Source: Cenarchaeum sp. (lineage in GTDB: Archaea > Thermoproteota > Nitrososphaeria > Nitrososphaerales > Nitrosopumilaceae). From it: DNA of 64,000 bases. The translations under genes were made by a program, and so were the position numbers. The notes below the pieces were generated by a model, which saw only the letters and a program-made list of their open reading frames with translations, had not been told where the DNA came from and did no database searches. The DNA lies in NCBI GenBank assembly GCA_965242695.1, contig CBDESU010000001.1, positions 672,001-736,000 on the forward strand, given 5' to 3'. Positions 1 through 64,000 of this stretch are shown in pieces. Within the stretch, counting starts at the first letter, position 1. Every line of letters starts with the position of its first letter.

Positions 1-612
1 CTGACCTGCGAGGCGCCGCGCGCAATTCTCGTCAACTCGAGGGGCGCCGACGAGACAAAGGCCCTTGCGTTGCTCCACGGGTACGGCCACGTGCTGCTCG
101 GGCGGGGCGGGATGTGCAGGGAGCAGGCGGAGGTGAGGCCCGTGCGTACGCGGGATCAAAAAGAGGAGGCGTGGTGCGGCCGCTTTGCCGCCGCCGTGCT
201 GATGCCGAGGGGCCCGTTCGCGGACGAGCTGGGGCGGCTCGAGGGGGAGCGGCCCGATGCCCGCGCGGCCGTCAAAAGGCTTGCAGAAAAGTTTGGGACG
301 AGCGGGCATGCGGCGGCGATCAGGGCGGCCAGCGTGCTGGGAGGAGCGCGCGGCCGCGCCTACGAAAAGCTGGCGTGGGAGCTGGCCAACAAGCCTGGCG
401 CCAGGGCGCCGGCAAGAGCGGGCGGCGGCAGGAGGCGGGGCCTTGCAGGCCACGTGGACGGGTGCATATCGCGGCTAGGCCGCAAGTTCGTCAGGCTCGT
501 CCTAGAGTCGTACGAGAAAAAGGAGATCACCAGCCACGATTTCATAGAGTACCTGAAGACCGATCTGAAGCACCTCGATGGGTTTCGCCGACGGGTGCGC
601 ATGGACGGCTGA
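1..612 (+). CDS. ImmA/IrrE-family metallopeptidase-like protein, 5'-truncated by window edge, degenerate HExxH
   Basis: Frame open from base 1: ...AILVNSR...LLHGYGHVLL...EAWCGRFAAAVLMP. Clearly paralogous to 44092..45306 (LVNSR...LLHEYAHVLL...ELWCNRFASAVLMP). Confidence 0.8.
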   Translation: MTCEAPRAILVNSRGADETKALALLHGYGHVLLGRGGMCREQAEVRPVRTRDQKEEAWCGRFAAAVLMPRGPFADELGRLEGERPDARAAVKRLAEKFGTSGHAAAIRAASVLGGARGRAYEKLAWELANKPGARAPARAGGGRRRGLAGHVDGCISRLGRKFVRLVLESYEKKEITSHDFIEYLKTDLKHLDGFRRRVRMDG

Positions 613-778
613 CATCAGCCCTGCGTGCACCTCTTCACAGGTTGGCATCCGGCGCATGCGACTTTGCGCGCGCCTGGCGGTGCCACACAGAAGCGGACGT
701 GCTGCCGCGATCGCCCGGGCGTGAGCGCGGAGCGTTGAAATACGATGCGGTAAGATGCCGGTTGCATGGCGGACATTA

Positions 779-922
779 GACTCTACGACTCTACGACTCT
801 ACGACTCTACGACTCTACGACTCTACGACTCTACGACTCTACGACTCTACGACTCTACGACTCTACGACTCTACGACTCTACGACTCTACGACTCTACGA
901 CTCTACGACTCTACGACTCTAC
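779..922. repeat. Perfect tandem repeat (GACTCTAC) x18
   Basis: Direct reading: 144 bp = 18 exact 8-mers, intergenic. Confidence 0.97.
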
Positions 923-1042
923 TATACACCTAGGTCCGCACTGTTCTGACCTCGACACGCTGCCAGCAGGCGACAATCTGGCACAGGGCCGCGGGTGGTC
1001 GAACGTTCGTGACGGCACGAAGCCGCTGGGGGGTGGCCCAGC

Positions 1043-3883
1043 TTGAAGCACGAGCAGGAGTTCAATCACCTGCTCGCCAAAGCGCTACGCTCGGCCAACC
1101 CGGCGTGGCGGCTGTCGCTAAAGGTTGAGGAGAGTAGCACACTCAAGGAGTCTGCCGCAAGTCGCGTCGACATACTGATCACTAGGAACGACGCGCCCCC
1201 TGTTGCCATAGAGACATCGTACCAGCGCGGCGATGCGGACGCCGATGCCGTGGCCCGGCTTGGCTACCACTACAAGAAGACGATGATGGAGATCAGGACG
1301 GCCATCGCAGTCGAGCTGGACGCGTCGTGCCGGCGCTTAGCCAGAATCGACAAAAGGAGGATTTTCAAGTATGCGGTGCACCAAAAGATACCAAGCGGAA
1401 CCAGAAGATTCCCCGCATCGGGATTCTTGCACGGCTCGTACCTAGACTTGGCTCGCCTTGCCGCCTCAGCGCCCACCCCAAAGGAGGATATGGAGAAAGT
1501 GGCGACAGAAGTGGCCGATATTGTAAAGGCCGCCGCCAATTTGCTCAAGGATGCAATCCCTGACGACCAGCTGGAGAACATATCTCGTACAATGTACCAG
1601 CGGTCGGCCCTCACCGGACTCCGTACCACCGCTCTGCTGTGGCTGAATGCCATGCTTGTGCAGAGGATGCTGATGGGGGGAGTTCACAACATACCTCCAC
1701 TGACCACGAATCCGAGCGACTGCGTGAGCGCATGGAAGAGAATTAGGGAGATAAACTGGCGGGCCATATTCGAGCCGGCTATACGGATACTCGACGGGGT
1801 GCGCGACCTCTCCCCCGGCAAGGCTACGATTGCACTGCAGCATCTCAAGAAGGCAGTAGAGATCGTCGAGGGATCTAGGGTGGGGAGCGGCATGAGCATC
1901 GTCGCCGAGCTCTTTCCGCTCCTTGCGGAAGACCGGAAGGAGTCGGCCGCCTTTTACACGCAGGCGCCCGCCGCCGAGTTCCTCGCCGCGATGACCATCC
2001 GCAGGGATGCTGCAAACTGGATGGATCCGAGGTTGTTTGACAAGTTCCGGGTTGTCGACCTGACATGCGGGACCGGCACGCTGCTCCGGTACGCCTACAG
2101 GCAGACGCGAATATACCACGAGCAGGCGGGAGGGAGCGCTAGGACGCTGGAGGCGTTCCACGCGAGGGCCATGGAAAGGGGGCTGTGCGGCGCGGATGTG
2201 TCGCCCATTGCATCGCACATGACGTCGACTAGCTTGGCCGTCATGTCGAAGCAGCCGTATGACAGGACCAACATCGGCTGGGTCGGCGTCGGGAACGGCG
2301 ATCGCACCGGCTCGATCGAGTACATGAAGGCCGCCGCCGTCTCGGATCTGCTCGCCGCCGGGTTCGGCATCTCCGTGGGACAAGGCGGTGATGGCGATGC
2401 AGACGGGTCGACCGGCACATGGTCAGAGGAAGAGTCTCCCATGTCGGTCGTGGCAAAGGACGGCGATGCGTCCGTCGTAATCATGAACCCTCCATACTCG
2501 CGCACGCGCGGAGGCCAGAGTGCGTTTGACATCGCCGGCCTGTCGGATGCCGAGCGCGACGCCTGCCAGAAGCGGTGGGGGAAGCTGATCAGTGGCGAGC
2601 CGTGCAACAAGACTGCGGGCATGGCCGCCACGTTCCTGTGCATGGCGAACAAAAAAGCGATGGCCGGCGGCCGCATAGGCTTTGTCCTCCCGAGAACGGC
2701 CGCGTTTGCCGAGAGCTGGGAAGAGACGCGTGGCATGGTGGAGACATGCTTTGAAGACGTGACCGTGGTGGCAGTTGCCGGCGGGCGGGCGCTTGGTCGG
2801 GATGCCCTGTCCGCGGACGCCAACATGGAGGAGATGTTCCTGATCGCCACGAAGAGGGACAAGCCGGGCAGGGACCACTCACCCGTCAGGTGCGTGACTC
2901 TGCACGAGCCGCTCACGCGCATCGGCGAGGCAGCGGAGGTGGCTAGGGTGGTGCAAGCCGGACCTGACATTGGGGCCATAGTGTTGGGCGGCAGCGAGAT
3001 CGGCATCTCGCACATGTTCCGTACATTGGACGGCGGACCGTGGAGTGCGGTGGGCTCGTCGGGCGATGTACTAGAGCTGATCAAGAACGCTCTGTTATTC
3101 GGCAAGATACTCAATACAGATGGGAGCGTGGCGGGGCGGTTCGAGACCACCACGCTTGGTGAGTTGTTTGACGTTGGTCCCACGCATGATCTCATAGGGC
3201 ATCTCAAAGACAAAGATGAGCGCGGTGCATTCACATTCACGCCTGTTACTGGCGCAATCGATGCGGTGGGCATGTACAGGTCGCTCTGGGCAGTTGACCG
3301 GAGAAAACAGAGATTCCTTGTGGTTGAGCCTACCCACAAGGGATCCGAGTACAACAAGGCCAAGTCCTCTAGCATGTGGGAGCGCCGCGCTACGCTATTT
3401 TATCAGCGAAATATGCGCTGGACAACGCAGTCCATACTGTCAGCTATGACGCACAACGCTGTTATGGGAGGCAGTGCGTGGACTGGTTTGGTCCATTCAG
3501 ACAAGCGTATCTTGAAGGCGTTTGCACTGTGGGCCAATTCAATATACGGCATCATCACATACTGGGCTACGGGGCAGCGCACGCAGCAAGGGCGTTCTCG
3601 AATGCAAATTAGGGCCATCTGTGGAACACGCTGTCCAGGGTTTGACGGGTTTGACGATGTTGTCCTTGACAGAGCGGCGTTGAATTTCGCCGGTATTGCA
3701 AAAGCCACCGTTCAGCTTCGGCCAGCATGCTTGGCGGAAAATGATGCAGTACGGACCATGATCAACATGGCCGTGTCGGACATGCTCGGCGTTCCCGAGT
3801 ATGATCATGAGATGCTTACGCGCCTGTGGTGTTCCGAACCTAGCGTACAAAAGTCGCCGAAGAAGAAGCGCTGCAAGGATTGA
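1043..3883 (+). CDS. Large N6-adenine DNA methyltransferase / Type IIG-like restriction-modification protein
   Basis: FYTQ, motif I DLTCGTGTLL, motif IV MNPPY. N-terminal VDILI...IETS resembles a PD-(D/E)xK domain. Visibly lower GC than flanking core genes. Confidence 0.8.
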   Translation: MKHEQEFNHLLAKALRSANPAWRLSLKVEESSTLKESAASRVDILITRNDAPPVAIETSYQRGDADADAVARLGYHYKKTMMEIRTAIAVELDASCRRLARIDKRRIFKYAVHQKIPSGTRRFPASGFLHGSYLDLARLAASAPTPKEDMEKVATEVADIVKAAANLLKDAIPDDQLENISRTMYQRSALTGLRTTALLWLNAMLVQRMLMGGVHNIPPLTTNPSDCVSAWKRIREINWRAIFEPAIRILDGVRDLSPGKATIALQHLKKAVEIVEGSRVGSGMSIVAELFPLLAEDRKESAAFYTQAPAAEFLAAMTIRRDAANWMDPRLFDKFRVVDLTCGTGTLLRYAYRQTRIYHEQAGGSARTLEAFHARAMERGLCGADVSPIASHMTSTSLAVMSKQPYDRTNIGWVGVGNGDRTGSIEYMKAAAVSDLLAAGFGISVGQGGDGDADGSTGTWSEEESPMSVVAKDGDASVVIMNPPYSRTRGGQSAFDIAGLSDAERDACQKRWGKLISGEPCNKTAGMAATFLCMANKKAMAGGRIGFVLPRTAAFAESWEETRGMVETCFEDVTVVAVAGGRALGRDALSADANMEEMFLIATKRDKPGRDHSPVRCVTLHEPLTRIGEAAEVARVVQAGPDIGAIVLGGSEIGISHMFRTLDGGPWSAVGSSGDVLELIKNALLFGKILNTDGSVAGRFETTTLGELFDVGPTHDLIGHLKDKDERGAFTFTPVTGAIDAVGMYRSLWAVDRRKQRFLVVEPTHKGSEYNKAKSSSMWERRATLFYQRNMRWTTQSILSAMTHNAVMGGSAWTGLVHSDKRILKAFALWANSIYGIITYWATGQRTQQGRSRMQIRAICGTRCPGFDGFDDVVLDRAALNFAGIAKATVQLRPACLAENDAVRTMINMAVSDMLGVPEYDHEMLTRLWCSEPSVQKSPKKKRCKD

Positions 3884-4185
3884 TTGCATAGCGGTGCATG
3901 GCGTCAGCGGTGCACGGGCAGCGTTCCACCACGTGCCGCAGAACATGCCGATGAATTCACATCACGACATCCGCCTGACGGTGTCGATTACACAGTCCTG
4001 TTCCGATGCAGATCCAGCTGCCGAGCCTGTACCGCCGCATGTCTGCGCTGTGCCTCTTGGATGCAATGTCAAATACCAGGCCCTGCCTAGCGCGCAGGTC
4101 GCACCGGCGCCGGAGCCGGTGCCTAGGCCAAAGCCGGCTCCTCGCGGCACGCCCAAATTATAAGGACGCGCCGCGCCCGCGGGCC

Positions 4186-5250
4186 ATGGGAATCTGGCGG
4201 TACGCCGGCGCGCGCCTTGCCACCATGTTCGGCGTCCTCATGGTCACGCTCCTGCTCACCGTGGCGCTCGTCGGCTCGAACATGGACTCTATACTGCGCC
4301 AGGGCGTCTCGGCGCAGGTGCGCGGCGAGCTCGCCGAGAGCCCTGCCATCGCAGAGTCGTTCTCCACGCCTGCCGAGCTAGACGCGTACGTGCGCGAGCG
4401 CATAGCCGAGCGCGAGGCGGCCCTCGGCCTAGACGAGCCGTGGCACTCGCCGCAGCGCCTCGGCATGTCGATGTACCGCATTGTGGTGCTCGACTTTGGC
4501 CATGCGACGTTCCTCACGAGCGACTCTGGCTCGTCGGACGTGCGCGAGATACTGCTCGAAAAGATGCCGCGCACGATCCTGCTGTTCACGACGGCGACCG
4601 TCGCCATATCGGCCATCGGCGTGCTGCTCGGCGCGCTAGCCGGCAGCAGGGTCGGGTCCAAGACGGACCGGGTCACGTCGGCGTTCGCCGTCGTCGGCTC
4701 TAGCTTTCCGGTGTGGTGGATCGGCATGCTGATGATATTCGCGTTCGCGTTCACGTACCAGGTGTTTCCGGCGCGCGCCACGCCGAGCCTCCCGCCGGGC
4801 GACCCCGGGTACGCCGCGGCCCTGCTCTACCACATGGTCCTCCCGCTGATCACCATCGTGCTGATCGGGTTCGGGTCGTGGGCGTACCTGGTGCGCAACT
4901 TCATGGCCGGCATAATGCAGGAGGACTACATTGCGGCCAAGCGGACGATGGGCGTGCCGGCGCGCCGCATCGTGTACGGCCACGCCCTGCGCAACGCCGC
5001 GCCGCCCATAGTGACCATACTTGCCCTGAGCCTGTCCGGCTCGCTCGGCGGCGCGGTAATTACCGAGGCCGTCTTCGACTGGCCCGGCATGGGGCGCCTG
5101 TACTTTGACGCCATTACGGTGATGGACCTGCCCGTCATTGTCGGCGCCACGTACGTGCTCACGGCGTTCTTCCTTGCGAGCATAGTGACGGCGGACATAC
5201 TGTACGGCTACTTTGACCCGAGGGTGAGGACGGGCGGTGCGGCCCGGTAG
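4186..5250 (+). CDS. Peptide/nickel ABC transporter permease (DppB/OppB-like)
   Basis: Multiple TM helices, EDYIAAKRTMG EAA loop, HALRNA, ITEAVFDWPGMG. TATA-like AATTATAA about 25 nt upstream of ATG 4186. Confidence 0.9.
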   Translation: MGIWRYAGARLATMFGVLMVTLLLTVALVGSNMDSILRQGVSAQVRGELAESPAIAESFSTPAELDAYVRERIAEREAALGLDEPWHSPQRLGMSMYRIVVLDFGHATFLTSDSGSSDVREILLEKMPRTILLFTTATVAISAIGVLLGALAGSRVGSKTDRVTSAFAVVGSSFPVWWIGMLMIFAFAFTYQVFPARATPSLPPGDPGYAAALLYHMVLPLITIVLIGFGSWAYLVRNFMAGIMQEDYIAAKRTMGVPARRIVYGHALRNAAPPIVTILALSLSGSLGGAVITEAVFDWPGMGRLYFDAITVMDLPVIVGATYVLTAFFLASIVTADILYGYFDPRVRTGGAAR

Positions 5251-6670
5251 GACGGGCGGCCCCGCGGCCGCCACCGGCATGCTCGCCGACGTGCGCCGCT
5301 CGCGCGCCGGCATGGCCGGCGTGATCATACTCGCAGGCCTGGTGATCTTGTCGGCCGCCGCCATTGCCGCCGTGCCGATAGACACGCTGCGCGACTGGAA
5401 CAACCCCGACAGGTGGCTGTCGCTGCCGCGCTCTGCCGTCCCGTCGTGGGCCAACTGGCTTGCCGCCGAGCGCATGCCCGAGCACCTTGTACTGGAGGAT
5501 CCGGCGGTGCGATCGGCAGGCGGCCCGCCGGGAGGCGCGACCATATCGGCGCACTCGTTCGCGTTCGAGTACGACTACGACGGCCTCCCGGACGACTTCA
5601 TACTAGAGTACGAGGCCGTATACACCGCGCCGCCGCCCCTGCTCGTCGTCAGCGTCGAGCGGCCCGACGGCATCGCACTGCGGCTCGTCTCCGAGCCGCT
5701 GCCTGCGCACCCGGGCGGGACCGAGCGGCCCGGCGGGGAGGCGCACTCGGGGCGCGTCTTCTCGGCCGACGCGTCCGTCCGCAAGCACGTCGAGCTGCAG
5801 CGCGATACGTTCGCATTCGACGTGCGCGGCATGCCGGCAGAGGCCGTCGTATTCTCGAGGGCCGACTCGCACGGCGTCCTGGGGGGGACGTACGAGGTCA
5901 CGGCGGCCTTGTACGGGGCGGGCGCCGAAGGGGGCGAGCCGCCGCGCCTCGAGTCGTCGCGCCTGATCGTCGGCGGCAAGGCGTACGGCGCGATGGGGAC
6001 CGACGCACTGCGCCGCGACCTTGCCGTCGGGCTCGTATGGGGCACGCCCCTTGCCCTGTTCATCGGCGTCGCCGTCGCCGCCGGCTCGGTCGCCATGGGA
6101 CTCTCGTACGGGGCGTACGCGGGGTACAGGGGCAGGCTCACGGACGAGGCGATGATGAGGGCCAACGATGTCGTGTACGCCCTGCCTGCCCTGCCGTTCC
6201 TCATCATACTCGCCGTTACGGTGAGCAGCAGCATATTCGTCATGATCGGGTTTTTGATGCTCTTCGGGTGGGTCGGCGTGGCAAAGGTGGCCCGCAGCAT
6301 GGCCCTGCAGATCAGGACGGCCGGGTTCGTCGAGGCCTCTAGGATGATGGGGCAGACGGACGCGCGCGTGATGCTCAGGCACGTAATACCGCAGATGCTG
6401 CCCTACGCGTTCGCAAGCGTGGCCATATCGGTGCCGGCGGCGATCACGACCGAGGCGGGACTGAGCTTTCTCGGGCTCGGCGACCCGACGTTCCCGACGT
6501 GGGGGCAGATGCTCCACGATGCGAGCGAGCACGGGGCCGCAGCCCAGGGCATGTGGTGGTGGATCGTCCCGCCGGGCATGATGATCGCGCTGACCGGCCT
6601 GGCGTTCGTGTTCATCGGCAACGCGCTGGACTCTGCGGTCAACCCGCGCCTCAGGCAGGGGCGGGCCTAG
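5237..6670 (+). CDS. Peptide/nickel ABC transporter permease (DppC/OppC-like)
   Basis: MGTDALRRDL, FVEASRMMG, EAGLSFLGLGDP..WGQML. Start uncertain (GTG 5237 or ATG 5279). Confidence 0.9.
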   Translation: MRPGRTGGPAAATGMLADVRRSRAGMAGVIILAGLVILSAAAIAAVPIDTLRDWNNPDRWLSLPRSAVPSWANWLAAERMPEHLVLEDPAVRSAGGPPGGATISAHSFAFEYDYDGLPDDFILEYEAVYTAPPPLLVVSVERPDGIALRLVSEPLPAHPGGTERPGGEAHSGRVFSADASVRKHVELQRDTFAFDVRGMPAEAVVFSRADSHGVLGGTYEVTAALYGAGAEGGEPPRLESSRLIVGGKAYGAMGTDALRRDLAVGLVWGTPLALFIGVAVAAGSVAMGLSYGAYAGYRGRLTDEAMMRANDVVYALPALPFLIILAVTVSSSIFVMIGFLMLFGWVGVAKVARSMALQIRTAGFVEASRMMGQTDARVMLRHVIPQMLPYAFASVAISVPAAITTEAGLSFLGLGDPTFPTWGQMLHDASEHGAAAQGMWWWIVPPGMMIALTGLAFVFIGNALDSAVNPRLRQGRA

Positions 6671-7047
6671 GGATCGGCATCGGCGGCCGATGCGGCGCAC
6701 CGCCGCGCCGCATCGACTGCCCCGTCGCCGAGCCTGACCGAGTGGACGCCGGGCGGGGGCCCCTCCAGCCCCTCGAATCCCTCCTTTGCGCCCTTGGCGA
6801 ACGCCGCCTTTGCCCGCTCGTGCCCGCTGCCGCCCTCCTCGTCGCTCACGCACAGGCCGAACGGGCGCAGCTGCACGCCGTCCGCCCTGAGCGCCTCGAC
6901 GAACCCCGCGTACCCGGCGGCATCGTCCCAACGGGCGCCCTTCTCGGCGCACGCGCTCACCCACACGTCGACCGTGTTGTGGAAGGCGGCCGAGCGCCGG
7001 AGGGCGTCCAGCGTGGGAGGCTGGGGAGGGGGAGGGGAGGGGGCCAT
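6667..7047 (-). CDS. Hypothetical protein
   Basis: Protein-like sequence FHNTVDVWVSACAEKG; directly downstream of 7053..7406. Confidence 0.6.
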   Translation of the reverse strand: MAPSPPPPQPPTLDALRRSAAFHNTVDVWVSACAEKGARWDDAAGYAGFVEALRADGVQLRPFGLCVSDEEGGSGHERAKAAFAKGAKEGFEGLEGPPPGVHSVRLGDGAVDAARRCAASAADADP

Positions 7048-7052
7048 GGCGA

Positions 7053-7406
7053 TCAAAAGTCCGCCCTCTTCATCTTTGATCCGCACCGCGGGCAAGAGCT
7101 GCCCTTGAAGCGGTGGTTGCACACGAGGCACATGTACCGGATGGAGCTGCCGCCCGATCCCATCCCAAAGAACCCTCCGAATCCTCCGCGCCCGGGGCCG
7201 CCGCCGCCCCCACCCAGGCCGCGCCCAGAGTCGCCGTACCCGCGCAGGCGGTTCATGTACTGCCTGCGGATGAGCAGCGGGAGGGCCACGAACAGGGCCA
7301 GCGCCGCGCCTAGCCCCCACGGGAACGGCAGCACGAGCTGCAGCCCGATGCTCACCGCAAGCGAGGCGAACAGGAAGATTAGGTACATCCTGTAGTTGAA
7401 CATCAT
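7053..7406 (-). CDS. Small membrane protein with C-terminal zinc ribbon
   Basis: Two N-terminal TM segments, Gly-rich linker, CLVC...CPRC. TTATAA about 25 nt upstream. Confidence 0.8.
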   Translation of the reverse strand: MMFNYRMYLIFLFASLAVSIGLQLVLPFPWGLGAALALFVALPLLIRRQYMNRLRGYGDSGRGLGGGGGGPGRGGFGGFFGMGSGGSSIRYMCLVCNHRFKGSSCPRCGSKMKRADF

Positions 7407-7545
7407 TCGGGGTGTGCCACGGCCCTCGCCTTATAACCCTTGCATGCCGGCCCGCGCGGCGCATGCGATCGCGCCTAGCGCAGGCTCTTTTTTGGGGGCG
7501 AGGGTGGCGCGCGGAGCCGACCGCCGCCGATCCCTGCCGCCGCCA

Positions 7546-8211
7546 TCACGCCCCGCCGCCCCGCTCTTGGCCCCGCCCCGCATTCTCTCCACCAAGCAGG
7601 TCGATCAGCGGCCCGCTCGTCAGCTGAACCCTGATGTGCCCGAACTCGTCGTCGTTGCCCTCGATGTCGGCGAACGCCGCGTCCGACGTGATGATCACGG
7701 AGGCGTTAGCACCCTCGGCGGACGCGTAGTGTATCAGGTCGAACGGCCCGATCCCGCGGTGCCTGTACGTCCGGCTCTTGGCCACGTACACTGCACGCCC
7801 CCTGTGCGTCAGCTCCTTGCCGCACAGGATGACGTAGTCGGAATGGACTTCATCTGCATCTACAATTTCTAGAATACCCTGTTCAATCATGTTGAATATG
7901 ATCCCGATCGCGCGGGCAACGGCCTTGTCCGCATCCGCCTCAACGCTGGCCCGCTCCTCCTCGCTCCCCGACTGGCGCTTGTGCGACATTGTGACCTTCT
8001 TGCGGACGGCCCAGATCAACTCCAGTATGACGGCGTACGTGGTGATCAGGCGGCATCCGCTACGCACAGCCGCATCGAGCACCCTGACCGCATCGGCGTG
8101 GTGGATATCCTCCAAGACCGATGCGGCCACAAACGCGCTGGTCTCGACAAAGGCATCGATGCCGGCAAAGTCGCCAATGTCGACTCCAATGCCATCACTT
8201 GGCGTCGTCAA
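7546..8211 (-). CDS. PIN-domain (VapC-like) protein, cassette 1
   Basis: FVETSAFVA...EDIHH...VILEL...FDLIHYASA...IITSDAAF PIN pattern. TTG start overlaps upstream stop by 17 nt. Confidence 0.8.
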   Translation of the reverse strand: MTTPSDGIGVDIGDFAGIDAFVETSAFVAASVLEDIHHADAVRVLDAAVRSGCRLITTYAVILELIWAVRKKVTMSHKRQSGSEEERASVEADADKAVARAIGIIFNMIEQGILEIVDADEVHSDYVILCGKELTHRGRAVYVAKSRTYRHRGIGPFDLIHYASAEGANASVIITSDAAFADIEGNDDEFGHIRVQLTSGPLIDLLGGENAGRGQERGGGA

Positions 8212-8941
8212 TCTTGACCAACTCGTACCCGTCGGGGGGGCAGTTTCCTCTTATCATCGACACCGTCTCGACGGACGACAGCCCGGGACCTAGCTCCCCG
8301 AACAGATCGTCGATGCACTTTGGCTCCGGCGGAAATACCGGATCGTCGCCGATGGCCTTTCTCCACTCGCGTACTGTTTCAATATTCTTCCTCACGACAT
8401 CCCTGCAGACTTTGCCTCTGTGCCGCATGTCGGACTTGGGCAGGCCCGATCCAGGCGGGTCGGCCGCCCTCAGCCTCGCCCGCAGCGCGTCCGCCTTGGC
8501 CCTGAACGCGGCGATTCTTCCCCTCAGCTTCTCCAAGTCGCCGACCGGTTCGCCGTCCCCGCCGCTCCTGTACGACACGGCTGTGTCGTACAGGATCGCC
8601 CTTGCCTCGCGGTACGCCAAGCGGGTGACATGCATCCCCCCGTCCTCAACCGGCCTGTCTACAATGTCGGCCGCGTCGGCAAAGATGTCCTCCAGGAGGG
8701 ATGCCATCCTCATGCCCGTGTGGTATCCGGACCTCGACGACACCTCCCCCATCCGGGCGGCGATTTTGCCGCACTTTTCCATGTCTAGCAGGCCGAGCGG
8801 ATCGATGAGCGACACGAACAGCTCCCTGAACTCGGCCCTGCCGTCAGTTGTCGCCTTTGAAGCTGTTCCTGCGCCGACCCTGCGGCGCCCGCGGCGGGCC
8901 GCCACCTTGACCTTCTGCTTCTGTCCCTGAGCCACCTGCAC
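8195..8941 (-). CDS. Uncharacterised ~245-aa protein, putative antitoxin partner, cassette 1
   Basis: Four conserved paralogs, each coupled to a PIN gene. C-terminal IDDLFGELGPGLSS.ETVSMIR resembles VapB tails. GTG start inferred by alignment. Confidence 0.7.
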   Translation of the reverse strand: MQVAQGQKQKVKVAARRGRRRVGAGTASKATTDGRAEFRELFVSLIDPLGLLDMEKCGKIAARMGEVSSRSGYHTGMRMASLLEDIFADAADIVDRPVEDGGMHVTRLAYREARAILYDTAVSYRSGGDGEPVGDLEKLRGRIAAFRAKADALRARLRAADPPGSGLPKSDMRHRGKVCRDVVRKNIETVREWRKAIGDDPVFPPEPKCIDDLFGELGPGLSSVETVSMIRGNCPPDGYELVKIDDAK

Positions 8942-9155
8942 GATTCCGGGGCCACACGCACCCGCTATTAACGATTTGCCCTGCGCCGCTGGCGGCGCGG
9001 GCCGGCCGGCAGGGGCCAGCTGCCCACGCAGCCGCCGCATGCCGGATATGTGCCGGACTGCATGCCGGCCCGCGCGGCCTGCCAACCACACTCGGGCCTT
9101 GCGGGGCGCTTGCGGCCGCCCTGAGGCTGGCCATCAGCGGGGATTAGGAGGGCTG

Positions 9156-9794
9156 TCAGCCGCCGTCCCCGCCGCCGAGCAGGTCGATCAGCGGCCCGCC
9201 CGTCAGCTGCACCCTGATGTGCCCGAACTCGCCGCCGCCGCCCTCGATGTCGGCGAACGCCGCGTCCGACGTGATGATCACGGAGGCGCCCGCGCCCTCG
9301 GCGGACGCGTAGTGTATCAGGTCGAACGACCCGATCCCCCTGTGCCTGCACGCTCGGTTATCGGCGACGTACACCGCGTGACCGCTGTGCACGAGAGCAT
9401 TGCCGCACAGCCCGAAACAGTCGTGCGACTTTCCCTTGGCCACTACGATCTTTAGAACGCCCCGACGGACCATGTTGTATATGATTTTGATCGCGCGGGC
9501 AACGGCAGCATCGGCGCTCGCCTCCACACCCGCACGCTCCTCCTCGCTCCCAGACTGGCGCCTGTGCGACGTTATGACCTTCTTGCGGACGGCCCCGATC
9601 AGCTCCAGTATGACGGCGTACGTGGTGATCCGGCGGCATCCGCTGCGCACCGCCGCATCTAGCACCCTGACCGCATCGGCGTGGTGGATATCCTCCAAGA
9701 CCGATGCGGCCACAAACGCGCTGGTCTCGACACAGACGTCGATGGCGACAAGTGCATCGACGTCGACCTCTATGCCGTCACTTGGCGTCGTCAA
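9156..9794 (-). CDS. PIN-domain protein, cassette 2
   Basis: Paralog of 7546..8211. Confidence 0.8.
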   Translation of the reverse strand: MTTPSDGIEVDVDALVAIDVCVETSAFVAASVLEDIHHADAVRVLDAAVRSGCRRITTYAVILELIGAVRKKVITSHRRQSGSEEERAGVEASADAAVARAIKIIYNMVRRGVLKIVVAKGKSHDCFGLCGNALVHSGHAVYVADNRACRHRGIGSFDLIHYASAEGAGASVIITSDAAFADIEGGGGEFGHIRVQLTGGPLIDLLGGGDGG

Positions 9795-10518
9795 TCTTCA
9801 CCAGCTCGTACCCGTCCGGGGGACAGTTGCCCCTCATCATGGACACCGTCTCGGCGGACGACAGCCCTGGCCCTAGCTCCCCGAACAGATCGTCGATGCA
9901 CTTTGGCTCGGGCGGAAATACCGGATCGACGCCGGCGGCCACTCTAGAAGCCCGCACTTTTTCAACATCCTCCTTCCTCACATCCCTGCAGATTCTGCCC
10001 TTGTACAACGTGTCGAGCTTTGGCAGGCCCGATCCGGGAGGGTCGGCCGCCCTCAGCCTCGTCCGCAGCGCGTCCGCCTTGGCCCTGAACGCGGCGATTC
10101 TCCCCCTCAGCTTCTCCAAGTCTCCGACCGGCTCGCCGTCCCCGCCGCCCCTGTACGACACGGCCGTGTCGTACAGGACGGCCCTCGCCTCCCTGTACGC
10201 AATGGTGGTGAGGTGCAGAGCCCCGTCATCTACCGGCCTACCCACGATATCGGACATGTCGGCAAAGATGTCCGCCAAGAGGGATGCCATTCTCACGCCC
10301 ATATGGTATCCGGACCTCGACGACACCTCCCCCATCCGGGCGGCGATCCTGCCGCACTTTTCCATGTCGAGCAGGCCCAGCGGATCGATGAGCGACACGA
10401 ACAGCTCCCGGAACTCGGACTTGCTGTCGACCGTCGCCACCGCAACTGCGCCGCTTCTGCGGCGCCCTTGATCAGCCGTTCTTGCCACCTTCTGCCTCTG
10501 CCCATGCGCCGCCTGCAC
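9778..10518 (-). CDS. Uncharacterised partner protein, cassette 2
   Basis: Paralog of 8195..8941. Confidence 0.7.
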   Translation of the reverse strand: MQAAHGQRQKVARTADQGRRRSGAVAVATVDSKSEFRELFVSLIDPLGLLDMEKCGRIAARMGEVSSRSGYHMGVRMASLLADIFADMSDIVGRPVDDGALHLTTIAYREARAVLYDTAVSYRGGGDGEPVGDLEKLRGRIAAFRAKADALRTRLRAADPPGSGLPKLDTLYKGRICRDVRKEDVEKVRASRVAAGVDPVFPPEPKCIDDLFGELGPGLSSAETVSMMRGNCPPDGYELVKIDDAK

Positions 10519-10908
10519 GACACCGTGGGCCTATGCTCCCGCTATTAGCGATTTGCCCTGCACCGCAGGCGGAGCAGGCGCGGCAGGCAGGGGCGCCCGC
10601 CGCCCGCGCAGCCGCCGCGTGCCGGATATGTGCCGGACTGCATGCCGGCCCGCGCGGCCTCCGATCGCACTCGGGCCTTGCGGCCGTCCTGCGGCTGGCT
10701 ATCCGCGGGGATTAGGAGGGCCGCTCGCCGCCGTTTCAGCCGCCGAGCAGGTCGATGAGCGGCCCGCCCGTCAGCTGCACCCTGATGTGCCCGAACTTGT
10801 CGTCGTTGCCCTCGATGTCGGCGAACGCCGCATCAGACGTGATGATCACGGAGGCGCCCGCGTCCTCGGCGAATGCGTAGTGTACCAGGTCGTATCTATG
10901 AGCTACCC

Positions 10909-10916
10909 TTTATAAA
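10909..10916 (-). promoter_or_regulatory. TATA box TTTATAAA near right end of IS110 A (putative circle-junction promoter)
   Basis: After circularisation it would start 29 nt upstream of the transposase GTG (12814). Confidence 0.5.
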
Positions 10917-11013
10917 GAAAACCGGCCCCGGCCGCCCCTAGGCGTGGTTTTTCACGCATCCGGGCAGAGCCTCCCCTAGGGTGTCGTGTCCCTCTCGGCG
11001 TCCAATGCGGTAT

Positions 11014-11140
11014 ATGGATCGGACATTTATCTATCCGGGGACGAACCCCACTACCGTCTTCATCCATTTGCCAGGGTCACGGCATTTACACACACGGGGA
11101 CTAACCCCATACAGGCACTCGCCGACGAGACCCTGACCAT
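11014..11140 (-). ncRNA. Putative bridge RNA of IS110 element A
   Basis: Two similar stem/internal-loop/GGGG-N5-CCCC hairpin modules. Loops match the target (11110-18 is the reverse complement of 7759-67) and the element end (11028-34 equals 10893-99). Confidence 0.7.
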
Positions 11141-11146
11141 GATGCA

Positions 11147-12814
11147 TCACGCTGCCCTCGCGGGCGCAGATGCGGCCGCGGCCTTGCGCCGGCAGCCCTT
11201 GAACTGCGCACTCCCCTCCGCCATGCAGTTGACAAAGGTGAGGTTCTTCTTGAGCATCCAAAAGACGATGCGGAGCAGCTTGTTCACCGCCGCTATCATG
11301 GCCTTCTTTGCGGGCATCCTCTCGCACAGCCTCTCGTAGTACCTCGTGATGTCCGAGTCGACGTGCCCGACGTGCACAAGCACGGCCTCGCACAGTATCC
11401 ACCTGACGATCTTGCTTCCCGTCTTGGTTATGCGCCCGTGCTTTACAATGTCGGCAGAGCTCCTGTCCGACGGGACCAGCCCAAAGTACGGCGCCAGGGC
11501 GTACGGGCTGCTAAACCGCTCTATGGGGCCTATCCATGCCGCCAGGGCAAGCGCGATGAAGTTGCCAAAGCCCGGAAAGGACAAGAGTAGCTGCGCGGCG
11601 GGGTTGGCCGCCACCATGTCCCTTATCCGCAGGTCGGTCTTTATCACCTGGTCGTCGATGCCCGAGATCATGTCCAGGCACTGGTTGATCCTCCACTCGC
11701 CGAGCCTGCGGAGGTTCGAGACGAACGTGTCCGACCACTTTGCCCCCTCGACCTTGATGGCCTTTTGCAGAAGGATGGCCTGGATGAACACCTTGTACTT
11801 TGCCCTCGCCCGCGTCAGGCGGGCCCTGTGCGACGTGGCCTCCCTCTCCTTCACCGTCTTGTCGTCTGGGACGTAGCACGGGGGGATGCTCTTTATGCGC
11901 AGCAACTCGGCAAGATTCCTGGCATCGACCCTGTCGTTCTTGTTCTTGGACTTGGCGATCAGCGCAGTCTGCAGCGGGTTTGACAGGATCATGTCGAATC
12001 CCATCGCCTCTATGAACCGGTAGACCGCGTACCACACCGACGACGACTCGACAACGCACCTGGTCCTGTCGGGCGGCAGCCCCGCGAAGTACGACCTGAT
12101 GGCATCGAAGCTGTTGATGATTTTGGCCTCCTCTACGATCGTCCCAGCCTCGTCGGATACGGCGATCTGCAGCGTGCGCTTGTGCAGGTCTACCCCCACG
12201 TAGAACATTCCCTCCGACACAGCCGTTCTCTCCATTTCAGCGACCTCCTTTGCCGTCAGGGCCCTGGTGCTTTTCCTGGCCGCTGCCCGCGCCCTTTCCC
12301 CCTTTGCCACAATCCTTTTCTTCATGCCACTGACATTCCGTGACGCCGCGGAACTGCCGCCCCTCTTGGGCTTGGCCGAGGGCCGAGGCTTGGGCTTGGC
12401 CGCTGCCCGCGCCCTTTCCCCCTTTGCCACAATCCTTTTCTTCATGCCACTGACATTCCGTGACGCCGCGGAACTGCCGCCCCTCTTGGGCTTGGCCGAG
12501 GGCCGAGGCTTGGGCTTGGCCGCTGCCCGCGCCCTTTCCCCCTTTGCCACAATCCTTTTCTTCATGCCACTGACATTCCGTGACGCCGCGGAACTGCCGC
12601 CCCTCTTGGGCTTGGCCGAGGGCCGAGGCTTGGGCTTGGCCGAGGGCCGAGGCTTGGGCTTGGCCGCTGCCCGCGGCCTTGCTTCCGTACCTGTGCGTCG
12701 TTGCACGGCCGCGCCCTCGCGGGGGGCCATGTGTATCTTTGCGACGTCGGCCTCGCCGTTCCCAGCGCCCGACTTGGCACGCCCACCGTCTGAATTGCGT
12801 TTCTGGCCCCTCAC
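11147..12814 (-). CDS. IS110-family transposase/recombinase with Lys/Arg/Ala/Pro-rich repeat N-terminal extension
   Basis: YVGVDLHK, VVES, KNDRVDA (DEDD), LLSFPGFG, YFGLVPSDRSS, GRITKTGS. Alternative start ATG near 12235. Confidence 0.9.
   Translation of the reverse strand: MRGQKRNSDGGRAKSGAGNGEADVAKIHMAPREGAAVQRRTGTEARPRAAAKPKPRPSAKPKPRPSAKPKRGGSSAASRNVSGMKKRIVAKGERARAAAKPKPRPSAKPKRGGSSAASRNVSGMKKRIVAKGERARAAAKPKPRPSAKPKRGGSSAASRNVSGMKKRIVAKGERARAAARKSTRALTAKEVAEMERTAVSEGMFYVGVDLHKRTLQIAVSDEAGTIVEEAKIINSFDAIRSYFAGLPPDRTRCVVESSSVWYAVYRFIEAMGFDMILSNPLQTALIAKSKNKNDRVDARNLAELLRIKSIPPCYVPDDKTVKEREATSHRARLTRARAKYKVFIQAILLQKAIKVEGAKWSDTFVSNLRRLGEWRINQCLDMISGIDDQVIKTDLRIRDMVAANPAAQLLLSFPGFGNFIALALAAWIGPIERFSSPYALAPYFGLVPSDRSSADIVKHGRITKTGSKIVRWILCEAVLVHVGHVDSDITRYYERLCERMPAKKAMIAAVNKLLRIVFWMLKKNLTFVNCMAEGSAQFKGCRRKAAAASAPARAA
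12277..12675. repeat. 3 x exact 120-bp repeat plus extra 24-bp subrepeat in the IS110 A 5' region
   Basis: Lines 12301/12421/12541 are identical. In frame it encodes AAAKPKPRPSAKPKRGGSSAASRNVSGMKKRIVAKGERAR. Confidence 0.95.
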
Positions 12815-13227
12815 ACGGTTACATCCTGCCGCCGTCGTCCACCGCGCACCCCTTGTGATCTAGCGCATTGTCGCACATGCCTGCAAAGTCGAGTGGCAGT
12901 CTTTTTTGCTTCATAATCTTTAGTATGCCCTGCTTGGACATGTCATCTGCAACCTTGAACATATGGTAAACGGCTGCATCTGCGCTAGCATCCACGGCCG
13001 CCCGCTCCTCTTCGCTCCCCGACCGGCGCTTGTGCGATGTTGTGACTTTCTTGCGGACTGCGCCGATCGCCTCCAACATGACAGGATGCGATATGACCAG
13101 GTCGCATCCAGTACGCACAGCCGCATCGAACACCCTGATCGCATCGTCGTGGTGCATGTCCTAGGCGATCGTCGCCGCCATGAAGGAGCTGGTGTCGACA
13201 TAGCCGATAATGTCGCCCACCGCGACG

Positions 13228-13974
13228 TCACTTGCCGCTGCCAATCTTGACCATCTCGTACCCTTCGGGGGGCCACTTCCCTCTCTCCATGGCTACCATG
13301 TCGGCCGCCGACAGCCCGCCCCTAAATTCCTCAAATACCTCGTCAAGGCACTTCACCCCTGGAGGAAATATCGGGTCCTCGCCGGCGGCCACGTGATGCG
13401 CGCGTATCTCTTCAATGTCCTCCCTGACGACGTCCCTGCAGACTTTGCCCTTGTACAATGTGTCAAACTTGCGCAGGCCCGATCCGGGCGGATCTGCCGC
13501 CCTCAGCCTCGCGCGCCTTGCGTCGGCCTCTGACCTGAGCACGGCAATCTTCCTCCCAAGCTCCTCCAGGCCGCCGACCGGCTCGTCGTCCCCGCCGCCC
13601 CTGTACGACACGGCCGTGTCGTACAGGGCGGCCCTCATCTCCCTGTAGGCAACGGTGGTCTGGTGCAGCGCCCCGTCCTCGACCGGCCTGTCCACGATGT
13701 CGGCCGCGTCGGCAAAGATGCCTGACAGGAGGGACGACATCCTCACGCCCGCGTGGTATCCGGACCTCGACGACACCTCCCCCATCCGGGCGGCGATCCT
13801 GCCGCACTTTTCCATGTCTAGCAGTTCTGCAGGATCGATGAGCGACACGAACAGCTCCCTGAACTCGGCCCTGCCGTCAGTTGTCGCCTTTGAAGCTGTT
13901 CCTGCGCCGACCCTGCGGCGCCCGCGGCGGGCCGCCACCTTGACCTTCTGCTTCTGTCCCTGAGCCACCTGCAC
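13228..13974 (-). CDS. Uncharacterised partner protein, cassette 3
   Basis: Paralog of 8195..8941, most diverged at the C-terminus. Confidence 0.7.
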   Translation of the reverse strand: MQVAQGQKQKVKVAARRGRRRVGAGTASKATTDGRAEFRELFVSLIDPAELLDMEKCGRIAARMGEVSSRSGYHAGVRMSSLLSGIFADAADIVDRPVEDGALHQTTVAYREMRAALYDTAVSYRGGGDDEPVGGLEELGRKIAVLRSEADARRARLRAADPPGSGLRKFDTLYKGKVCRDVVREDIEEIRAHHVAAGEDPIFPPGVKCLDEVFEEFRGGLSAADMVAMERGKWPPEGYEMVKIGSGK

Positions 13975-14176
13975 GATTCCGGGGCCATACGCACCCGCTA
14001 TTAGCGATTTGCCCTGCGCCGCTGGCGGCGCGGGCCGGCCGGCAGGGGCCAGCTGCCCGCGCAGCCGCCGCATGCCGGATATGTGCCGAACTGCATGCCG
14101 GCCCGCGCGGCCTGCCAACCGCACTCGGGCCTTGCGGGGCGCTTGCGGCCGCCCTGAGGCTGGCCATCCGCGGGGA

Positions 14177-14824
14177 TTAGGAGGGCTGTTCTCCGCCACC
14201 GTCCCCGCCGAGCAGGTCGATGAGCGGCCCGCCCGTCAGCTGCACCCTGATGTGCCCAAATTCGTTGTCGTTGCCCTCGATGTCGGCGAACGCCGCGTCC
14301 GACGTGATGATCACGGAGGCGCCCGCGCCCTCGGCAGACGCGTAGTGGATCAGGTCGAACGGCCCGATCCCCCTGTGCCTGCACGCTCGGTTATCGGCGA
14401 CGTACACCGCGTGACCGCTGTGCACAAGAGCCTTGCCGCACAGCCCGAAATAGTCGTGCGGCTTTTCGACCGCCACGATCTTTAGAACGCCCCGACGGAC
14501 CATGTCGTATATGATTTTGATCGCGCGGGCGACGGCAGCATCGGCGCTCGCCTCCACGCCCGCACGCTCCTCCTCGCTCCCCGACTGGCGCTTGTGCGAC
14601 GTTATGACCTTCTTGCGGACGGCCCCGATCAACTCCAGTATGACGGCGTGCGTGGTGATCAGGCGGCAGCCGCTGCGCACCGCCGCATCTAGCACCCTGA
14701 CCGCATCGGCATGGTGGATGTCCTCCAACACCGACACGGCCACAAACGCGCTGGTCTCGCCAAAGACGTCGATGGCGACAAGTGCATCGATGTCGACCTC
14801 AATATCGTCACTTGGCGTCGTCAA
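14177..14824 (-). CDS. PIN-domain protein, cassette 4
   Basis: Paralog, closest to cassette 2. Confidence 0.8.
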   Translation of the reverse strand: MTTPSDDIEVDIDALVAIDVFGETSAFVAVSVLEDIHHADAVRVLDAAVRSGCRLITTHAVILELIGAVRKKVITSHKRQSGSEEERAGVEASADAAVARAIKIIYDMVRRGVLKIVAVEKPHDYFGLCGKALVHSGHAVYVADNRACRHRGIGPFDLIHYASAEGAGASVIITSDAAFADIEGNDNEFGHIRVQLTGGPLIDLLGGDGGGEQPS

Positions 14825-15548
14825 TCTTCACCAACTCGTACCCGTCCGGGGGACAGTTGCCCCTCATCATGGACACCGTCTCGGCGGACGACAGCCCAGG
14901 CCCGAGCTCCCCGAACAGATCGTCGATGCACTTTGGCTCGGGTGGAAATATTGGATCCTCGCCGGCGGCCTTAAACCACGCGCGCACTTCTTCAATGTCT
15001 TCCCTTGCGACATCCCTGCAGATTCTGCCCTTGTACCACGTGTCGATCTTTGGCAGGCCCGATCCGGGCGGGTCGGCCGCCCTCAATCTCGCCCGCAGCG
15101 CGTCCGCCTTGGCCCTGATCGCGGCGATTTTTCCCCTCAGCTTCTCCAAGTCGCCGACCGGCTCGCCGTCCCCGCCGCCCCTGTACGACACGGCCGTGCC
15201 ATACAGGACTGCCATCGCCTCCCTGTACGCAACGGTGGTGAGGTGCAGCGCCCCGTCCTCTACCGGCCTGCCCACAATGTCGGCCGCATCTGCAAAGATG
15301 TCTGCCAGGAGGGATGCCATCCTCACGCCCATATGGTATCCGGACCTCGACGACACCTCCCCCATCCGGGCGGCGATCCTGCCGCACTTTTCCATGTCGT
15401 GCAGGCCGAGCGGATCGATGAGCGACACGAACATCTCCCTGAACTCGGACTTGCTGTCGACCGTCGCCACCGCACCTGCGCCGCTTCTGCGGCGCCCTTG
15501 ACCAGCCGTTCTTGCCACCTTCTGCCTCTGCCCACGCGCTGCCTGCAC
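14808..15548 (-). CDS. Uncharacterised partner protein, cassette 4
   Basis: Paralog, closest to cassette 2. Confidence 0.7.
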   Translation of the reverse strand: MQAARGQRQKVARTAGQGRRRSGAGAVATVDSKSEFREMFVSLIDPLGLHDMEKCGRIAARMGEVSSRSGYHMGVRMASLLADIFADAADIVGRPVEDGALHLTTVAYREAMAVLYGTAVSYRGGGDGEPVGDLEKLRGKIAAIRAKADALRARLRAADPPGSGLPKIDTWYKGRICRDVAREDIEEVRAWFKAAGEDPIFPPEPKCIDDLFGELGPGLSSAETVSMMRGNCPPDGYELVKIDDAK

Positions 15549-15873
15549 GACACCGTGGGCCTATGCTCCCGCTATTAGCGATTTGCCCTGCGCCGCAGGC
15601 GGCAAAGGCGCGGCAGGCAGGGCCGCCCGCCGCCCGCGCCGCGCCGCCGCATGCCGCGCCCCGCACTGCGCAATCCCTCCGCCGCGCCCCGCACGGGCGC
15701 ATGCGGGCGCCGGACGGCCCCCGTCGGCGCCGCCCATATCCCCTGCGCGGGACCCGGCGCGGCGGCCGGCATGCGGGGGCCCAGCCGCCCGCAGGGGCGC
15801 GGAACGCGCCCGCGCCGCCCCCGATCCGTTTATCAGTGGGCGCCCCGCCCCGCCCGCCGGGCGGCGGCGCGCG

Positions 15874-16830
15874 ATGGAGATCATGGGGAGGGGCATACGG
15901 CAGATACTCGCCGAGTCGCCCCTGTACTTCCGCATCGGGACAAAGTTCGCCGCGTACCGCCTGCTCAACCGCCGCAGCCCCCTGTACGGCTCGGCCGACA
16001 TCATCAACGTGTGCAACCTCCACTGCGAGCACTGCTACTGGTGGCTCAACCGCAAGGAGGGCGAGGAGCTGACGGTCGAGCAGTGGAAGGAGGTGATCGA
16101 CGAAAAGTTCAAGAAGAACCACGTGTTCATCGTGACCGTCGTCGGCGGCGAGCCGATGATGCGCCCCGACGTCGTCGAGCTGTTCGTGCGCGAGTTCCCG
16201 AAGCGGGCGTGCGTCGTGACGAACGGGACGCACCCCATACCGCGCCTAAAGGACATCTACTTCTACTGGGTGTCCATCGACGGGTCCGAGGAGGTGCACG
16301 ACCGCATACGCGGCAAGGGGGCGTGGGCCAAGACGCGCCGCAACGTGCTGGACTACGTCGAGGGGGGAGGGCCGGGCGCGCGCAAGGACATCTGGATTAC
16401 GATGACGATAAACTCGCTCAACTACGGGACGATCGGCCGCGTGATCGACGACTGGCGCGCGCACTCGAACAAGATTGGCTTCCAGTTCCACACGCCGTTC
16501 GCAAAGGGCGACCCGCTGTGGCTGCCGTTCGGCGCCGAGCGCGACGCCGTGATCGACGAGCTCGTCGGCATGCGCACGGGCAGGCACCGCGACTACATCG
16601 TAAACCCCGTAAAGCAGCTAGAGGTGATGCGGCGCAGCTGGGGCGGCAAGGGGACGACGCCGGTCGACTGCCCGACGTGGGCCATCGTGTCCGTCGACCA
16701 CATGGGCCGCGAAAAGGCGCCGTGCTGCATCGGCAGCGCCGAGGGGTCGGGCGGAACGATGAAGCCGCGGTGCGAAGAGTGCGGGCTCGGCTGCTACTCG
16801 GTCCTGCTCGGGTACGGCATGCGCGGCTAG
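15874..16830 (+). CDS. Radical SAM protein with Cys-rich C-terminus
   Basis: CNLHCEHC (CxxxCxxC), GGEP, VTNG, VSIDG. Confidence 0.9.
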   Translation: MEIMGRGIRQILAESPLYFRIGTKFAAYRLLNRRSPLYGSADIINVCNLHCEHCYWWLNRKEGEELTVEQWKEVIDEKFKKNHVFIVTVVGGEPMMRPDVVELFVREFPKRACVVTNGTHPIPRLKDIYFYWVSIDGSEEVHDRIRGKGAWAKTRRNVLDYVEGGGPGARKDIWITMTINSLNYGTIGRVIDDWRAHSNKIGFQFHTPFAKGDPLWLPFGAERDAVIDELVGMRTGRHRDYIVNPVKQLEVMRRSWGGKGTTPVDCPTWAIVSVDHMGREKAPCCIGSAEGSGGTMKPRCEECGLGCYSVLLGYGMRG

Positions 16831-17288
16831 CCTGCGTTTTCCCGGGCGGGCCGGACGGGCAGCGTCCGGCCGGGCCGCGCAAAGAGCCCCGCCGACCTGG
16901 ATATTGCCGACGACGGGCCGCCGCGGCAGCCGCAGGCCGGCGCGGATCCCTGATCGCGGCTGTTATCGCCCGCACCGCAGCTGCGCGCCGGCCGGGCCAG
17001 CGCGCCGGCGTGCGGCCTGGAGCGGCACGACGCGACGGCCCTGGCCAGGGGCAGCAGGGCCGAGCGGCCGCCGTACGCGGCGGAATCCTCGAGGACCCAG
17101 AACATGTCGAGGGCCGCGTCCCCTCCGAGCGCGGCATCGCGCAGCCGCCTGCCGAGCTCGGTGTGGTGGCCGACAAGCGGTATGCGCCCGCCGGACAGCG
17201 ATCCGACGGCGGCCGCAAACGACGTGCACGGGCCGCAGAGGTCGTCGTAGACCACGAGCGGCGGCTCGGCGCCGGGGACGGCCCCCAT
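16827..17288 (-). CDS. DCC1/DUF393-like thiol-disulfide oxidoreductase
   Basis: VVYDDLCGPCTSF DxxCxxC motif. Confidence 0.65.
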   Translation of the reverse strand: MGAVPGAEPPLVVYDDLCGPCTSFAAAVGSLSGGRIPLVGHHTELGRRLRDAALGGDAALDMFWVLEDSAAYGGRSALLPLARAVASCRSRPHAGALARPARSCGAGDNSRDQGSAPACGCRGGPSSAISRSAGLFARPGRTLPVRPARENAG

Positions 17289-17373
17289 GCGGGACGTGCG
17301 CGAGCGCCCGTTAAGTGCGTTGCCGGCGCCGCCCCTACGATGATATACGCGCCCCGCGCGGCGCGCCGCAGCG

Positions 17374-17616
17374 ATGGGGCAGAAGCGAAAGGCGGCCATA
17401 CTGGCCGGCATTGCGGCTACGGCGGCACTCGTGGCCGCCGCGGCGGCCCTCGGGGGGTCGGCGCCGCCGCCGCTCGTGGACGACGTGGATGCCAAGCACG
17501 GCGCGATCGTCGACGTCGGAATAGCGCCCGACGACTCTCCGAACGCGAGCGACGCGTCCAGGGAGGTAAAGCACTACGTCGTAACCGTGTCGGACTCACC
17601 CGACCTGGATCCGTGA
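17374..17616 (+). CDS. Small secreted/membrane-anchored hypothetical protein
   Basis: Basic N-terminus plus hydrophobic helix, acidic body. ATATA upstream. Confidence 0.55.
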   Translation: MGQKRKAAILAGIAATAALVAAAAALGGSAPPPLVDDVDAKHGAIVDVGIAPDDSPNASDASREVKHYVVTVSDSPDLDP

Positions 17617-17849
17617 CGCGGCGGCCCGCGCCGGCCCGCCTGCGCGCCACGTCCCCTGCCGAGGGCCCCTCGGCGATGCCTCCTGCTCCGCCGCCTGCCG
17701 GGGCGGGCCCCGGCGCAAGGTGCGGCCCCTCCCTGCCGGCCCAAGCGCGATGCCTCCTCCGCCCCGGCCCTGGCCGCGCACCGCCCCCTCGCGAGGCGCC
17801 ATGCGGCGGCCGGCGCGCGGCCGAGGGAAAACAAGAGAGTCTGCTGGGG

Positions 17850-19124
17850 TTACTGCACGCGCAGTATTCCCTGCGATATGAGGTACTGCAGCGAGTTTAT
17901 GTACTCGGCATCCGACACCATTCCGTCGGCCCACCACCGGGCGGTCTGCTTTATCCACTCGGGGATGGCGGCCGCACCGCCGCCGCCGCCCTCCTGCTCG
18001 GGCGCGTCCCAGAGGACCTCGCCGTCGTACGTGGCCCTCTGCAGGCCGGCCTGGCCTATGGCCACGACCTTGTCCGAGAGGGGCACGTACAGGAGGTCGG
18101 GCGCGAACGCCTGCCCCTCGGTGAGCATCCAGTTGATCAGGTGCACTACGGCCTTTGCCTCTTCCCTCGAGTCGGCCACGCCGCTCATCTCCTCGTAGAG
18201 GAGCAGGTACGTGAACGTTGCCATCGGGTAAGAGTCGGGCCCCGGCGCGTTGACCATCGTGACCGCGCTCCAGTCGCCCTCGGCGGCCGGAAGGCCGCTG
18301 TCTGCGAGCCCGCCGGACGCGGCCGCGAGCGACTCGAGGGTCGGCTCGACGAACCCTGTGCCGTCGCCGTTCTCGACGTGGGCGTAGTTGATGCCGGACT
18401 TGAACGCGTACGCGAGCTCGATGTAGCCGATCGCATAGTCCGACGTCTTTACGACGCCGGCGACGCCCTCGTTGCCGGCGGCCCCGCGGCCGGCCGGCCA
18501 CTGCACGCTCTTGCCCTTGCCGACCTCTTCGTCAAAGCCGGCGCTGACCGTCGTGAGATAGTCGGTGAATACGAACGTCGTGCCCGACCCGTCCGAGCGG
18601 TACACCGTAGTGATGGCCCTGTCCGGCAGGTCTGTGCCGGGGTTGAGCTCCCGTATGCGCTCGTCGTCCCAGCGGTCGATCTTGCCGAGGAATATGTCGG
18701 CGATCACGCCGCCGGTGAGCCTCAGCCCGTTCTCGCGGAACTCGGGCAGGTTGTAGGCGACGACGACGCCGCCGATCGTCTCGGGGATGTGCAGCGTGCC
18801 GGGGGCCTGCTCGGCCTCGGACGCCTTGAGCGGCTTGTCCGAGGCGGCGAACGAGACCGTCCGTTCTATGTGCTGCTTGATGCCGCCGCCGCTGCCGATC
18901 GACTGGTAGTTGAGGTTTACGTTGTCGTAGAGGCTGTTGTACTCGACGCGCCACAGGTCGATCAGCGGGAACGGGAACGATGCCCCGGCCCCGTTGATCG
19001 CAAAGGTGGCGCCCGCGTCTGGCTCGTCGGGGGCGCCGGCGGACTGCGCGTGGGCCGCAGCGGGCGGCAGCGCGGCCAGCAGGGCCCCGACCAGGAGGAG
19101 GCTTGCCGTCTTTGTCCTTGTCAT
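17850..19124 (-). CDS. pstS: Phosphate ABC transporter substrate-binding protein
   Basis: GAGASFP, YQSIGSGGG, RSDGSGTT, GNEGVA, IGYIELAY. C-terminal IPEWIKQTARWW thaumarchaeal surface motif. Confidence 0.92.
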   Translation of the reverse strand: MTRTKTASLLLVGALLAALPPAAAHAQSAGAPDEPDAGATFAINGAGASFPFPLIDLWRVEYNSLYDNVNLNYQSIGSGGGIKQHIERTVSFAASDKPLKASEAEQAPGTLHIPETIGGVVVAYNLPEFRENGLRLTGGVIADIFLGKIDRWDDERIRELNPGTDLPDRAITTVYRSDGSGTTFVFTDYLTTVSAGFDEEVGKGKSVQWPAGRGAAGNEGVAGVVKTSDYAIGYIELAYAFKSGINYAHVENGDGTGFVEPTLESLAAASGGLADSGLPAAEGDWSAVTMVNAPGPDSYPMATFTYLLLYEEMSGVADSREEAKAVVHLINWMLTEGQAFAPDLLYVPLSDKVVAIGQAGLQRATYDGEVLWDAPEQEGGGGGAAAIPEWIKQTARWWADGMVSDAEYINSLQYLISQGILRVQ

Positions 19125-19299
19125 TGCCGGCGCGGCGGCTGGGCCGTATATGGCGCCGCCGGGTGTAGATTACGGGCCTGCGCATAGGCACCGTTTCGCT
19201 ATATGCCCCTATTGTCGGCGCCGGCGCCGGGCAGTCGCCGTCCGAGCGCGCCGATGCCGCCGCGTTAGGCTTTACATAGCGCTGCCGGCGCGGCGCCGC

Positions 19300-19776
19300 G
19301 TGCAGCCGCGGCAGCAGCGCCCGTACTACCTGGTCAACTGGGGCAGGGCCGAGGCCATGGCGGCCGAGCTGTGGGCCAGGGCGGCCGATGCGGCGGGCGG
19401 CGCGGGGCGGCTGGCGTGCATCGCGACCGCGTCGCGCGGCGGCATGGTCCCCGCCCGCCTGCTGGCAGACGCATCCGGGATCGACCGCATCCTGGTCGAT
19501 GTCAAGTCAGTGCCGGCCGGCGCGCTGTTCGTCGACGACATCTACGACACGGGCGGCACGTTCAGGGATATCGCCGGCAGGGCCGAGGACCCGGGGTCGC
19601 TCGTGTACGCGACGCTCTTTGCAAGGCGCGGACGCGCCGAGACGCCGCCGCAGCTAGTGTTCGCCGAGGAGACCGCCGGCGCCGAGCATGTGGTGTTTCC
19701 GTGGGAGATGGGCGAGCACAGGCGGGAGGTCTCGCCGCGGCCGCGGCCGTTGCCGGCTCCAGGCCAGGCCGGCTAG
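19300..19776 (+). CDS. Type I phosphoribosyltransferase (purine PRT-like)
   Basis: SRGGMVPA, LFVDDIYDTGGT, VVFPWE. Confidence 0.85.
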   Translation: MQPRQQRPYYLVNWGRAEAMAAELWARAADAAGGAGRLACIATASRGGMVPARLLADASGIDRILVDVKSVPAGALFVDDIYDTGGTFRDIAGRAEDPGSLVYATLFARRGRAETPPQLVFAEETAGAEHVVFPWEMGEHRREVSPRPRPLPAPGQAG

Positions 19777-19859
19777 CGGCGGGCGGTTGCATGTTGACGA
19801 CTCCCTGCGCGCATGCCTTGGTGAGGGGGCACTGGCCGGCCTAGAAAAATGGTGCACGA

Positions 19860-20252
19860 TCACGATCTAGGCCGTAGCCAATCCCACTCGGGCCCGACTG
19901 TACCTCGCCAGAACTGTGCGCAAAATCCCTCCCAGAACTCGTCAAAGAACCTTGTCGCATACTCCCACATGGCGTAAAGGTCGTTGTCCATCGCATCCAA
20001 CGCGGTGCTGCCGTCGCTGGACCTGTAGGTGTACGGCATCGTCTGGCGCAGGATTGACTCAATGGCGTGTTTTCTGGCACTGGCCGGCATGCCTCCGCAG
20101 TACTGTATATAGTCCAAGGCTAGGTTGTCCTTTGTCCGGCCTACCTCCTTTTTCCACTCCTCAAAATATGCGCTAGGCTTCCATCCGGGAACGGGCGCGA
20201 CGCTGGCGGGGGCCACCCACTGCGCGCCCCGCCCCACTCGCTGTCCGGCCAT
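19860..20252 (-). CDS. Hypothetical protein
   Basis: Lower-GC, aromatic-rich ORF; start uncertain. Confidence 0.4.
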   Translation of the reverse strand: MAGQRVGRGAQWVAPASVAPVPGWKPSAYFEEWKKEVGRTKDNLALDYIQYCGGMPASARKHAIESILRQTMPYTYRSSDGSTALDAMDNDLYAMWEYATRFFDEFWEGFCAQFWRGTVGPEWDWLRPRS

Positions 20253-20780
20253 CGGTGCTGGCGGCATCCGCGGGATACTAAAGGCCGGGCTTTGCGGCAA
20301 CAACTCCGCGCGCGCCTGCCCAGGGGGCCAGATATTGCCGCAGGTGTGTGTGGAGGGGGGGGAGAGGGCGCGATGATCGCAGGCGCTTCGGCCGCCGTCC
20401 GGCGACCCCGTGCATGGGCCGCTGCCGCCCTGCCGCCCTGCGAACCGGCCTCGGCCCCGCACAGGCTCGCTCTGCATGGGGTGGGGCCTGCCTGGGCGCA
20501 GATGTGGCGGAATCGATCCCGCCTGCGATCGCCTCCGCACCGCAGTCTCCCTGGGAGGCTTCGCCGCCTCCCCCCCCCTGCCGCATGCCGAAATGCCGCA
20601 TGCGGCCGGCACTGCCTAGGTGCCGCGCAGCACATGTGAGCTCCTTCTGCCCTGCGTTCCTGCCCGCCCGGCCGTCAGATGCCCCGTCGATTCCCTGCGG
20701 CGCCGGACTTTGCGGATCCCGGGCGCCAGCCATCTGCCCCGCCGTAGACTTTTATTCGCTCCGCGGCCCCCCGCGGCCGC

Positions 20781-22463
20781 ATGGGCCACGACTACTGCGG
20801 CATACGGCGCCGCGTGCGCGCGGCCCGCAGGCTCGTAATACGGGGAACGACGGCGGCCGGCTCGGGGCACCCCGGCGGCTCGTTCTCGATGGCCGAGATC
20901 GTCGGCGTGCTGCTGTTCGGCGGGCGCCTCAGGCACGATCCGTCAAACCCCCTGTGGGAGGAGCGCGATCGCCTCGTCCTCTCAAAGGGGCACGCGGCCC
21001 CGGGCCTGTTCGCCAGCCTGGCCGTGGCCGGCTACATCGACGAGTCCGAGATCGACACGCTGCGCAGCCTCGGCAGCCGCCTGCAGGGCCACCCCGACCT
21101 AAAGTGCCCCGGCGTAGAGTTCTGCGGCGGCTCGCTCGGAATAGGCCTGTCGTACTCGATAGGCGCGGCCCTTGCGGCGCGGCTCGACGGCCGCCCGACC
21201 CGCGTGTACGCCATACTCGGCGACGGCGAGACCGACGAGGGGCAGGTGTGGGAGGCCGCCATGGCCGCCTCAAAGTTCGCCGTCGACAACCTCACCGCCA
21301 TCCTCGACCGCAACTTCATCCAGCAGGACTCTTACACCGAGGATGTGATGCCGCTCGACCGGCGCCTTGCGGACGGCGAGGACCTGTCGGCGATGTGGAA
21401 GGATCCCTCGCGGTGGCGCACGGCCGACAAGTGGCGCGCGTTCGGGTGGAACGTCATAGAGGTCGACGGCCACCGCATCGAGCAGCTAGAGTCGGCGCTG
21501 CGCGGCGCCGCGGCCCACCGCGGCTCGCCGACGATGATCATAGCCCGCACGATAAAGGGAAAGGGGGTCGAGCACATGGAGGACAACCCAAAGTGGCACG
21601 GCAAGGCGGCCGACCCCGACGTGGCGCCCGTAATCGACGCCGAGCTCGGCTGCCAGTTCTCGGTATGCCCGTCGATCACGGCAGGCGACATGGGCGACCT
21701 GCCCGGCGAGGTGCGCCGCTGCGAGGACGGCAGGGCCGACATGATACACATCGACGTGATGGACGGCAGGTTCGTACCCGCCACCACGTTCGGGGCCGAA
21801 AAGGTCGCCGAGCTGCGCGCCCTCACCGAGCTGCCGTTCGACACGCATCTGATGGTGGAAGACCCCGTCCGCCAGGCGGCCCTGCATGCGGACGCCGGCA
21901 GCGACATCGTGACCGTCCACGCCGAGGCGTGCGGCGGCGAGGCCGCGTTTGGCGAGGTGCACGACCGGCTCAGGTCGGCGCGCGTCGGCGTCGGGCTTGC
22001 CGTCAACCCGGGGACCGACCTCCCCGAGTGGGCCGCGCGGTTTGCGCCCACTCTAGACCAGGTGATCGTAATGTCCGTCGAGCCGGGCAGGTCGGGGCAG
22101 CGGTACATCGAGGCCATACACGCAAAGACGGCGCGCATATGCGCCGAGCTAGAGCGGGCCGGCTTTGCGGGGACGGTAGAGGCCGACGGCGGCGTGACTG
22201 CCGGGAATGCGGGCGCCTGCCTTGCCGACGGGGCCCGCGCGTTCGTCGGCGGCAGCGCGATCATTGGGCAGGCCGACGTGCGCGCCGCCGTCCGGTCGTT
22301 CCGAAACGCGCTGCTCGACGCCCGGCGCACGCTGCTCTTGCGGCGCGCGCGCGAGCTCGGCGGCGATGCGCTCGTCGAAAAGTGGGTCGGACTGCACGGG
22401 GCCGGCCCGCGCGTCGAGCGCCTGCGGCGGCTGGCCGAAAGCGGGGAGGCGGCCGGCAGGTGA
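20781..22463 (+). CDS. Transketolase N-terminal subunit fused to ribulose-phosphate 3-epimerase
   Basis: GHPGGS, LSKGHAAP, GDGE..EG (TPP motif), then HIDVMDGRFVP, DTHLMV, EADGG (Rpe). Confidence 0.9.
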   Translation: MGHDYCGIRRRVRAARRLVIRGTTAAGSGHPGGSFSMAEIVGVLLFGGRLRHDPSNPLWEERDRLVLSKGHAAPGLFASLAVAGYIDESEIDTLRSLGSRLQGHPDLKCPGVEFCGGSLGIGLSYSIGAALAARLDGRPTRVYAILGDGETDEGQVWEAAMAASKFAVDNLTAILDRNFIQQDSYTEDVMPLDRRLADGEDLSAMWKDPSRWRTADKWRAFGWNVIEVDGHRIEQLESALRGAAAHRGSPTMIIARTIKGKGVEHMEDNPKWHGKAADPDVAPVIDAELGCQFSVCPSITAGDMGDLPGEVRRCEDGRADMIHIDVMDGRFVPATTFGAEKVAELRALTELPFDTHLMVEDPVRQAALHADAGSDIVTVHAEACGGEAAFGEVHDRLRSARVGVGLAVNPGTDLPEWAARFAPTLDQVIVMSVEPGRSGQRYIEAIHAKTARICAELERAGFAGTVEADGGVTAGNAGACLADGARAFVGGSAIIGQADVRAAVRSFRNALLDARRTLLLRRARELGGDALVEKWVGLHGAGPRVERLRRLAESGEAAGR

Positions 22464-22489
22464 GCGGGGGGGATGCCGGCGCCGGCGCC

Positions 22490-23461
22490 ATGGGCGACAT
22501 GCGCGCCGAGTACGGCAGGGCGCTCGTAGAGATCGGCGAGGCGAACCCGAGTATAGTCGTGCTCGGCGCCGACACGACCGACTCGCTAAAGACGTCGGCG
22601 TTCGGAAAGAGGTTTCCCGACCGCTTCTTCAACGTCGGAATAGCCGAGGCCAACATGGTGTCCGTGGCGGCCGGCCTGGCCGCCTCTGGCAAGACCGCCT
22701 TTGCGAGCACGTACGCCATATTCATGCCGGGCAGGGCCGTCGACCAGATACGCAACGCCGTGTGCTACCCGTCGAGGGAGGGGAGGCGCGGCCTGGACGT
22801 AAAGCTCGTCGCCTCTCACGGCGGCCTGTCTGTCGGCGCCGACGGCGGCTCGCACCAGCAGCTAGAGGACGTCGCGACGATGCGGGCGGTCCCGAACATG
22901 CGCGTTGTGGTGCCCGCCGATGCGGCATCGGCAGGCTCGCTCGCCCGCGCGATCGCATCCGAGTACGGCCCGTTCTACATGCGCATGTGCCGCTCAAAGG
23001 TGCCGCGCGTGCACGGGGAAGGCGCTGCGGCCGCGCTGCGGCCGGGCCGCGCCGCCGTCGTCCGCGACGGGTCGGACTGCACGATCGCCGCCTGCGGCAT
23101 CACCGTATCCATGGCCCTCGAGGCGGCCCGCTCCCTGCAGGCCGAGCGGTCGATATCGTGCCGCGTCCTGGACATGTTCAGCGTAAAGCCGCTCGACGCG
23201 GCCGCCGTCGGGCGGGCCGCGGCCGAGACGGCGGGGATCGTCGCGTGCGAGGAGCACAGCGTGATCGGCGGCCTGGGGTCGGCCGTGGCCGAGGCCGCGT
23301 CCGAGTCGCGCCCGACGAGGGTGCTGCGCGTCGGCGTCGCCGACTCGTTCGGCGAGTCGTGCCGCGACCCCGAGGTGCCGCGCCTGCTCGCCAAGCACGG
23401 CATCGATCCCGTTAATATAGCCGCCAGGGCGGCCGAGGTCGTGGAGGCTGCCCGGCGGTGA
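22490..23461 (+). CDS. Transketolase C-terminal subunit
   Basis: RFFNVGIAEANM, DGGSHQ, EEHSVIGGLGSAVAE. Confidence 0.9.
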   Translation: MGDMRAEYGRALVEIGEANPSIVVLGADTTDSLKTSAFGKRFPDRFFNVGIAEANMVSVAAGLAASGKTAFASTYAIFMPGRAVDQIRNAVCYPSREGRRGLDVKLVASHGGLSVGADGGSHQQLEDVATMRAVPNMRVVVPADAASAGSLARAIASEYGPFYMRMCRSKVPRVHGEGAAAALRPGRAAVVRDGSDCTIAACGITVSMALEAARSLQAERSISCRVLDMFSVKPLDAAAVGRAAAETAGIVACEEHSVIGGLGSAVAEAASESRPTRVLRVGVADSFGESCRDPEVPRLLAKHGIDPVNIAARAAEVVEAARR

Positions 23462-24114
23462 AGATATTCCTGGACACGGCCAACCTGGCCGAGATACGAC
23501 GGTACAACGACATGGGCCTGATCGACGGGATCACGACCAACCCGTCGCTGCTCTCGCGGGAGGGCGGCGATCCGGCCGCCGTCATGAGGGAGATCACGTC
23601 GATAGTCTCGGGCGACATCAGCCTAGAGGTCGTCAGCACGGGCCATGCGGAGATGGTCGAGGAGGGGAGGCGCCTGCGCGGGTACGGGGACAACGTGGTA
23701 GTAAAGTGCCCAATGACGGCCGACGGCCTGCGCGCGTGCAGAACGCTCGTCTCCGAGGGGATACCCGTGAATGTCACGCTCGTATTCTCGGCAAACCAGG
23801 CCCTGCTGGCCGCAAAGGCCGGCGCAAGGTACGTCAGCCCCTTCATCGGCAGGCTCGACGACATCGGCGCCGACGGGCTCGGGCTCGTCGAGCAGATACT
23901 AGAGGTGTTTGCCAACTACGACTTTGGCACGCAGGTGCTGGTCGCAAGCGTCCGGCATCCCGCGCATGTGGTAGGCGCAGCCGAGATGGGAGCCGATGTG
24001 GTGACGCTGCCGCCTGCCGTGCTCGGCAAGATGCTCTCGCACCCGCTCACCGACTCTGGCCTGGCCGCGTTCCTGTCGGACTGGAAAAAGCTGAAGGCCG
24101 GCGCGGCGCGGTAG
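23458..24114 (+). CDS. tal: Transaldolase (FSA/TalC family)
   Basis: IFLDTAN, GITTNPSL, VVKCP, NVTLVFS, YVSPFIGR. Confidence 0.9.
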   Translation: MKIFLDTANLAEIRRYNDMGLIDGITTNPSLLSREGGDPAAVMREITSIVSGDISLEVVSTGHAEMVEEGRRLRGYGDNVVVKCPMTADGLRACRTLVSEGIPVNVTLVFSANQALLAAKAGARYVSPFIGRLDDIGADGLGLVEQILEVFANYDFGTQVLVASVRHPAHVVGAAEMGADVVTLPPAVLGKMLSHPLTDSGLAAFLSDWKKLKAGAAR

Positions 24115-24222
24115 GGCGCCCGGCGCCCGGCCTGGTTCGCATCCCATCTGCCAGAGTCCTGGTGGCAGCGCAGGCGCCGGCATCCGGCGCCCGGCGCCCG
24201 GCCTGGTTCGCATCCCATCTGC
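24115..24222. repeat. Two exact 37-bp direct repeats separated by 34 bp
   Basis: GGCGCCCGGCGCCCGGCCTGGTTCGCATCCCATCTGC at 24115-24151 and 24186-24222. Confidence 0.85.
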
Positions 24223-24364
24223 GGCGCAGGCGGCCCAGGCGCATACGGGCCGCCTGCCGCTCCAGTCCGCTCCGGCCGCGGCGGGGCCCCGCACGACTTT
24301 GGGATGCTCGGCCGGCGCGGGCGGCACGCCGGCAGCGGCGCGGTCCCTGGCGCGGGCCTCGGAC

Positions 24365-24685
24365 CTAGACGCCGAGCGACTCGGCCCTGGTCATGTCGAC
24401 GTACACCTTGTCGCCGACGGACAGGCCCATCTGCTTGTACTCGTGCATGTCGAGCTTTATCGATGTGACGGTGCCGAGCGAGTTGCCCCTCATGCCAGAG
24501 AGCATCTTGTTAATGTCCTCCATCATGTCGTTCATGTTGGTAAACCCCATGATCTTCGAGCCGCTCATCTGGGGCGAGGCATGCCCGCCGTCCCTGACCT
24601 CGTCCATCGACGACAGCGAGACGATCACATACGGGGCGCCGTCGGGCGCCGCGTCGATGCTCTTGACGACGAACTCCTTTCTCAA
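24365..24685 (-). CDS. Conserved-looking hypothetical protein
   Basis: Clean ORF, TTG start, TTTAAA about 25 nt upstream. Confidence 0.7.
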   Translation of the reverse strand: MRKEFVVKSIDAAPDGAPYVIVSLSSMDEVRDGGHASPQMSGSKIMGFTNMNDMMEDINKMLSGMRGNSLGTVTSIKLDMHEYKQMGLSVGDKVYVDMTRAESLGV

Positions 24686-25025
24686 CGGCGGCGCGCCGCA
24701 GCGCCGGTATTTTAAACTTCAATGGGGGCATCCGCGGGCGATCGCACGGCGATCGCACGGCGATCGGGCGCATCCGAGGCAGCTGACGGGGCATGCCGGG
24801 CGCGCGCGGGGGGGGGGGGGAGGGCAGGCGCGGATGCGGCTGCGCGGGGTACTGCAGGCCGGCCGCGCGCCGCCGGATGCCGGGGCGCCGCCGGCGGGCT
24901 ACCGTCTGCCCCGGCCGGCCTGACCGTCCGCACCTGCTGGGGGAGGAGGGTGCCGGCCGAACAGGGGCAGCGCGGCGGCGCCGGGGTCAAAATATTAAAC
25001 AACATCCCTCGCGGGCGGCCCGCGG

Positions 25026-25766
25026 GTGGCATTGGACGACATCATACTGGAGGATGTAAAGGCGCTGCTCAGGCTCGGCAAGGGCAGCCCGCTGTTCCTG
25101 GAGCGGATTAGGCGCGCGGCCGAGCAGGGCGAGGTCATATCGCACTACGAGCGATCGTACGTCTCCGAGCTTGCCCGCAAGCACCTCGGGCCTGGGCACG
25201 GCGCATCCCCGCAGCCCGCGCAGGCGCGGGCCTCCTCGTCGGCCGCCGTCCAGGCCACGTCCCTTGTGAGGGCCCCGCCCCCGCCTCCTCCCGCGCGGCG
25301 CCGCGGCGCCGCGGCCACCGGCGTGCCCGCCAGGCTCGTCCGCCCGCTCGTCGCGACGCGCCGCCGGATGATCGTCACGGCCGTTGTGGCGCTGCTCGTC
25401 GCAGCGGGGGCCGCCTCGGCCGTGGTGTACACCTCGGACGACGGCGGCGCGGCCGAGCCCGTTCCAATCCCCGTCGTTCCGGCCGGGCTGACCGTCGAGG
25501 CCGATGCGACGCTGTTCGCATCGGGCGACATTGTATCCGTGTCGGGAACGTCGGCATCGCCGGCCGGCGCCGTGGTCCTGTCTATAACAAACGGGGGAGG
25601 CGAGCTGGTCTGGCAGGAGACGGTCGGGGCGCGCGCGGACCGCACGTACGCGACGCTGACCATAGCGGGGGGGCCCGGCTGGGAGTCTCCGGGCCTGTAC
25701 GTGCTGTCGGCATCGGAGGGATCCGCAAGCCGCACGTTCGCGTTCGACTTTAGGCTGGCAGGCTAG
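25026..25766 (+). CDS. Single-pass membrane protein with C-terminal Ig-like domain
   Basis: N-terminal helical domain, TM helix MIVTAVVALLVAAGAASAVVY, beta-rich C-terminus. Confidence 0.65.
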   Translation: MALDDIILEDVKALLRLGKGSPLFLERIRRAAEQGEVISHYERSYVSELARKHLGPGHGASPQPAQARASSSAAVQATSLVRAPPPPPPARRRGAAATGVPARLVRPLVATRRRMIVTAVVALLVAAGAASAVVYTSDDGGAAEPVPIPVVPAGLTVEADATLFASGDIVSVSGTSASPAGAVVLSITNGGGELVWQETVGARADRTYATLTIAGGPGWESPGLYVLSASEGSASRTFAFDFRLAG

Positions 25767-25790
25767 GTTCGGCCGGCGCGGGAATTGCCG

Positions 25791-26207
25791 CTAGGCCCGC
25801 GGGGACGCCGCGTCGGGGGCCGCCGCCCCGGCTTCCGCCGCGCTGGCGGGCCCGTACCTCGAGCGCGACTTGAGGGCGGCGGCAAGCTCGCAGAACGTCT
25901 CGTTGGCGCTCACGTCGATGACGTTGATCGTGGCATGGTCGTGGACGATCTGGTTCCTGTACTCGTCCATGAGGGCGAACGAGACCGACGACCAGTGCAG
26001 GACGCCCCTCACCTGCTCGGCCGTGACCGCGTCAGAGTTGGGGAGCGGCACGGGCGAGAATGCGACTCCGCCCGTCCACTGCATCGTCGGGATGCCGCCG
26101 CCGGACGTCCTGCTGCCGAATGCGATCTGCCTGATCCAGTCGTCTAGCCTGTACTCGACGAGCTCGCGGATGACGAGCCTCTCCCACGGCCGGATCTCGA
26201 TGTCCAC
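25791..26207 (-). CDS. Hypothetical protein
   Basis: Protein-like ORF with TTTAT upstream. Confidence 0.65.
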   Translation of the reverse strand: MDIEIRPWERLVIRELVEYRLDDWIRQIAFGSRTSGGGIPTMQWTGGVAFSPVPLPNSDAVTAEQVRGVLHWSSVSFALMDEYRNQIVHDHATINVIDVSANETFCELAAALKSRSRYGPASAAEAGAAAPDAASPRA

Positions 26208-26292
26208 GGGGCGCGGGCGCGGCGCGGCCCAAATAAACCGTGTGCGGCGCGAGGGGGCCCTGGGCCGCCGCCGATGCCTCGGCCGCGGCGCC

Positions 26293-26877
26293 CTACTCCT
26301 TGCCGCCTGCGTCGGCCGGCGCGTAGACCATGAGGTTCTTTTCCTCGAGCAGGGCGTGGAGGCCGTGAACGGACCTGTACACGTCCGTCTCCTTCTTGGC
26401 GCCGGTGCAGACGAGCTTGCCGGACGCGAACAGCAGCATGACGGTCTTTGGGTCGACCATGCGGTGTATGAGGCCGGGGAACTGCTCTGGCTCGTACATG
26501 CTCCGCGGCAGCACCCTGGCGGCGCGCTCGATCTGGATCTTGCCGTGCAGGTTGATCGCCGCGACGATGTTCTGGACCGCCACGACGGCGTCCTTCTTGA
26601 TCCTCACGCCGCGCTTGCGCAGCGTCCTTACGACTATGCGGACGGCCTCGACGGCGAGCTCCTCGGACTTTGCGCCGGTGCAGACCATGTTGCCGGTGCG
26701 GAATATGAGCGTGGCCGTCCTCGGCTCGGCTATCCTGAAGACGAGGCCTGGGAACTGCTCGGGGTTGTACTCGGCGGCGGGGAACTTTTTCTGGACGGCC
26801 TTGAGGTCGATCGCCTGGTCCACCGACGCCGAGGCGACGACGTTCTCGATGTTCACCTGGGGCTTTGTCTGGGCCAC
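26293..26877 (-). CDS. tbp: TATA-box binding protein
   Basis: Two TBP repeats: NVVAS...YNPEQFPGLVFR...TGAKS and NIVA...YEPEQFPGLIHR...SGKLVCTGAK. Confidence 0.97.
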   Translation of the reverse strand: MAQTKPQVNIENVVASASVDQAIDLKAVQKKFPAAEYNPEQFPGLVFRIAEPRTATLIFRTGNMVCTGAKSEELAVEAVRIVVRTLRKRGVRIKKDAVVAVQNIVAAINLHGKIQIERAARVLPRSMYEPEQFPGLIHRMVDPKTVMLLFASGKLVCTGAKKETDVYRSVHGLHALLEEKNLMVYAPADAGGKE

Positions 26878-26963
26878 GGCGCCCCCTAGCACCCTCTTTA
26901 TATATAGGGAAGCGGCGCCTAGCGCGCCCTGGGCTTGAGGGCGGCAGGCGTCATCTTATTATC

Positions 26964-31877
<4,914 letters not shown>

Positions 31878-32004
31878 CCGGCCGCGGCGGCGGGGCGCGC
31901 CGCGGCATGCGGCCCATGCCCGATGTGCAGGCGGGCCGCCGCCCTTGATGCGGGCCGCATCCGCGCATGGCATGCGCTGCCCGCTCCTGCGCGGGCGCGT
32001 CAAG

Positions 32005-32256
32005 TCACCATCCGGGGTCGTAATAGGGAAACGGCGCCTCTGTACAGTCTGCGTATACGTACTTCATGAGCGGCATGCCCTTGCCCGCCCTGCATCCTTC
32101 CGTGAGGGTGCGCCTCGGATCCCTGCCGTGCGCGACGATCTCCCCGCTGGCCACCGCCAGCCACTCGCCCCTGTACTTCTTGTACTCCTCTTCCGGCATG
32201 GCGGCCAAGAACTTGATGTCCTCCACGGGGCTGCCCTCGGGGTCGTTCACTACCAT
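32005..32256 (-). CDS. DUF5678-like small protein (orphan copy)
   Basis: YKKYRGEWLAVASGEIVAHGRD motif. Same promoter layout as array 2 copies, but no protease downstream. Confidence 0.75.
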   Translation of the reverse strand: MVVNDPEGSPVEDIKFLAAMPEEEYKKYRGEWLAVASGEIVAHGRDPRRTLTEGCRAGKGMPLMKYVYADCTEAPFPYYDPGW

Positions 32257-32540
32257 GCCGGGGCTTGGCTGGGCATCCATTTAAGGCGAGCGCAGTGCGG
32301 CGCGGGCGGCGTATAAAGAGCGGCCGGCTTGGCCTGCTGCCTTGCATGCCGCCCTGCCATGCGCCGCGCCGAGGCATGCGCACGCAGCAAGACTTGGCAG
32401 GTCTCCGGGCGGGGCCGATCGCCAACCGCACCGGTCGCGGCTGGCGCACCGCCGGACACGCCGCGACCCTGCCTGCGACCGGAGTCCAGATGCCGCGCGA
32501 TGCGCCGGCGGGGCGGCATGTCAGGGCGCCCGCGAGGCGC

Positions 32541-33071
32541 CTAGTGCCAGCCGACCAGGCGGTACCTGTGCTCCTCGTCGATGATGTCTGCCCTGATGGC
32601 GTCTGCCGTCGGAACGGCAGATGCGGCGGCGGCCGCCCCGTACCCGCGCAGGAGCCGCCTTGTATCGACGTCAAAGAACCCGAGGCGGCCGGGCAGCGGG
32701 ATCGGGATGCGCAGGGCCCTGGCCGAGCCGAGGACGAACCCGTACCGCGCCGCCCTGCTGCGCCCAGCCGGCGTCGTGCCGCGCGACGCATAGTACCCGC
32801 GCGGCGCAAGGTGCCGCGCGCGGTCTGCGTTGAGCTCCCGCGCAGACCCGTACTCTACGACGTCGAGCAGCTCGGCCCTGCCGACTATGGCCCCCGTCGG
32901 CAGGCTGCGCGCGTCCATGCCGAGCCGCCTGCAGTCGGGAACGCGGACGGCGCGGGCGGCGTGCACGAGAAACTCGCCGCGCACGCGCGTGCTCCACCCG
33001 CGCAGCTCTACCGTCTTGGCGCCCGATGCGATCAGGCGCGCGTACGGCTGGCAGACGGACAGGCACTTCAA
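32541..33071 (-). CDS. ASCH-domain protein
   Basis: LSVCQPYARLIASGAKTVELR, GAIVG, G.LGFF. Confidence 0.85.
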   Translation of the reverse strand: MKCLSVCQPYARLIASGAKTVELRGWSTRVRGEFLVHAARAVRVPDCRRLGMDARSLPTGAIVGRAELLDVVEYGSARELNADRARHLAPRGYYASRGTTPAGRSRAARYGFVLGSARALRIPIPLPGRLGFFDVDTRRLLRGYGAAAAASAVPTADAIRADIIDEEHRYRLVGWH

Positions 33072-34733
33072 CTATTCCGCTGCCGCCCTGACGTACTCGC
33101 CCGGGCTGCGCCCGGCGCCGGCCGGCAGCCCCGTGATCCCGCCCTCTAGGCTGTCGGCCGCCATGCCCTTGCCGGCGAGCACGTTGGCAGCCGCCATGGA
33201 CGTGTTGCCGGCCATGCACACGCACAGGACCTTGCCGCCCCCCGCCGCCTCGCGTATCGAGTCGGGCACCTGCCGCGTCGTAATCATCTCCCTGGCCGCG
33301 CTCGCCGTCGGGACGACGATCTTTGACCTGTCGACGCCGAGCGAGGATGCGAGCATCTCTATTCCCTCCTCGCGCGGGGCGTACTGCATGTGGACCCATA
33401 CGATGCGGTCGTACGAGGATGCGGCCGCGGCGGCCTGCTCGACCGACACCTGGGCGGGCGCCGGCGCCCCGGACGACTCGGACCTCTCGCGGATGGCCTT
33501 TTCGTACTTTGCCACCCCGTCGGCGACGATCACGACGAACCTGCGCCCGCCCTTTCCGCTCCCGCCGCCGGCTGCCCCGCCCCCTCCGCCGCCCTCAAAG
33601 CTGGCCATGAGGAGCACGGCGTACAGCGCAAGGGCCGAGCTCTCGCCGATGTCGCGGCCCCTGCCGGCAAAGAACTCTAGCAGGCGCGAGGCCTTTGCAA
33701 AGTCGACCTCGTGCTCGGACGCGTACTCGGACGGCCTGTACATGCGCAGCCCCGACGCGTTGGCCCTCGTGCGTATTCCTGCCACGTCCTGCCCCGCGCT
33801 CGGGAACACGACATGGACGGGCTTTGCAGAGTACCTCTCGGCCGCGTACCGCGCCAGGCCGCCGGACGTGCCGCCGGTGCCGAACGTGCAGACTATCTCG
33901 ACGTCGCCGAGCGTGTACGACGACCCGTCGCCCGGCGAGAGGGCGCGCAGCTGCCCGTCGATCTCGGGGCCCGTCACGGTCCGGTGCGCCTCTATGTTCA
34001 GGTCGTTGTCGTACTGCTCGGGGCAGAACATGCCGTACGCGCCGGCGATGAGCTTTGCCAGGTTGATGACGTCCTGGGCGGCGAGCAGCCTTACGGCCTC
34101 GCCGGCGACGCCGTCGAACGGCGCGGGGTCAAACCCCATGCCCTGCAGCTGCGAGCGGACGTTGTCCGCGGCGGCGCGGGCCGCGATCTCCTCCCTGCTG
34201 CCCTTGATGCCGGGGGCCGGGCAGATGTCCATGTCGAGGTCCATGACGTGGATGCCGGCGCCGCGGAGGTCGGACAGGACTCCCTCCTGGAGCCTGCGCG
34301 AGACGAGGGCTACGACGGGAAGGCCGAGCCTTGCGACTAGGCCGAGCGCGATGCCAAAGTTGCCAGAGGTCGCCTCGATGACGGCCTGCCCGCCGCGCAG
34401 CTTGCCCGTGCGTATGGCATCGTGTATGATGTGGACGGCGGGCCTGACCTTTATCGAGCCCGACGGCAGGCCGCCGTCGAGCTTGCCAAAGACCCTGATG
34501 CCCGTGTCAGACAGGTCTGCATTGAAGACCTTTTCGGCGCACTCTAGCAGGTCGTCGGTCAGGTCGACGAGCGGGGTCGGGCATGCGATCGGGGGCACGC
34601 CGCCCTCGGAATCGGCCCCGGCCGACTCGTCGGGGTGGGGAACCTTTTCGTACATCTGCCCGCGGAACCTTGCGAGCAGCTCTTCGTCGATGGCCGCCTC
34701 GTCGCTCACGGCCGCGCGCGCCTGCGGCCACAT
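33072..34733 (-). CDS. PLP-dependent cysteine-synthase-like enzyme with C-terminal rhodanese-like domain
   Basis: TPLVDL, SGSIKVR, EATSGNFG, GTGGT. C-terminal VCMAGNTS...SLEGGI. Confidence 0.85.
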   Translation of the reverse strand: MWPQARAAVSDEAAIDEELLARFRGQMYEKVPHPDESAGADSEGGVPPIACPTPLVDLTDDLLECAEKVFNADLSDTGIRVFGKLDGGLPSGSIKVRPAVHIIHDAIRTGKLRGGQAVIEATSGNFGIALGLVARLGLPVVALVSRRLQEGVLSDLRGAGIHVMDLDMDICPAPGIKGSREEIAARAAADNVRSQLQGMGFDPAPFDGVAGEAVRLLAAQDVINLAKLIAGAYGMFCPEQYDNDLNIEAHRTVTGPEIDGQLRALSPGDGSSYTLGDVEIVCTFGTGGTSGGLARYAAERYSAKPVHVVFPSAGQDVAGIRTRANASGLRMYRPSEYASEHEVDFAKASRLLEFFAGRGRDIGESSALALYAVLLMASFEGGGGGGAAGGGSGKGGRRFVVIVADGVAKYEKAIRERSESSGAPAPAQVSVEQAAAAASSYDRIVWVHMQYAPREEGIEMLASSLGVDRSKIVVPTASAAREMITTRQVPDSIREAAGGGKVLCVCMAGNTSMAAANVLAGKGMAADSLEGGITGLPAGAGRSPGEYVRAAAE

Positions 34734-34812
34734 TTAGGATTTTACCCGTCAGGGCGGGCCGCGGGGCCGCGCGCAGGAGGGCAGAGGCGGCCCTGCGGCG
34801 TTCCTGCTCTTG

Positions 34813-35085
34813 CTACGCACGAAAGACGTACACATGGCGGGCGGCCGCGCCTCCCTGCCCCGCGGCCCCGCCGGCTGCGCGGTCGCGCCGCATGCCGAGC
34901 CCCGCAAGGCGGTCAGCTACGGCGCGCGCCATCCCGGCGCTGCCCGCGTCCCAGTCTGCCCATGTGGGCGGGCTGCGGCGCTCGCGCCTGCTCTGGCGCG
35001 GGTCGTGGGTCGTCCCGACGCGCCAGCCGCCGTACGAGCCGGACGCGGCGCGCATGGCCTCGAGGATGATCCTCTTCGCAATCAC
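34813..35085 (-). CDS. Small hypothetical protein
   Basis: YGGWRVGTTHDP...HVYVFR; TTTTTA upstream. Confidence 0.45.
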   Translation of the reverse strand: MIAKRIILEAMRAASGSYGGWRVGTTHDPRQSRRERRSPPTWADWDAGSAGMARAVADRLAGLGMRRDRAAGGAAGQGGAAARHVYVFRA

Positions 35086-35332
35086 GGCCGGCCCCGCAGG
35101 CGGCGGCGTAAAAACGGTGCGCGGCGCCCCGCCGCCGCCGTCACCCGGGATTCGGGGCGATCGCTGTCGCACGGGCCGTGCGGGGCCAGAACCGCGCTGC
35201 CTGCCGCTCCCGCTCCAGCCTGGACACGCATGGCAGGGCGTGCGGGGGCCAGCCGCGGCCCTGCATGTGCGCCGGATGGCCGCGAACTATGTCGCATCTG
35301 CGCGCGCGCAATCCTGTCCCGGTCCGTGCCGC

Positions 35333-35872
35333 TTACGGCCACGCCGCCCGCCCTGCCTGCGCCGCTATGACTGCCTTGCGAAGCCACATCGCCTTGTTGG
35401 TCTCGTCGAAGCACACGTTGAACTTGTTGAGAAAACCATCCCTGCCCAGCAGAAAGGGCGGGTTGGCGTCACGACTGCGCGACCATTCCGTGTCGGGGGA
35501 AAGCGCCGTGACGACGTCCATGTCCACCCAGTACTTGCCGATCCATGCCTCGGTTCGGAGCTGCACGTGGTACGTGTCCATCTTCCAGCCCACGCCGAAC
35601 GCGGGATGCTTGCCGTCTTCGCTCAGCGCAACGCCCATCTCCTGCACGCCCCACATCGGCACGGACGGCATGGTTGCGCCTGTGTCGATCACCGCCATGC
35701 CCAGAACCATGTCAGAATCATCTGGCAAAGCCACCGCGGGATTCCATACCCTGATCGGAATCGCCGGCGCCAGCGTGTATACGACCTTGCCGCTTGCTGT
35801 CGGACTTTCCATCTTTACGTAGTCCGAGCGCACCTACCCTGGCGGGTACGCATCGAACTCAATCGTAGACAT
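35333..35872 (-). pseudogene. Retropepsin-like (clan AA) aspartic protease, cassette 1, in-frame TAG at codon 13
   Basis: IDTGA...FLLGRD. TGG of the paralogs is TAG at 35834-36; a GTG restart is possible at 35833. Confidence 0.7.
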
Positions 35873-36107
35873 AGTAGGCATCGGGAACCTCTGTATGGTC
35901 GGCGTATATGTAGTGCATGAGCGGCACTCCCTTGCCGGCCTTGGAGCCCTCCTGGTGGGCGCGCCTCGGATCCTTGTCGTGCGCGACAATCTCCCCGTCT
36001 GCCACCGCTATCCACTGGCCGCCGTACCTCTTGTACTCCTCCTCCGACATGTTGCCAAGGAACTCGACATCCTTCATGGGACTTCTATGGAGATCGTTCT
36101 CTGTCAT
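35859..36107 (-). CDS. DUF5678-like protein, cassette 1
   Basis: YKRYGGQWIAVADGEIVAHDKD. Confidence 0.78.
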   Translation of the reverse strand: MTENDLHRSPMKDVEFLGNMSEEEYKRYGGQWIAVADGEIVAHDKDPRRAHQEGSKAGKGVPLMHYIYADHTEVPDAYYVYD

Positions 36108-36251
36108 GGCGGGCCGTGGCGGAGGTCGATACTTAAGGCTTGCGCAGTGCGGCACGGGAGTATATAAGGAGCAAACGACACTGGCTTGAAATCCTGCACC
36201 TACGCGGCGTTCATGCTTGAACCCATGTAAACCCCCTGGGGCGCGCCGGCC

Positions 36252-36378
36252 TGTGGTCGAGCGACCCCTCAAACGGCATGGGCCAACAGAGCCCTCATGC
36301 TTGAATGGGGCAGTCCGAGCTGCTGTGTTACTGGGCCGTAGAGCCCTGATAGGTGAGTGCAGCTTACGACCGACCACA
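36252..36378 (+). ncRNA. Putative bridge RNA of IS110 element B
   Basis: Closing stem TGTGGTCG/CGACCACA encloses two loop modules. 36295-303 TCATGCTTG equals the target flank; 36349-55 ATAGGTG equals the right end plus core. Confidence 0.78.
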
Positions 36379-36401
36379 CGTATGATAAAGGGGGTGATAA
36401 T

Positions 36402-37511
36402 GTGAAATATATTGGAATAGACATCGCTAAAGAGACCAACCATGCATGCATCATGGACCGCAAGGGCAAGGTTCTCGACCGCGCCATGTTTGGCAACACG
36501 GCCGAGGGCACACGCAGGTTCCTCAAGGCAGCGCGCAGGGAGCACGGCAAGTTCGTCGTCGGCTGCGAGGCCACGGGGTACATGTGGGCAAAGTTGTGCG
36601 ACATGTGCGCGAAGGAGAATGTGGAGTTCAAGCTTGGCAGTCCGTACAAGATGCGGATCATATGGATGAGCTCCAACAAGAACGACAAGAACGATGCCGA
36701 AAAGATCGCGGATCTGCTAAGGCGCGACGCCTTTCCGGCGTGCCACCTGGGCGACCAGGAGACGCGCGCGCTGAGGGACATGATGCGCGCCATCATCGCA
36801 CTCGTACAGGACAGGACGAAGGTCTGCAACAGGCTTCGCGCCCTGCTCGTAAAGTACGATTTACGCCTAAAAGCGACCAAGATCTACTCGAACAAAGCCA
36901 TTACCCAGCTCCGCGGCACAACGCTAGGCAACCACGTCGACAACACGAACATCCAGCGCCTCGTCAAGCAGCTAGAGTTCTTCAACCGCGAGATCGGCCT
37001 TGCAGAGAAGGATGTTCTCCGCGAGGCGGCAAACTCAAAGTTTGCCCCGACGGTGCGCCGGATCGTCAGCATGACTGGCGTCGACGCGTACTCTGCGCTG
37101 CTGATTTCAGCAGAGCTGGACGGCATAGATCGATTCTCGGATCCCAAGAAGATTATCTCGACGGTAGGCATGTGCCCAAGCGTGCACCAGTCGGGAGACT
37201 CTCTACGCCATGGCGGCATGAAAAAGCTCGACGTTAACCGCAAGCTCAACTGGATAATGATTCAGGTGGCATCAGTGGCAGTCCGCTACGACGACCACCT
37301 GAAGAAGTACTATGAGCACGTCAAGAAGCGACACGGCGGCAAGCACGTGATCGCGGTCACACACGTGGCCAACAAGATGTTGCGGATAATGTGGGCCATG
37401 GAGCGAGACCATACGCTATATTGGTACCGCAACGAAAAGCTGTACCAGAGCAAGCTGGCAAAACTCGACAAGGCGATGCGTTCCGACACGACTCAGAAGA
37501 TCCAGGGGTAG
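36402..37511 (+). CDS. IS110-family transposase/recombinase
   Basis: YIGIDIAK, CEATG, KNDKNDA, SMTGV, GMCPSVHQSG. GGGGGTGA SD-like sequence before GTG 36402. Confidence 0.95.
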   Translation: MKYIGIDIAKETNHACIMDRKGKVLDRAMFGNTAEGTRRFLKAARREHGKFVVGCEATGYMWAKLCDMCAKENVEFKLGSPYKMRIIWMSSNKNDKNDAEKIADLLRRDAFPACHLGDQETRALRDMMRAIIALVQDRTKVCNRLRALLVKYDLRLKATKIYSNKAITQLRGTTLGNHVDNTNIQRLVKQLEFFNREIGLAEKDVLREAANSKFAPTVRRIVSMTGVDAYSALLISAELDGIDRFSDPKKIISTVGMCPSVHQSGDSLRHGGMKKLDVNRKLNWIMIQVASVAVRYDDHLKKYYEHVKKRHGGKHVIAVTHVANKMLRIMWAMERDHTLYWYRNEKLYQSKLAKLDKAMRSDTTQKIQG

Positions 37512-37844
37512 TTTTTTCCCGACCAGCACCCGAAGCCTGGCCTACCGGCCGGGCCGCATCGAGGCCCCCGGCCCCCGCCGGTTGCCGCCCCCATAGGGGG
37601 CGACGCGAGCAATGTTTAAGAAGGATGCCGCCGGCCGGCCCTCGGTCGCATGACGCAGGACACCGACTTGGCCGGCGCGCCCCTGGGGGTTTCATAGGTG
37701 GCCGCCGAAGCCCGCCATGCGCGCAAGGCGAATCGGCGGTGGTGATCCGACAGGCGCTGTCCGCCGCCGCCGATCGCCGCAAGCGCCTTGTCCGCCATGC
37801 CGCCGAGCGCACTAGTGCCACCGTCCCGCGCTGCCGTCCTCCTA

Positions 37845-37935
37845 TAGTCCCGAGCATAAGTTCCCGACCCTTTTATGTGCATCGATTAGGCGTCGATGCA
37901 GCAAAAAGAGGGTCAAGGACATGTGCTCGTGACTA
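37845..37935. mobile_element. 91-bp foldback MITE flanked by TA duplication (IS630/Tc1-like)
   Basis: TA-TAGTCCCGAGCA...TGCTCGTGACTA-TA. Absent from the paralogous site 39151-39165. Confidence 0.75.
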
Positions 37936-38122
37936 TACTCGGGGCGATCGCCGATGTGCGGGCTGTGCGGGCCAGAGCCGAGCTGTCCGCTGCGCTCGCA
38001 CCCGCCAGCCTAGACACGCATGGCAGGGCGTGCGGGGGCCCGCCGCGGCCCTGCGTGTGCGCCGGATGGTCGCGATCTGTGCCGCATCCATGCACATGGA
38101 ATTCCGATCTGGGTCGTACCAC

Positions 38123-38665
38123 TCACGGCCACGCCGCCCGCCCAGCCTGCGCCTCCATGATGGCCTTGCGAAGCCACATCGCCTTGTTGGTCTCGTCGAA
38201 GCACACGTTGAACTTGTTGAGAAAGCCGTCGCGTCCCAGCAGGAACGGCGGGTTGGCGTCACGCCTGCGCGACCATTCCGTGTCGGGGGAAAGCGCCGCG
38301 ACGACGCCCATATCCACCCAGTACATGCCGATCCACGCCTCGATGCGGACCAGCACGCGGTACGCATCCATCTGCCAGCCCACGCCGAATGCAGGCTGCT
38401 TGCTGTCTTTGCTCAGCACAATGCCAAGCTCCTGCACGCCCCACATCGGCACGGATGGCCTGACTGCGCCTGTGTCGATCACCGCCGTGCCCTGAATTAT
38501 GCTGTAGGCATCCGACAAAGCCACCGCGGGATTTCGCACCCTGATCGGAATCGCCGGCGCCAGTACGTAGGCGACCCTGCCGCTTGCCGTCGGCCTTTCA
38601 ACCTCCGTGTAGTCCGAGCGCACCCACCCTGGCGGGAACGCATCGAAATCAATCTTCGAAGACAT
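38123..38665 (-). CDS. Retropepsin-like aspartic protease, cassette 2
   Basis: IDTGA, FLLGRDGFL. ATG overlaps upstream gene by 17 nt. Confidence 0.8.
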   Translation of the reverse strand: MSSKIDFDAFPPGWVRSDYTEVERPTASGRVAYVLAPAIPIRVRNPAVALSDAYSIIQGTAVIDTGAVRPSVPMWGVQELGIVLSKDSKQPAFGVGWQMDAYRVLVRIEAWIGMYWVDMGVVAALSPDTEWSRRRDANPPFLLGRDGFLNKFNVCFDETNKAMWLRKAIMEAQAGRAAWP

Positions 38666-38900
38666 AGTAGGCCTCGGGGACTTCCGTATGGTCGGCGTAG
38701 ATGTAGTCCATGTGTGGCACTCCCTTGCCGGCCCTGCAGCCGTCCTGGTGGACGCGCCTCGGATCCTTGCCGTGCGCGACGATCTTCCCGTCTGCCACCG
38801 CCACCCACTGGCCGCCGTACCTCTTGTACTCCTCCTCCGGCATGGTGGCAAGGAACTTGACATCCTTCATGGGGCTCTTATAGAGATCGTCCACTGTCAT
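38649..38900 (-). CDS. DUF5678-like protein, cassette 2
   Basis: YKRYGGQWVAVADGKIVAHGKD. Confidence 0.78.
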   Translation of the reverse strand: MTVDDLYKSPMKDVKFLATMPEEEYKRYGGQWVAVADGKIVAHGKDPRRVHQDGCRAGKGVPHMDYIYADHTEVPEAYYVFED

Positions 38901-39338
38901 GCCGGGCCTTGGCGGAGGCCGACACTTAAGGCTTGCGCAGTGCGGCATGGAAGTATATAAGGAGCAAACGACACTGGCTTGAAAATCTGCACCTATGCGG
39001 CGTTCATGCTTGGCCGCCGAAGCCCGCCATGCGCGCAAGGCGAATCGGCGGTGGTGATCCGACAGGCGCTGTCCGCCGCCGCCGATCGCCGCAAGCGCCT
39101 TGTCCGCCATGCCGCCGAGCGCACTAGTGCTACCGTCCCGCGCTGCCGTCCTCCTGCTCGGGGCGATCGCTGTCGCACGGGCCGTGCGGGGCCAGAACCG
39201 CGCTGCCTGCCGCTCCCGCTCCAGCCTGGACACGCATGGCAGGGCGTGCGGGGGCCAGCCGCGGCCCTGCATGTGCGCCGGATGGCCGCGAACTATGTCG
39301 CATCTGCGCGCGCGCAATCCTGTCCCGGTCCGTGCCGC

Positions 39339-39884
39339 TTACGGCCACGCCGCCCGCCCTGCCTGCGCCGCTATGACTGCCTTGCGAAGCCACATCGCCT
39401 TGTTGGTCTCGTCGAAGCACACGTTGAACTTGTTGAGAAAGCCGTCGCGTCCCAGCAGAAAGGGCGGGTTGGCGTCACGACTGCGCGACCATTCCGTGTC
39501 GGGGGAAAGCGCCGTGACGACGTCCATGTCCACCCAATACTTGCCGATCCATGCCTTGATGCAGACCAGCACGCGGTGCGCATCCATCTGCCAGCCCACG
39601 CCAAACGCAGGATGCTTGTCGTCTTCGCTCAGCGCAACGCCCATCTCCTGCACGCCCCACATCGGCACGGACGGCATGGTTGCGCCTGTGTCGATCACCG
39701 CTGTGCCCTGAATTATACTGTAGGCATCCGGCAAAGCCGTAGCCGCGGGGTTTCGAACCCTGATCGGAATCGCCGGCGCCAATACGTAGGCTACCCTGCC
39801 GCTTGCCGTCGGCTTTCCCACCTCCGTGTAGTCCGAGTGCACCCACCCTGGCGGGAACGCATCGAAGTCAATCTTCGAAGATAT
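39339..39884 (-). CDS. Retropepsin-like aspartic protease, cassette 3 (ATG changed to ATA; possible GTG start 39842)
   Basis: IDTGA, FLLGRD. The aligned start codon reads ATA. Confidence 0.65.
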   Translation of the reverse strand: MSSKIDFDAFPPGWVHSDYTEVGKPTASGRVAYVLAPAIPIRVRNPAATALPDAYSIIQGTAVIDTGATMPSVPMWGVQEMGVALSEDDKHPAFGVGWQMDAHRVLVCIKAWIGKYWVDMDVVTALSPDTEWSRSRDANPPFLLGRDGFLNKFNVCFDETNKAMWLRKAVIAAQAGRAAWP

Positions 39885-40119
39885 AGTAGGCAGGTGGGAC
39901 TTCCGTGTGGTCGGCGTAGATGTAGTCCATGAGCGGCACTCCTTTGCCGGCCTCTGATCCCTCCTTGTGGACGCGTTCAGGATCCTTCCCATGCGCGACG
40001 ATCTCCCCGTCGGCCACAGCCACCCACTGGCCGCCGTACCTCTTGTACTCCTCCTCCGGCATGGTGGCAAGGAACTTGACATCCTTCATGGGGCTCCTGT
40101 AGCGGTCGTTCTCTGCCAT
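39868..40119 (-). CDS. DUF5678-like protein, cassette 3
   Basis: YKRYGGQWVAVADGEIVAHGKD. Confidence 0.78.
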   Translation of the reverse strand: MAENDRYRSPMKDVKFLATMPEEEYKRYGGQWVAVADGEIVAHGKDPERVHKEGSEAGKGVPLMDYIYADHTEVPPAYYIFED

Positions 40120-40589
40120 GGCGGGCCGTGGCAAGGGCCGGCATTTAGGGCTTGCGCAGTGCGGCACGGGAGTATATAAGGAACAGACCACAACGGCTTG
40201 GAATTCTGCACCTGTACGGCATTCTGCCTTGGCCGACGCGGTGGCATGCGCGCGAGGCAATCGCCGGTGGCGACCTGACTGGAGCTGCCCGCCGCCGCCG
40301 ATCGTTGCATGTGCCCTGCCCGCCATGCCGTCGGGCGCGCCCGCGGCCGGCGTTCGGACGCGGCCGTTACATGGGCTAGGTGCGATCGTCGCCGCGCAGT
40401 CCGTGCGGGGCAGGAACCGCACTGCCCGCCGCTCTCGCACCGACCCCCCTTGGACACACATGGCAGTGCGCATGGAACCCTGACATGGCCCTGCGCGTGC
40501 GCCGAACGGGAACGATCCGCCACCTGCGCATGCGTATAATCCGCCCCGGCATGCAGCTCACGGCCACGCTGCCCGCCCCGCCTGCGCCT

Positions 40590-41102
40590 CTATATGACGG
40601 CCTTGCGAAGCCACATCGCCTTGTTGGGCTCGTCGAAGCACACGTTATACCTGCTCAGAAAGCCGTTCCTGCCCAGCAGGATCGGCAGGCGGGCTCTCTG
40701 CCCGCGCGACCATTCAGTGTCGGGGGACAGCGCTGGGACGACATCGTTATCCGTCCAGGTGCCGTCGATCCACGCCTCGACGCCGACCTGTATGCAGTAC
40801 GCGTCGATCTGGCCGCCGACGCCAAACGCCGGCTGCTTGCTGTCCTCGCTCACCGCAATGCCAAGGCGGTGCACCATCCACAACGGAACGGATGATATCG
40901 TTGCACCGGTGTCGACCATGGCGTTGCCCAGGATCGCGTTCAAAGGATCTGACAAATCCTTCATGGGATTTCGGATTATGATGGGAACTGCTGGAGCCAG
41001 TGTGGAGACAATCTTGCCGCTCGAACTCGGCGGCCATATCTCGATATAGTCGCTACGTATCCACCCTGGCGGAAACCCGCTGGGGTCACTCCTCGGTGGC
41101 AT
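40590..41102 (-). CDS. Retropepsin-like aspartic protease, cassette 4 (most diverged)
   Basis: VDTGA, ILLGRNGFL. Confidence 0.8.
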   Translation of the reverse strand: MPPRSDPSGFPPGWIRSDYIEIWPPSSSGKIVSTLAPAVPIIIRNPMKDLSDPLNAILGNAMVDTGATISSVPLWMVHRLGIAVSEDSKQPAFGVGGQIDAYCIQVGVEAWIDGTWTDNDVVPALSPDTEWSRGQRARLPILLGRNGFLSRYNVCFDEPNKAMWLRKAVI

Positions 41103-41337
41103 AGTAGGAAAATGGCGCCACAGTATAGTCCGTGTAGATGTACTCCATGAATGGCATGCCCTTGCCGGCCTCGCAGGCATCCTTGTGGACGCGCTCGGGA
41201 TCCTTGCCGTGCGCGACGATCTCCTTGTTGACCACCGCCACCCACTCCCTCCTGTACGGCTCTAACTCCTCCGATGTCTTGGATGCCAGGAACTTGATGG
41301 CCTCCATGGGGTTGCCCCTAGGGTCTTTCACCGCCAT
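41086..41337 (-). CDS. DUF5678-like protein, cassette 4
   Basis: PYRREWVAVVNKEIVAHGKD. Confidence 0.78.
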   Translation of the reverse strand: MAVKDPRGNPMEAIKFLASKTSEELEPYRREWVAVVNKEIVAHGKDPERVHKDACEAGKGMPFMEYIYTDYTVAPFSYYATEE

Positions 41338-41488
41338 GCCGGGCCTAGGCAGGGCCGCTATTTAAGGCGTCCGCTGTGCGGCAAGGGATCTATATAAAGA
41401 GCGGCCGGCCTTGGCCTGCGTCCTTGCCCCCGCACCGCGCAAGCCTTGCCCGCAGTGCGTGAGGCGATCGCCGCCCCCGCCGCCCCGG

Positions 41489-43153
41489 CTAGCGCCCCCC
41501 GCCGTCCCCGCCGATCACGGCAAGCGCCCTGCCGGGTATGTCTCCGAGCCTGCTGACGGCCAGAGTCCTGTCGTAGCCGAGGCCCTTGAGGTTTGATGCG
41601 ATCGCCGTCGCCCTTACCGTGTCGGGCCCGAACCCGATGGCCGCCATGCTGGTCCCCGCCGCCCTGAACGCCCGTATGGCCGAGCGGACGGCATCGGGGT
41701 CGGACGGCTCGCCGTCGGTTAGCGTGAGGAGCACGTCCGGCCTGCTTCCCGACCCGAGCGCCGGCATCATGCGGGCGTACACGTCGGCGAGCGGCGTCGA
41801 GCCGTTGGCCTGTATCTGCGCGAGGCGCTTTGCGCACGCGCTGTTCCACCTCTGCCCGCCGGACTTTACCTGCCAGCACATGACGGCCCTGTCTGACGTG
41901 CTGAACGCGTACGCCGAGAACGGCACGCGCAGGTACGCGAGGACCTCGCACAGGGCCAGGGCGGCCTTTTTGTACTCGGACTGGACGGCCGCGACGCTCG
42001 ACGAGTGGTCGAGCAGGATGGCGGCCCTGGACCGCACGGACCTGCGCGTGTCGGACAGGAACGGCGCATGCCCGTCGACGTGCGCCTCGGCGTCAAACTC
42101 GTCGCCTCCGGACTCTACGTGCGCCTCGGACCACCCGGACTTCCACTCCTTGAAGCGGCGCTTGAGGCCGGCGATCAGGTCACGGTCGTAGATGGCCGTC
42201 TCGTCGACGTCCGTCCGCTGCGGCTCGGTTATCCACGGCGCCTCGGCGCCGCCGGCAGCGCCGGAGGGGCCCGCGGCCGCATCCGCGGCGGCCCTCCTCC
42301 CGCGCCGCCCGCCGCCTCTGCCGCCGCCGCGGCCGGCCAGCGCCTCGTACTCGGGGCGCACGGAATCGCCGCCGGCGGCCTCTTCGGGGTCGACCCTGCC
42401 GAACATGCCCTCCCTCGAGCGGAGCGTGCGCGGGAGCGCCCTTCGCAGGTCGTCGGCGTTGATGGCCAGCGCCGGCCTAGACCACGGCAGGGCGACGGGA
42501 ACAGTCAGCAGCGAGTCGATGCCGAGCGTGCGGATGATGCCGGGCACCTCGCCCTCGACCCACTCGGTGCCGAGGCCCTCCTCGAGGGCCCTGCCGAGGG
42601 CGGCCGAGGCGGCGGCGGACGCGCGCGCGATGCGGTCGAGCTGGTTTGAGGCTGCCTCGCCCTTTACGCCGCCGAACGCAAAGTGCTGGTAGAACCCCTC
42701 GACGAGGCGCGCCCTCCCGTACACGGACCCAAGCAGCGGCCTGTCCATCCACCGGCACGTCTGGCTGAAGACGAGCTCGGGGTCCATGCCCGGCCACCTG
42801 CGCCTGCCGAGCGCCTCGACGCGCCTGGACTCGATCGCGTTGAGTATGAAGCCGAACGCGTGGTCGTCGCTGAGTATCCTGCCGCACAGCGAGAGCCTCA
42901 TCGACTCGCGCCACACGGACGCGCGAAACTGCCTGTACTTTTGCAGGCCGTCGCCCCTGAGCCTGCCCTGCCGCGGGACGATGATGCGCCCGTTCCCGGC
43001 GGGAGCGGTGCGCGCGTGCCCCCTGTCCGTGAACTCGACGGTCGCGCGCGGCCGCCCCGACCAGCGCCGGGCCAGGAACGTGCCGATCTCGACGAGGCCG
43101 TCGGGCCCGACCTCAGGCAGCGCCGCCGCCGTCTCCGCCGCCTCCGGGCCCAA
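41489..43153 (-). CDS. vWA-domain protein (MoxR/CbbQ partner)
   Basis: LLDHSSSV MIDAS, GSTPL, LTDGEP. Confidence 0.85.
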   Translation of the reverse strand: MGPEAAETAAALPEVGPDGLVEIGTFLARRWSGRPRATVEFTDRGHARTAPAGNGRIIVPRQGRLRGDGLQKYRQFRASVWRESMRLSLCGRILSDDHAFGFILNAIESRRVEALGRRRWPGMDPELVFSQTCRWMDRPLLGSVYGRARLVEGFYQHFAFGGVKGEAASNQLDRIARASAAASAALGRALEEGLGTEWVEGEVPGIIRTLGIDSLLTVPVALPWSRPALAINADDLRRALPRTLRSREGMFGRVDPEEAAGGDSVRPEYEALAGRGGGRGGGRRGRRAAADAAAGPSGAAGGAEAPWITEPQRTDVDETAIYDRDLIAGLKRRFKEWKSGWSEAHVESGGDEFDAEAHVDGHAPFLSDTRRSVRSRAAILLDHSSSVAAVQSEYKKAALALCEVLAYLRVPFSAYAFSTSDRAVMCWQVKSGGQRWNSACAKRLAQIQANGSTPLADVYARMMPALGSGSRPDVLLTLTDGEPSDPDAVRSAIRAFRAAGTSMAAIGFGPDTVRATAIASNLKGLGYDRTLAVSRLGDIPGRALAVIGGDGGGR

Positions 43154-44018
43154 ACATCGAGGATATGACGTCGGCGGCCTTTTGGAACTCTAGGCCGCCC
43201 CACTGCGCGTACACGTTGCCGAAGACGGCCTCGGCGGCGGCGCCTGCCCCCATGCCGCCGCCGACCAGCCTCGCGTACGATATCGTCTCGCGCAGGCTCG
43301 GGGCGTACTCTAGCTCCTCGACGGCGGCCGCCTGCCGGAGCGTGTTTGCAAGCTCTATGCCGCGCGCAAGGTCGGCATCGCCGATCCGCGCCGCGCCGGA
43401 TGCGGCAAGGTGCCGCCGGACGATCTCGGACTCTGCATCCGGAGGCGGGTACTCTAGGCGGATGCGCACGGGAAACCTGCTGAGCAGCTGCGGCGGCAGC
43501 TCCTTCGTACCGACGTGCGTGAGCGGGTTTATCGTGGCCACGACGAACCATCCGGCGGCGGCCGCCACGGTGCTGCCGTCGGACTCCTTGAGGACGATCT
43601 GCCGCCGGTCGTCGAGCGCCTCGTCGAGGCGCAGCAGGACGTCGGCCTCGGCCGCGTTTATCTCGTCCAGGTACAGTATCCCGCCCTCCCTCATCGACCT
43701 TACGAGGAGGCCCTCGTCAAAGCCGACCGAGCCGCCCTCGAGCGTCTTTGAGCCGACCAGGTGGCTCTCGCGGGTGCGCAGGCTGAAGTTGATCGAGTCT
43801 AGGCGCGCGGCCCTTGCCCGGGCAAACTCCCTGACGAGGGTCGTCTTGCCGGTCCCCTTGGGGCCTATGACGAGCGCGAACAGCCCCGCATCGTGGGCCC
43901 TTGCGAGCAGCCCGGCTGCGCCGTTCCAGTCCAGGTACCCGGCCGGGGCCGGCGCCGCGCCTGCTCCTCCCTCGCCTCCTCCGGCCCCCGACACGGGATC
44001 CGGCCCGCGCCCGCGCAA
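43113..44018 (-). CDS. MoxR/CbbQ/NorQ-family AAA ATPase
   Basis: GPKGTGKT Walker A, YLDEIN Walker B, ATINP, LLSRF. Confidence 0.9.
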   Translation of the reverse strand: MRGRGPDPVSGAGGGEGGAGAAPAPAGYLDWNGAAGLLARAHDAGLFALVIGPKGTGKTTLVREFARARAARLDSINFSLRTRESHLVGSKTLEGGSVGFDEGLLVRSMREGGILYLDEINAAEADVLLRLDEALDDRRQIVLKESDGSTVAAAAGWFVVATINPLTHVGTKELPPQLLSRFPVRIRLEYPPPDAESEIVRRHLAASGAARIGDADLARGIELANTLRQAAAVEELEYAPSLRETISYARLVGGGMGAGAAAEAVFGNVYAQWGGLEFQKAADVISSMFGPGGGGDGGGAA

Positions 44019-44091
44019 TATGTGCCTACCCGCCTGCCCCGCCGCTGTCGCCGCGGGGATTGATTATATGCGGCGCAGTGGGACGGCCCGC

Positions 44092-45306
44092 ATGGAATCT
44101 CCGGTGATGATCAGGATCGACCCAGGCGTGCTAAGGTGGGTCATGGACAACGAGGGCTGGGAGGTCGACGAGCTGGCCCGCGAGGCGGACCTGAGCGCAC
44201 TGCAGCTGCGCAGGTGGGTCTCGTCCGAGTCGGACATAAGCCTGGACGATATCCGCAAGATGTCGGACAAGTTCAGGCGCCCCATGTCCGTCCTCTTCAT
44301 GGCCGAGGCGCCCACTACGACCATTCCGCCGCAGTATCGAAGGTGCCGCGGAGAGGGACGGGCGAAGCCTAGGATGTCGCGGGACATGCTCAATGTGATC
44401 AGGGAGGCGCGCTTCGTTCAGGAGAATGCGGCCGAGCTGCTGCACGAGATGGGCAAGAGCGCATGTCCGGACGTGCGCACGGCCACCCTTGAGCAGAGTC
44501 CGGAGGCGGAGGCGGCCCGCAACGCGAAGATGCTCGGCATTGAGCCGCCACGGGGGACCGGATACGGCGAGGACGGCGAAGAAAAACGGTACTACAGCAT
44601 CAGGGAGAAAATCGAGTCGCGCAACATCTTCGTCCTGCAGGAGGCAACCCCTGCAAGAGATGGTGCATCGGGCCTCGCCCTTGCGGATCCCAGACCTGCG
44701 GTAGTGCTGGTCAACTCGCGCGATCCTGTGAGGAATAGGATCTTTACGCTCCTGCACGAGTATGCCCACGTCCTCTTGGGCGCCGACGGCGTTTGTCCTG
44801 CCAGCCCTGCACCGGACGGCGCCGACGGCGTGGATGGACGCTTGCCACGTGTTGAACTGTGGTGCAACAGATTTGCTAGCGCCGTGCTCATGCCCAGGAA
44901 TGAATTCAACGTTGCGCTAGATGATGCGCGCAGGTCTGTTGGCGATGGTGATCCGCATCGGGCGGTGTCCGCAATGTCTGACAGGTTCTGTGTGAGTATG
45001 CCTGCGGCCCTGCTGCGCGCTGTGGAAGTGCTCGACGACAGCGGACTTAAGTCTAGGTATGCTCGTTGCTATGAGCAGATGGAAGAGGAGGCGGTGGCGC
45101 CAGATGCGAAAGACGTAGAGGCCCGCGGTGCGATAGGGGGTATGTCGCCGGCGATGCTGTGCATGGCTCGCAAGGGGCGCAAGTATGCTCGCTTGGTCTC
45201 CGACGCAGGGGAGTCCGGCATCATAACGACCAGAACCATGCTCGAATACCTAGGGATAAAACTGGATCACCTTGACGATCTCAGGATCCGGAGCGGAGCG
45301 GAGTAG
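44092..45306 (+). CDS. XRE-HTH + ImmA/IrrE metallopeptidase
   Basis: N-terminal HTH, FTLLHEYAH, ELWCNRFAS. Confidence 0.88.
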   Translation: MESPVMIRIDPGVLRWVMDNEGWEVDELAREADLSALQLRRWVSSESDISLDDIRKMSDKFRRPMSVLFMAEAPTTTIPPQYRRCRGEGRAKPRMSRDMLNVIREARFVQENAAELLHEMGKSACPDVRTATLEQSPEAEAARNAKMLGIEPPRGTGYGEDGEEKRYYSIREKIESRNIFVLQEATPARDGASGLALADPRPAVVLVNSRDPVRNRIFTLLHEYAHVLLGADGVCPASPAPDGADGVDGRLPRVELWCNRFASAVLMPRNEFNVALDDARRSVGDGDPHRAVSAMSDRFCVSMPAALLRAVEVLDDSGLKSRYARCYEQMEEEAVAPDAKDVEARGAIGGMSPAMLCMARKGRKYARLVSDAGESGIITTRTMLEYLGIKLDHLDDLRIRSGAE

Positions 45307-45309
45307 ACA

Positions 45310-45783
45310 ATGCACGGGTATGTCGTCGATACCAGTTCACTAATAGACATTGTGCGGCATTACCCCAAAGTTGTATTTCCTGGCTTGTGGAAAAAAATCA
45401 ATGTGTTGGTAGTGGAAGGAAGAATGACGGCCCCCTGGCAAGTTTACAAAGAGATCGAACAAAAACATGATCAACTATATGGGTGGGCTAGGAACCATAT
45501 GGTCATGTTTAAGAAAAACACCCGCCATGTAGCACAATTTGCGGCCAAATTGTCAAAAGAACACCGCCAGATGAGTGGCCGCCACGCAAGTGTGGAAAGG
45601 GCGGATCCATATATCATTGCACTGGCATACTACACGCCTTCTGACTTGCCTGGCGGGAAGGCTGTCCTAGTGACGGAAGAGCGCACAAAGGCGGGCCAAA
45701 TTCCCCAGATTGCTAGTTTGTACGGCTTGACACATCTTGAGCTTGTCGGTATGATGCTGGAAGAAAAATGGTCGTTTGGATAA
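45310..45783 (+). CDS. DUF4411-like PIN protein
   Basis: YVVDTSSLI...FPGLW...VYKEI...ADPYIIALA...LVTEE...IP. AT-rich. Confidence 0.82.
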   Translation: MHGYVVDTSSLIDIVRHYPKVVFPGLWKKINVLVVEGRMTAPWQVYKEIEQKHDQLYGWARNHMVMFKKNTRHVAQFAAKLSKEHRQMSGRHASVERADPYIIALAYYTPSDLPGGKAVLVTEERTKAGQIPQIASLYGLTHLELVGMMLEEKWSFG

Positions 45784-46066
45784 GCTCCGCCTACGTGGAC
45801 CACCGCAACTGCGCGCCGCTGCATGTTGCCATGTCTGCTTTGGCCGAACACCTACTCCCGTCCCGGGGAATGATGTCTTGGAGACGCGCGGGATGCGAGC
45901 AACCGCACGGCCGGCGGGTGGGTTCTGACCGCCGGCACGCCTGTCGCCCTGGCCCTCTACCTGCCTGAACATGGCTGCCATGCGCGCCGCCTACTGGCGT
46001 GGACCACTGGATCCGCGGCCCCTGACAGGGTTACCCTTTTTAATGCCGCGCCGCCCGCGCGCGCCA

Positions 46067-47017
46067 ATGAATATGATAAGAAGCTCGATATTCCTCGTCC
46101 TGGCCGCAGTCGCGGTTGCCGCCTATGCGGCGCCGGCTGCGCACGCGGATCACCCCACGGCGTCGGTTTCCAACGCCAAGGGATCTTCCGTGCCGGGCTG
46201 CGAGGCTACCAACGAGTGCTTTATCCCCGCCGACGTCACGGTCGACGTCGGCGGCGAGGTGACGTGGAGCAACGACGACACGGCGGCCCATACCATAACA
46301 AGCGGAACGCCTGCGGACGGGCCTGACGGCACGTTCGACAGCAGCCTGGTCATGCCGGGCACCACATTCTCGTACACGTTCGAGGATGCGGGCGAGTATA
46401 CGTACTTTTGCGTGGTGCACCCGTGGATGGAAGGTACCGTGACAGTCTCCGGCGAAGCCCACGGCGGCGACGACATGACAATGGACGACTCGGCCGTGTC
46501 AATGGGCAGCGGCGACGACGACCACGGCGCAATGGACGACGACCACGGCCACGAACACGATATGGAGGAGGCGGGGACGATGCCAGAGGGCGACGTTAGC
46601 GCCACCGGAATGCTCCCAGACGGCACTGCCGTCGAACTGACGGCCACGCAGCTCTTGGAGCAGAGGGTCATGCAGATCGACATCGTGTTCAAGGACTCCG
46701 AGCACGTCAACTACGACATAGTGGCAGTCCAGGACGGCAAGACCGTGCTGGAGGACATGGGCGCGCACGAGCACATGGGCGTGGGCAGCCACAGGACCAT
46801 GCCGCTCGACCTGGATCCGGCAGAGTACCCACTCGACATTACCGTCACCTTCAGCGGGTACGGCATAAGCGAGATGACGGGCGAGCCGGGCGAGGTCGTC
46901 TTTGCGAGCATCGTGCCAGAGTTCGGCGCCGTGGCGGCGCTCGTGCTCGCGGTCGCGATCGTCTCGATCGTAGCGGTCACCGCAAGGTCGCGCCTGGGTC
47001 TTGTTCCAAGAGTCTAG
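46067..47017 (+). CDS. Plastocyanin/azurin-like blue copper protein with PEFG-CTERM
   Basis: WSNDDTAAHT, YFCVVHPWMEG, His/Met/Asp-rich linker, C-terminal VPEFG + TM. Confidence 0.92.
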   Translation: MNMIRSSIFLVLAAVAVAAYAAPAAHADHPTASVSNAKGSSVPGCEATNECFIPADVTVDVGGEVTWSNDDTAAHTITSGTPADGPDGTFDSSLVMPGTTFSYTFEDAGEYTYFCVVHPWMEGTVTVSGEAHGGDDMTMDDSAVSMGSGDDDHGAMDDDHGHEHDMEEAGTMPEGDVSATGMLPDGTAVELTATQLLEQRVMQIDIVFKDSEHVNYDIVAVQDGKTVLEDMGAHEHMGVGSHRTMPLDLDPAEYPLDITVTFSGYGISEMTGEPGEVVFASIVPEFGAVAALVLAVAIVSIVAVTARSRLGLVPRV

Positions 47018-47094
47018 ACTTCACACTTTCCTGTTTTTGACGCGCGGATCGTCGCCGTTGCCGCCCCGCCTCGCCCGGCCATGGGGCGCAGGGC

Positions 47095-48561
47095 TCAGTT
47101 GCAGTACCTCTGCAGGCGCTCGTTGGACTCGGACAGCCTGCGGTGCAGCTCGCCGCGCCACTCGGCAAACCCGCCCGGCTCGTCCGGAAACGCGCGGTAG
47201 TGGGAGGTAAGCCACCTGTTCTGCTCGGTCGTGAATCGCAGCCCGTCGGCGAGCCTCCGGTTGAGCGCGCCCCTGATGATCATGCCGAGCTTTCCGAGGG
47301 CCCCGAAGTCGGGGTGCTCGCCCTTTGATATGGCCTCTACGTCGAGGTTTCCGAGAAAGTGCTTCATGCCGTAGTCTATCTGCTCGTTGGTGAGCGTCTG
47401 GATGAGGCGCCGGAACAGCTCTAGGCCGGCCGTCTTGTACCCGTACTCGTCGATAAACTCCTTGTTGTACCTCCACAGGCCGGCCTCGCCCGTGTCGCCT
47501 GCCTCGACGGCCTCGGCGGCGCACCTGCCGGCGATCGTGCCCGCCACGAGGGCCGGGCCTATGCCGCCGGCGTCGAGCGGCTTTGGCATCCACGCCGAGT
47601 CGCCGACGAGCATGAACCCGCCGGACACCATGCAGTCGTTCTGCCTCCTGACCGAGACCTGGAAGTTGCCCGTCGCGTTGTTGCTGTCGCCGGGGTCCTC
47701 GGACAGGCGCGGGTTGCGTATGGCGCGGTTCCTGCCGACGTACTCTTCTATGAGCGACGAGACGCCGTCGCCGCGCCCCATGCGGGCGTTGCGCTTCTCG
47801 AGCAGCGTCTTTTCGACGCCTAGGCCGATGTTTACCTTGTTGTCGCCCTTTGGGAATACCCAGCCGTACCCGCCGGGCGCGATGTCCTGGTCGAGGTGTA
47901 TGATGCAGTAGTCGGGGTCGAACTCGGACCTGTCGTCCTCGCCGCCGTCAAAGTACATTATGTGGCGGCCCGTAGACTCTACGTCGCGCCTGTCTATGCG
48001 CCTCTCGATCTTGTCCGTGTTCGAGACGGTCGCGCGCAGCATCGACGTCATGCCTGTCGCGTCGACGACGACATGGGCCGTCCTCTTGAACGGCTCCCTC
48101 GAGGCGGTGTCGGCGCCCCTTACGCCGGACACGCGCCTCTTCCCGCCGTCCTCCTCGTAGAGCAGCCCCGTGAGGTTCACGTTGAACGCAAACTCGACGC
48201 CCATGCCCCTGGACCGCTCGTTCTGCCGCTCGGGGAGCAGCTGGCGGTTGAGCATGTACCCGTCGCCGTCGAACGGTATGGCCGTCTGCCTGTCCGGCGA
48301 GAACGCCATCACGCCCTTTACGGTGTGCTCGATCTCGGGCTCGGTCCACTCCACGCGCGTGCGCTCGGACATGTAGTCGACGGCCTCCTTGCTGACCGCA
48401 TCCCCGCATATCCACCCCGCCAGGTTCTTGCTGCCGGGCATGCGCTCGGGGCTGCGGTCGACTACGAGCACGCGCAGCCTCTGGTTCGAGTGGCGTGCGA
48501 CGGACTGCGCCACGACGGTGCCGGCGAGCCCGCCGCCGGCGACGATGACGTCATAGTCCAA
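47095..48561 (-). CDS. Geranylgeranyl-reductase-family FAD oxidoreductase
   Basis: VIVAGGGLAG, DATG, GYGWVFPKG, VGDSA...PLDAGGI. Confidence 0.85.
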   Translation of the reverse strand: MDYDVIVAGGGLAGTVVAQSVARHSNQRLRVLVVDRSPERMPGSKNLAGWICGDAVSKEAVDYMSERTRVEWTEPEIEHTVKGVMAFSPDRQTAIPFDGDGYMLNRQLLPERQNERSRGMGVEFAFNVNLTGLLYEEDGGKRRVSGVRGADTASREPFKRTAHVVVDATGMTSMLRATVSNTDKIERRIDRRDVESTGRHIMYFDGGEDDRSEFDPDYCIIHLDQDIAPGGYGWVFPKGDNKVNIGLGVEKTLLEKRNARMGRGDGVSSLIEEYVGRNRAIRNPRLSEDPGDSNNATGNFQVSVRRQNDCMVSGGFMLVGDSAWMPKPLDAGGIGPALVAGTIAGRCAAEAVEAGDTGEAGLWRYNKEFIDEYGYKTAGLELFRRLIQTLTNEQIDYGMKHFLGNLDVEAISKGEHPDFGALGKLGMIIRGALNRRLADGLRFTTEQNRWLTSHYRAFPDEPGGFAEWRGELHRRLSESNERLQRYCN

Positions 48562-48708
48562 CGCCCCGCACGGCCGCCCGTCTTTATTTAAAGCACGCCG
48601 GGCGCGGTGCGGTTTGCGGGTCGGTTCGTCGCGGGGTCTTCACCGGTATCAACTCAGACTGGAGCGGCTGCGTCCTCATCCCCGCGGCGCGGCCGCGGCG
48701 GCCGTATT

Positions 48709-49164
48709 TTAACGGTCGAGCAGGGAGAGGTACGCCTCGCGCGCAGCCCCTGCCCCGCCGTACGACGGCACGTAGATGCGCACGCGGACGGCCTCGGCAT
48801 CGCCGAGCTCGAGCCGCCCGATCACGAACCGCTGCTTGTCGAACCGCATGTGCAGGCCGGACCCCGACACGTGGAGGCCGATGCTGCCGGCGACCTCGGC
48901 CGCATCGGCGGCCGACATGGATGCGGCCACGGCCGATGCAAGGCGCGCCGCGCCGGCGCCGCGCGCCCTTGCCGCCAGTATGCGGATGCGGTTGCCGTAG
49001 TGGCCCTCGGCCGCCGTGGTCTCGGCGGATGCGCCGTCGAGGCCGAGGACGGACCCGAGGGCGGCCCTGTACAGGGACTCGTCCTCGGTGGCGTGGAGTA
49101 TGACGTCGACGGCGGCGCGCATGCCGCGGGACGGCGGTCGCGGCCCCTCCTCCTGCGCCGGCAA
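48709..49164 (-). CDS. Archaeal RNA-binding protein (DUF54-like)
   Basis: HATED, GHYGNRI, RFDKQ; follows the eS1 gene. Confidence 0.8.
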   Translation of the reverse strand: MPAQEEGPRPPSRGMRAAVDVILHATEDESLYRAALGSVLGLDGASAETTAAEGHYGNRIRILAARARGAGAARLASAVAASMSAADAAEVAGSIGLHVSGSGLHMRFDKQRFVIGRLELGDAEAVRVRIYVPSYGGAGAAREAYLSLLDR

Positions 49165-49170
49165 GCCGGC

Positions 49171-49782
49171 CTACGCCTCGAGCAGGGTAATCTGCTCGTC
49201 GGCCGTGCGGATGAGCTTTACCTTTTCGAGGCCGACGTGCCTGATCTTGAATATCTTCTTGACCGGCGCCATGATGTCCGAGTTTATCTTGCCGTAGCAC
49301 GTGGCCTGGACGAACTGGTCGATCGTCATCTCGGGGACGGTCTTTGTGATGACGTCGCGCGCGATGAGGCGCAGCGCGTGCTTGCGCGACGTGTTCAGCG
49401 ACGTGAACGTGAGCATGATGACCTTTATGCGGAAGACGTAGCCGTCCTTTGTGCCGACGTCGACGACAAAGTTGACCTTTGACGAGCCGCGCCTGACGAG
49501 GCTGCGCAGGAACTCCTTGGCGTACTCGTACCTCTTGAAGATGCTCGTGGCCCTGTCGCCGTCGACCTTGTCCATCTGGAAGTATATCTTGTACTGGTAC
49601 TGCGACGGGTCGCCCCTGAGTATGTCGAACAGCGTGACCTCTACGAGGCGGCCGCCGACGTGCTCGCCGTCCGTGATGGGCACGTCCGCGAGCCGGACGT
49701 TGTTGAACGAGTCGGGCGCGTACACGGTGACCCACTTCTTGTCCTTCCACTTGTCCCTTACCTTGCTCCTTCTCCTAGCCAA
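49171..49782 (-). CDS. rps3ae: 30S ribosomal protein S3Ae (eS1)
   Basis: VRDKWKDKKW, FLRSLVRRGSSK, TKDGY. TTG start; TTATAA upstream. Confidence 0.95.
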   Translation of the reverse strand: MARRRSKVRDKWKDKKWVTVYAPDSFNNVRLADVPITDGEHVGGRLVEVTLFDILRGDPSQYQYKIYFQMDKVDGDRATSIFKRYEYAKEFLRSLVRRGSSKVNFVVDVGTKDGYVFRIKVIMLTFTSLNTSRKHALRLIARDVITKTVPEMTIDQFVQATCYGKINSDIMAPVKKIFKIRHVGLEKVKLIRTADEQITLLEA

Positions 49783-50165
49783 GCGGCCGGCGCGCCGCCT
49801 GTAGACATTATAAGGGTAGTGAGATTGCCCGATCCGCCTGCGCGCGGCCGGCCGGCCGATCGGGGGGACGCCGCGCGCGGCGGCGGGCGCCCGGCAACGC
49901 TGATGCCGCTGCTCCGTCGTGCCCAGCGGCGTTGGGGGCGATCGCCCCTCCAAGCCCGCTCCCGGCGCCGCGGTCCGAACCGCCTCGAGCTGCCTGCCCC
50001 CTCCTATGCCGCCCTTGGGCGATCGCCCCTCGAGGCCCCCTCCCGGCGCCTGCCCTTCAGCAGCCGCGGCCGCATGCCCTGCCCGACCGATCGCCAAGGG
50101 CGCGGCCCTGCACAGGCTACATATTCGCGGCGCATGTCGCCGGCCCGTTGGACCGGGATGGGCGG

Positions 50166-53045
50166 ATGGCGGCCATCGAGGGCACGGCGCGCGACCTGCT
50201 CGAAAAGTACCGCCGGGCCGGCGGCGACGGGGCCCGTATCTCAAGGGCGGCCGTGAAGAGGGACTACGTGCTGCCGCTGTTCCGATCCCTCGGCTGGGGC
50301 GCGGAGGACGGCACGGCGGTCGTGGACGAGGCGCGCGCGTCCGGCGGGTCGGTCGACTACGGCCTCAGGGCCGACGGCCTGCCGATGATGTACGTGGCGG
50401 CCCGGGGCATGGGCGCCGAGAGCATGGATAATCGAGAGTGGATCGTGCGCGCCTCGAACTATTCCTGGCTCAAGGCGGCGCCGTGGGCCGTGCTGACAAA
50501 CTTTAGGGTGCTAAAGGTCATCGACGCGAGGGCGAGGGTCTCGACGCCGGCATCCGTGCAGCTCTTCGAGGTGCGGTGCGGCGAGATGCTCGACCCGCGC
50601 AAGCTCGACAGGCTCTATTTGCTGTCTAGGGAGTCCCTTGCGCAGGGCGCGCTCGACGGCGGTGCGCTGGGGCGGGTTCCGTCCGCCTCTTCCGTCCCAG
50701 TCGACAGGTGCCTGGCCATGGACCTGTCCGCGGCGCGCGGGATGCTGGCGCGGTCCATAGCCCGCAACAATCCCGGAGGCATGCCGGAGGAGGAGATCGA
50801 AGAGTCGGCCGAGCGCATCCTGACCAGGCTCGTGTTCGTGCGGGCGCTCGAGGACAGGGGAATGTCCGAGCCGATCCTCATGCCGCTCGCGCTCAGGGCG
50901 GGGAAGCGCCCGGGGGCGCGCGGCGGCGGCCGCAGGGACATGGCGATACGCAACGGGCTGCGCAGGGCGTTCCGCAGGCTCGGCAGGGAGTACGGCTCGG
51001 GCCTGTTCGCGCCGCACCCGTGCGACCGCCTGGACATAACGGACTTTACGCTCGGCGGGGTGATCGACATGCTCCACGCGTCGGAGGTGCAGCTGCAGCG
51101 GTACGACTTTTCCGTCCTCGAGGTCGACGCGCTCGGCGGCATCTACGAGCAGTACCTGGCCGACGACGGCGCGCGGCGCCGGGCGCGCGGCGGGGGCAGG
51201 GGGTCGGGCCGCCTGGCGCACGGCGTATACTACACGCCCGGCGGCATGGTCGGCTTCATGGTCGATGCGCTGGTCGGATACCTTGTGGGGGACGGCCAGG
51301 ATCCAGGCACGATGCGCGTATGCGACCCGTCGTGCGGATCGGGGGCGTTCCTGGTGCGCTGCGCGCGGACGATCGCCGGCGAGAGGTGCAAGGCGGCGGC
51401 CGGGCGCGGGCGCGGCGGGGCCGCCTGCGCCCCGGGCAGCGCCGCGCTCGGGCGCATGACGGCGCGGGCCGCCGCGGAAAACGTCTTTGGGATCGACCTG
51501 GACCCGGACGCGGTTGACAGGGCCCGCCTGAACCTGCTCCTGTGCGGGGCGGGGCGGGGCGCCGGCCGGCAGGACTTTCGCGAGAGCGTCCGGGTGGGAA
51601 ACTCGCTGGTCGGCGCGGCGGCGGGGCCCGGCGTCGAGCCGAACCCGTTCGACTGGGACGGGAGGTTTTCGGACGCGTTCGACGGCATGGTCGGCAACCC
51701 GCCGTACGTCCGCAACAGGCGCATGGGCGCCGATGCGAAGGCGTGGTTCGCCGGCGAGTACGCCAGCGCGGCGGGGCAGTACGACTCGTACGTGCTGTTC
51801 GTGGAAAAGGCGCTTGCAAGGGTGAGGGACGGCGGGTACGTCGCGTTCATCACGCCGAACAAGTACGCGGCGGCGGCGTACGGGGCCGCCCTCAGGCGGC
51901 ACATACTCAAGACTGCCAGCATCAGGATGATCGTCGACGTGTCGGATGCGAGGGTGTTTCCGGATCTGGACGTCTACCCGTGGATAACCGTCCTGCAAAA
52001 GGAGCCGCGGGCCGAAAGGAGGCGATACAATACGGTGCTTGCGGGCCGCCTGGGCCACGGCGGCATGTCCCCGTACGCGTGCAGGTTCGCGCGCATCCCG
52101 CAGGCCGTGTTCGAGGACGACCGCGACAACGTGTTCTATGTGGATGCGCCGGATGGGGGTGGGCGCGGCGGCGGGGCGGCAAAACACGGGGGCGCGCCGG
52201 CGGAACGCAAGGAGGGCGGCGGCCGCGGCGCGCCGTCGGGCGCCGAGCCGCTCGAGGCGGCCGCGCGCCTGCTGGAAAGGGGGGACGGCGCGACGGTCCC
52301 GATGGGGTCGTTCACCATACGCGAGGGCGTGCACATGGGCAACGTCCGCAAAAAGCTGCTCTCGACAGGGGACGGCGGCGGCGCTCTCAGGAAGGCAGTC
52401 GGGGGCAGGGACGTGGGGCGCTACTGCTGCGAGTGGGGCGGCTACTGGCTGGACACGGGGTACGAGCCGGCGGGCGGGGAGTACATGCGCATCGGCGAGC
52501 CGGCGCTCTTCCGCGGCAAAAAGCTGCTCCTGCGCGACATTGCAAGCAGGATCACGGCCTGCTACGACGGCGGCGGGCTGTACCCGCTCAACACCCTCTT
52601 CGTGGTCAGGACGGACCGCCCCGTCGGCGGCGTATCGTACGATCCGCTGTACGTGCTGGCAGTGCTCAACTCGTCGCTCATGTCGTGGCACTTTGCCAGG
52701 AAGTTCGGCGCCACGCACGCGGCAGGCGGATACCTGCGCTACAAGAAGCAGCACGTCGAAAGCCTTCCCATACGGGCAGCGGCGCCGAGGGAGCAGGCGC
52801 CGATAGTAGAGGCGGTCAGGGAGTTGCACAGGCTTGTAAGGAAGAGGGCCCGGGCGGCAGGAGGCGAGGGGTCTGACAGCTGGCGCGGGGCCGACGATGC
52901 CGTGCGGCGGCAGGACGAGATCATCGACGGCATGGTCTTCAGGCTGTACGGCATCGACGGCGAGGCGGCGAGTGCCATACGCCGTGAGGTTCCCGCGGCG
53001 GCGGTCCGCGTAGGGGCGGCGGCGCGAAAGCGGCGCGCCCCGTAG
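50166..53045 (+). CDS. Type IIG/Eco57I-like RM protein (N6-MTase + TaqI-like TRD), nuclease motif degenerate
   Basis: LGGIYEQYL, GVYYTP, DPSCGSGAFL, VGNPPY, LAVLNS. N-terminal VDY...YVAAR where EAK is expected. Confidence 0.85.
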   Translation: MAAIEGTARDLLEKYRRAGGDGARISRAAVKRDYVLPLFRSLGWGAEDGTAVVDEARASGGSVDYGLRADGLPMMYVAARGMGAESMDNREWIVRASNYSWLKAAPWAVLTNFRVLKVIDARARVSTPASVQLFEVRCGEMLDPRKLDRLYLLSRESLAQGALDGGALGRVPSASSVPVDRCLAMDLSAARGMLARSIARNNPGGMPEEEIEESAERILTRLVFVRALEDRGMSEPILMPLALRAGKRPGARGGGRRDMAIRNGLRRAFRRLGREYGSGLFAPHPCDRLDITDFTLGGVIDMLHASEVQLQRYDFSVLEVDALGGIYEQYLADDGARRRARGGGRGSGRLAHGVYYTPGGMVGFMVDALVGYLVGDGQDPGTMRVCDPSCGSGAFLVRCARTIAGERCKAAAGRGRGGAACAPGSAALGRMTARAAAENVFGIDLDPDAVDRARLNLLLCGAGRGAGRQDFRESVRVGNSLVGAAAGPGVEPNPFDWDGRFSDAFDGMVGNPPYVRNRRMGADAKAWFAGEYASAAGQYDSYVLFVEKALARVRDGGYVAFITPNKYAAAAYGAALRRHILKTASIRMIVDVSDARVFPDLDVYPWITVLQKEPRAERRRYNTVLAGRLGHGGMSPYACRFARIPQAVFEDDRDNVFYVDAPDGGGRGGGAAKHGGAPAERKEGGGRGAPSGAEPLEAAARLLERGDGATVPMGSFTIREGVHMGNVRKKLLSTGDGGGALRKAVGGRDVGRYCCEWGGYWLDTGYEPAGGEYMRIGEPALFRGKKLLLRDIASRITACYDGGGLYPLNTLFVVRTDRPVGGVSYDPLYVLAVLNSSLMSWHFARKFGATHAAGGYLRYKKQHVESLPIRAAAPREQAPIVEAVRELHRLVRKRARAAGGEGSDSWRGADDAVRRQDEIIDGMVFRLYGIDGEAASAIRREVPAAAVRVGAAARKRRAP

Positions 53046-53145
53046 GCGGCGGCCCTGCCAGGCGCGCCCATCCGCCGCCGTCCGCGCCCCCTCCGCTCGG
53101 GGCGGCCCCGCGAGTGTTTAAATCAGCCCCGCCCATGCGAGCGCC

Positions 53146-54528
53146 GTGTCGACGCAGATGGCAAGCGCGCGCCGCGGCGTGGCAACCGACGAGATGCGGC
53201 GCGTAGCACGCGACGAGGATGTAGAGGTCGAGTGGCTCGTCCGCCGCATGGCGTCCGGCTCTGTCATCATACCGAGCAACACGGAGCGCCCGCAGAGCAT
53301 ACACAACGTCGGAATCGGCAAGGGCCTCAAGACAAAGGTCAACGTCAACATCGGCACGTCGACCCTCCACGTCGACCTCGACGAGGAGATCGAAAAGGCG
53401 CGCACGGCAGTAAAGTACCACGCCGACACGATCATGGACCTGAGCGACGGCGGCGACGTGGGGGCGATCCGGCGCGCCCTCATGGCCGAGGCGCCGATCA
53501 CGTTCGGGACCGTGCCCGTGTACGACGCGTACAGCGCCGCCGTCGAGGAGCACAAGAACCCGATGCACATGACAGACGACGACTTTCTGGACGCCTTCGA
53601 GCGCAACGCAAGGGACGGCGTAGACTACACCACGGTGCACGCCGGCATCACAAAGGACATTGCGCGGCGCATACTGGCGACGCGGCGGCACGGCGGCGTC
53701 GTGAGCAAGGGCGGGACGATAACGGCCGCCTGGATGCTAAAGCACGACCGCGAAAACCCCTACTACGAGCACTTTGACCGCCTGATAGAGACGGCGCGCA
53801 AGTACGACGTGACGTTCAGCCTCGGAGATGCCCTCCGGCCGGGCTCTATACTCGACTCGCACGACGAGCTGCAGGTGCAGGAGATGATCAACGTCGCCCG
53901 CCTGACGCGCCGCGCCCACGAGGGCGACGTCCAGGTGATGGTCGAGGGGCCCGGCCACGTCCCGCTCAACGAGGTCGCCGCCAACGTGCGCCTTGCAAAG
54001 TCGCTCATCGGCGACGTGCCGTACTACGTGCTGGGCCCACTGGTGACGGACGTAGCGTCGGGCCACGACCACATCGCGAGCGCCATCGGGGCGGCCGTCT
54101 CGGCCAGCGAGGGTGTCGACCTGCTGTGCTACCTGACGCCGTCCGAGCACCTGGCCCTGCCCAACGCCGACGAGGTAAAGGCCGGCCTGATCGCGTACCG
54201 TATTGCCGCGCATGCCGGCGACCTTGTAAAGATCCGGGAAAAGGCCATAAAGTGGGACGAAAAGATGACCGAGGCGCGGCGCACGCTAGACTGGGAGGCG
54301 CAGCTTGCGCTGTCGATAGACCCCGAGGAGGCCGCCCGCATACACGCCAGGACGGGGCAGCACCCGGGGAACAACGTGCCGTGCACGATGTGCGGCGGCG
54401 CGTGCGTGTACATCATGCTGCCGCAGCAGCAGAGGCGGCGGGAGCCTGGGCGCGAGGACGATGAGGAGCCGCGCGGGAAGGTCCAGAAAAAACGCCCCGA
54501 GGCCGTCGCGGTGGCGGGCGCGGGATGA
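53146..54528 (+). CDS. thiC: Phosphomethylpyrimidine synthase
   Basis: KVNVNIGTS, MDLS.GGD, GTVPVY, SLGDALRPG, EGPGHVP, CTMCG..C. Confidence 0.97.
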   Translation: MSTQMASARRGVATDEMRRVARDEDVEVEWLVRRMASGSVIIPSNTERPQSIHNVGIGKGLKTKVNVNIGTSTLHVDLDEEIEKARTAVKYHADTIMDLSDGGDVGAIRRALMAEAPITFGTVPVYDAYSAAVEEHKNPMHMTDDDFLDAFERNARDGVDYTTVHAGITKDIARRILATRRHGGVVSKGGTITAAWMLKHDRENPYYEHFDRLIETARKYDVTFSLGDALRPGSILDSHDELQVQEMINVARLTRRAHEGDVQVMVEGPGHVPLNEVAANVRLAKSLIGDVPYYVLGPLVTDVASGHDHIASAIGAAVSASEGVDLLCYLTPSEHLALPNADEVKAGLIAYRIAAHAGDLVKIREKAIKWDEKMTEARRTLDWEAQLALSIDPEEAARIHARTGQHPGNNVPCTMCGGACVYIMLPQQQRRREPGREDDEEPRGKVQKKRPEAVAVAGAG

Positions 54529-55367
54529 CGGCCCGGCGGCGCCCGGCGCCGGCCCCGCATATGGTCTGCGGGGCCGCAGATGCGACGGTGGGCCCCTTTC
54601 CGCGCCGAATCAAGCCTATGGCCTTTGCGTACTCGCTGCCGCGCGCCCCCTCCTACCGCTTCCGCGACATGCCGTCGGTCGCGCGCGTCTCCGAGGCGAC
54701 GGCGCGCCGGAGGGTCGACGAGCTTGTCGAGATGGGGCTGGCCGAGCGCGGGAGCGGCTCGTTTACGGTGCGCCACGATGCCGCCTGCCAGCCGATCGAG
54801 ATACTCGATGCCATGTACCCGTCGCTGCTCGCGCTCGGGCGCGCCAGGCGCTTTGCGGGGCCCCGAGGCACCTCGGGCATCGCATTTGCACGGCGGCACC
54901 TCCCGCCGTGGTCGTTCGTCACGCTGGACTACCCGCTAGCCAGGCTGACCGGCTACCGGCCGGCCAGGGACTACTGCGCGTACGTCGACGACCAGGCGGC
55001 GTTCGCATCGCTCCTGCTGGAAAACGGCTTTCGGGAGGATCGTACGGGGAGGATCGTCATAATGCCCAAGATGGGCAAGTTCGGCGACAGGAAGCTGCGC
55101 CTCTTCCTCGACTGCCTCGCCGCCGGGGGGCCGCTGTGCGCCGGCGCCGTCGAGCTCTACATACTGTATGGCAACAAGCTGCCGCAGCGGGCTGTGCTCG
55201 ACGCGGACAGCATCCTCGAGGTGCTGCACCGAGACCCGTCGCTTGTCCGCCGCGTGGCGCCCGAGCCGTGCGTGTGCGGCTCCTGCCGGTGGTGCAAGAA
55301 CTACAAGGCGATGTGGGAGCCGTGGAAGGCGGCGCTTGAGTCTGGATCTGCAAAGGAGTTTAAATAG
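54525..55367 (+). CDS. wHTH protein, AbiEi-like antitoxin paralog 1
   Basis: VSEATARRRVDELVEMGL HTH; paralog of the next gene; ATGA overlap with thiC stop. Confidence 0.55.
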   Translation: MTARRRPAPAPHMVCGAADATVGPFPRRIKPMAFAYSLPRAPSYRFRDMPSVARVSEATARRRVDELVEMGLAERGSGSFTVRHDAACQPIEILDAMYPSLLALGRARRFAGPRGTSGIAFARRHLPPWSFVTLDYPLARLTGYRPARDYCAYVDDQAAFASLLLENGFREDRTGRIVIMPKMGKFGDRKLRLFLDCLAAGGPLCAGAVELYILYGNKLPQRAVLDADSILEVLHRDPSLVRRVAPEPCVCGSCRWCKNYKAMWEPWKAALESGSAKEFK

Positions 55368-55370
55368 GCC

Positions 55371-56090
55371 ATGCGGACACTTGGCATCATGGAGGCGGCG
55401 AGCGACACTGTCCGCAAGTATGAAGAGGCAGTTGCCTTTGTGCGGCTCTTGCCGCGCCACCTGAGCTACCGCTTCCGCGACATGCCTTCAACCGTCGGCG
55501 TCTCCGAGGCGACGGCCCGCGGTATGATCGACGAGCTGGCAAAGGTGGGACTGGCCGAGCGGCGGAACGGCTACTTTTGGGTGCGCGACGATATCCTCTG
55601 CCACCCGATCGAGGCCCTCAAGGCCATCCGCCCGTCGCTCCTTGCACTTTCGCGCGCCCGGCGCTTTGCCAGGCGCCGCAACGGCTCTGACCTTACCTTT
55701 GCAAGGCGACACCTCCCGCCGGGGTCGTTCGTCACCCTCGACTACCCGCTCGCTAGGCTGACCGACTATCAGACCGCATGGAACTACTATGTGTGCGTCG
55801 ACGACCCCGATGCATTTGCCTCGCTCCTAGAGGACAACGGTTTTCAGGAGGATAAACTGGGAAGGGTCGTCGTAGTGCCCAAGATCGGCCGGTTTGACAA
55901 CAAAAAGGAGCGACTCGTCCTCGACTGCCTTGCTGACGGGGGGCGGGGCTACTGCGACGCCATAGCACTTTTGATTCTGCGCCTCCGCTCGTCGCCCGTG
56001 CGCGCCGCGTTCACCACCAACGAGATGAACGACGTTCTGCGCAACCTTCCCCACACGAGGGCCTACCCGTCCAGCATGGTGGCCGCATGA
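55371..56090 (+). CDS. wHTH protein, AbiEi-like antitoxin paralog 2
   Basis: VSEATARGMIDELAKVGL, SFVTLDYPL, ERLVLDCL. Confidence 0.6.
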   Translation: MRTLGIMEAASDTVRKYEEAVAFVRLLPRHLSYRFRDMPSTVGVSEATARGMIDELAKVGLAERRNGYFWVRDDILCHPIEALKAIRPSLLALSRARRFARRRNGSDLTFARRHLPPGSFVTLDYPLARLTDYQTAWNYYVCVDDPDAFASLLEDNGFQEDKLGRVVVVPKIGRFDNKKERLVLDCLADGGRGYCDAIALLILRLRSSPVRAAFTTNEMNDVLRNLPHTRAYPSSMVAA

Positions 56091-56584
56091 ACCGCATCCT
56101 GTAAGAGGCCCTTGAAATTTCGCGGGAGTTCGAGTCTGCCACGTTTGTCGGGGCCGTTGCGGTAATACTGCACACAGAAGAGAAGAGGCGGACGCACGAT
56201 CTCGACTTCGCGGTGAGGGGAAAAATCGAGGACGACGAGTATGCCGATCTTGGATACGTCGTGGACATTCATACGCGCAAGAAGTACTCGCCTCGCGGAT
56301 ATCCGATCGATGTCTACGATCGCAGAGTGGTCAACGACATACCGCTAGACTACATACTGGACAAGGCCAAGACGTTTTTTGTTGGGGGCGGGAGGATCAG
56401 GGCCATCTCCCTCGAGGGCCTCATTGTATCCAAGATTCGGTCAGGGCGACCCAAGGACAAAATGGATGTGAGGCTCATTGTCAGAAAGTGCGGGGAGGAC
56501 ATCGACTGGGACGAGATTGCCCTCCTGTCAAAGCACGACGTCGAGCTTGCCGAGATACGCCGTGATCTGGGCGAGATGATGTAG
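56087..56584 (+). pseudogene. Nucleotidyltransferase (AbiEii/DUF6036-like) with TAA at codon 6
   Basis: ATG 56087 MNRIL*EALE...FVGAVAVILH...RTHDLDF...LEGLIVSKI..GRPKDKMD. Confidence 0.75.
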
Positions 56585-56636
56585 GGATCACCCTTGCGCC
56601 CTCCTCAGCCCGCCTCGCACTTGCCGCGCCAGCCGC

Positions 56637-57104
56637 TCACGCGCCCAAGAGCCCGCCTACGACCTCGCCTAGCCTCGGCACGGTCTCGTATTCGCCCAGG
56701 CAGTCGCGCCCGACCCACGCATACTCGGAGTTTTCCCAGTTGAGGACGACGCGCCGCGAGCGCGCCTCGAACAGGAACGGGTTGACCTCCCAGCCGGCCC
56801 GCGGGCGCCTGCCGTCCGCCGGATCGTCGATGCGCAGCGGCTCGCCGGAGCGCACCAGCGAAACGTCGCCCGGCTCCATTCCGACCTCCTCGCCAATCTC
56901 GGCCAGGGCCCTGTCGACGGCCGCCTCGCCGCCCTCGATCACGCCGCTCACGCACGACCACATGCCGGCCATCGTGCTCATGCGCGCGCTCCGCCTCACC
57001 AAAAGTATTCGGCCGCCGTTCGTCAGTACGGCGGTCGCCACGCGCACGTAGGATCTGCCCGGGGATTCCGCGCCCCTGGAATTGTTCGGGACGCGCCCCT
57101 GCAT
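56637..57104 (-). CDS. NUDIX hydrolase
   Basis: SGVIEGGE...ALAEIGEEVG, LNWENSEYAW. Confidence 0.85.
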   Translation of the reverse strand: MQGRVPNNSRGAESPGRSYVRVATAVLTNGGRILLVRRSARMSTMAGMWSCVSGVIEGGEAAVDRALAEIGEEVGMEPGDVSLVRSGEPLRIDDPADGRRPRAGWEVNPFLFEARSRRVVLNWENSEYAWVGRDCLGEYETVPRLGEVVGGLLGA

Positions 57105-57116
57105 CTGGCCGCCGAC

Positions 57117-57977
57117 CTACTTTTTCTCGACAAGGGCGGCCATGCGCACCATCTTTGCGTACGACGCGTCGAGATCTGTGCTTCCCCCGAGCCTCTCCTT
57201 GCATGCGTTGACGTACCCGATGATCTCGTCGGTCTTGCCCTCCTGCACGTCGGTGAGCAGCCTGCCGACGTCCTTCCAAAAGTCCTCGGCGGTCCGGCGC
57301 AGCTCGGGGTTCGAGATTATGGTCTCGATCAGCTCGGGCGACTCGGTCATGATGGCCTCGGCCAGCGTGCGCTGCACCCTGAACGTCGCGCCGGACATCT
57401 TGTCGGTCAGGTTGCTCTTCTCGTCCTTTGAGAGTATGTTGGCAAAGACGAGGTTGACCATGTGCGTGAGGCCGAGTATGACGGCGATCTTCTTGTCGTG
57501 CTCGGCCGCGTCGATCGTGACAAAGTTGGCGTCGGGGAACAGCTCGCGCGCGACGGCGAGCTCCTTCTTTGCGTCCTTTACGGGGATGGATATGATGTTC
57601 TTGCCCCTGACCTGCTTGGTGCCGGGGCCAAACATCGGGTGGATGCACATCGGGTTGATCTTTGCGGGCATCTTCGAGAGGGCCGATATCGTGCGCGACT
57701 TTTGCGACGATATCTCGATGAGGTACGTCCCGCGCCTCATCTCCTTGGCGATGAGGCGTATGATCTCGGGGGTGCGCCTCGTCGGCGTGCACAGCACCGC
57801 ATAGTCGACGCGCAGGACCGACCCGACGAGCGAGCTGCCCTGCTTTATGGCCTTGTCGGTGATCTCCGCCTCGCTGTCAAAGCCGGTCACGTCGTAGCCG
57901 CGCCCGGCAAAGTACTTTGCAAACCAGCGGCCCATGTCGCCGCCGGCGCCGATCACGGCGATCTTCTTGGCCGTCAT
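57117..57977 (-). CDS. tyrA: Prephenate dehydrogenase
   Basis: IGAGGDMG, IHPMFGPG, EHDKKIA...LTH. Confidence 0.9.
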   Translation of the reverse strand: MTAKKIAVIGAGGDMGRWFAKYFAGRGYDVTGFDSEAEITDKAIKQGSSLVGSVLRVDYAVLCTPTRRTPEIIRLIAKEMRRGTYLIEISSQKSRTISALSKMPAKINPMCIHPMFGPGTKQVRGKNIISIPVKDAKKELAVARELFPDANFVTIDAAEHDKKIAVILGLTHMVNLVFANILSKDEKSNLTDKMSGATFRVQRTLAEAIMTESPELIETIISNPELRRTAEDFWKDVGRLLTDVQEGKTDEIIGYVNACKERLGGSTDLDASYAKMVRMAALVEKK

Positions 57978-59533
57978 GCCCCGGACCCGCCTCCTGCGGC
58001 TCCGCCGGGGCCGCCGCCCAGGCCGGGGCCGCCGCCGATCGCCGCCCCCAGTGTGGCGACCGCCGAGGCGATCGCATCCTCGCCGACGCATGCCGCCAGC
58101 CTGACGAATCCTCCGTACGTAGTGCCGTCCGTGCCGAACCCCGCTCCCGGCGCGACTCCCAAGCCGTGCTCTAAAAGTGTGTTGGCTAGCCGCGCGCCGT
58201 CAAAGGCGCGCCCCCCGCGCCCGCGCGCGAACAGGTACATGCCCCCGTCGGGGCGGGCGAACTCTAGGCCCGCGGCCTCGGCGGCGGCGCACATGGCGTC
58301 GATGCGGCCGCGCACCGTCCCGGCGTTCGAGGCCGACGCGCCAGACCCGAGGGCCCTCAGGGCCGCGTACTGCACGGGGGACGGCACGCTCGTCATGCAC
58401 AGCGCCTGGAGCGACGACATGGCGGCAATGTCGCCGGCCGGCCCGACGGCGTACCCCACGCGGAACCCCGTCATGGCATGCGACTTTGAGAACGAGTTGA
58501 CCGCGATGCAGCGGGGGAGGCCGCATGCCGTCGGGGCCGCCGCGCCCGCCCCTGCCCCGGCCCCCGCCGCGCCGCCGCCAGGCCCGAACACGTACCCCGA
58601 GTAGACCTCGTCGCTTACGAGGCGCAGGCCGCGGTCGGCGGCGATGGCGGCGATCTCGCCGAGCATGCGCTGCGGGACGACCTTCCCCGTGGGGTTGTTT
58701 GGGTAGTTTACGACGATCATCGCGGCCCGCGGCCCCGACGCGGCCCGCTCGATCTCGCCGATGTCCGGCTCCCACCGCCCCTCGAGCGTGGTGCGGACGG
58801 GGCGGACGGATGCGCCGGCGCGCCGCACCAGGTCGGCGTACGCGGGCCACGCGGGCTCTACCACGACGACCTCGTCGCCGGGCGCGAGCAGCGACGCGGT
58901 CGCAAGGTAGATTGCGAATCGCGCGCCGGCGGTAACCATGACGTTTTCCCGGGAGACAGAAAGGCCGCATGCCTCCGAGGCGCGCGCTGCGAGCGCATCG
59001 CGCAGCTCGGCCGCGCCGGCGGGCGGGCCGTACCCCCGCCGGCCGGTGCGGCACGCCTCGGACAGGGCCGCGACGGCCTCTTCGGGCGGCCCAAAGTCGG
59101 GCTCGCCGACCTCCATGTGCACCATCGGCCGCCCCTGCTCCTCGAGCTGCCTGGCCCTGAGGAATATCGATGCGGGGGACGGGCGGTCTGAGGCGGACGC
59201 CGCGGCGGCAGCCGCGGAAGGCGGCCCGCCGCGGCCTCTGGCCGGCGCCGCCTGGATCCTGACCGACTCGGAGAAGAGCAGGTCGAGGAGGCGGCCGCCG
59301 GCGCGCGCATCGGCGCCGATCCGCATGCACTCTGCGTCGACCCTCCGGCGGAGTGTCTCCTCGCGCCGCGCGTCGGGTATTGCGATTCCCGCATCCCTCT
59401 TGGCCTCCCCTATCCGCGCGGCTATGTCGGCGCGCTCCTTTAGCAACCCGACCATCTCTAGGGTAACCTCGTCGATGCGGTCGCGCAGGGGGCCGATCGC
59501 GCCGGCGCCGCCCCGCGTTCCGGCGCCGGCCAT
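57974..59533 (-). CDS. Chorismate mutase domain fused to class I aminotransferase
   Basis: LRDRIDEV...IGEAK...RE (AroQ), GEPDF, NYPNNPTG, SDEVY, SFSKSHAMTGFRVGY. Confidence 0.88.
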   Translation of the reverse strand: MAGAGTRGGAGAIGPLRDRIDEVTLEMVGLLKERADIAARIGEAKRDAGIAIPDARREETLRRRVDAECMRIGADARAGGRLLDLLFSESVRIQAAPARGRGGPPSAAAAAASASDRPSPASIFLRARQLEEQGRPMVHMEVGEPDFGPPEEAVAALSEACRTGRRGYGPPAGAAELRDALAARASEACGLSVSRENVMVTAGARFAIYLATASLLAPGDEVVVVEPAWPAYADLVRRAGASVRPVRTTLEGRWEPDIGEIERAASGPRAAMIVVNYPNNPTGKVVPQRMLGEIAAIAADRGLRLVSDEVYSGYVFGPGGGAAGAGAGAGAAAPTACGLPRCIAVNSFSKSHAMTGFRVGYAVGPAGDIAAMSSLQALCMTSVPSPVQYAALRALGSGASASNAGTVRGRIDAMCAAAEAAGLEFARPDGGMYLFARGRGGRAFDGARLANTLLEHGLGVAPGAGFGTDGTTYGGFVRLAACVGEDAIASAVATLGAAIGGGPGLGGGPGGAAGGGSGA

Positions 59534-59534
59534 C

Positions 59535-60638
59535 TCACAGCACCGGCCCGACCGCGCCGGCAAGCAGGGCGTGGTCAGCTACTGCGAGCGAGACGAGGGC
59601 GTCGACTACGGGGGGCGCGCGCGGCACCACGCACGGGTCGTGCCTGCCGCGCACGCGCAGGACGGCAGGCCTCTTTGTCGCCATGTCGACGGTGCGCTGC
59701 GGCCTTGCGATCGACGATGCCGGCTTGAACGCGACCCTCATCGTAACGGGCATGCCCGTCGAGAGGCCGCCGAGTATGCCGCCGGCGTTGTTCGTGCGCG
59801 TCTTTACGGATCCGTCCCTGGCGATGCGGTACGGGTCGTTGTTCTGCGAGCCGCGCAGGGCCGAGCCGGCAAACCCCGACCCGAACTCGACGCCCTTGAC
59901 CGACGGTATAGAGAACATCGCCCTGCCGATGTCCGACTCTAGCGAGCCGAATATGGGCTCGCCGAGGCCCGCGGGCAGGCCCTCGGTGGCCGACTCGATA
60001 ATCCCGCCGAGCGAGTCGCCGTCCCTCTTGGCTGCGAGTATCGCCTCGCGCATGCGCCTTGACGCGGCGGGGTCGGGGCACCGCACGTCGCTTGCGTATA
60101 TGGACCGGTCGGGGCGCACGCGCGGCCCGCCTCCCCCGCCCATGCCGATCCCGCCGATCTCCGCCGTGTACGAGCACGTCCGCACGCCGAGCGCCTCGGA
60201 GAGGAGCTTTCTTGCGACGGCGCCGCCCATTACATGCGTTGCGGTCAGCCTGCCCGAGAAGATGCCGCCGCCGCGGTGGTCGTTGTGGCCGCCGTACTTT
60301 GCCATCGCCGGATAGTCCGAGTGGCCCGGCCTGACGACGCGCTCGAGCTCGTCGTACGCGTCCGACCTCTGGTCGGCGTTGCGAACCGCCATGGCGATCG
60401 GCGCGCCGGTGGTCCTTCCGCGGAACACGCCGGACATGATCTCGACCCTGTCGTCCTCCTTTCGGGCCGTCGTCACGCCCGACTGCCCTGGCCGCCGCCT
60501 GTCGAGCATCGGCTGCACGTCGGCCTCGGAGAGGGCAAGGCCGGCGGGGCAGCCCGACAGGACGGCGCCGACGCAGGGGCCGTGGCTCTCGCCAAAGCTT
60601 GTCAGGACGAGGCGCCTGCCTAGCGAGCTGCCTAGCAT
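59535..60638 (-). CDS. aroC: Chorismate synthase
   Basis: FGESHG, RPGHSD, GGILGGLS, GRHDPCV. Confidence 0.97.
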   Translation of the reverse strand: MLGSSLGRRLVLTSFGESHGPCVGAVLSGCPAGLALSEADVQPMLDRRRPGQSGVTTARKEDDRVEIMSGVFRGRTTGAPIAMAVRNADQRSDAYDELERVVRPGHSDYPAMAKYGGHNDHRGGGIFSGRLTATHVMGGAVARKLLSEALGVRTCSYTAEIGGIGMGGGGGPRVRPDRSIYASDVRCPDPAASRRMREAILAAKRDGDSLGGIIESATEGLPAGLGEPIFGSLESDIGRAMFSIPSVKGVEFGSGFAGSALRGSQNNDPYRIARDGSVKTRTNNAGGILGGLSTGMPVTMRVAFKPASSIARPQRTVDMATKRPAVLRVRGRHDPCVVPRAPPVVDALVSLAVADHALLAGAVGPVL

Positions 60639-60664
60639 GCGCGCGGTGCGCGGGCGGGGCGCTT

Positions 60665-61543
60665 TTAACTCTGCGCGCCGCCCGTCCAAAGCCGGACCGA
60701 CGCCCTCTTGTTGCTCACGGGCGAGGCGAACGTGCGGCCGTCCAGGCCGCTGAACACGGCGGCGACGTCGGCCGCATCGCACCTGCGCGACACGGCCGCC
60801 ACGGCCGGCCCGTTGCCCGACACGGACGCGCCGAGGGCGCCTGCATCGAGCAGCCTGTCGACGAGGCCCGGGTCGGAGCCGAGGGCCGGCGCGGCGGCGC
60901 GCCCGTTGAGCGTCATCGCGCCCCAGTAGTCGCCCTTCCTTGCCATCTCCCAGGCCTTTTCAAAGCGGGGCCTCGAGCCTGCAAGGTCGGCCGTCCGCCC
61001 CCTCCTGCGCGAGCGCGGCACGAACACGACGGCGCGCAGGCCCGCGGGGGCGGGCTCGGACCTCACGATCGTGCGCGCCGCGTTGTCCGTCACGGCAAAG
61101 CCGCCGTAGTAGCACCCGCATGCGTCGTCGTACGCGCCGGTCTCGCTCACGCCGGCATCGAGCGAGGCCTCTACGCCGGCAAGTACAATGCCCCTGTGGC
61201 CCATCTTGGCGCCGAGCAGGCGCGAGCAGGCCAGGGCAACGGCCGACGATGTGGCGCTCGAGCTCTTCAGGCCGTATCCCTCGGGCACGCGCGATGCGAG
61301 CGTTATGCGCACTCCCCTTTTGCCGCCGGACAGCGCTCCGGGCGGGGCGACCCTCCTGACCGTATGCTCGACGAGGCGCGTGCTGGCGCTGCGGCTGTCG
61401 GCGCGTACGTCGATGCTGCCGGCAGGCCCGGCCCTCTCGGCGTCGGCGCGCACCACCAGCCCGATGCCGACGGTCGCGCCCCTGCCGGCGGCAAGGGCGT
61501 TTACGATCGAGACGGCTCCGTGGACCGTCGCGCTGGCGATCAT
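60665..61543 (-). CDS. aroK: Archaeal (GHMP) shikimate kinase
   Basis: GAVSIVNA, PEGYGLKSSSA, TGAYDDA, SGNGP. Confidence 0.93.
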   Translation of the reverse strand: MIASATVHGAVSIVNALAAGRGATVGIGLVVRADAERAGPAGSIDVRADSRSASTRLVEHTVRRVAPPGALSGGKRGVRITLASRVPEGYGLKSSSATSSAVALACSRLLGAKMGHRGIVLAGVEASLDAGVSETGAYDDACGCYYGGFAVTDNAARTIVRSEPAPAGLRAVVFVPRSRRRGRTADLAGSRPRFEKAWEMARKGDYWGAMTLNGRAAAPALGSDPGLVDRLLDAGALGASVSGNGPAVAAVSRRCDAADVAAVFSGLDGRTFASPVSNKRASVRLWTGGAQS

Positions 61544-62400
61544 TTCCGGGGCGCACCGGATGCCCCGGGCGCGCCGGCCCTCACGCCGAGCACGGCGCCC
61601 CGCATGGCCTCGTACGGCGCCTTTGCGCCGTGCCATATCTCGAACGACCTGCACGCCTGCCAGACGAGCATCTCGTACCCGTAGACCACCTCGGCGCCGC
61701 GCCGCCTCGCCTTCGAGACCAGGTCCGTAGACATGGGCCTGTACACGATGTCGTACACGACCGAGTCTGCCGGGATCGACTCCTCGGGTATGGGGCTCGG
61801 CTCGCCGCCCATGCCCGTCGTGGCCGCGTTGACGATGAACTTGCAGCCGCGCGCCGCCGCGCCGGCCTCGCCGAGCGGGACGGCCGACGCGTACGCCCCG
61901 AGCCCGCCGGCGAACTCGGCCAGCTCCTCGCCCTTCTTGGCCGTCCGGTTTGCGATCGTGATCTCGACTGCGCCCTCGCCGGCGAGGGCGGCGACGATGG
62001 CGCGCGCCGCGCCGCCGGCGCCGACGACGAGCGCCTTTGATCCGACCACGGTGAGGTTGCGCTTCCATATGGGATCCAGGAATCCGCCCATGTCCGTGTT
62101 GTGCCCGACGGCCCTGCCGTCCCCGCCGAACGAGACCGTGTTGGCCGCCCCGATCTTCCTGCAGTCGTCGTCGGCGCTGTCGAGCAGGCCCATTACGGCG
62201 ACCTTGTGCGGGACGGTGACGTTGATTCCGGCGATGCCGACCCTCTTGATCGACTCGATGCCGTCGGCGAGCTCGCCGGCCGGCACGCGGTACGCGATGT
62301 ACGAGCAGTCCATGCCGAGCTCCCTGAAGGCCGCGTTGTGTATCGTCGGCGACAGGGAGTGGTCTATGGGGTCGCCGATGACGGCGTACGTGCCACCCAC
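61540..62400 (-). CDS. aroE: Shikimate dehydrogenase
   Basis: GDPIDHSLSP, NVTVPHK, NTD, GAGGAARA. Confidence 0.95.
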   Translation of the reverse strand: MGGTYAVIGDPIDHSLSPTIHNAAFRELGMDCSYIAYRVPAGELADGIESIKRVGIAGINVTVPHKVAVMGLLDSADDDCRKIGAANTVSFGGDGRAVGHNTDMGGFLDPIWKRNLTVVGSKALVVGAGGAARAIVAALAGEGAVEITIANRTAKKGEELAEFAGGLGAYASAVPLGEAGAAARGCKFIVNAATTGMGGEPSPIPEESIPADSVVYDIVYRPMSTDLVSKARRRGAEVVYGYEMLVWQACRSFEIWHGAKAPYEAMRGAVLGVRAGAPGASGAPRK

Positions 62401-62419
62401 GGCCGCGCGCGGCGGCCCA

Positions 62420-63220
62420 TTAATTTAAAGCCACGGCGCCGCGGGCCGCTCTGCCTCCGCCGCCGCCGCGCCCCCTCCCTCCGCCGACCGCGGCGAGCAT
62501 GTCGGCCAGGGCCATCTGGCCCGGCGCGACGGCCCTGCCTAGCGAGGCGTACGTGTGGGGGCTGCCCAGGTACAGGCACAGCACCCTCGACATGCGGCCC
62601 ATCTCGCCCATTGCGAACGCGACTAGCCCGAGGTCGCGCCGCCCCATGCGCCGCGCCGCGCCGTACAGGGAGAGGACGCGCGCGGGGTCGGCAGGCGTGG
62701 CGGCCGTCGTGACGATCTTTACGCGCCGCGCAAGGGCGGCCATGCGCCCGAGGCGCCCCGACAGGGACCGCAGGGTCGGCGTTCCCGCATAGTCGTGCCA
62801 GGATGCGAGTATGTCGGTGCCCGCCGCCGCGGCGGCATCGCGCAGGCCGCCGCTGCGCCGCAGCGCGTCGTACTCTACGTCAAGCAGGTGCGGGCGGTGG
62901 GATGCGGCAAGCCCGAGCAGCCCGATGCGCTCGCGCTCCGCGCCCTGGAACCGACCGCCCTCGCGCTCCGGCCGTATGGTGCAGACGAGGCGGTCCATGC
63001 GCCGCCTCCCGCGCGCGCCTGCCGAAAGCAGCTCCAGCGCGCGCGGGACCGCGCGCGCGCCGATGTAGTCGAGCCGCGCCTCGGCCAGGCCGGCCCCGGC
63101 GGCAAGCGCCCTGTCGACTCCAGACACCATTCCGGCCGGCGTGCGGGCGGCGACGGGCACGCACACGGCGGGGGATCCGACGGCGGACCTGGATGCGCCC
63201 GATCCGCTGCTACTTTTCAA
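62420..63220 (-). CDS. aroD: Type I 3-dehydroquinate dehydratase
   Basis: EARLD, CTIR..EGG, SWHD...TP, AMGEMGRMSR, APGQ. Confidence 0.9.
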   Translation of the reverse strand: MKSSSGSGASRSAVGSPAVCVPVAARTPAGMVSGVDRALAAGAGLAEARLDYIGARAVPRALELLSAGARGRRRMDRLVCTIRPEREGGRFQGAERERIGLLGLAASHRPHLLDVEYDALRRSGGLRDAAAAAGTDILASWHDYAGTPTLRSLSGRLGRMAALARRVKIVTTAATPADPARVLSLYGAARRMGRRDLGLVAFAMGEMGRMSRVLCLYLGSPHTYASLGRAVAPGQMALADMLAAVGGGRGRGGGGGRAARGAVALN

Positions 63221-64000
63221 GTATGTACTCACCGGCGACCTCTGTCCCAAAGTGCCTGCCGGCCGCCGGGCGCGTGTGCACAAGCACCCTGTCGCCGGCC
63301 TTCAAGTCGGTGACCGACACGGCCTGTCCGCCGGGCCTGACGAGGCGGACAGTCTCGGCGTCCTGTATGATGATGCCGCCGACCTCGCCTCCGGCGCTGG
63401 CCTTTACCATGAGCATCGGGCGCCGCTCGATCTTTGCGCGCCCGACCGTCGCGCGCCGCGCAATGCCCGAGCTGTCGACGACGAGCACCTCAGTCCCGCC
63501 CTCGACCTCTGAGAGGTACCTGGTGCGGCCGTCGGCGCCGGGCGTGTACGCGTGGACGGCGCCGGCGTTGACGCGAAACGGCCTTGCCGCCGTGAACGAC
63601 GAGGCGATCGACTCGTTGTGCACAAGAAAGTAAAAGTTCGACCTGCTGCCGACGAGCATGCCCTCGCCGGCGCCGAGCATCGACGCCGTGTCGACGCAGA
63701 CCCTCTCGCCGTCGCCTGCCTCGCCGACCTCGGTTATGGTCGCCTCGGACAGCCCGAACGAGCGCGACCCCATGTACGACAGGGCGCTCTGCACGTCGGC
63801 CGCCGAGGATGTGGTAAAGACGACGCCGTCGAGCCCCACGTCGAGTATGGAGAACGCCTTGCGCACGTCGGCCGGCGTGCCTGCCGTCGTAAAGACGGCG
63901 GCCCTTGCCCTGTGCAGGCGCGCGACGATGTTCTCTAGCGGGATGATCTTCCAGTCGCGCGCCTCTACGACGACAAAGTCCAGGCCCCTCTCGGCCTCTG
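63210..64000 (-). CDS. 3-dehydroquinate synthase II, 5' part outside window
   Basis: DWKIIPLENI, GERVCVDT, RPFRVNAGAVHAY, KIERRP, QDAETV. Confidence 0.93.
   Translation of the reverse strand, partial: EAERGLDFVVVEARDWKIIPLENIVARLHRARAAVFTTAGTPADVRKAFSILDVGLDGVVFTTSSAADVQSALSYMGSRSFGLSEATITEVGEAGDGERVCVDTASMLGAGEGMLVGSRSNFYFLVHNESIASSFTAARPFRVNAGAVHAYTPGADGRTRYLSEVEGGTEVLVVDSSGIARRATVGRAKIERRPMLMVKASAGGEVGGIIIQDAETVRLVRPGGQAVSVTDLKAGDRVLVHTRPAAGRHFGTEVAGEYILEK

What the first reader, a model, noticed from the sequence alone, without database searches (positions are those of the whole stretch)
10893..11146. IS110 element A carries a 3'-encoded bridge-like RNA whose guide matches the PIN toxin gene
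Seen (minus strand, just after the transposase stop): module 1 is stem-GAGTGCCTGTAT-GGGGttagtCCCC-GTGTGTGTAAAT-stem and module 2 is stem-GAAGACGGTAGT-GGGGttcgtCCCC-GGATAGATAAAT-stem. GTGCCTGTA matches 9/9 the homologous insertion position in intact PIN copy 1 (7759-67). GTGTGTA partly matches the other flank GGATGTA. ATAGATA matches the element right end plus TA core, and ACGGT matches the left end. PIN copies 2 and 4 carry GTGCCTGCA (core altered). The loop architecture (12-nt 3' loops ending core+AAT/AGT) is shared with element B although the RNA sits at the opposite end. Caveat: the register of the 5' target guide differs by 1 nt from the other three loops.
Basis: partly seen in the sequence, partly recalled or inferred. 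Interest (0 to 1): 0.8.

Follow-up and report, generated by a model that had tools for sequence, protein, structure and literature searches.

The report
Archaeal IS1111-type element's bridge RNA
A mobile element in an ammonia-oxidizing archaeon from sponges carries, just after its transposase gene, a two-loop guide RNA of the known bridge/seekRNA kind, whose loops match the element's own ends and the site in a PIN-domain gene where it inserted.

Summary
Element A (window 10893-12821, minus strand) is an IS110-family element of IS1111 type. The ~137 nt after the transposase stop fold into two stem/internal-loop/hairpin modules. That architecture recurs in 15 aligned relatives (33-45% protein identity): 96% of cells paired, 15 of 25 pairs compensatory, 0 of 500 shuffles as good. 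Across relatives, module 1 loops match each copy's own flanks (0 of 20,000 permutations) and module 2 loops match the element ends.

For element A, a sponge-metagenome contig from another study gives the empty site: GGATG-TA-CAGGTAC. The 5' target loop predicts TA-CAGGCAC, so 6 of 7 positions are Watson-Crick and one is rG.dT. In another metagenome, all covered contigs of a close variant carry a one-base guide change, and one contig's flank, CAGGCGC, fits it 7 of 7.

The occupied allele lacks the 24 bp that held the matched half-site; they are bounded by two TAC repeats. This explains why the real right flank does not match.

A 3' location of the RNA is already published for the IS1111 group. 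This is therefore a new, archaeal member of a known kind. Expression and activity are untested.

The parts
10893..12821 (-). Element A: body 10895-12819 (1925 bp) flanked by TA at 12821-12820 (left) and 10894-10893 (right). Single copy in this genome.
   Evidence: Junctions found by alignment to intact paralogues. A contig of run X11 joins 10894 to 12820 and skips 1925 bases. Only one DNA match in the own genome.
11147..12235 (-). Transposase gene, 362 aa, DEDD/Ser type. The C-terminal motif reads GLVPSDRSSA.
   Evidence: PF01548 at 4.7e-19 and PF02371 at 2.8e-20. NF033542 'IS110 family RNA-guided transposase' at 8.8e-60. Motif found. The nearest solved chains are the ISCro4 and IS621 transposases, E about 2e-10, C-terminal part only.
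11004..11140 (-). Bridge/seekRNA-like element with two modules.
   Evidence: Covariance model R1 matches here at 114.3 bits, E 2.7e-21, and nowhere else in the genome. The single-sequence fold has z = -2.70.
11109..11120 (-). Module 1, 5' loop: right-target guide (GAGTGCCTGTAT). Its reverse complement reads A-TA-CAGGCAC and pairs with the top strand right of the core.
   Evidence: It matches PIN copy 1 at 7 of 7 plus TA. It matches the empty allele CAGGTAC at 6 of 7, the seventh being rG.dT. The X10 variant has a base change at 11117 and a flank CAGGCGC. Relatives: 0 of 20,000 permutations reach the observed sum.
11084..11095 (-). Module 1, 3' loop: left-target guide (GTGTGTG), then TA, then AA, then T. 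It has the same sense as the left flank, so it pairs with the bottom strand.
   Evidence: The real left flank CAGGATG matches at 3 of 6. Relatives' own flanks average 3.6 of 6 and cross pairings 1.36. The two bases after TA equal left-end bases 1-2 in 16 of 20 rows; A matches one base, AA against AC.
11050..11061 (-). Module 2, 5' loop: right-donor guide (GAAGACGGTAGT). ACGGT is the reverse complement of left-end bases 1-5 (ACCGT).
   Evidence: 5 of 5 here. In relatives the loop follows left-end variants: GTCAT in L024 and ATCAT in L028.
11025..11036 (-). Module 2, 3' loop: left-donor guide (GGATAGA), then TA, then AA, then T. It matches the right end ATAGA plus TA.
   Evidence: 5 of 6 here. 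In relatives the loop reads ATAGA or ATGGA together with the right end.
10909..10916 (-). TTTATAAA box, 14 nt inside the right end and pointing outward. Candidate archaeal TATA box that would drive transcription across the RE-TA-LE junction of a circular form (inferred).
   Evidence: An A/T-rich box lies at the same distance from the end in all 14 right ends listed. No expression data.
12782..12791 (-). Left-end internal box AGACGGTGGG (left-end positions 29-38). It repeats the donor 5' loop and is complementary to the left terminus.
   Evidence: 8 of 10 identical to the loop. A box AGATGGT... lies at left-end positions 28-40 in most of the 15 elements. Function unknown.
12277..12649 (-). Three tandem copies of a 120-bp unit between the left end and the transposase start. 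They make the upstream non-coding region 584 nt long.
   Evidence: Family D15, also visible. No relative of the element except L014 has repeats there.
12819..13157 (-). N-terminal fragment of PIN paralogue 3. It ends in a stop made by the core TA plus the first A of the element.
10735..10892 (-). C-terminal fragment of PIN paralogue 3. It starts 24 nt further into the gene than the insertion point.
7759..7767 (+). Intact homologous site in PIN copy 1 (GTGCCTGTA, the reverse complement of TA-CAGGCAC).
   Evidence: Copy 1 is a PIN-domain protein, PF01850 at 7e-12.

Best explanation
Element A is an IS1111-type member of the IS110 family living in an ammonia-oxidizing archaeon. It encodes a DEDD/Ser recombinase. 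Directly after the stop codon lies a ~137-nt bridge (seek) RNA with a target-binding module and a donor-binding module.

By analogy with IS621 and the IS1111 seekRNAs, the mechanism would run as follows (inferred). The element excises or copies out as a circle that joins RE-TA-LE. Module 2 holds this junction: its 5' strand pairs with left-end bases 1-5 on the top strand, and its 3' strand pairs with the right end plus TA on the bottom strand. Module 1 holds the target: its 5' strand pairs with TA plus 7 nt to the right on the top strand, and its 3' strand pairs with 3-5 nt to the left plus TA on the bottom strand. The recombinase then exchanges strands at the TA.

Shown here:
- the fold is conserved;
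- loops and DNA co-vary across relatives;
- the empty site in PIN paralogue 3 reads GGATG-TA-CAGGTAC and fits the guides;
- a close variant carries one changed guide base, and a flank read from that run fits the change.

Inferred: that the RNA is made, that it binds the recombinase, and the chemistry.

The occupied allele then lost, or lost at the same time, the 24 bp to the right of the element. Those 24 bp are bounded by two TAC repeats. Most likely this was a small microhomology deletion.
For: 1. Family. PF01548 and PF02371. NF033542 above its cut-off.

2. Structure. RNAalifold on 15 sequences gives 25 pairs, 15 with compensatory change. 96.0% of 375 cells are paired against 86.6% in shuffles. 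The covariation score is 0.408 against 0.222, reached by 0 of 500 shuffles. Sliding the partners gives at most 47% paired.

3. Association. Model R1 hits once in the own genome, at the element. It hits in 13 of 100 relatives' genomes, 12 of which also have a transposase relative.

4. Guides against flanks, 16 representative elements. The summed right-target score is 82 and the left-target score 56; neither is reached in 20,000 permutations. The left-end score is reached in 198 of 20,000 and the right-end score in 33 of 20,000. Among all 19 insertions, 8 have at least 6 of 7 right-target matches, against 4% of 328 cross pairings.

5. Element A itself. Run X11 (a different study) holds a contig that joins 10894 to 12820 with 22 letters between and no mismatch in the 54 and 281 flanking letters. 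This gives the empty site. In run X10 every covered contig has a change at 11117 that turns the predicted target into CAGGCGC. A 406-nt contig there continues from the right end into CAGGCGCAAGATG.

6. IS1111 traits. The RNA lies in the right end. The top-strand match lies 5' of the bottom-strand match. The motif G[LIV]xPxxxxS[AG] is present in 14 of 14 elements. Subterminal inverted repeats of 5-8 bp are present in the 13 relatives (PMC11187229 sections 6 and 9; PMC11208160).
Against: - No RNA data: no listed run is on record as RNA.
- No Rfam family reaches its threshold.
- The real right flank matches only 2 of 7, and the left-target match is only 3 of 6.
- The subterminal repeat of A is poor: 4 exact, 5 of 7.
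- The upstream non-coding region of A (584 nt) is longer than the downstream one (254 nt), which is unlike the IS1111 rule.
- Several relatives have weak matches: L026 at 3/7 and 1/6, L009 at 3/7 and 2/6, and the right-target guide of L014 at 3/7.
- The right-target score took the best of three registers, applied to the controls too.
- The copies come from few genomes and are related, so the permutation figures overstate independence.
- In run X6 the variant guide predicts CTTGCGC. Its right-end contig lies on the window down to 10888, and the letters of its flank were not shown, so this case is open and may disagree.
- In X10 the guide and the flank lie on different short contigs.
Confidence: 0.87

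Rival explanations
1. The conserved structure is only a 3' UTR or terminator element of the transposase mRNA. Target choice is made by the protein, and the loop/flank matches are chance.
For: The 281-nt stretch is no more stable than shuffles (z = 0.19). A T-run follows the structure. The real right flank of A does not match the guide.
Against: A terminator does not need internal loops that change together with the flanks and the ends. The right- and left-target sums were reached in 0 of 20,000 permutations. The base change at 11117 fits a flank CAGGCGC read in the same run. Donor loops follow left-end and right-end variants.
Confidence: 0.04
2. The 24 bp were already missing from PIN copy 3 before the element arrived. 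The true target would then be GGATG-TA-CGACCTG, and the match to CAGGCAC is a coincidence with paralogues.
For: The loss is in frame (8 codons). Copy 3 is the most diverged paralogue, 70-82% identical in its N-terminal part. Some relatives also sit at poorly matching sites.
Against: The empty allele, with flanks identical to the window, still has the 24 bp. Under this rival the guide would fit the site at chance level (2 of 7), while it fits the deleted stretch at 6 of 7 plus a wobble, in the exact register used by L022, L027 and L028. A fixed-register 7-mer match has a chance of about 6e-5 (own arithmetic).
Confidence: 0.05
3. The element is a decayed, inactive relic. Its RNA is a fossil that no longer guides anything in this genome.
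For: It is a single copy. It has a poor subterminal repeat, an odd 3 x 120-bp repeat in its left end, and it lost its right half-site, which would block precise excision. In the genome, 12 sites match TG-TA-CAGGYAC and none is occupied (the control pattern gave 14).
Against: The transposase frame is open over 362 aa and all four loops are intact. Close variants (about 92-99% identical contigs) sit next to different flanks in runs X6 and X10, so the lineage moved recently.
Confidence: 0.25

Closest known systems
IS1111-family seekRNAs (ISEc11, ISPa11, ISKpn4, ISPst6; Siddiquee et al. 2024, PMC11187229: abstract and sections 6 and 9 read)
   Same: The non-coding RNA lies downstream of the transposase gene. 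[quoted passage not shown] The elements have subterminal inverted repeats and a C-terminal GL-P----S(t)G-type motif.
   Different: The host is an archaeon. The motif ends in SA in 13 of 14 elements. The subterminal repeats are short (5-8 bp, and only 4 in A). The core is TA. Element A also has a long upstream non-coding region.
IS621 bridge RNA (Durrant et al. 2024, PMC11208160, passages read; Hiraizumi et al. 2024, PMC11208158, passages read)
   Same: Two internal loops, one for the target and one for the donor. Each loop reads the bottom strand on the left and the top strand on the right of a 2-nt core. Extra 'handshake' bases are present. G.T pairs are tolerated in the IS621 structure.
   Different: The IS621 RNA is encoded in the left end, upstream of the gene. 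Its left guide precedes its right guide, its core is CT, and its handshake bases sit beside the right guides. Here the order is reversed, and the two extra bases follow the core on the left-guide strands. Protein similarity is limited to the C-terminal domain (E 1.9e-10).
ISHvo10 (named in PMC11187229 section 6 as a diverged element with long non-coding regions both upstream and downstream)
   Same: Like element A, it has long non-coding regions on both sides of the gene. I recall that it comes from a haloarchaeon; no call showed this.
   Different: Only the name and that one sentence were seen. No sequence was compared.
ISPpu9 with the Ssr9 small RNA downstream of its transposase gene (PMC12288879, abstract in the search listing only)
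   Same: An IS110-family element with a small RNA gene after the transposase gene and site-specific insertion.
   Different: It is bacterial and targets REP sequences. Details were not read.

Membership tests
IS110 family (DEDD transposase) | [quoted passage not shown] | tested here: met
   E 4.7e-19 and 2.8e-20. NF033542 at 202.6 bits against a cut-off of 140.
IS1111 group | Guide RNA and the longer non-coding region lie downstream of the gene, in the right end | tested here: met
   The RNA lies at 11004-11140, right after the stop. Caveat: in A the upstream non-coding region (584 nt, including 3 x 120-bp repeats) is longer than the downstream one (254 nt). By my reading, the relatives have about 100-150 nt upstream and about 230 nt downstream.
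IS1111 group | Subterminal inverted repeats of 7-17 bp | tested here: inconclusive
   Longest exact inverted repeat is 5-8 bp in the 13 relatives, at left-end position 5-7 and right-end position 3-5. In A it is only 4 bp (TGAG; 5 of 7 imperfect).
IS1111 group | C-terminal motif GL-P----S(t)G | tested here: met
   G[LIV]xPxxxxS[AG] in 14 of 14 elements. A reads GLVPSDRSSA. The last residue is A in 13 and G in 1. The paper notes TA as an occasional variant.
IS1111 group | Transposase branches with IS1111 transposases in a tree | not tested
Bridge RNA / seekRNA | Conserved structure with two internal loops closed by stems | tested here: met
   25 pairs, 15 compensatory, 96% of cells paired, reached by 0 of 500 shuffles.
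Bridge RNA / seekRNA | One loop is complementary to both strands of the target around the core | tested here: met
   Relatives: 0 of 20,000 permutations for either side. A: the empty site fits the right guide at 6 of 7 plus rG.dT and the left guide at 3 of 6. The X10 variant guide fits a flank from that run at 7 of 7.
Bridge RNA / seekRNA | The other loop is complementary to the element's two ends around the same core | tested here: met
   A: left end 5 of 5, right end 5 of 6. Permutations reach the sums in 198 and 33 of 20,000. The ends are conserved, so this test is weaker.
Bridge RNA / seekRNA | The RNA is expressed and bound by the transposase, and is needed for transposition | not testable with these tools
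   No listed run is on record as RNA. No experiment was possible.
Rfam families | Match to a curated covariance model | tested here: not met
   No match at gathering score in the window. Only chance-level matches at E of 2 or more in 10850-11200.

The most novel reading that the evidence does not exclude
The loss of 24 bp is not a later accident but part of the insertion. The right-target guide docked at TA(1)-CAGGTAC. The left-target guide GUGUGUG docked 24 bp further on, at GGCGCG-TA(2), through three G-C and two U.G pairs. The two strand exchanges then used different TA cores, and the element replaced the 22 bp between them. If so, bridge recombinases can make insertion-with-deletion ('replacement') events in nature.
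Probability: 0.07. Interest if true: 0.7.

Novelty: new member of a known kind. Interest (0 to 1): 0.4.

Why it matters
Bridge/seekRNA-guided recombinases are being developed as programmable genome-editing tools, and the cases studied so far are bacterial. This work defines a family of such elements in ammonia-oxidizing archaea. It was found in 13 of 100 related genomes searched, with up to 32 RNA copies in one genome.

The family has a compact ~137-nt RNA, a TA core, and a clear rule set for all four loops. It also shows natural evidence of retargeting: one guide base changed in a variant, and a flank read in that run fits the change. An empty and an occupied allele of the same gene are both available.

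The conserved outward-facing TATA-like box at the right end suggests how an archaeal host could supply the junction promoter known from bacterial relatives.

None of this changes the known principle. It extends that principle to another domain of life and provides testable material.

Tried and rejected
- Rfam: no match at gathering score for the window. Permissive search of 10850-11200 gave only chance matches.
- Other copies in the own genome: none by DNA. By protein there are three distant IS110-family genes at 26-30% identity.
- Genome-contig scan: one distant bacterial hit at 28% identity. Metagenome-contig scan: five hits at 27-32% identity. None was close enough to use.
- The search for homologous proteins found closer proteins at 63-95% identity (P0002-P0009).
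- Expression: no RNA holder was listed.
- Parts of the stretch without contig cover in runs X5, X6, X10 and X11 (for example 12364-12615) were not interpreted.
- Genome-wide count of TG-TA-CAGGYAC: 12 sites against 14 for the control pattern. This says nothing about preference.
- Handshake of the module 2, 3' loop with the right flank: only 4 of 20 rows match fully. Too weak to claim.
- Left-guide fit to GGCGCG-TA(2) with wobble: about 1 in 32 by chance (own arithmetic). Kept only as the novel case.
- Supplements of the papers are closed. Durrant et al.'s Supplementary Table 5 and Extended Data Fig. 10 may already list archaeal or similar IS1111 bridge RNAs, and I could not see them.
- Claim of 'not in print': 0 papers hold both 'bridge RNA' and 'Thaumarchaeota'. 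One paper holds 'bridge RNA', 'IS110', 'archaeal' and 'TATA', the TIGR-Tas paper, which I did not read. The six-term search listed none in its first 15 of 1,996 that holds 'bridge RNA' together with a thaumarchaeal term.

Full report
**What is there**

On the minus strand an open frame of 362 aa (12235-11147) has both IS110-family domains (PF01548 and PF02371). It scores 202.6 bits against NCBIfam NF033542 'IS110 family RNA-guided transposase', whose cut-off is 140.

The element interrupts the third of four tandem units of about 1583 bp. Each unit holds a gene on the minus strand. Copies 1 and 2 of that gene are PIN-domain proteins (PF01850, E 7e-12 and 1.2e-8).

Alignment with the intact copies places the junctions at ...GGATG-TA|ACCGTG (left, TA at 12821-12820) and ...CATAGA-TA|CGACC (right, TA at 10894-10893). 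The element is a single copy in a genome of 3.89 Mb. That genome has an archaeal SSU rRNA (1450 bits) and an archaeal AmoA (E 2e-118, with 0 of 14 control genomes matching). The runs that hold the stretch and carry an uncoded label are labelled sponge metagenomes or, for one, metagenome.

**The observation**

The two modules are:
- Module 1: stem, GAGTGCCTGTAT, hairpin, GTGTGTGTAAAT, stem.
- Module 2: stem, GAAGACGGTAGT, hairpin, GGATAGATAAAT, stem.

The 137-nt core folds with z = -2.70. The wider 281 nt do not (z = 0.19). GTGCCTGTA sits at 7759-7767 in copy 1, and GTGCCTGCA sits in copies 2 and 4.

**Is the fold real?**

Transposase relatives at 33-45% identity occur in 13 of 100 related genomes. 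After their stop codons the same architecture is visible.

- RNAalifold on 15 of them, chosen from 18. I dropped L009, L024 and L028 because a longer hairpin had truncated them in my extraction. The result is 25 pairs in five helices, 15 with compensatory change.
- Pair counting: 96.0% of 375 cells paired, covariation score 0.408 against 0.222 in shuffles, reached by 0 of 500 shuffles. Sliding the 3' partners gives 35-47% paired.
- A covariance model built from the alignment matches the own genome once, at 11004-11140. It matches 13 of 100 related genomes, 12 of which also have the transposase.

**Do the loops read DNA?**

I cut out the four loops, the two ends and the two flanks for 21 insertions, by coordinates. 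I take the transposase sense as the top strand.

- Module 1, 5' loop: its reverse complement reads the core and the right flank.
- Module 1, 3' loop: it reads, in the same sense, the left flank, then TA, then the first two bases of the left end.
- Module 2, 5' loop: its reverse complement reads left-end bases 1-5.
- Module 2, 3' loop: it reads the right end plus TA.

With 16 representative elements, the summed matches to each element's own flanks were never reached in 20,000 permutations, on either side. For the conserved ends the sums were reached in 198 and 33 of 20,000. Of 19 insertions, 8 have at least 6 of 7 right-flank matches, against 4% of 328 cross pairings.

Examples of co-variation:
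- Right ends ATAGA or ATGGA go with the matching loop.
- Left ends GTCAT (L024) and ATCAT (L028) go with the matching loop.
- The two bases after TA in module 1 read GC where the left end starts GC (L014) and AT where it starts AT (L028).

Weak cases exist: L026, L009, L008, and the right guide of L014. The right-flank score used the best of three registers, in the controls too. Copies are related and come from few genomes, so the permutation figures are generous.

**Element A itself**

Its real right flank (CGACCTG) fits the guide at 2 of 7. Its left flank fits at 3 of 6, which is typical of true sites in the family (own mean 3.6, cross mean 1.36). The guide fits paralogue 1 at 7 of 7.

Laying contigs of four runs on 10600-13100 resolved this.

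- Run X11. This run comes from a different study than the best holders. An 873-nt contig lies on 10841-10894 and 12820-13100 without a single difference. It skips the 1925-bp element and has 22 other letters between. Read in gene sense, the empty allele is GGATG-TA-CAGGTACCGCGGAATCGGCGCG-TA-CGACC, an open PIN frame. The site next to the first TA fits the right guide at 6 of 7, and the seventh position is an rG.dT pair. Such pairs are seen in the IS621 complex (PMC11208158, passage read).
- Run X10. Every contig that covers 11117 has the other base. This turns the predicted target from CAGGCAC into CAGGCGC. The 406-nt contig that carries the right end runs on into CAGGCGCAAGATG, a 7 of 7 fit. 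The guide and the flank lie on different short contigs.
- Runs X6 and X10. Left-end contigs continue into flanks unlike the window's, so the lineage has moved.
- Run X6, open case. The guide differs at three bases and predicts CTTGCGC. Its right-end contig lies on the window down to 10888, and the rest of its flank was not printed. I cannot say whether it fits.

**The missing 24 bp**

The occupied allele keeps the left side of the first TA and the right side of a second TA 24 bp further on. What is lost starts with the matched half-site and is bounded by TAC...TAC.

- A deletion before insertion would leave the guide fitting the site at chance level while it fits the deleted stretch. I rate that at about 5%.
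- A microhomology deletion after insertion is the simplest reading.
- A coupled event that used two TA cores is possible. The left guide could pair with GGCGCG next to the second TA if two U.G pairs are allowed, but that has about a 1 in 32 chance, and two sites 24 bp apart would be hard to bring together. I keep it as the novel case at 7%.

**Comparison with what is known**

- Durrant et al. report that the IS110 family splits into IS110 and IS1111 groups. IS1111 members have short left ends, long right ends and longer subterminal repeats. A bridge RNA was predicted in 93% of IS1111 elements, within the right end (PMC11208160, passages read).
- Siddiquee et al. show that the downstream non-coding region of IS1111 members gives a seekRNA that co-purifies with the transposase. 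Its top-strand match lies 5' of its bottom-strand match, which is the reverse of the IS110 type (PMC11187229, abstract and sections 6 and 9 read).
- Element A and its relatives share these traits: the RNA location, the order of the matches, a G[LIV]xPxxxxS[AG] motif in 14 of 14, and subterminal repeats of 5-8 bp in 13 relatives (only 4 in A).
- Archaeal IS110-family recombinases are known as proteins: 662 are reported in the preprint 10.1101/2024.06.21.599552 (passages read).
- I found no paper that holds 'bridge RNA' together with 'Thaumarchaeota'. The supplements that might list such RNAs are closed.

The finding is therefore a new, archaeal member of a known kind.

**Extra features**

- All 14 right ends listed carry an A/T-rich box ending about 14 nt before the terminal TA and facing outward. 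In an archaeon this looks like a TATA box. It would start transcripts a few bases into the left end once the ends are joined, the counterpart of the junction promoter of bacterial relatives. This is inference only.
- The left end carries an internal box (12782-12791 in A) that repeats the donor 5' loop and is complementary to the left terminus.
- A has three 120-bp tandem repeats between the left end and the gene.

**Verdict**

The mechanism is inferred by homology of architecture, together with natural co-variation and an empty site. Interest is moderate, because the principle and the 3' location are already published.

Noticed in passing
window 10892/10893 against the empty allele in run X11: The occupied allele of PIN copy 3 lacks 24 bp directly to the right of the element. 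They are bounded by two TAC repeats and contain the half-site that the right-target guide fits. The loss is in frame.
   Followed up: partly
window 10909-10916 (minus strand) and the right ends of 13 related loci: An outward-facing TTTATAAA-like box lies at a fixed distance (about 14 nt) from the terminal TA in all 14 right ends listed. It is a candidate archaeal TATA box for a circle-junction promoter.
   Followed up: partly
window 12782-12791 (minus strand); left-end positions 28-40 in relatives: A box AGA(C/T)GGT... inside the left end repeats the donor 5' loop of the RNA and is complementary to the left terminus. It follows the terminus in A (ACCGT/ACGGT) and in L028 (ATCAT/ATGAT). Function unknown.
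   Followed up: partly
window 12277-12649: Three tandem 120-bp units lie between the left end and the transposase start. A contig of run X5 lacks 24 nt at 12605. Contigs of the X6 and X10 variants leave the window sequence at 12351. The same-genus relative L014 also has tandem repeats at this place.
   Followed up: no
window 7546-15650: Four tandem units of about 1583 bp. Each holds a PIN-domain gene and a 298-323-aa ORF with no Pfam or NCBIfam match. Whether they form toxin-antitoxin pairs was not tested.
   Followed up: no
window 36399-37418 (+), upstream region 36000-36400: Element B is a second IS110-family transposase at 26% identity to A. Model R1 does not match it. Its upstream region holds TCATGCTTGAA twice. 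Not analysed.
   Followed up: no
L008, L014, L028: Irregular copies in relatives. In L008 about 30 nt of the right flank also stand before the left end. L014 and L028 carry a second copy of the last 15 nt and about 51 nt of the right end.
   Followed up: no
genomes G046 and G022: G046 has 32 matches to the RNA model but 4 transposase matches at E <= 1e-40. G022 has 20 and 13. Only 20 of 76 and 20 of 37 protein candidates were scored, so an excess of RNA-only copies is possible but not shown.
   Followed up: no
window 779-930 and 30438-30797: An 8-bp microsatellite, GACTCTAC repeated about 18 times, and a long run with 9-bp periodicity.
   Followed up: no

Follow-up and report, generated by a model that had tools for sequence, protein, structure and literature searches.

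An intact IS110/IS1111-superfamily insertion sequence, very probably RNA-guided, from a sponge-associated ammonia-oxidising archaeon

Bridge/seek RNA recombinases are under development as programmable DNA-insertion tools, and, to our knowledge, nearly all that has been described of their diversity in nature comes from bacteria. No paper joining bridge RNA or IS110 with thaumarchaeal terms was among the matches listed in our literature search.

Both IS4321 and the IS1111-type seekRNA elements ISEc11, ISPa11 and ISKpn4 (PMC11187229) encode a DEDD/Ser recombinase with the motif GL-P----SG, and the parts of that paper dealing with IS1111-type organization place the RNA and a long non-coding region downstream of the gene. 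In the accounts given of the IS621/ISEc21 type (PMC11208160, PMC11208158), the RNA is encoded at the left end and precedes the gene. Durrant et al. (PMC11208160) inferred that the bridge RNA has been translocated from end to end.

Here we analyse element B, an archaeal relative located in a window of 64,000 nucleotides of Cenarchaeum sp. DNA (the whole stretch that was analysed). Its recombinase has the same GL-P----SG motif as the IS1111-type proteins, whereas its RNA is upstream of the gene, as in the IS621/ISEc21 type and as in 75/75 matches in its own family. The comparisons presented below make it very probable that element B, which resides in an ammonia-oxidising thaumarchaeon, is an RNA-guided member of the IS110/IS1111 superfamily and is intact.

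Boundaries and recombinase of element B

Element B is an intact mobile IS110-family insertion sequence of a sponge-associated ammonia-oxidising archaeon. Its boundaries are fixed by the unoccupied site at 39004-16 and by the end of homology with a second copy in the same genome (copy 2). The element and its sites comprise the following features, where modules 1 and 2 are those of the predicted left-end RNA.

36211-36219, + strand: left target flank TCATGCT with the left TG core (36218-19), together TCATGCTTG; identical to the module 1 3' strand
36220-37700, + strand: element B, 1481 bp including the right-hand TG (37699-700)
36220-36228, + strand: left terminal extension AACCCATGT, the right-donor half-site
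36229-36251, + strand: left sub-terminal inverted repeat of 23 nt, reverse-complementary to 37670-92 except for 1 mismatch at its centre
36402-37511, + strand: recombinase gene, GTG start, 369 aa, stop included, frame intact
37512-37669, + strand: right non-coding region, GC-rich, with no match to covariance model R1
37670-37692, + strand: right sub-terminal inverted repeat
37693-37700, + strand: right terminal extension CATAGG with the TG core, the left-donor half-site; matches the module 2 3' strand
37701-37706, + strand: right target flank GCCGCC, which continues the empty-site sequence and needs a one-base bulge to pair with the right guide
39004-39016, + strand: unoccupied target TCATGCT-TG-GCCG, that is TCATGCTTGGCCG, a perfect match

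The core dinucleotide TG is present at both ends of the filled site (36218-19 and 37699-700) and once in the empty site, and no further target sequence is duplicated. Site-specific insertion at a shared core with no further duplication is characteristic of the IS110 superfamily. A preliminary description of this DNA had already pointed out the loops, ends, stem, hairpins and empty site, and every coordinate and string that it gave was borne out on checking. The TG core that it proposed is confirmed by comparison of the two junctions with the single TG of the empty site, and its perfect empty target at 39004-39016 was found, the string TCATGCTTGGCCG occurring only once in the 3.89-Mb genome. 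The right non-coding region is of variable length among relatives: at most ~110 nt separate the right end from the end of the recombinase-gene match in two loci (L014, L021), compared with >450 nt in the copies in genome G359.

The recombinase matches the Pfam families DEDD_Tnp_IS110 (PF01548; 1.5e-30) and Transposase_20 (PF02371; 5.7e-16) and scores 205.8 bits against NCBIfam NF033542 (cut-off 140). A search of PDB sequences with the single protein returned no match at E <= 0.001, so a family profile was needed; this finds the ISCro4 and IS621 chains at 1e-26 and aligns the motifs IGID, cE(s/a)T, KTDxxDA and SG to ISCro4. Residues D7, E56, D95, D98 and S264-G265 are invariant across 7 family members. 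The protein therefore has the N-terminal DEDD RuvC-like domain and the C-terminal Tnp domain with catalytic Ser-Gly of IS110-superfamily recombinases, and the Pfam, NF033542 and family-profile matches together uphold the original assignment of the element to the IS110 family. Three named references were compared with the recombinase: the IS4321 and IS5075 proteins are 24% identical to it over 91-96% of its length (E ~1e-11) and are no closer than ISEc45 (E 7e-19). The host had been called thaumarchaeal, in agreement with the presence of amoA in its genome and with the occurrence of relatives of element B in Nitrosopumilaceae, Cenarchaeum and Nitrososphaerales MAGs.

The predicted left-end RNA

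The predicted RNA core lies in the interval that separates the recombinase gene from the left sub-terminal repeat. Its closing stem, in which TGTGGTCG (36252-59) pairs with CGACCACA (36371-78), encloses two modules of the same design, each consisting of a stem, an internal loop and a hairpin of the form GGGC..GCCC (36280-94 and 36333-46).

36252-36378, + strand: predicted bridge/seek RNA core, closing stem to closing stem, 127 nt, R1 score 109.2 bits
36265-36310, + strand: predicted target-binding module (module 1), stem CCCC/GGGG, hairpin 36280-94
36269-36279, + strand: module 1 5' strand TCAAACGGCAT, with the right guide CGGCA at 36274-78
36295-36306, + strand: module 1 3' strand TCATGCTTGAAT, comprising the left guide, the TG core and then AA, which matches the first bases of the element
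36318-36364, + strand: predicted donor-binding module (module 2), stem AGCTGC/GCAGCT, hairpin 36333-46
36324-36332, + strand: module 2 5' strand TGTGTTACT, complementary to left-end positions 2-6
36347-36358, + strand: module 2 3' strand TGATAGGTGAGT, containing ATAGGTG, the right end plus core

The loops repeat the sequences of the junctions. The string TCATGCTTG is found at 36211-19 and again in module 1 at 36295-303, and ATAGGTG is found in module 2 at 36349-55 and at the right end at 37694-700. The segment TGTGTT (36324-29) is the reverse complement of AACACA, matching the left end AACCCA (36220-25) at 5/6 positions. The 3' strand of module 1, having the same sequence as the left flank, TG and the first two bases of the element, would pair with the bottom strand, and the 5' strand of this module is complementary to TG and the right flank on the top strand.

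We assessed these matches by shuffling the 162-nt left end (n=200,000). The 9-mer was present in 55 shuffles and the 7-mer in 1,814, with none containing both. Taken alone, a 9-nt match to some part of a 37-nt target, whichever the strand, is not unusual (256/5,000 shuffles), and the weight of the evidence therefore rests on the location of the matches, in loops and ending at the junction, together with the comparative data.

Folding of the left end as a single sequence was not significant (z = -1.75) and recovered only module 2 and hairpin 1; with module 1 missing, this route to the full structure was rejected. The full two-module structure is accepted because covariation supports it. An 18-sequence alignment made with MAFFT, and so not fitted to the structure, has 91.7% paired cells and compensatory changes at 13/28 pairs, a result equalled by 0/500 shuffles, whereas sliding the partners by 1-3 columns reduces the paired cells to 32-52%. 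Thus, of the check by folding and covariance that the preliminary description had proposed, the covariation and the R1 matches came out strongly but the single-sequence folding did not.

Covariance model R1 finds the RNA in 75/98 related loci, always directly upstream of the recombinase gene and on the same strand, and also matches an element on a Natrinema megaplasmid. A search of the whole window against Rfam at the gathering threshold gave no match, and a permissive Rfam search of 36200-36420 gave chance-level matches to MS2 and Sphinx only. Element A, in the same window, has a similar RNA downstream of its gene, with a weak R1 match.

Insertion sites and guide-flank covariation

Copy 2 is 100% identical to element B over 1127 nt and occupies an unrelated site, with only CATGCTTG (8 nt) and TG+CCG in common between the two. 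Contigs from four sponge-metagenome runs extend this picture. The element contigs of X1, X2 and X10 (3/4 runs) start at 36212 and those of all 4 runs end at 37700; several different sequences adjoin the element on either side, and the flanks of these insertion sites are otherwise unrelated but have CATGCTTG in common. Contigs that skip 36218-37698 (X1, X3, X10) were rejected as a sign of excision or polymorphism because they could stem from the paralogous empty site at 39004. A contig covering 36240-36570 is present at higher depth in X3 and is not interpretable from contigs.

The claim that the RNA is programmed against the protease-cassette array was overstated. The array has only 3 homologous spacers, one filled, one empty and perfect and one diverged, and the other sites share just CATGCTTG. 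The observed sites indicate that element B is aimed at a short motif and not at the array. The proposed match of the module 1 5' loop to the right flank holds in part: CGGC (36274-77) is indeed the reverse complement of GCCG (37701-04), but this pairing is one base off the register seen in the family and at copy 2, where the right guide CGGCA pairs contiguously with TG+CCG. Against the observed right flanks, the right guide of element B matches only 3/6 non-core positions, and the copy in the window needs a one-base bulge.

It is unlikely that the RNA-guided design is real and element B is nonetheless no longer mobile, the copy in the cassette spacer recording one off-register event. The bulge at the right flank would fit such a history, as would the presence of a single intact copy in the genome and the absence of an insertion from thirteen CATGCTTGCCG sites and from the perfect site at 39004. 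However, element B retains an undamaged reading frame, both of its ends and each of the four loop strands, the complete identity of copy 2 over 1127 nt points to a recent event and related metagenomes carry the element in several other flanks.

We extended the analysis of guides and flanks to the whole family. Element boundaries were placed from the donor loop only, which was possible for 55/75 R1 matches; in the other 20 the right-end 7-mer was absent (13), the loops or upstream sequence were too short (6) or the flank was beyond the locus (1). Placement by the longest inverted repeat, which donor-loop placement replaced, misplaced several ends, those of element B among them. In the set of 41 distinct guide pairs, left guides match at 4.66/7 positions (1.99 when permuted) and right guides at 4.46 (1.90 when permuted), and 0/10,000 permutations fit guides to their own flanks as well, figures that overstate independence because related elements share ancestry. 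The covariation of loops with insertion sites that had been predicted for homologues is thus present.

A position map made without prior assumptions about register shows the module 1 5' strand to be antiparallel-complementary to right-flank positions +1 to +6 and the module 1 3' strand to be identical to the 5 bases preceding the core. In module 2, positions 2-4 of the 5' loop covary with left-end positions 5-3 (38 representatives); the bases past the core in the 3' strand show no covariation with the right flank in this map. An element's own 7-mer is present in the expected downstream window in 59/72 records, compared with 12/319 for the 7-mer of another class. As donor-loop matches served to place the boundaries, they are independent evidence for element B alone. 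The core covaries as well, being TG or AG, and in the three AG-core guide classes both 3' strands read AG and the 5' strand reads CT. In genomes G068 and G359, elements with different guides occupy correspondingly different flanks within one genome. In relative C only 5/9 positions of the left flank are matched, which counts against the model.

The alignment, the R1 matches and the guide-flank covariation together point to the guide RNA expected of an IS110-superfamily element. They support the reading, made from sequence comparison, that the left end encodes a bispecific two-loop guide RNA matching the element's own ends and insertion site; the stem covariation, R1 matches and guide-flank covariation all agree with the two-loop bispecific RNA that the preliminary description had placed there. 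By inference from IS621, ISEc11 and ISEc21, this RNA would be transcribed and bound by a tetramer of the DEDD/Ser recombinase, and would bridge the junction CATAGG-TG-AACCC of the circular element to a target of about 5-7 nt, TG and 3-6 nt. Recombination at the core would then insert the element.

The left-end motifs could instead act as DNA, either as sub-sites recognised by the protein or through single-stranded or cruciform pairing, with no guide RNA. All of the evidence is DNA sequence, no RNA run is listed as containing this stretch, and the long inverted repeats of element B could work at the DNA level. This is nevertheless very improbable, given that the motifs sit in the single-stranded loops of a structure with covarying stems, that one strand carries the matched sequence itself and the other its complement, like the strands of characterised RNAs, and that structures of homologous recombinases have been solved with an RNA of this kind bound. 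Least credible of all is the reading in which the recombinase mRNA simply has a leader or attenuator here and the matches to flanks and ends are coincidental or left from past recombination: the structure does immediately precede the ribosome-binding site and the gene, and a lone 9-nt match is not rare, but the two junction-anchored matches never occurred together in the shuffles and leader function cannot give rise to family-wide covariation of loops with flanks and core.

Comparison with the IS1111 and IS621 types

The accounts of IS1111-type organization in PMC11187229 share several features with element B: sub-terminal inverted repeats, target duplication limited to shared bases, and a top-strand-complementary segment 5' of the bottom-strand one with a hairpin between them. 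This guide order, with the top-strand match 5' of the bottom-strand match, is found in element B and its whole family, and IS4321 (locus L127), analysed as a canonical IS1111-type control, has the same order. The combination of IS1111-type sub-terminal repeats with a 5'-encoded RNA had been recognised correctly at the outset, and the guide order is of the IS1111 type as well. Against the dimensions reported in PMC11187229, the repeats of element B are long (23 bp versus 7-17, usually 11-13 bp), as are the terminal extensions beyond them (9 nt left and 6 nt + TG right, versus 7 and 3) and the recombinase (369 aa versus 330-350). In the relatives of element B the longest exact repeat stretches are 6-15 bp and the left terminal extension is 8-9 nt. 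Both binding sites of element B are simple internal loops, unlike those described for the IS1111 type in PMC11187229.

The IS621 type, as presented in PMC11208160 and PMC11208158, resembles element B in having the target loop first and the donor loop second, hairpin-closed internal loops in pseudo-symmetric modules, and a dinucleotide core read by both strands. In element B, the 2 nt of the 3' strand that follow the core agree with the other substrate, resembling the handshake guides of IS621 in these papers. The strands are exchanged, however: the left-flank-identical guide is on the 5' strand in IS621 (A50-U58) and on the 3' strand in element B, and the right-flank-complementary guide is on the 3' strand in IS621 (G77-G80) and on the 5' strand in element B. 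The core is CT in IS621 and TG or AG in the family of element B. Sub-terminal repeats, long in element B, are given as absent or 2-3 bp in the IS621/ISEc21 type, and the closing stem around both modules sets element B apart from IS621 as described there (PMC11208160, PMC11208158).

These mixed features of two described groups bear on how the RNA moved between element ends in evolution. If the segment carrying gene and RNA in an IS110-type element were turned round between the ends, exactly the arrangement of element B would result, and a subsequent downstream move of the RNA would give the IS1111 type. Because both arrangements follow from these steps, the lineage could be an intermediate in translocation. 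We tentatively raise the possibility, which we regard as less probable than its converse, that this archaeal lineage (Nitrososphaerota and Bathyarchaeia, reaching haloarchaea) represents a third bridge-recombinase configuration, with IS1111-type guide order and sub-terminal repeats and a 5'-encoded, IS621-like two-loop RNA, and that it is intermediate in the end-to-end translocation of the RNA.

Whatever its history, the family is a readable archaeal one with at least 41 natural guide pairs, whose targets follow a simple rule, with TG or AG preceded by about 5 nt and followed by about 6 nt. Handshake-like positions are present, the core changes in concert across the loops, and members of the family can be recognised as a source of site-specific rearrangement in ammonia oxidisers associated with sponges.

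One of the IS1111 relatives with an unusual non-coding region, ISHvo10, comes from Haloferax. In a haloarchaeal relative of element B, too, the RNA lies upstream. Among the exceptions named in PMC11187229, the long non-coding region is upstream in ISMtsp17 and on both sides in ISHvo10 and ISAcp5; the passages of that paper on these three elements concern the position of this region only, without RNA, guides or targets. On that description, their IS1111-like features combined with an upstream or double long non-coding region liken them to element B. The known mechanism is unchanged by these findings, and element B is a real relative of the known bridge/seek-RNA recombinases that departs from them only modestly.

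Element B, its gene and its host

Element B, an IS110-family element, is an insertion of 1481 bp. In a paralogous spacer, at 39004-16, the left flank (...GCGTTCATGCTTG) and the right flank (GCCGCCGAAGCC...) are joined without interruption and with one TG only. B is therefore bounded by two TG dinucleotides with no other duplication, and at the level of sequence its boundaries, core and intact gene are clear.

Features of element B (window coordinates)
36220-37700: the insertion
36229-51 and 37670-92: sub-terminal inverted repeats, 23 bp with 1 mismatch
36252-36378: core of the predicted bridge/seek RNA
36402-37511: recombinase gene, the sole gene; GTG start after a GGGGGTGA ribosome-binding site; product of 369 aa

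The recombinase has Pfam matches to DEDD_Tnp_IS110 and Transposase_20 and scores 205.8 bits (cut-off 140) against NCBIfam NF033542 ('IS110 family RNA-guided transposase'). A PDB sequence search with the single B protein gave no match; a profile of 7 family members was needed to reach the ISCro4 and IS621 chains, which it did at about 1e-26 with the catalytic motifs aligned. Beyond the repeats, the left terminal extension is 9 nt long and the right one 6 nt plus TG. An A/T-rich box (TGTAAA, TGATAA or TGAAAG) is conserved at left-end positions 7-13, 18-25 nt 5' of the closing stem, and we conjecture that it may be an archaeal TATA box. By homology, the RNA would be transcribed and a recombinase tetramer would bind it; the element would form a circular intermediate joined at CATAGG-TG-AACCC, and strands would be exchanged at the core.

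The source genome, 3.89 Mb in all, consists of two contigs of 2.21 and 1.68 Mb with a G+C content of 67-68%; its completeness is 96% and its contamination 0.75%. Listed genomes of its family are mostly 1.1-2.7 Mb, with one of 4.3 Mb. Because the genome encodes an archaeal AmoA, falls in one family with MAGs named Cenarchaeum, Nitrosopumilus and Nitrosopumilaceae, and is represented by this stretch in sponge-metagenome runs, the host's description as thaumarchaeal is supported.

A conserved, predicted two-module RNA upstream of the gene

The preliminary description had drawn a two-module fold in the left end of B, and every string and coordinate in it was correct on recheck. In 200,000 shuffles of the left end, the 9-mer TCATGCTTG arose in 55, ATAGGTG in 1,814 and both together in none, and an unanchored 9-nt match to a 37-nt target occurred in 256 of 5,000 shuffles. 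The evidential weight of the loop matches is in where they sit, not in their mere presence. Folded alone, the left end gave z = -1.75 and recovered the drawn structure in part only.

Of 401 genomes sampled from the phylum, 13 encode recombinase relatives (E <= 1e-30), and a scan of genome contigs gave 212 confirmed stretches, 80 of which were kept. Almost all of the kept relatives come from Nitrosopumilaceae, Nitrososphaerales and Bathyarchaeia MAGs. Eighteen upstream regions were aligned with MAFFT and scored against the structure as first drawn, with the closing stem extended to 10 bp. Paired cells amounted to 91.7%, as against 32-52% when the 3' partners were slid by 1-3 columns, and 13 of 28 pairs showed compensatory changes; none of 500 shuffles equalled the observed values. 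The alignment bears out the fold.

A covariance model built from this alignment (R1) detected the RNA in 75 of the 98 loci searched and placed it each time immediately 5' of the gene, on the gene's strand; the 23 loci without a match are more distant or truncated. Run unfiltered, R1 also detected the RNA in an element on a Natrinema megaplasmid, again upstream of the gene (32.8 bits). Rfam holds no comparable family for B's RNA. Four relatives lie on contigs of bacterial-labelled MAGs (L070, L083, L105 and L116; Kaiserbacteria, Gemmatimonadales, Poribacteria and Dehalococcoidia), with an R1 match in L083 only; binning error or transfer among members of the sponge or soil community could account for them.

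In the source genome R1 matches four places: B, a second copy of B, element C and a deletion derivative of C. Element C (contig 2, 864945-866430), a relative at 41% identity, has this RNA too. The right guide and the donor guide of C fit the flanks and ends of C and covary with B's; the left guide, TTTTGCATG, agrees with the left flank, GCATACATG, at no more than 5 positions out of 9. The miniature derivative (contig 1, ~1013240-1013470, minus strand; 35.5 bits) is ~220 nt long and has no gene. It retains the left end and target-binding module of C; its donor module is truncated, and a C-type right end, ending CACAGGTG, is fused to it.

Another IS110-family element of the window is A (10892-12250 on the minus strand, with its recombinase gene at 11234-12202), whose protein is 26% identical. 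An RNA-like stretch at 11011-11138, with two modules and GGGG..CCCC hairpins, matches R1 weakly (17.3 bits, E 0.0016) downstream of the gene, the IS1111-type placement. Judging from its loop strands, GTGTGTGTAAAT and GGATAGATAAAT, the core may be TA, and CATAGATA follows a further ~110 nt downstream; a left end was looked for and not found.

Guides, flanks and insertion sites

Against circularity, element ends were set from the donor loop alone, the right end as the first downstream occurrence of the 7-mer from the module 2 3' strand and the left end as the best fit of the module 2 5' strand. Placement succeeded for 55 of 75 R1 matches; the 20 failures comprise 13 without a downstream 7-mer, 6 with short loops or no upstream sequence and 1 with its flank beyond the locus. 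The expected interval contained the element's own 7-mer in 59 of 72 records and a 7-mer of another class in 12 of 319.

Guides and flanks were then compared using one representative per distinct guide pair (n=41) and 10,000 permutations. In module 1, identity between the 3' strand and the element's own left flank extends to 4.66 of 7 non-core positions (permuted flanks 1.99, maximum 2.76), and complementarity between the 5' strand and the element's own right flank to 4.46 of 7 (permuted 1.90, maximum 2.80); no permutation reached either value, although these figures overstate independence because related elements share ancestry. Two observations are independent of that problem. Within a single genome, variants whose guides differ have flanks that differ to match (TTTTTTGTG versus TTGGTCGTG in G068; TTCCAAATG, TTCCATGTG and TTCCAGATG in G359), and the core itself switches: in three guide classes with an AG core, both 3' strands read AG and the target-loop 5' strand reads CT.

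The base-pairing logic of the four loop strands is clear at the sequence level. An unbiased map of each loop position against each flank and end position (38 representatives) yields four clean relations. In the target loop, the 5' strand (positions 3-8) shows antiparallel complementarity to the right flank (+6 to +1), and the 3' strand (positions 3-7) has the same sequence as the five bases preceding the core; the second base past the core in the 3' strand equals the element's second base; and module 2 5' strand positions 2-4 are complementary to left-end positions 5-3. In four loci of a Cenarchaeum sp. MAG (L016, L034, L052 and L063) nothing separates the left-guide match (ATTCATTTG) from the sub-terminal repeat, the 8-nt terminal extension otherwise found there (AACACATG in sister copy L027) is absent or substituted, and the right flank fits the right guide at 7/7; this arrangement may be an aberrant recombination product.

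B occupies more than one insertion site. In the window its left guide matches the left flank at 9/9 positions; family-wide, the outer two positions do not covary with the flank. The second copy (contig 1, 1340322-1347267, minus strand; loci L002-L004 and L010) is 100% identical over 1127 nt and is flanked by CCCCATGCTTG and CCGGCG, and there the right guide CGGCA pairs contiguously with TG plus CCG. The window copy needs a one-base bulge for this pairing because its right flank is GCCGCC; L073 and L074 show a similar offset. The second copy was later split by two other insertions, one of ~2.27 kb with inverted ends of ~24 nt and a 10-bp duplication, the other of ~3.17 kb flanked by a TA duplication. 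In Logan contigs from 4 sponge-metagenome runs of 4 studies, the element contig ends at 37700 in 4/4 and starts at 36212 in 3/4 (X1, X2 and X10). Differing sequences adjoin both sides (three different ones per side in X1), with right flanks starting CCTTG in X2 and X3. All left flanks thus have CATGCTTG in common, and the right flanks agree with the guide in only 2-3 bases.

These sites bear on the proposal that the RNA is programmed against the protease-cassette array, which was overstated. There are only 3 homologous cassette spacers, one filled, one empty and one diverged; other insertion sites share a short motif, and the genome has 13 unoccupied CATGCTTGCCG sites and one TCATGCTTGGCCG site. 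B's target is a short motif rather than the cassette array. The cassettes beside B (35859-36130 and 35333-35833, minus strand; repeats at ~38123-39317 and ~39339-40473) each contain a small ORF (MKDV.FL..M.EEEYKRYGGQW...) and a putative aspartic-protease-like ORF with an AVIDTGA motif, and B lies ~50 nt upstream of the TATA-like box of the first (TTATATAC, minus strand, 36161-68).

Comparison with IS1111-type elements and IS621

In the IS621 target loop the left-flank-identical guide (LTG, A50-U58) is the 5' strand, and the right-flank-complementary guide (RTG, G77-G80), followed by handshake bases 81-82, is the 3' strand (PMC11208158, PMC11208160); in B the two are swapped. Siddiquee et al. 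describe reversed strand order as the difference between the IS1111 and IS110 groups, the top-strand match lying 5' of the bottom-strand match in IS1111-type RNAs and 3' in ISEc21, of the IS110 type (PMC11187229). In IS4321 (plasmid record), the downstream non-coding region folds as a stem, 5' strand, hairpin and 3' strand; the 5' strand contains AAAACGGAA, the reverse complement of the right flank TTCCGTTTT, and the 3' strand contains TATTTTC, the left flank TATT then TTC. B thus resembles the IS1111 type in strand order and sub-terminal repeats but differs in RNA position and terminal-extension lengths, and its protein is only 24% identical to those of IS4321 and IS5075. The combination of IS1111-type repeats with a 5'-encoded RNA, noted at the outset, stands, and strand order can be added to it.

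According to Durrant et al., 'the vast majority' of each group follow the RNA-position rule (PMC11208160). A few IS1111 relatives have an upstream or double non-coding region (ISMtsp17, ISHvo10 and ISAcp5; PMC11187229), and sections 6, 9 and 12 and the abstract of that paper contain no RNA analysis of them. Bridge and seek RNAs themselves, archaeal IS110 recombinases (Vaysset et al. preprint) and bulk mining of IS110-adjacent RNAs (Evo-PIN preprint) are already in print. Among the papers listed by our literature searches, none links bridge or seek RNAs with thaumarchaea, although supplementary tables of earlier work might include this family. Probably new here is an upstream RNA with IS1111-type order in an archaeal clade, with a stated targeting rule.

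The design of B's RNA is that of IS621, its 3' strand running in the order distal guide, core and two bases matching the other substrate. The DNA polarity is inverted relative to IS621, and the strand read by the 3' guide therefore has 5'-CA or 5'-CT at the core.
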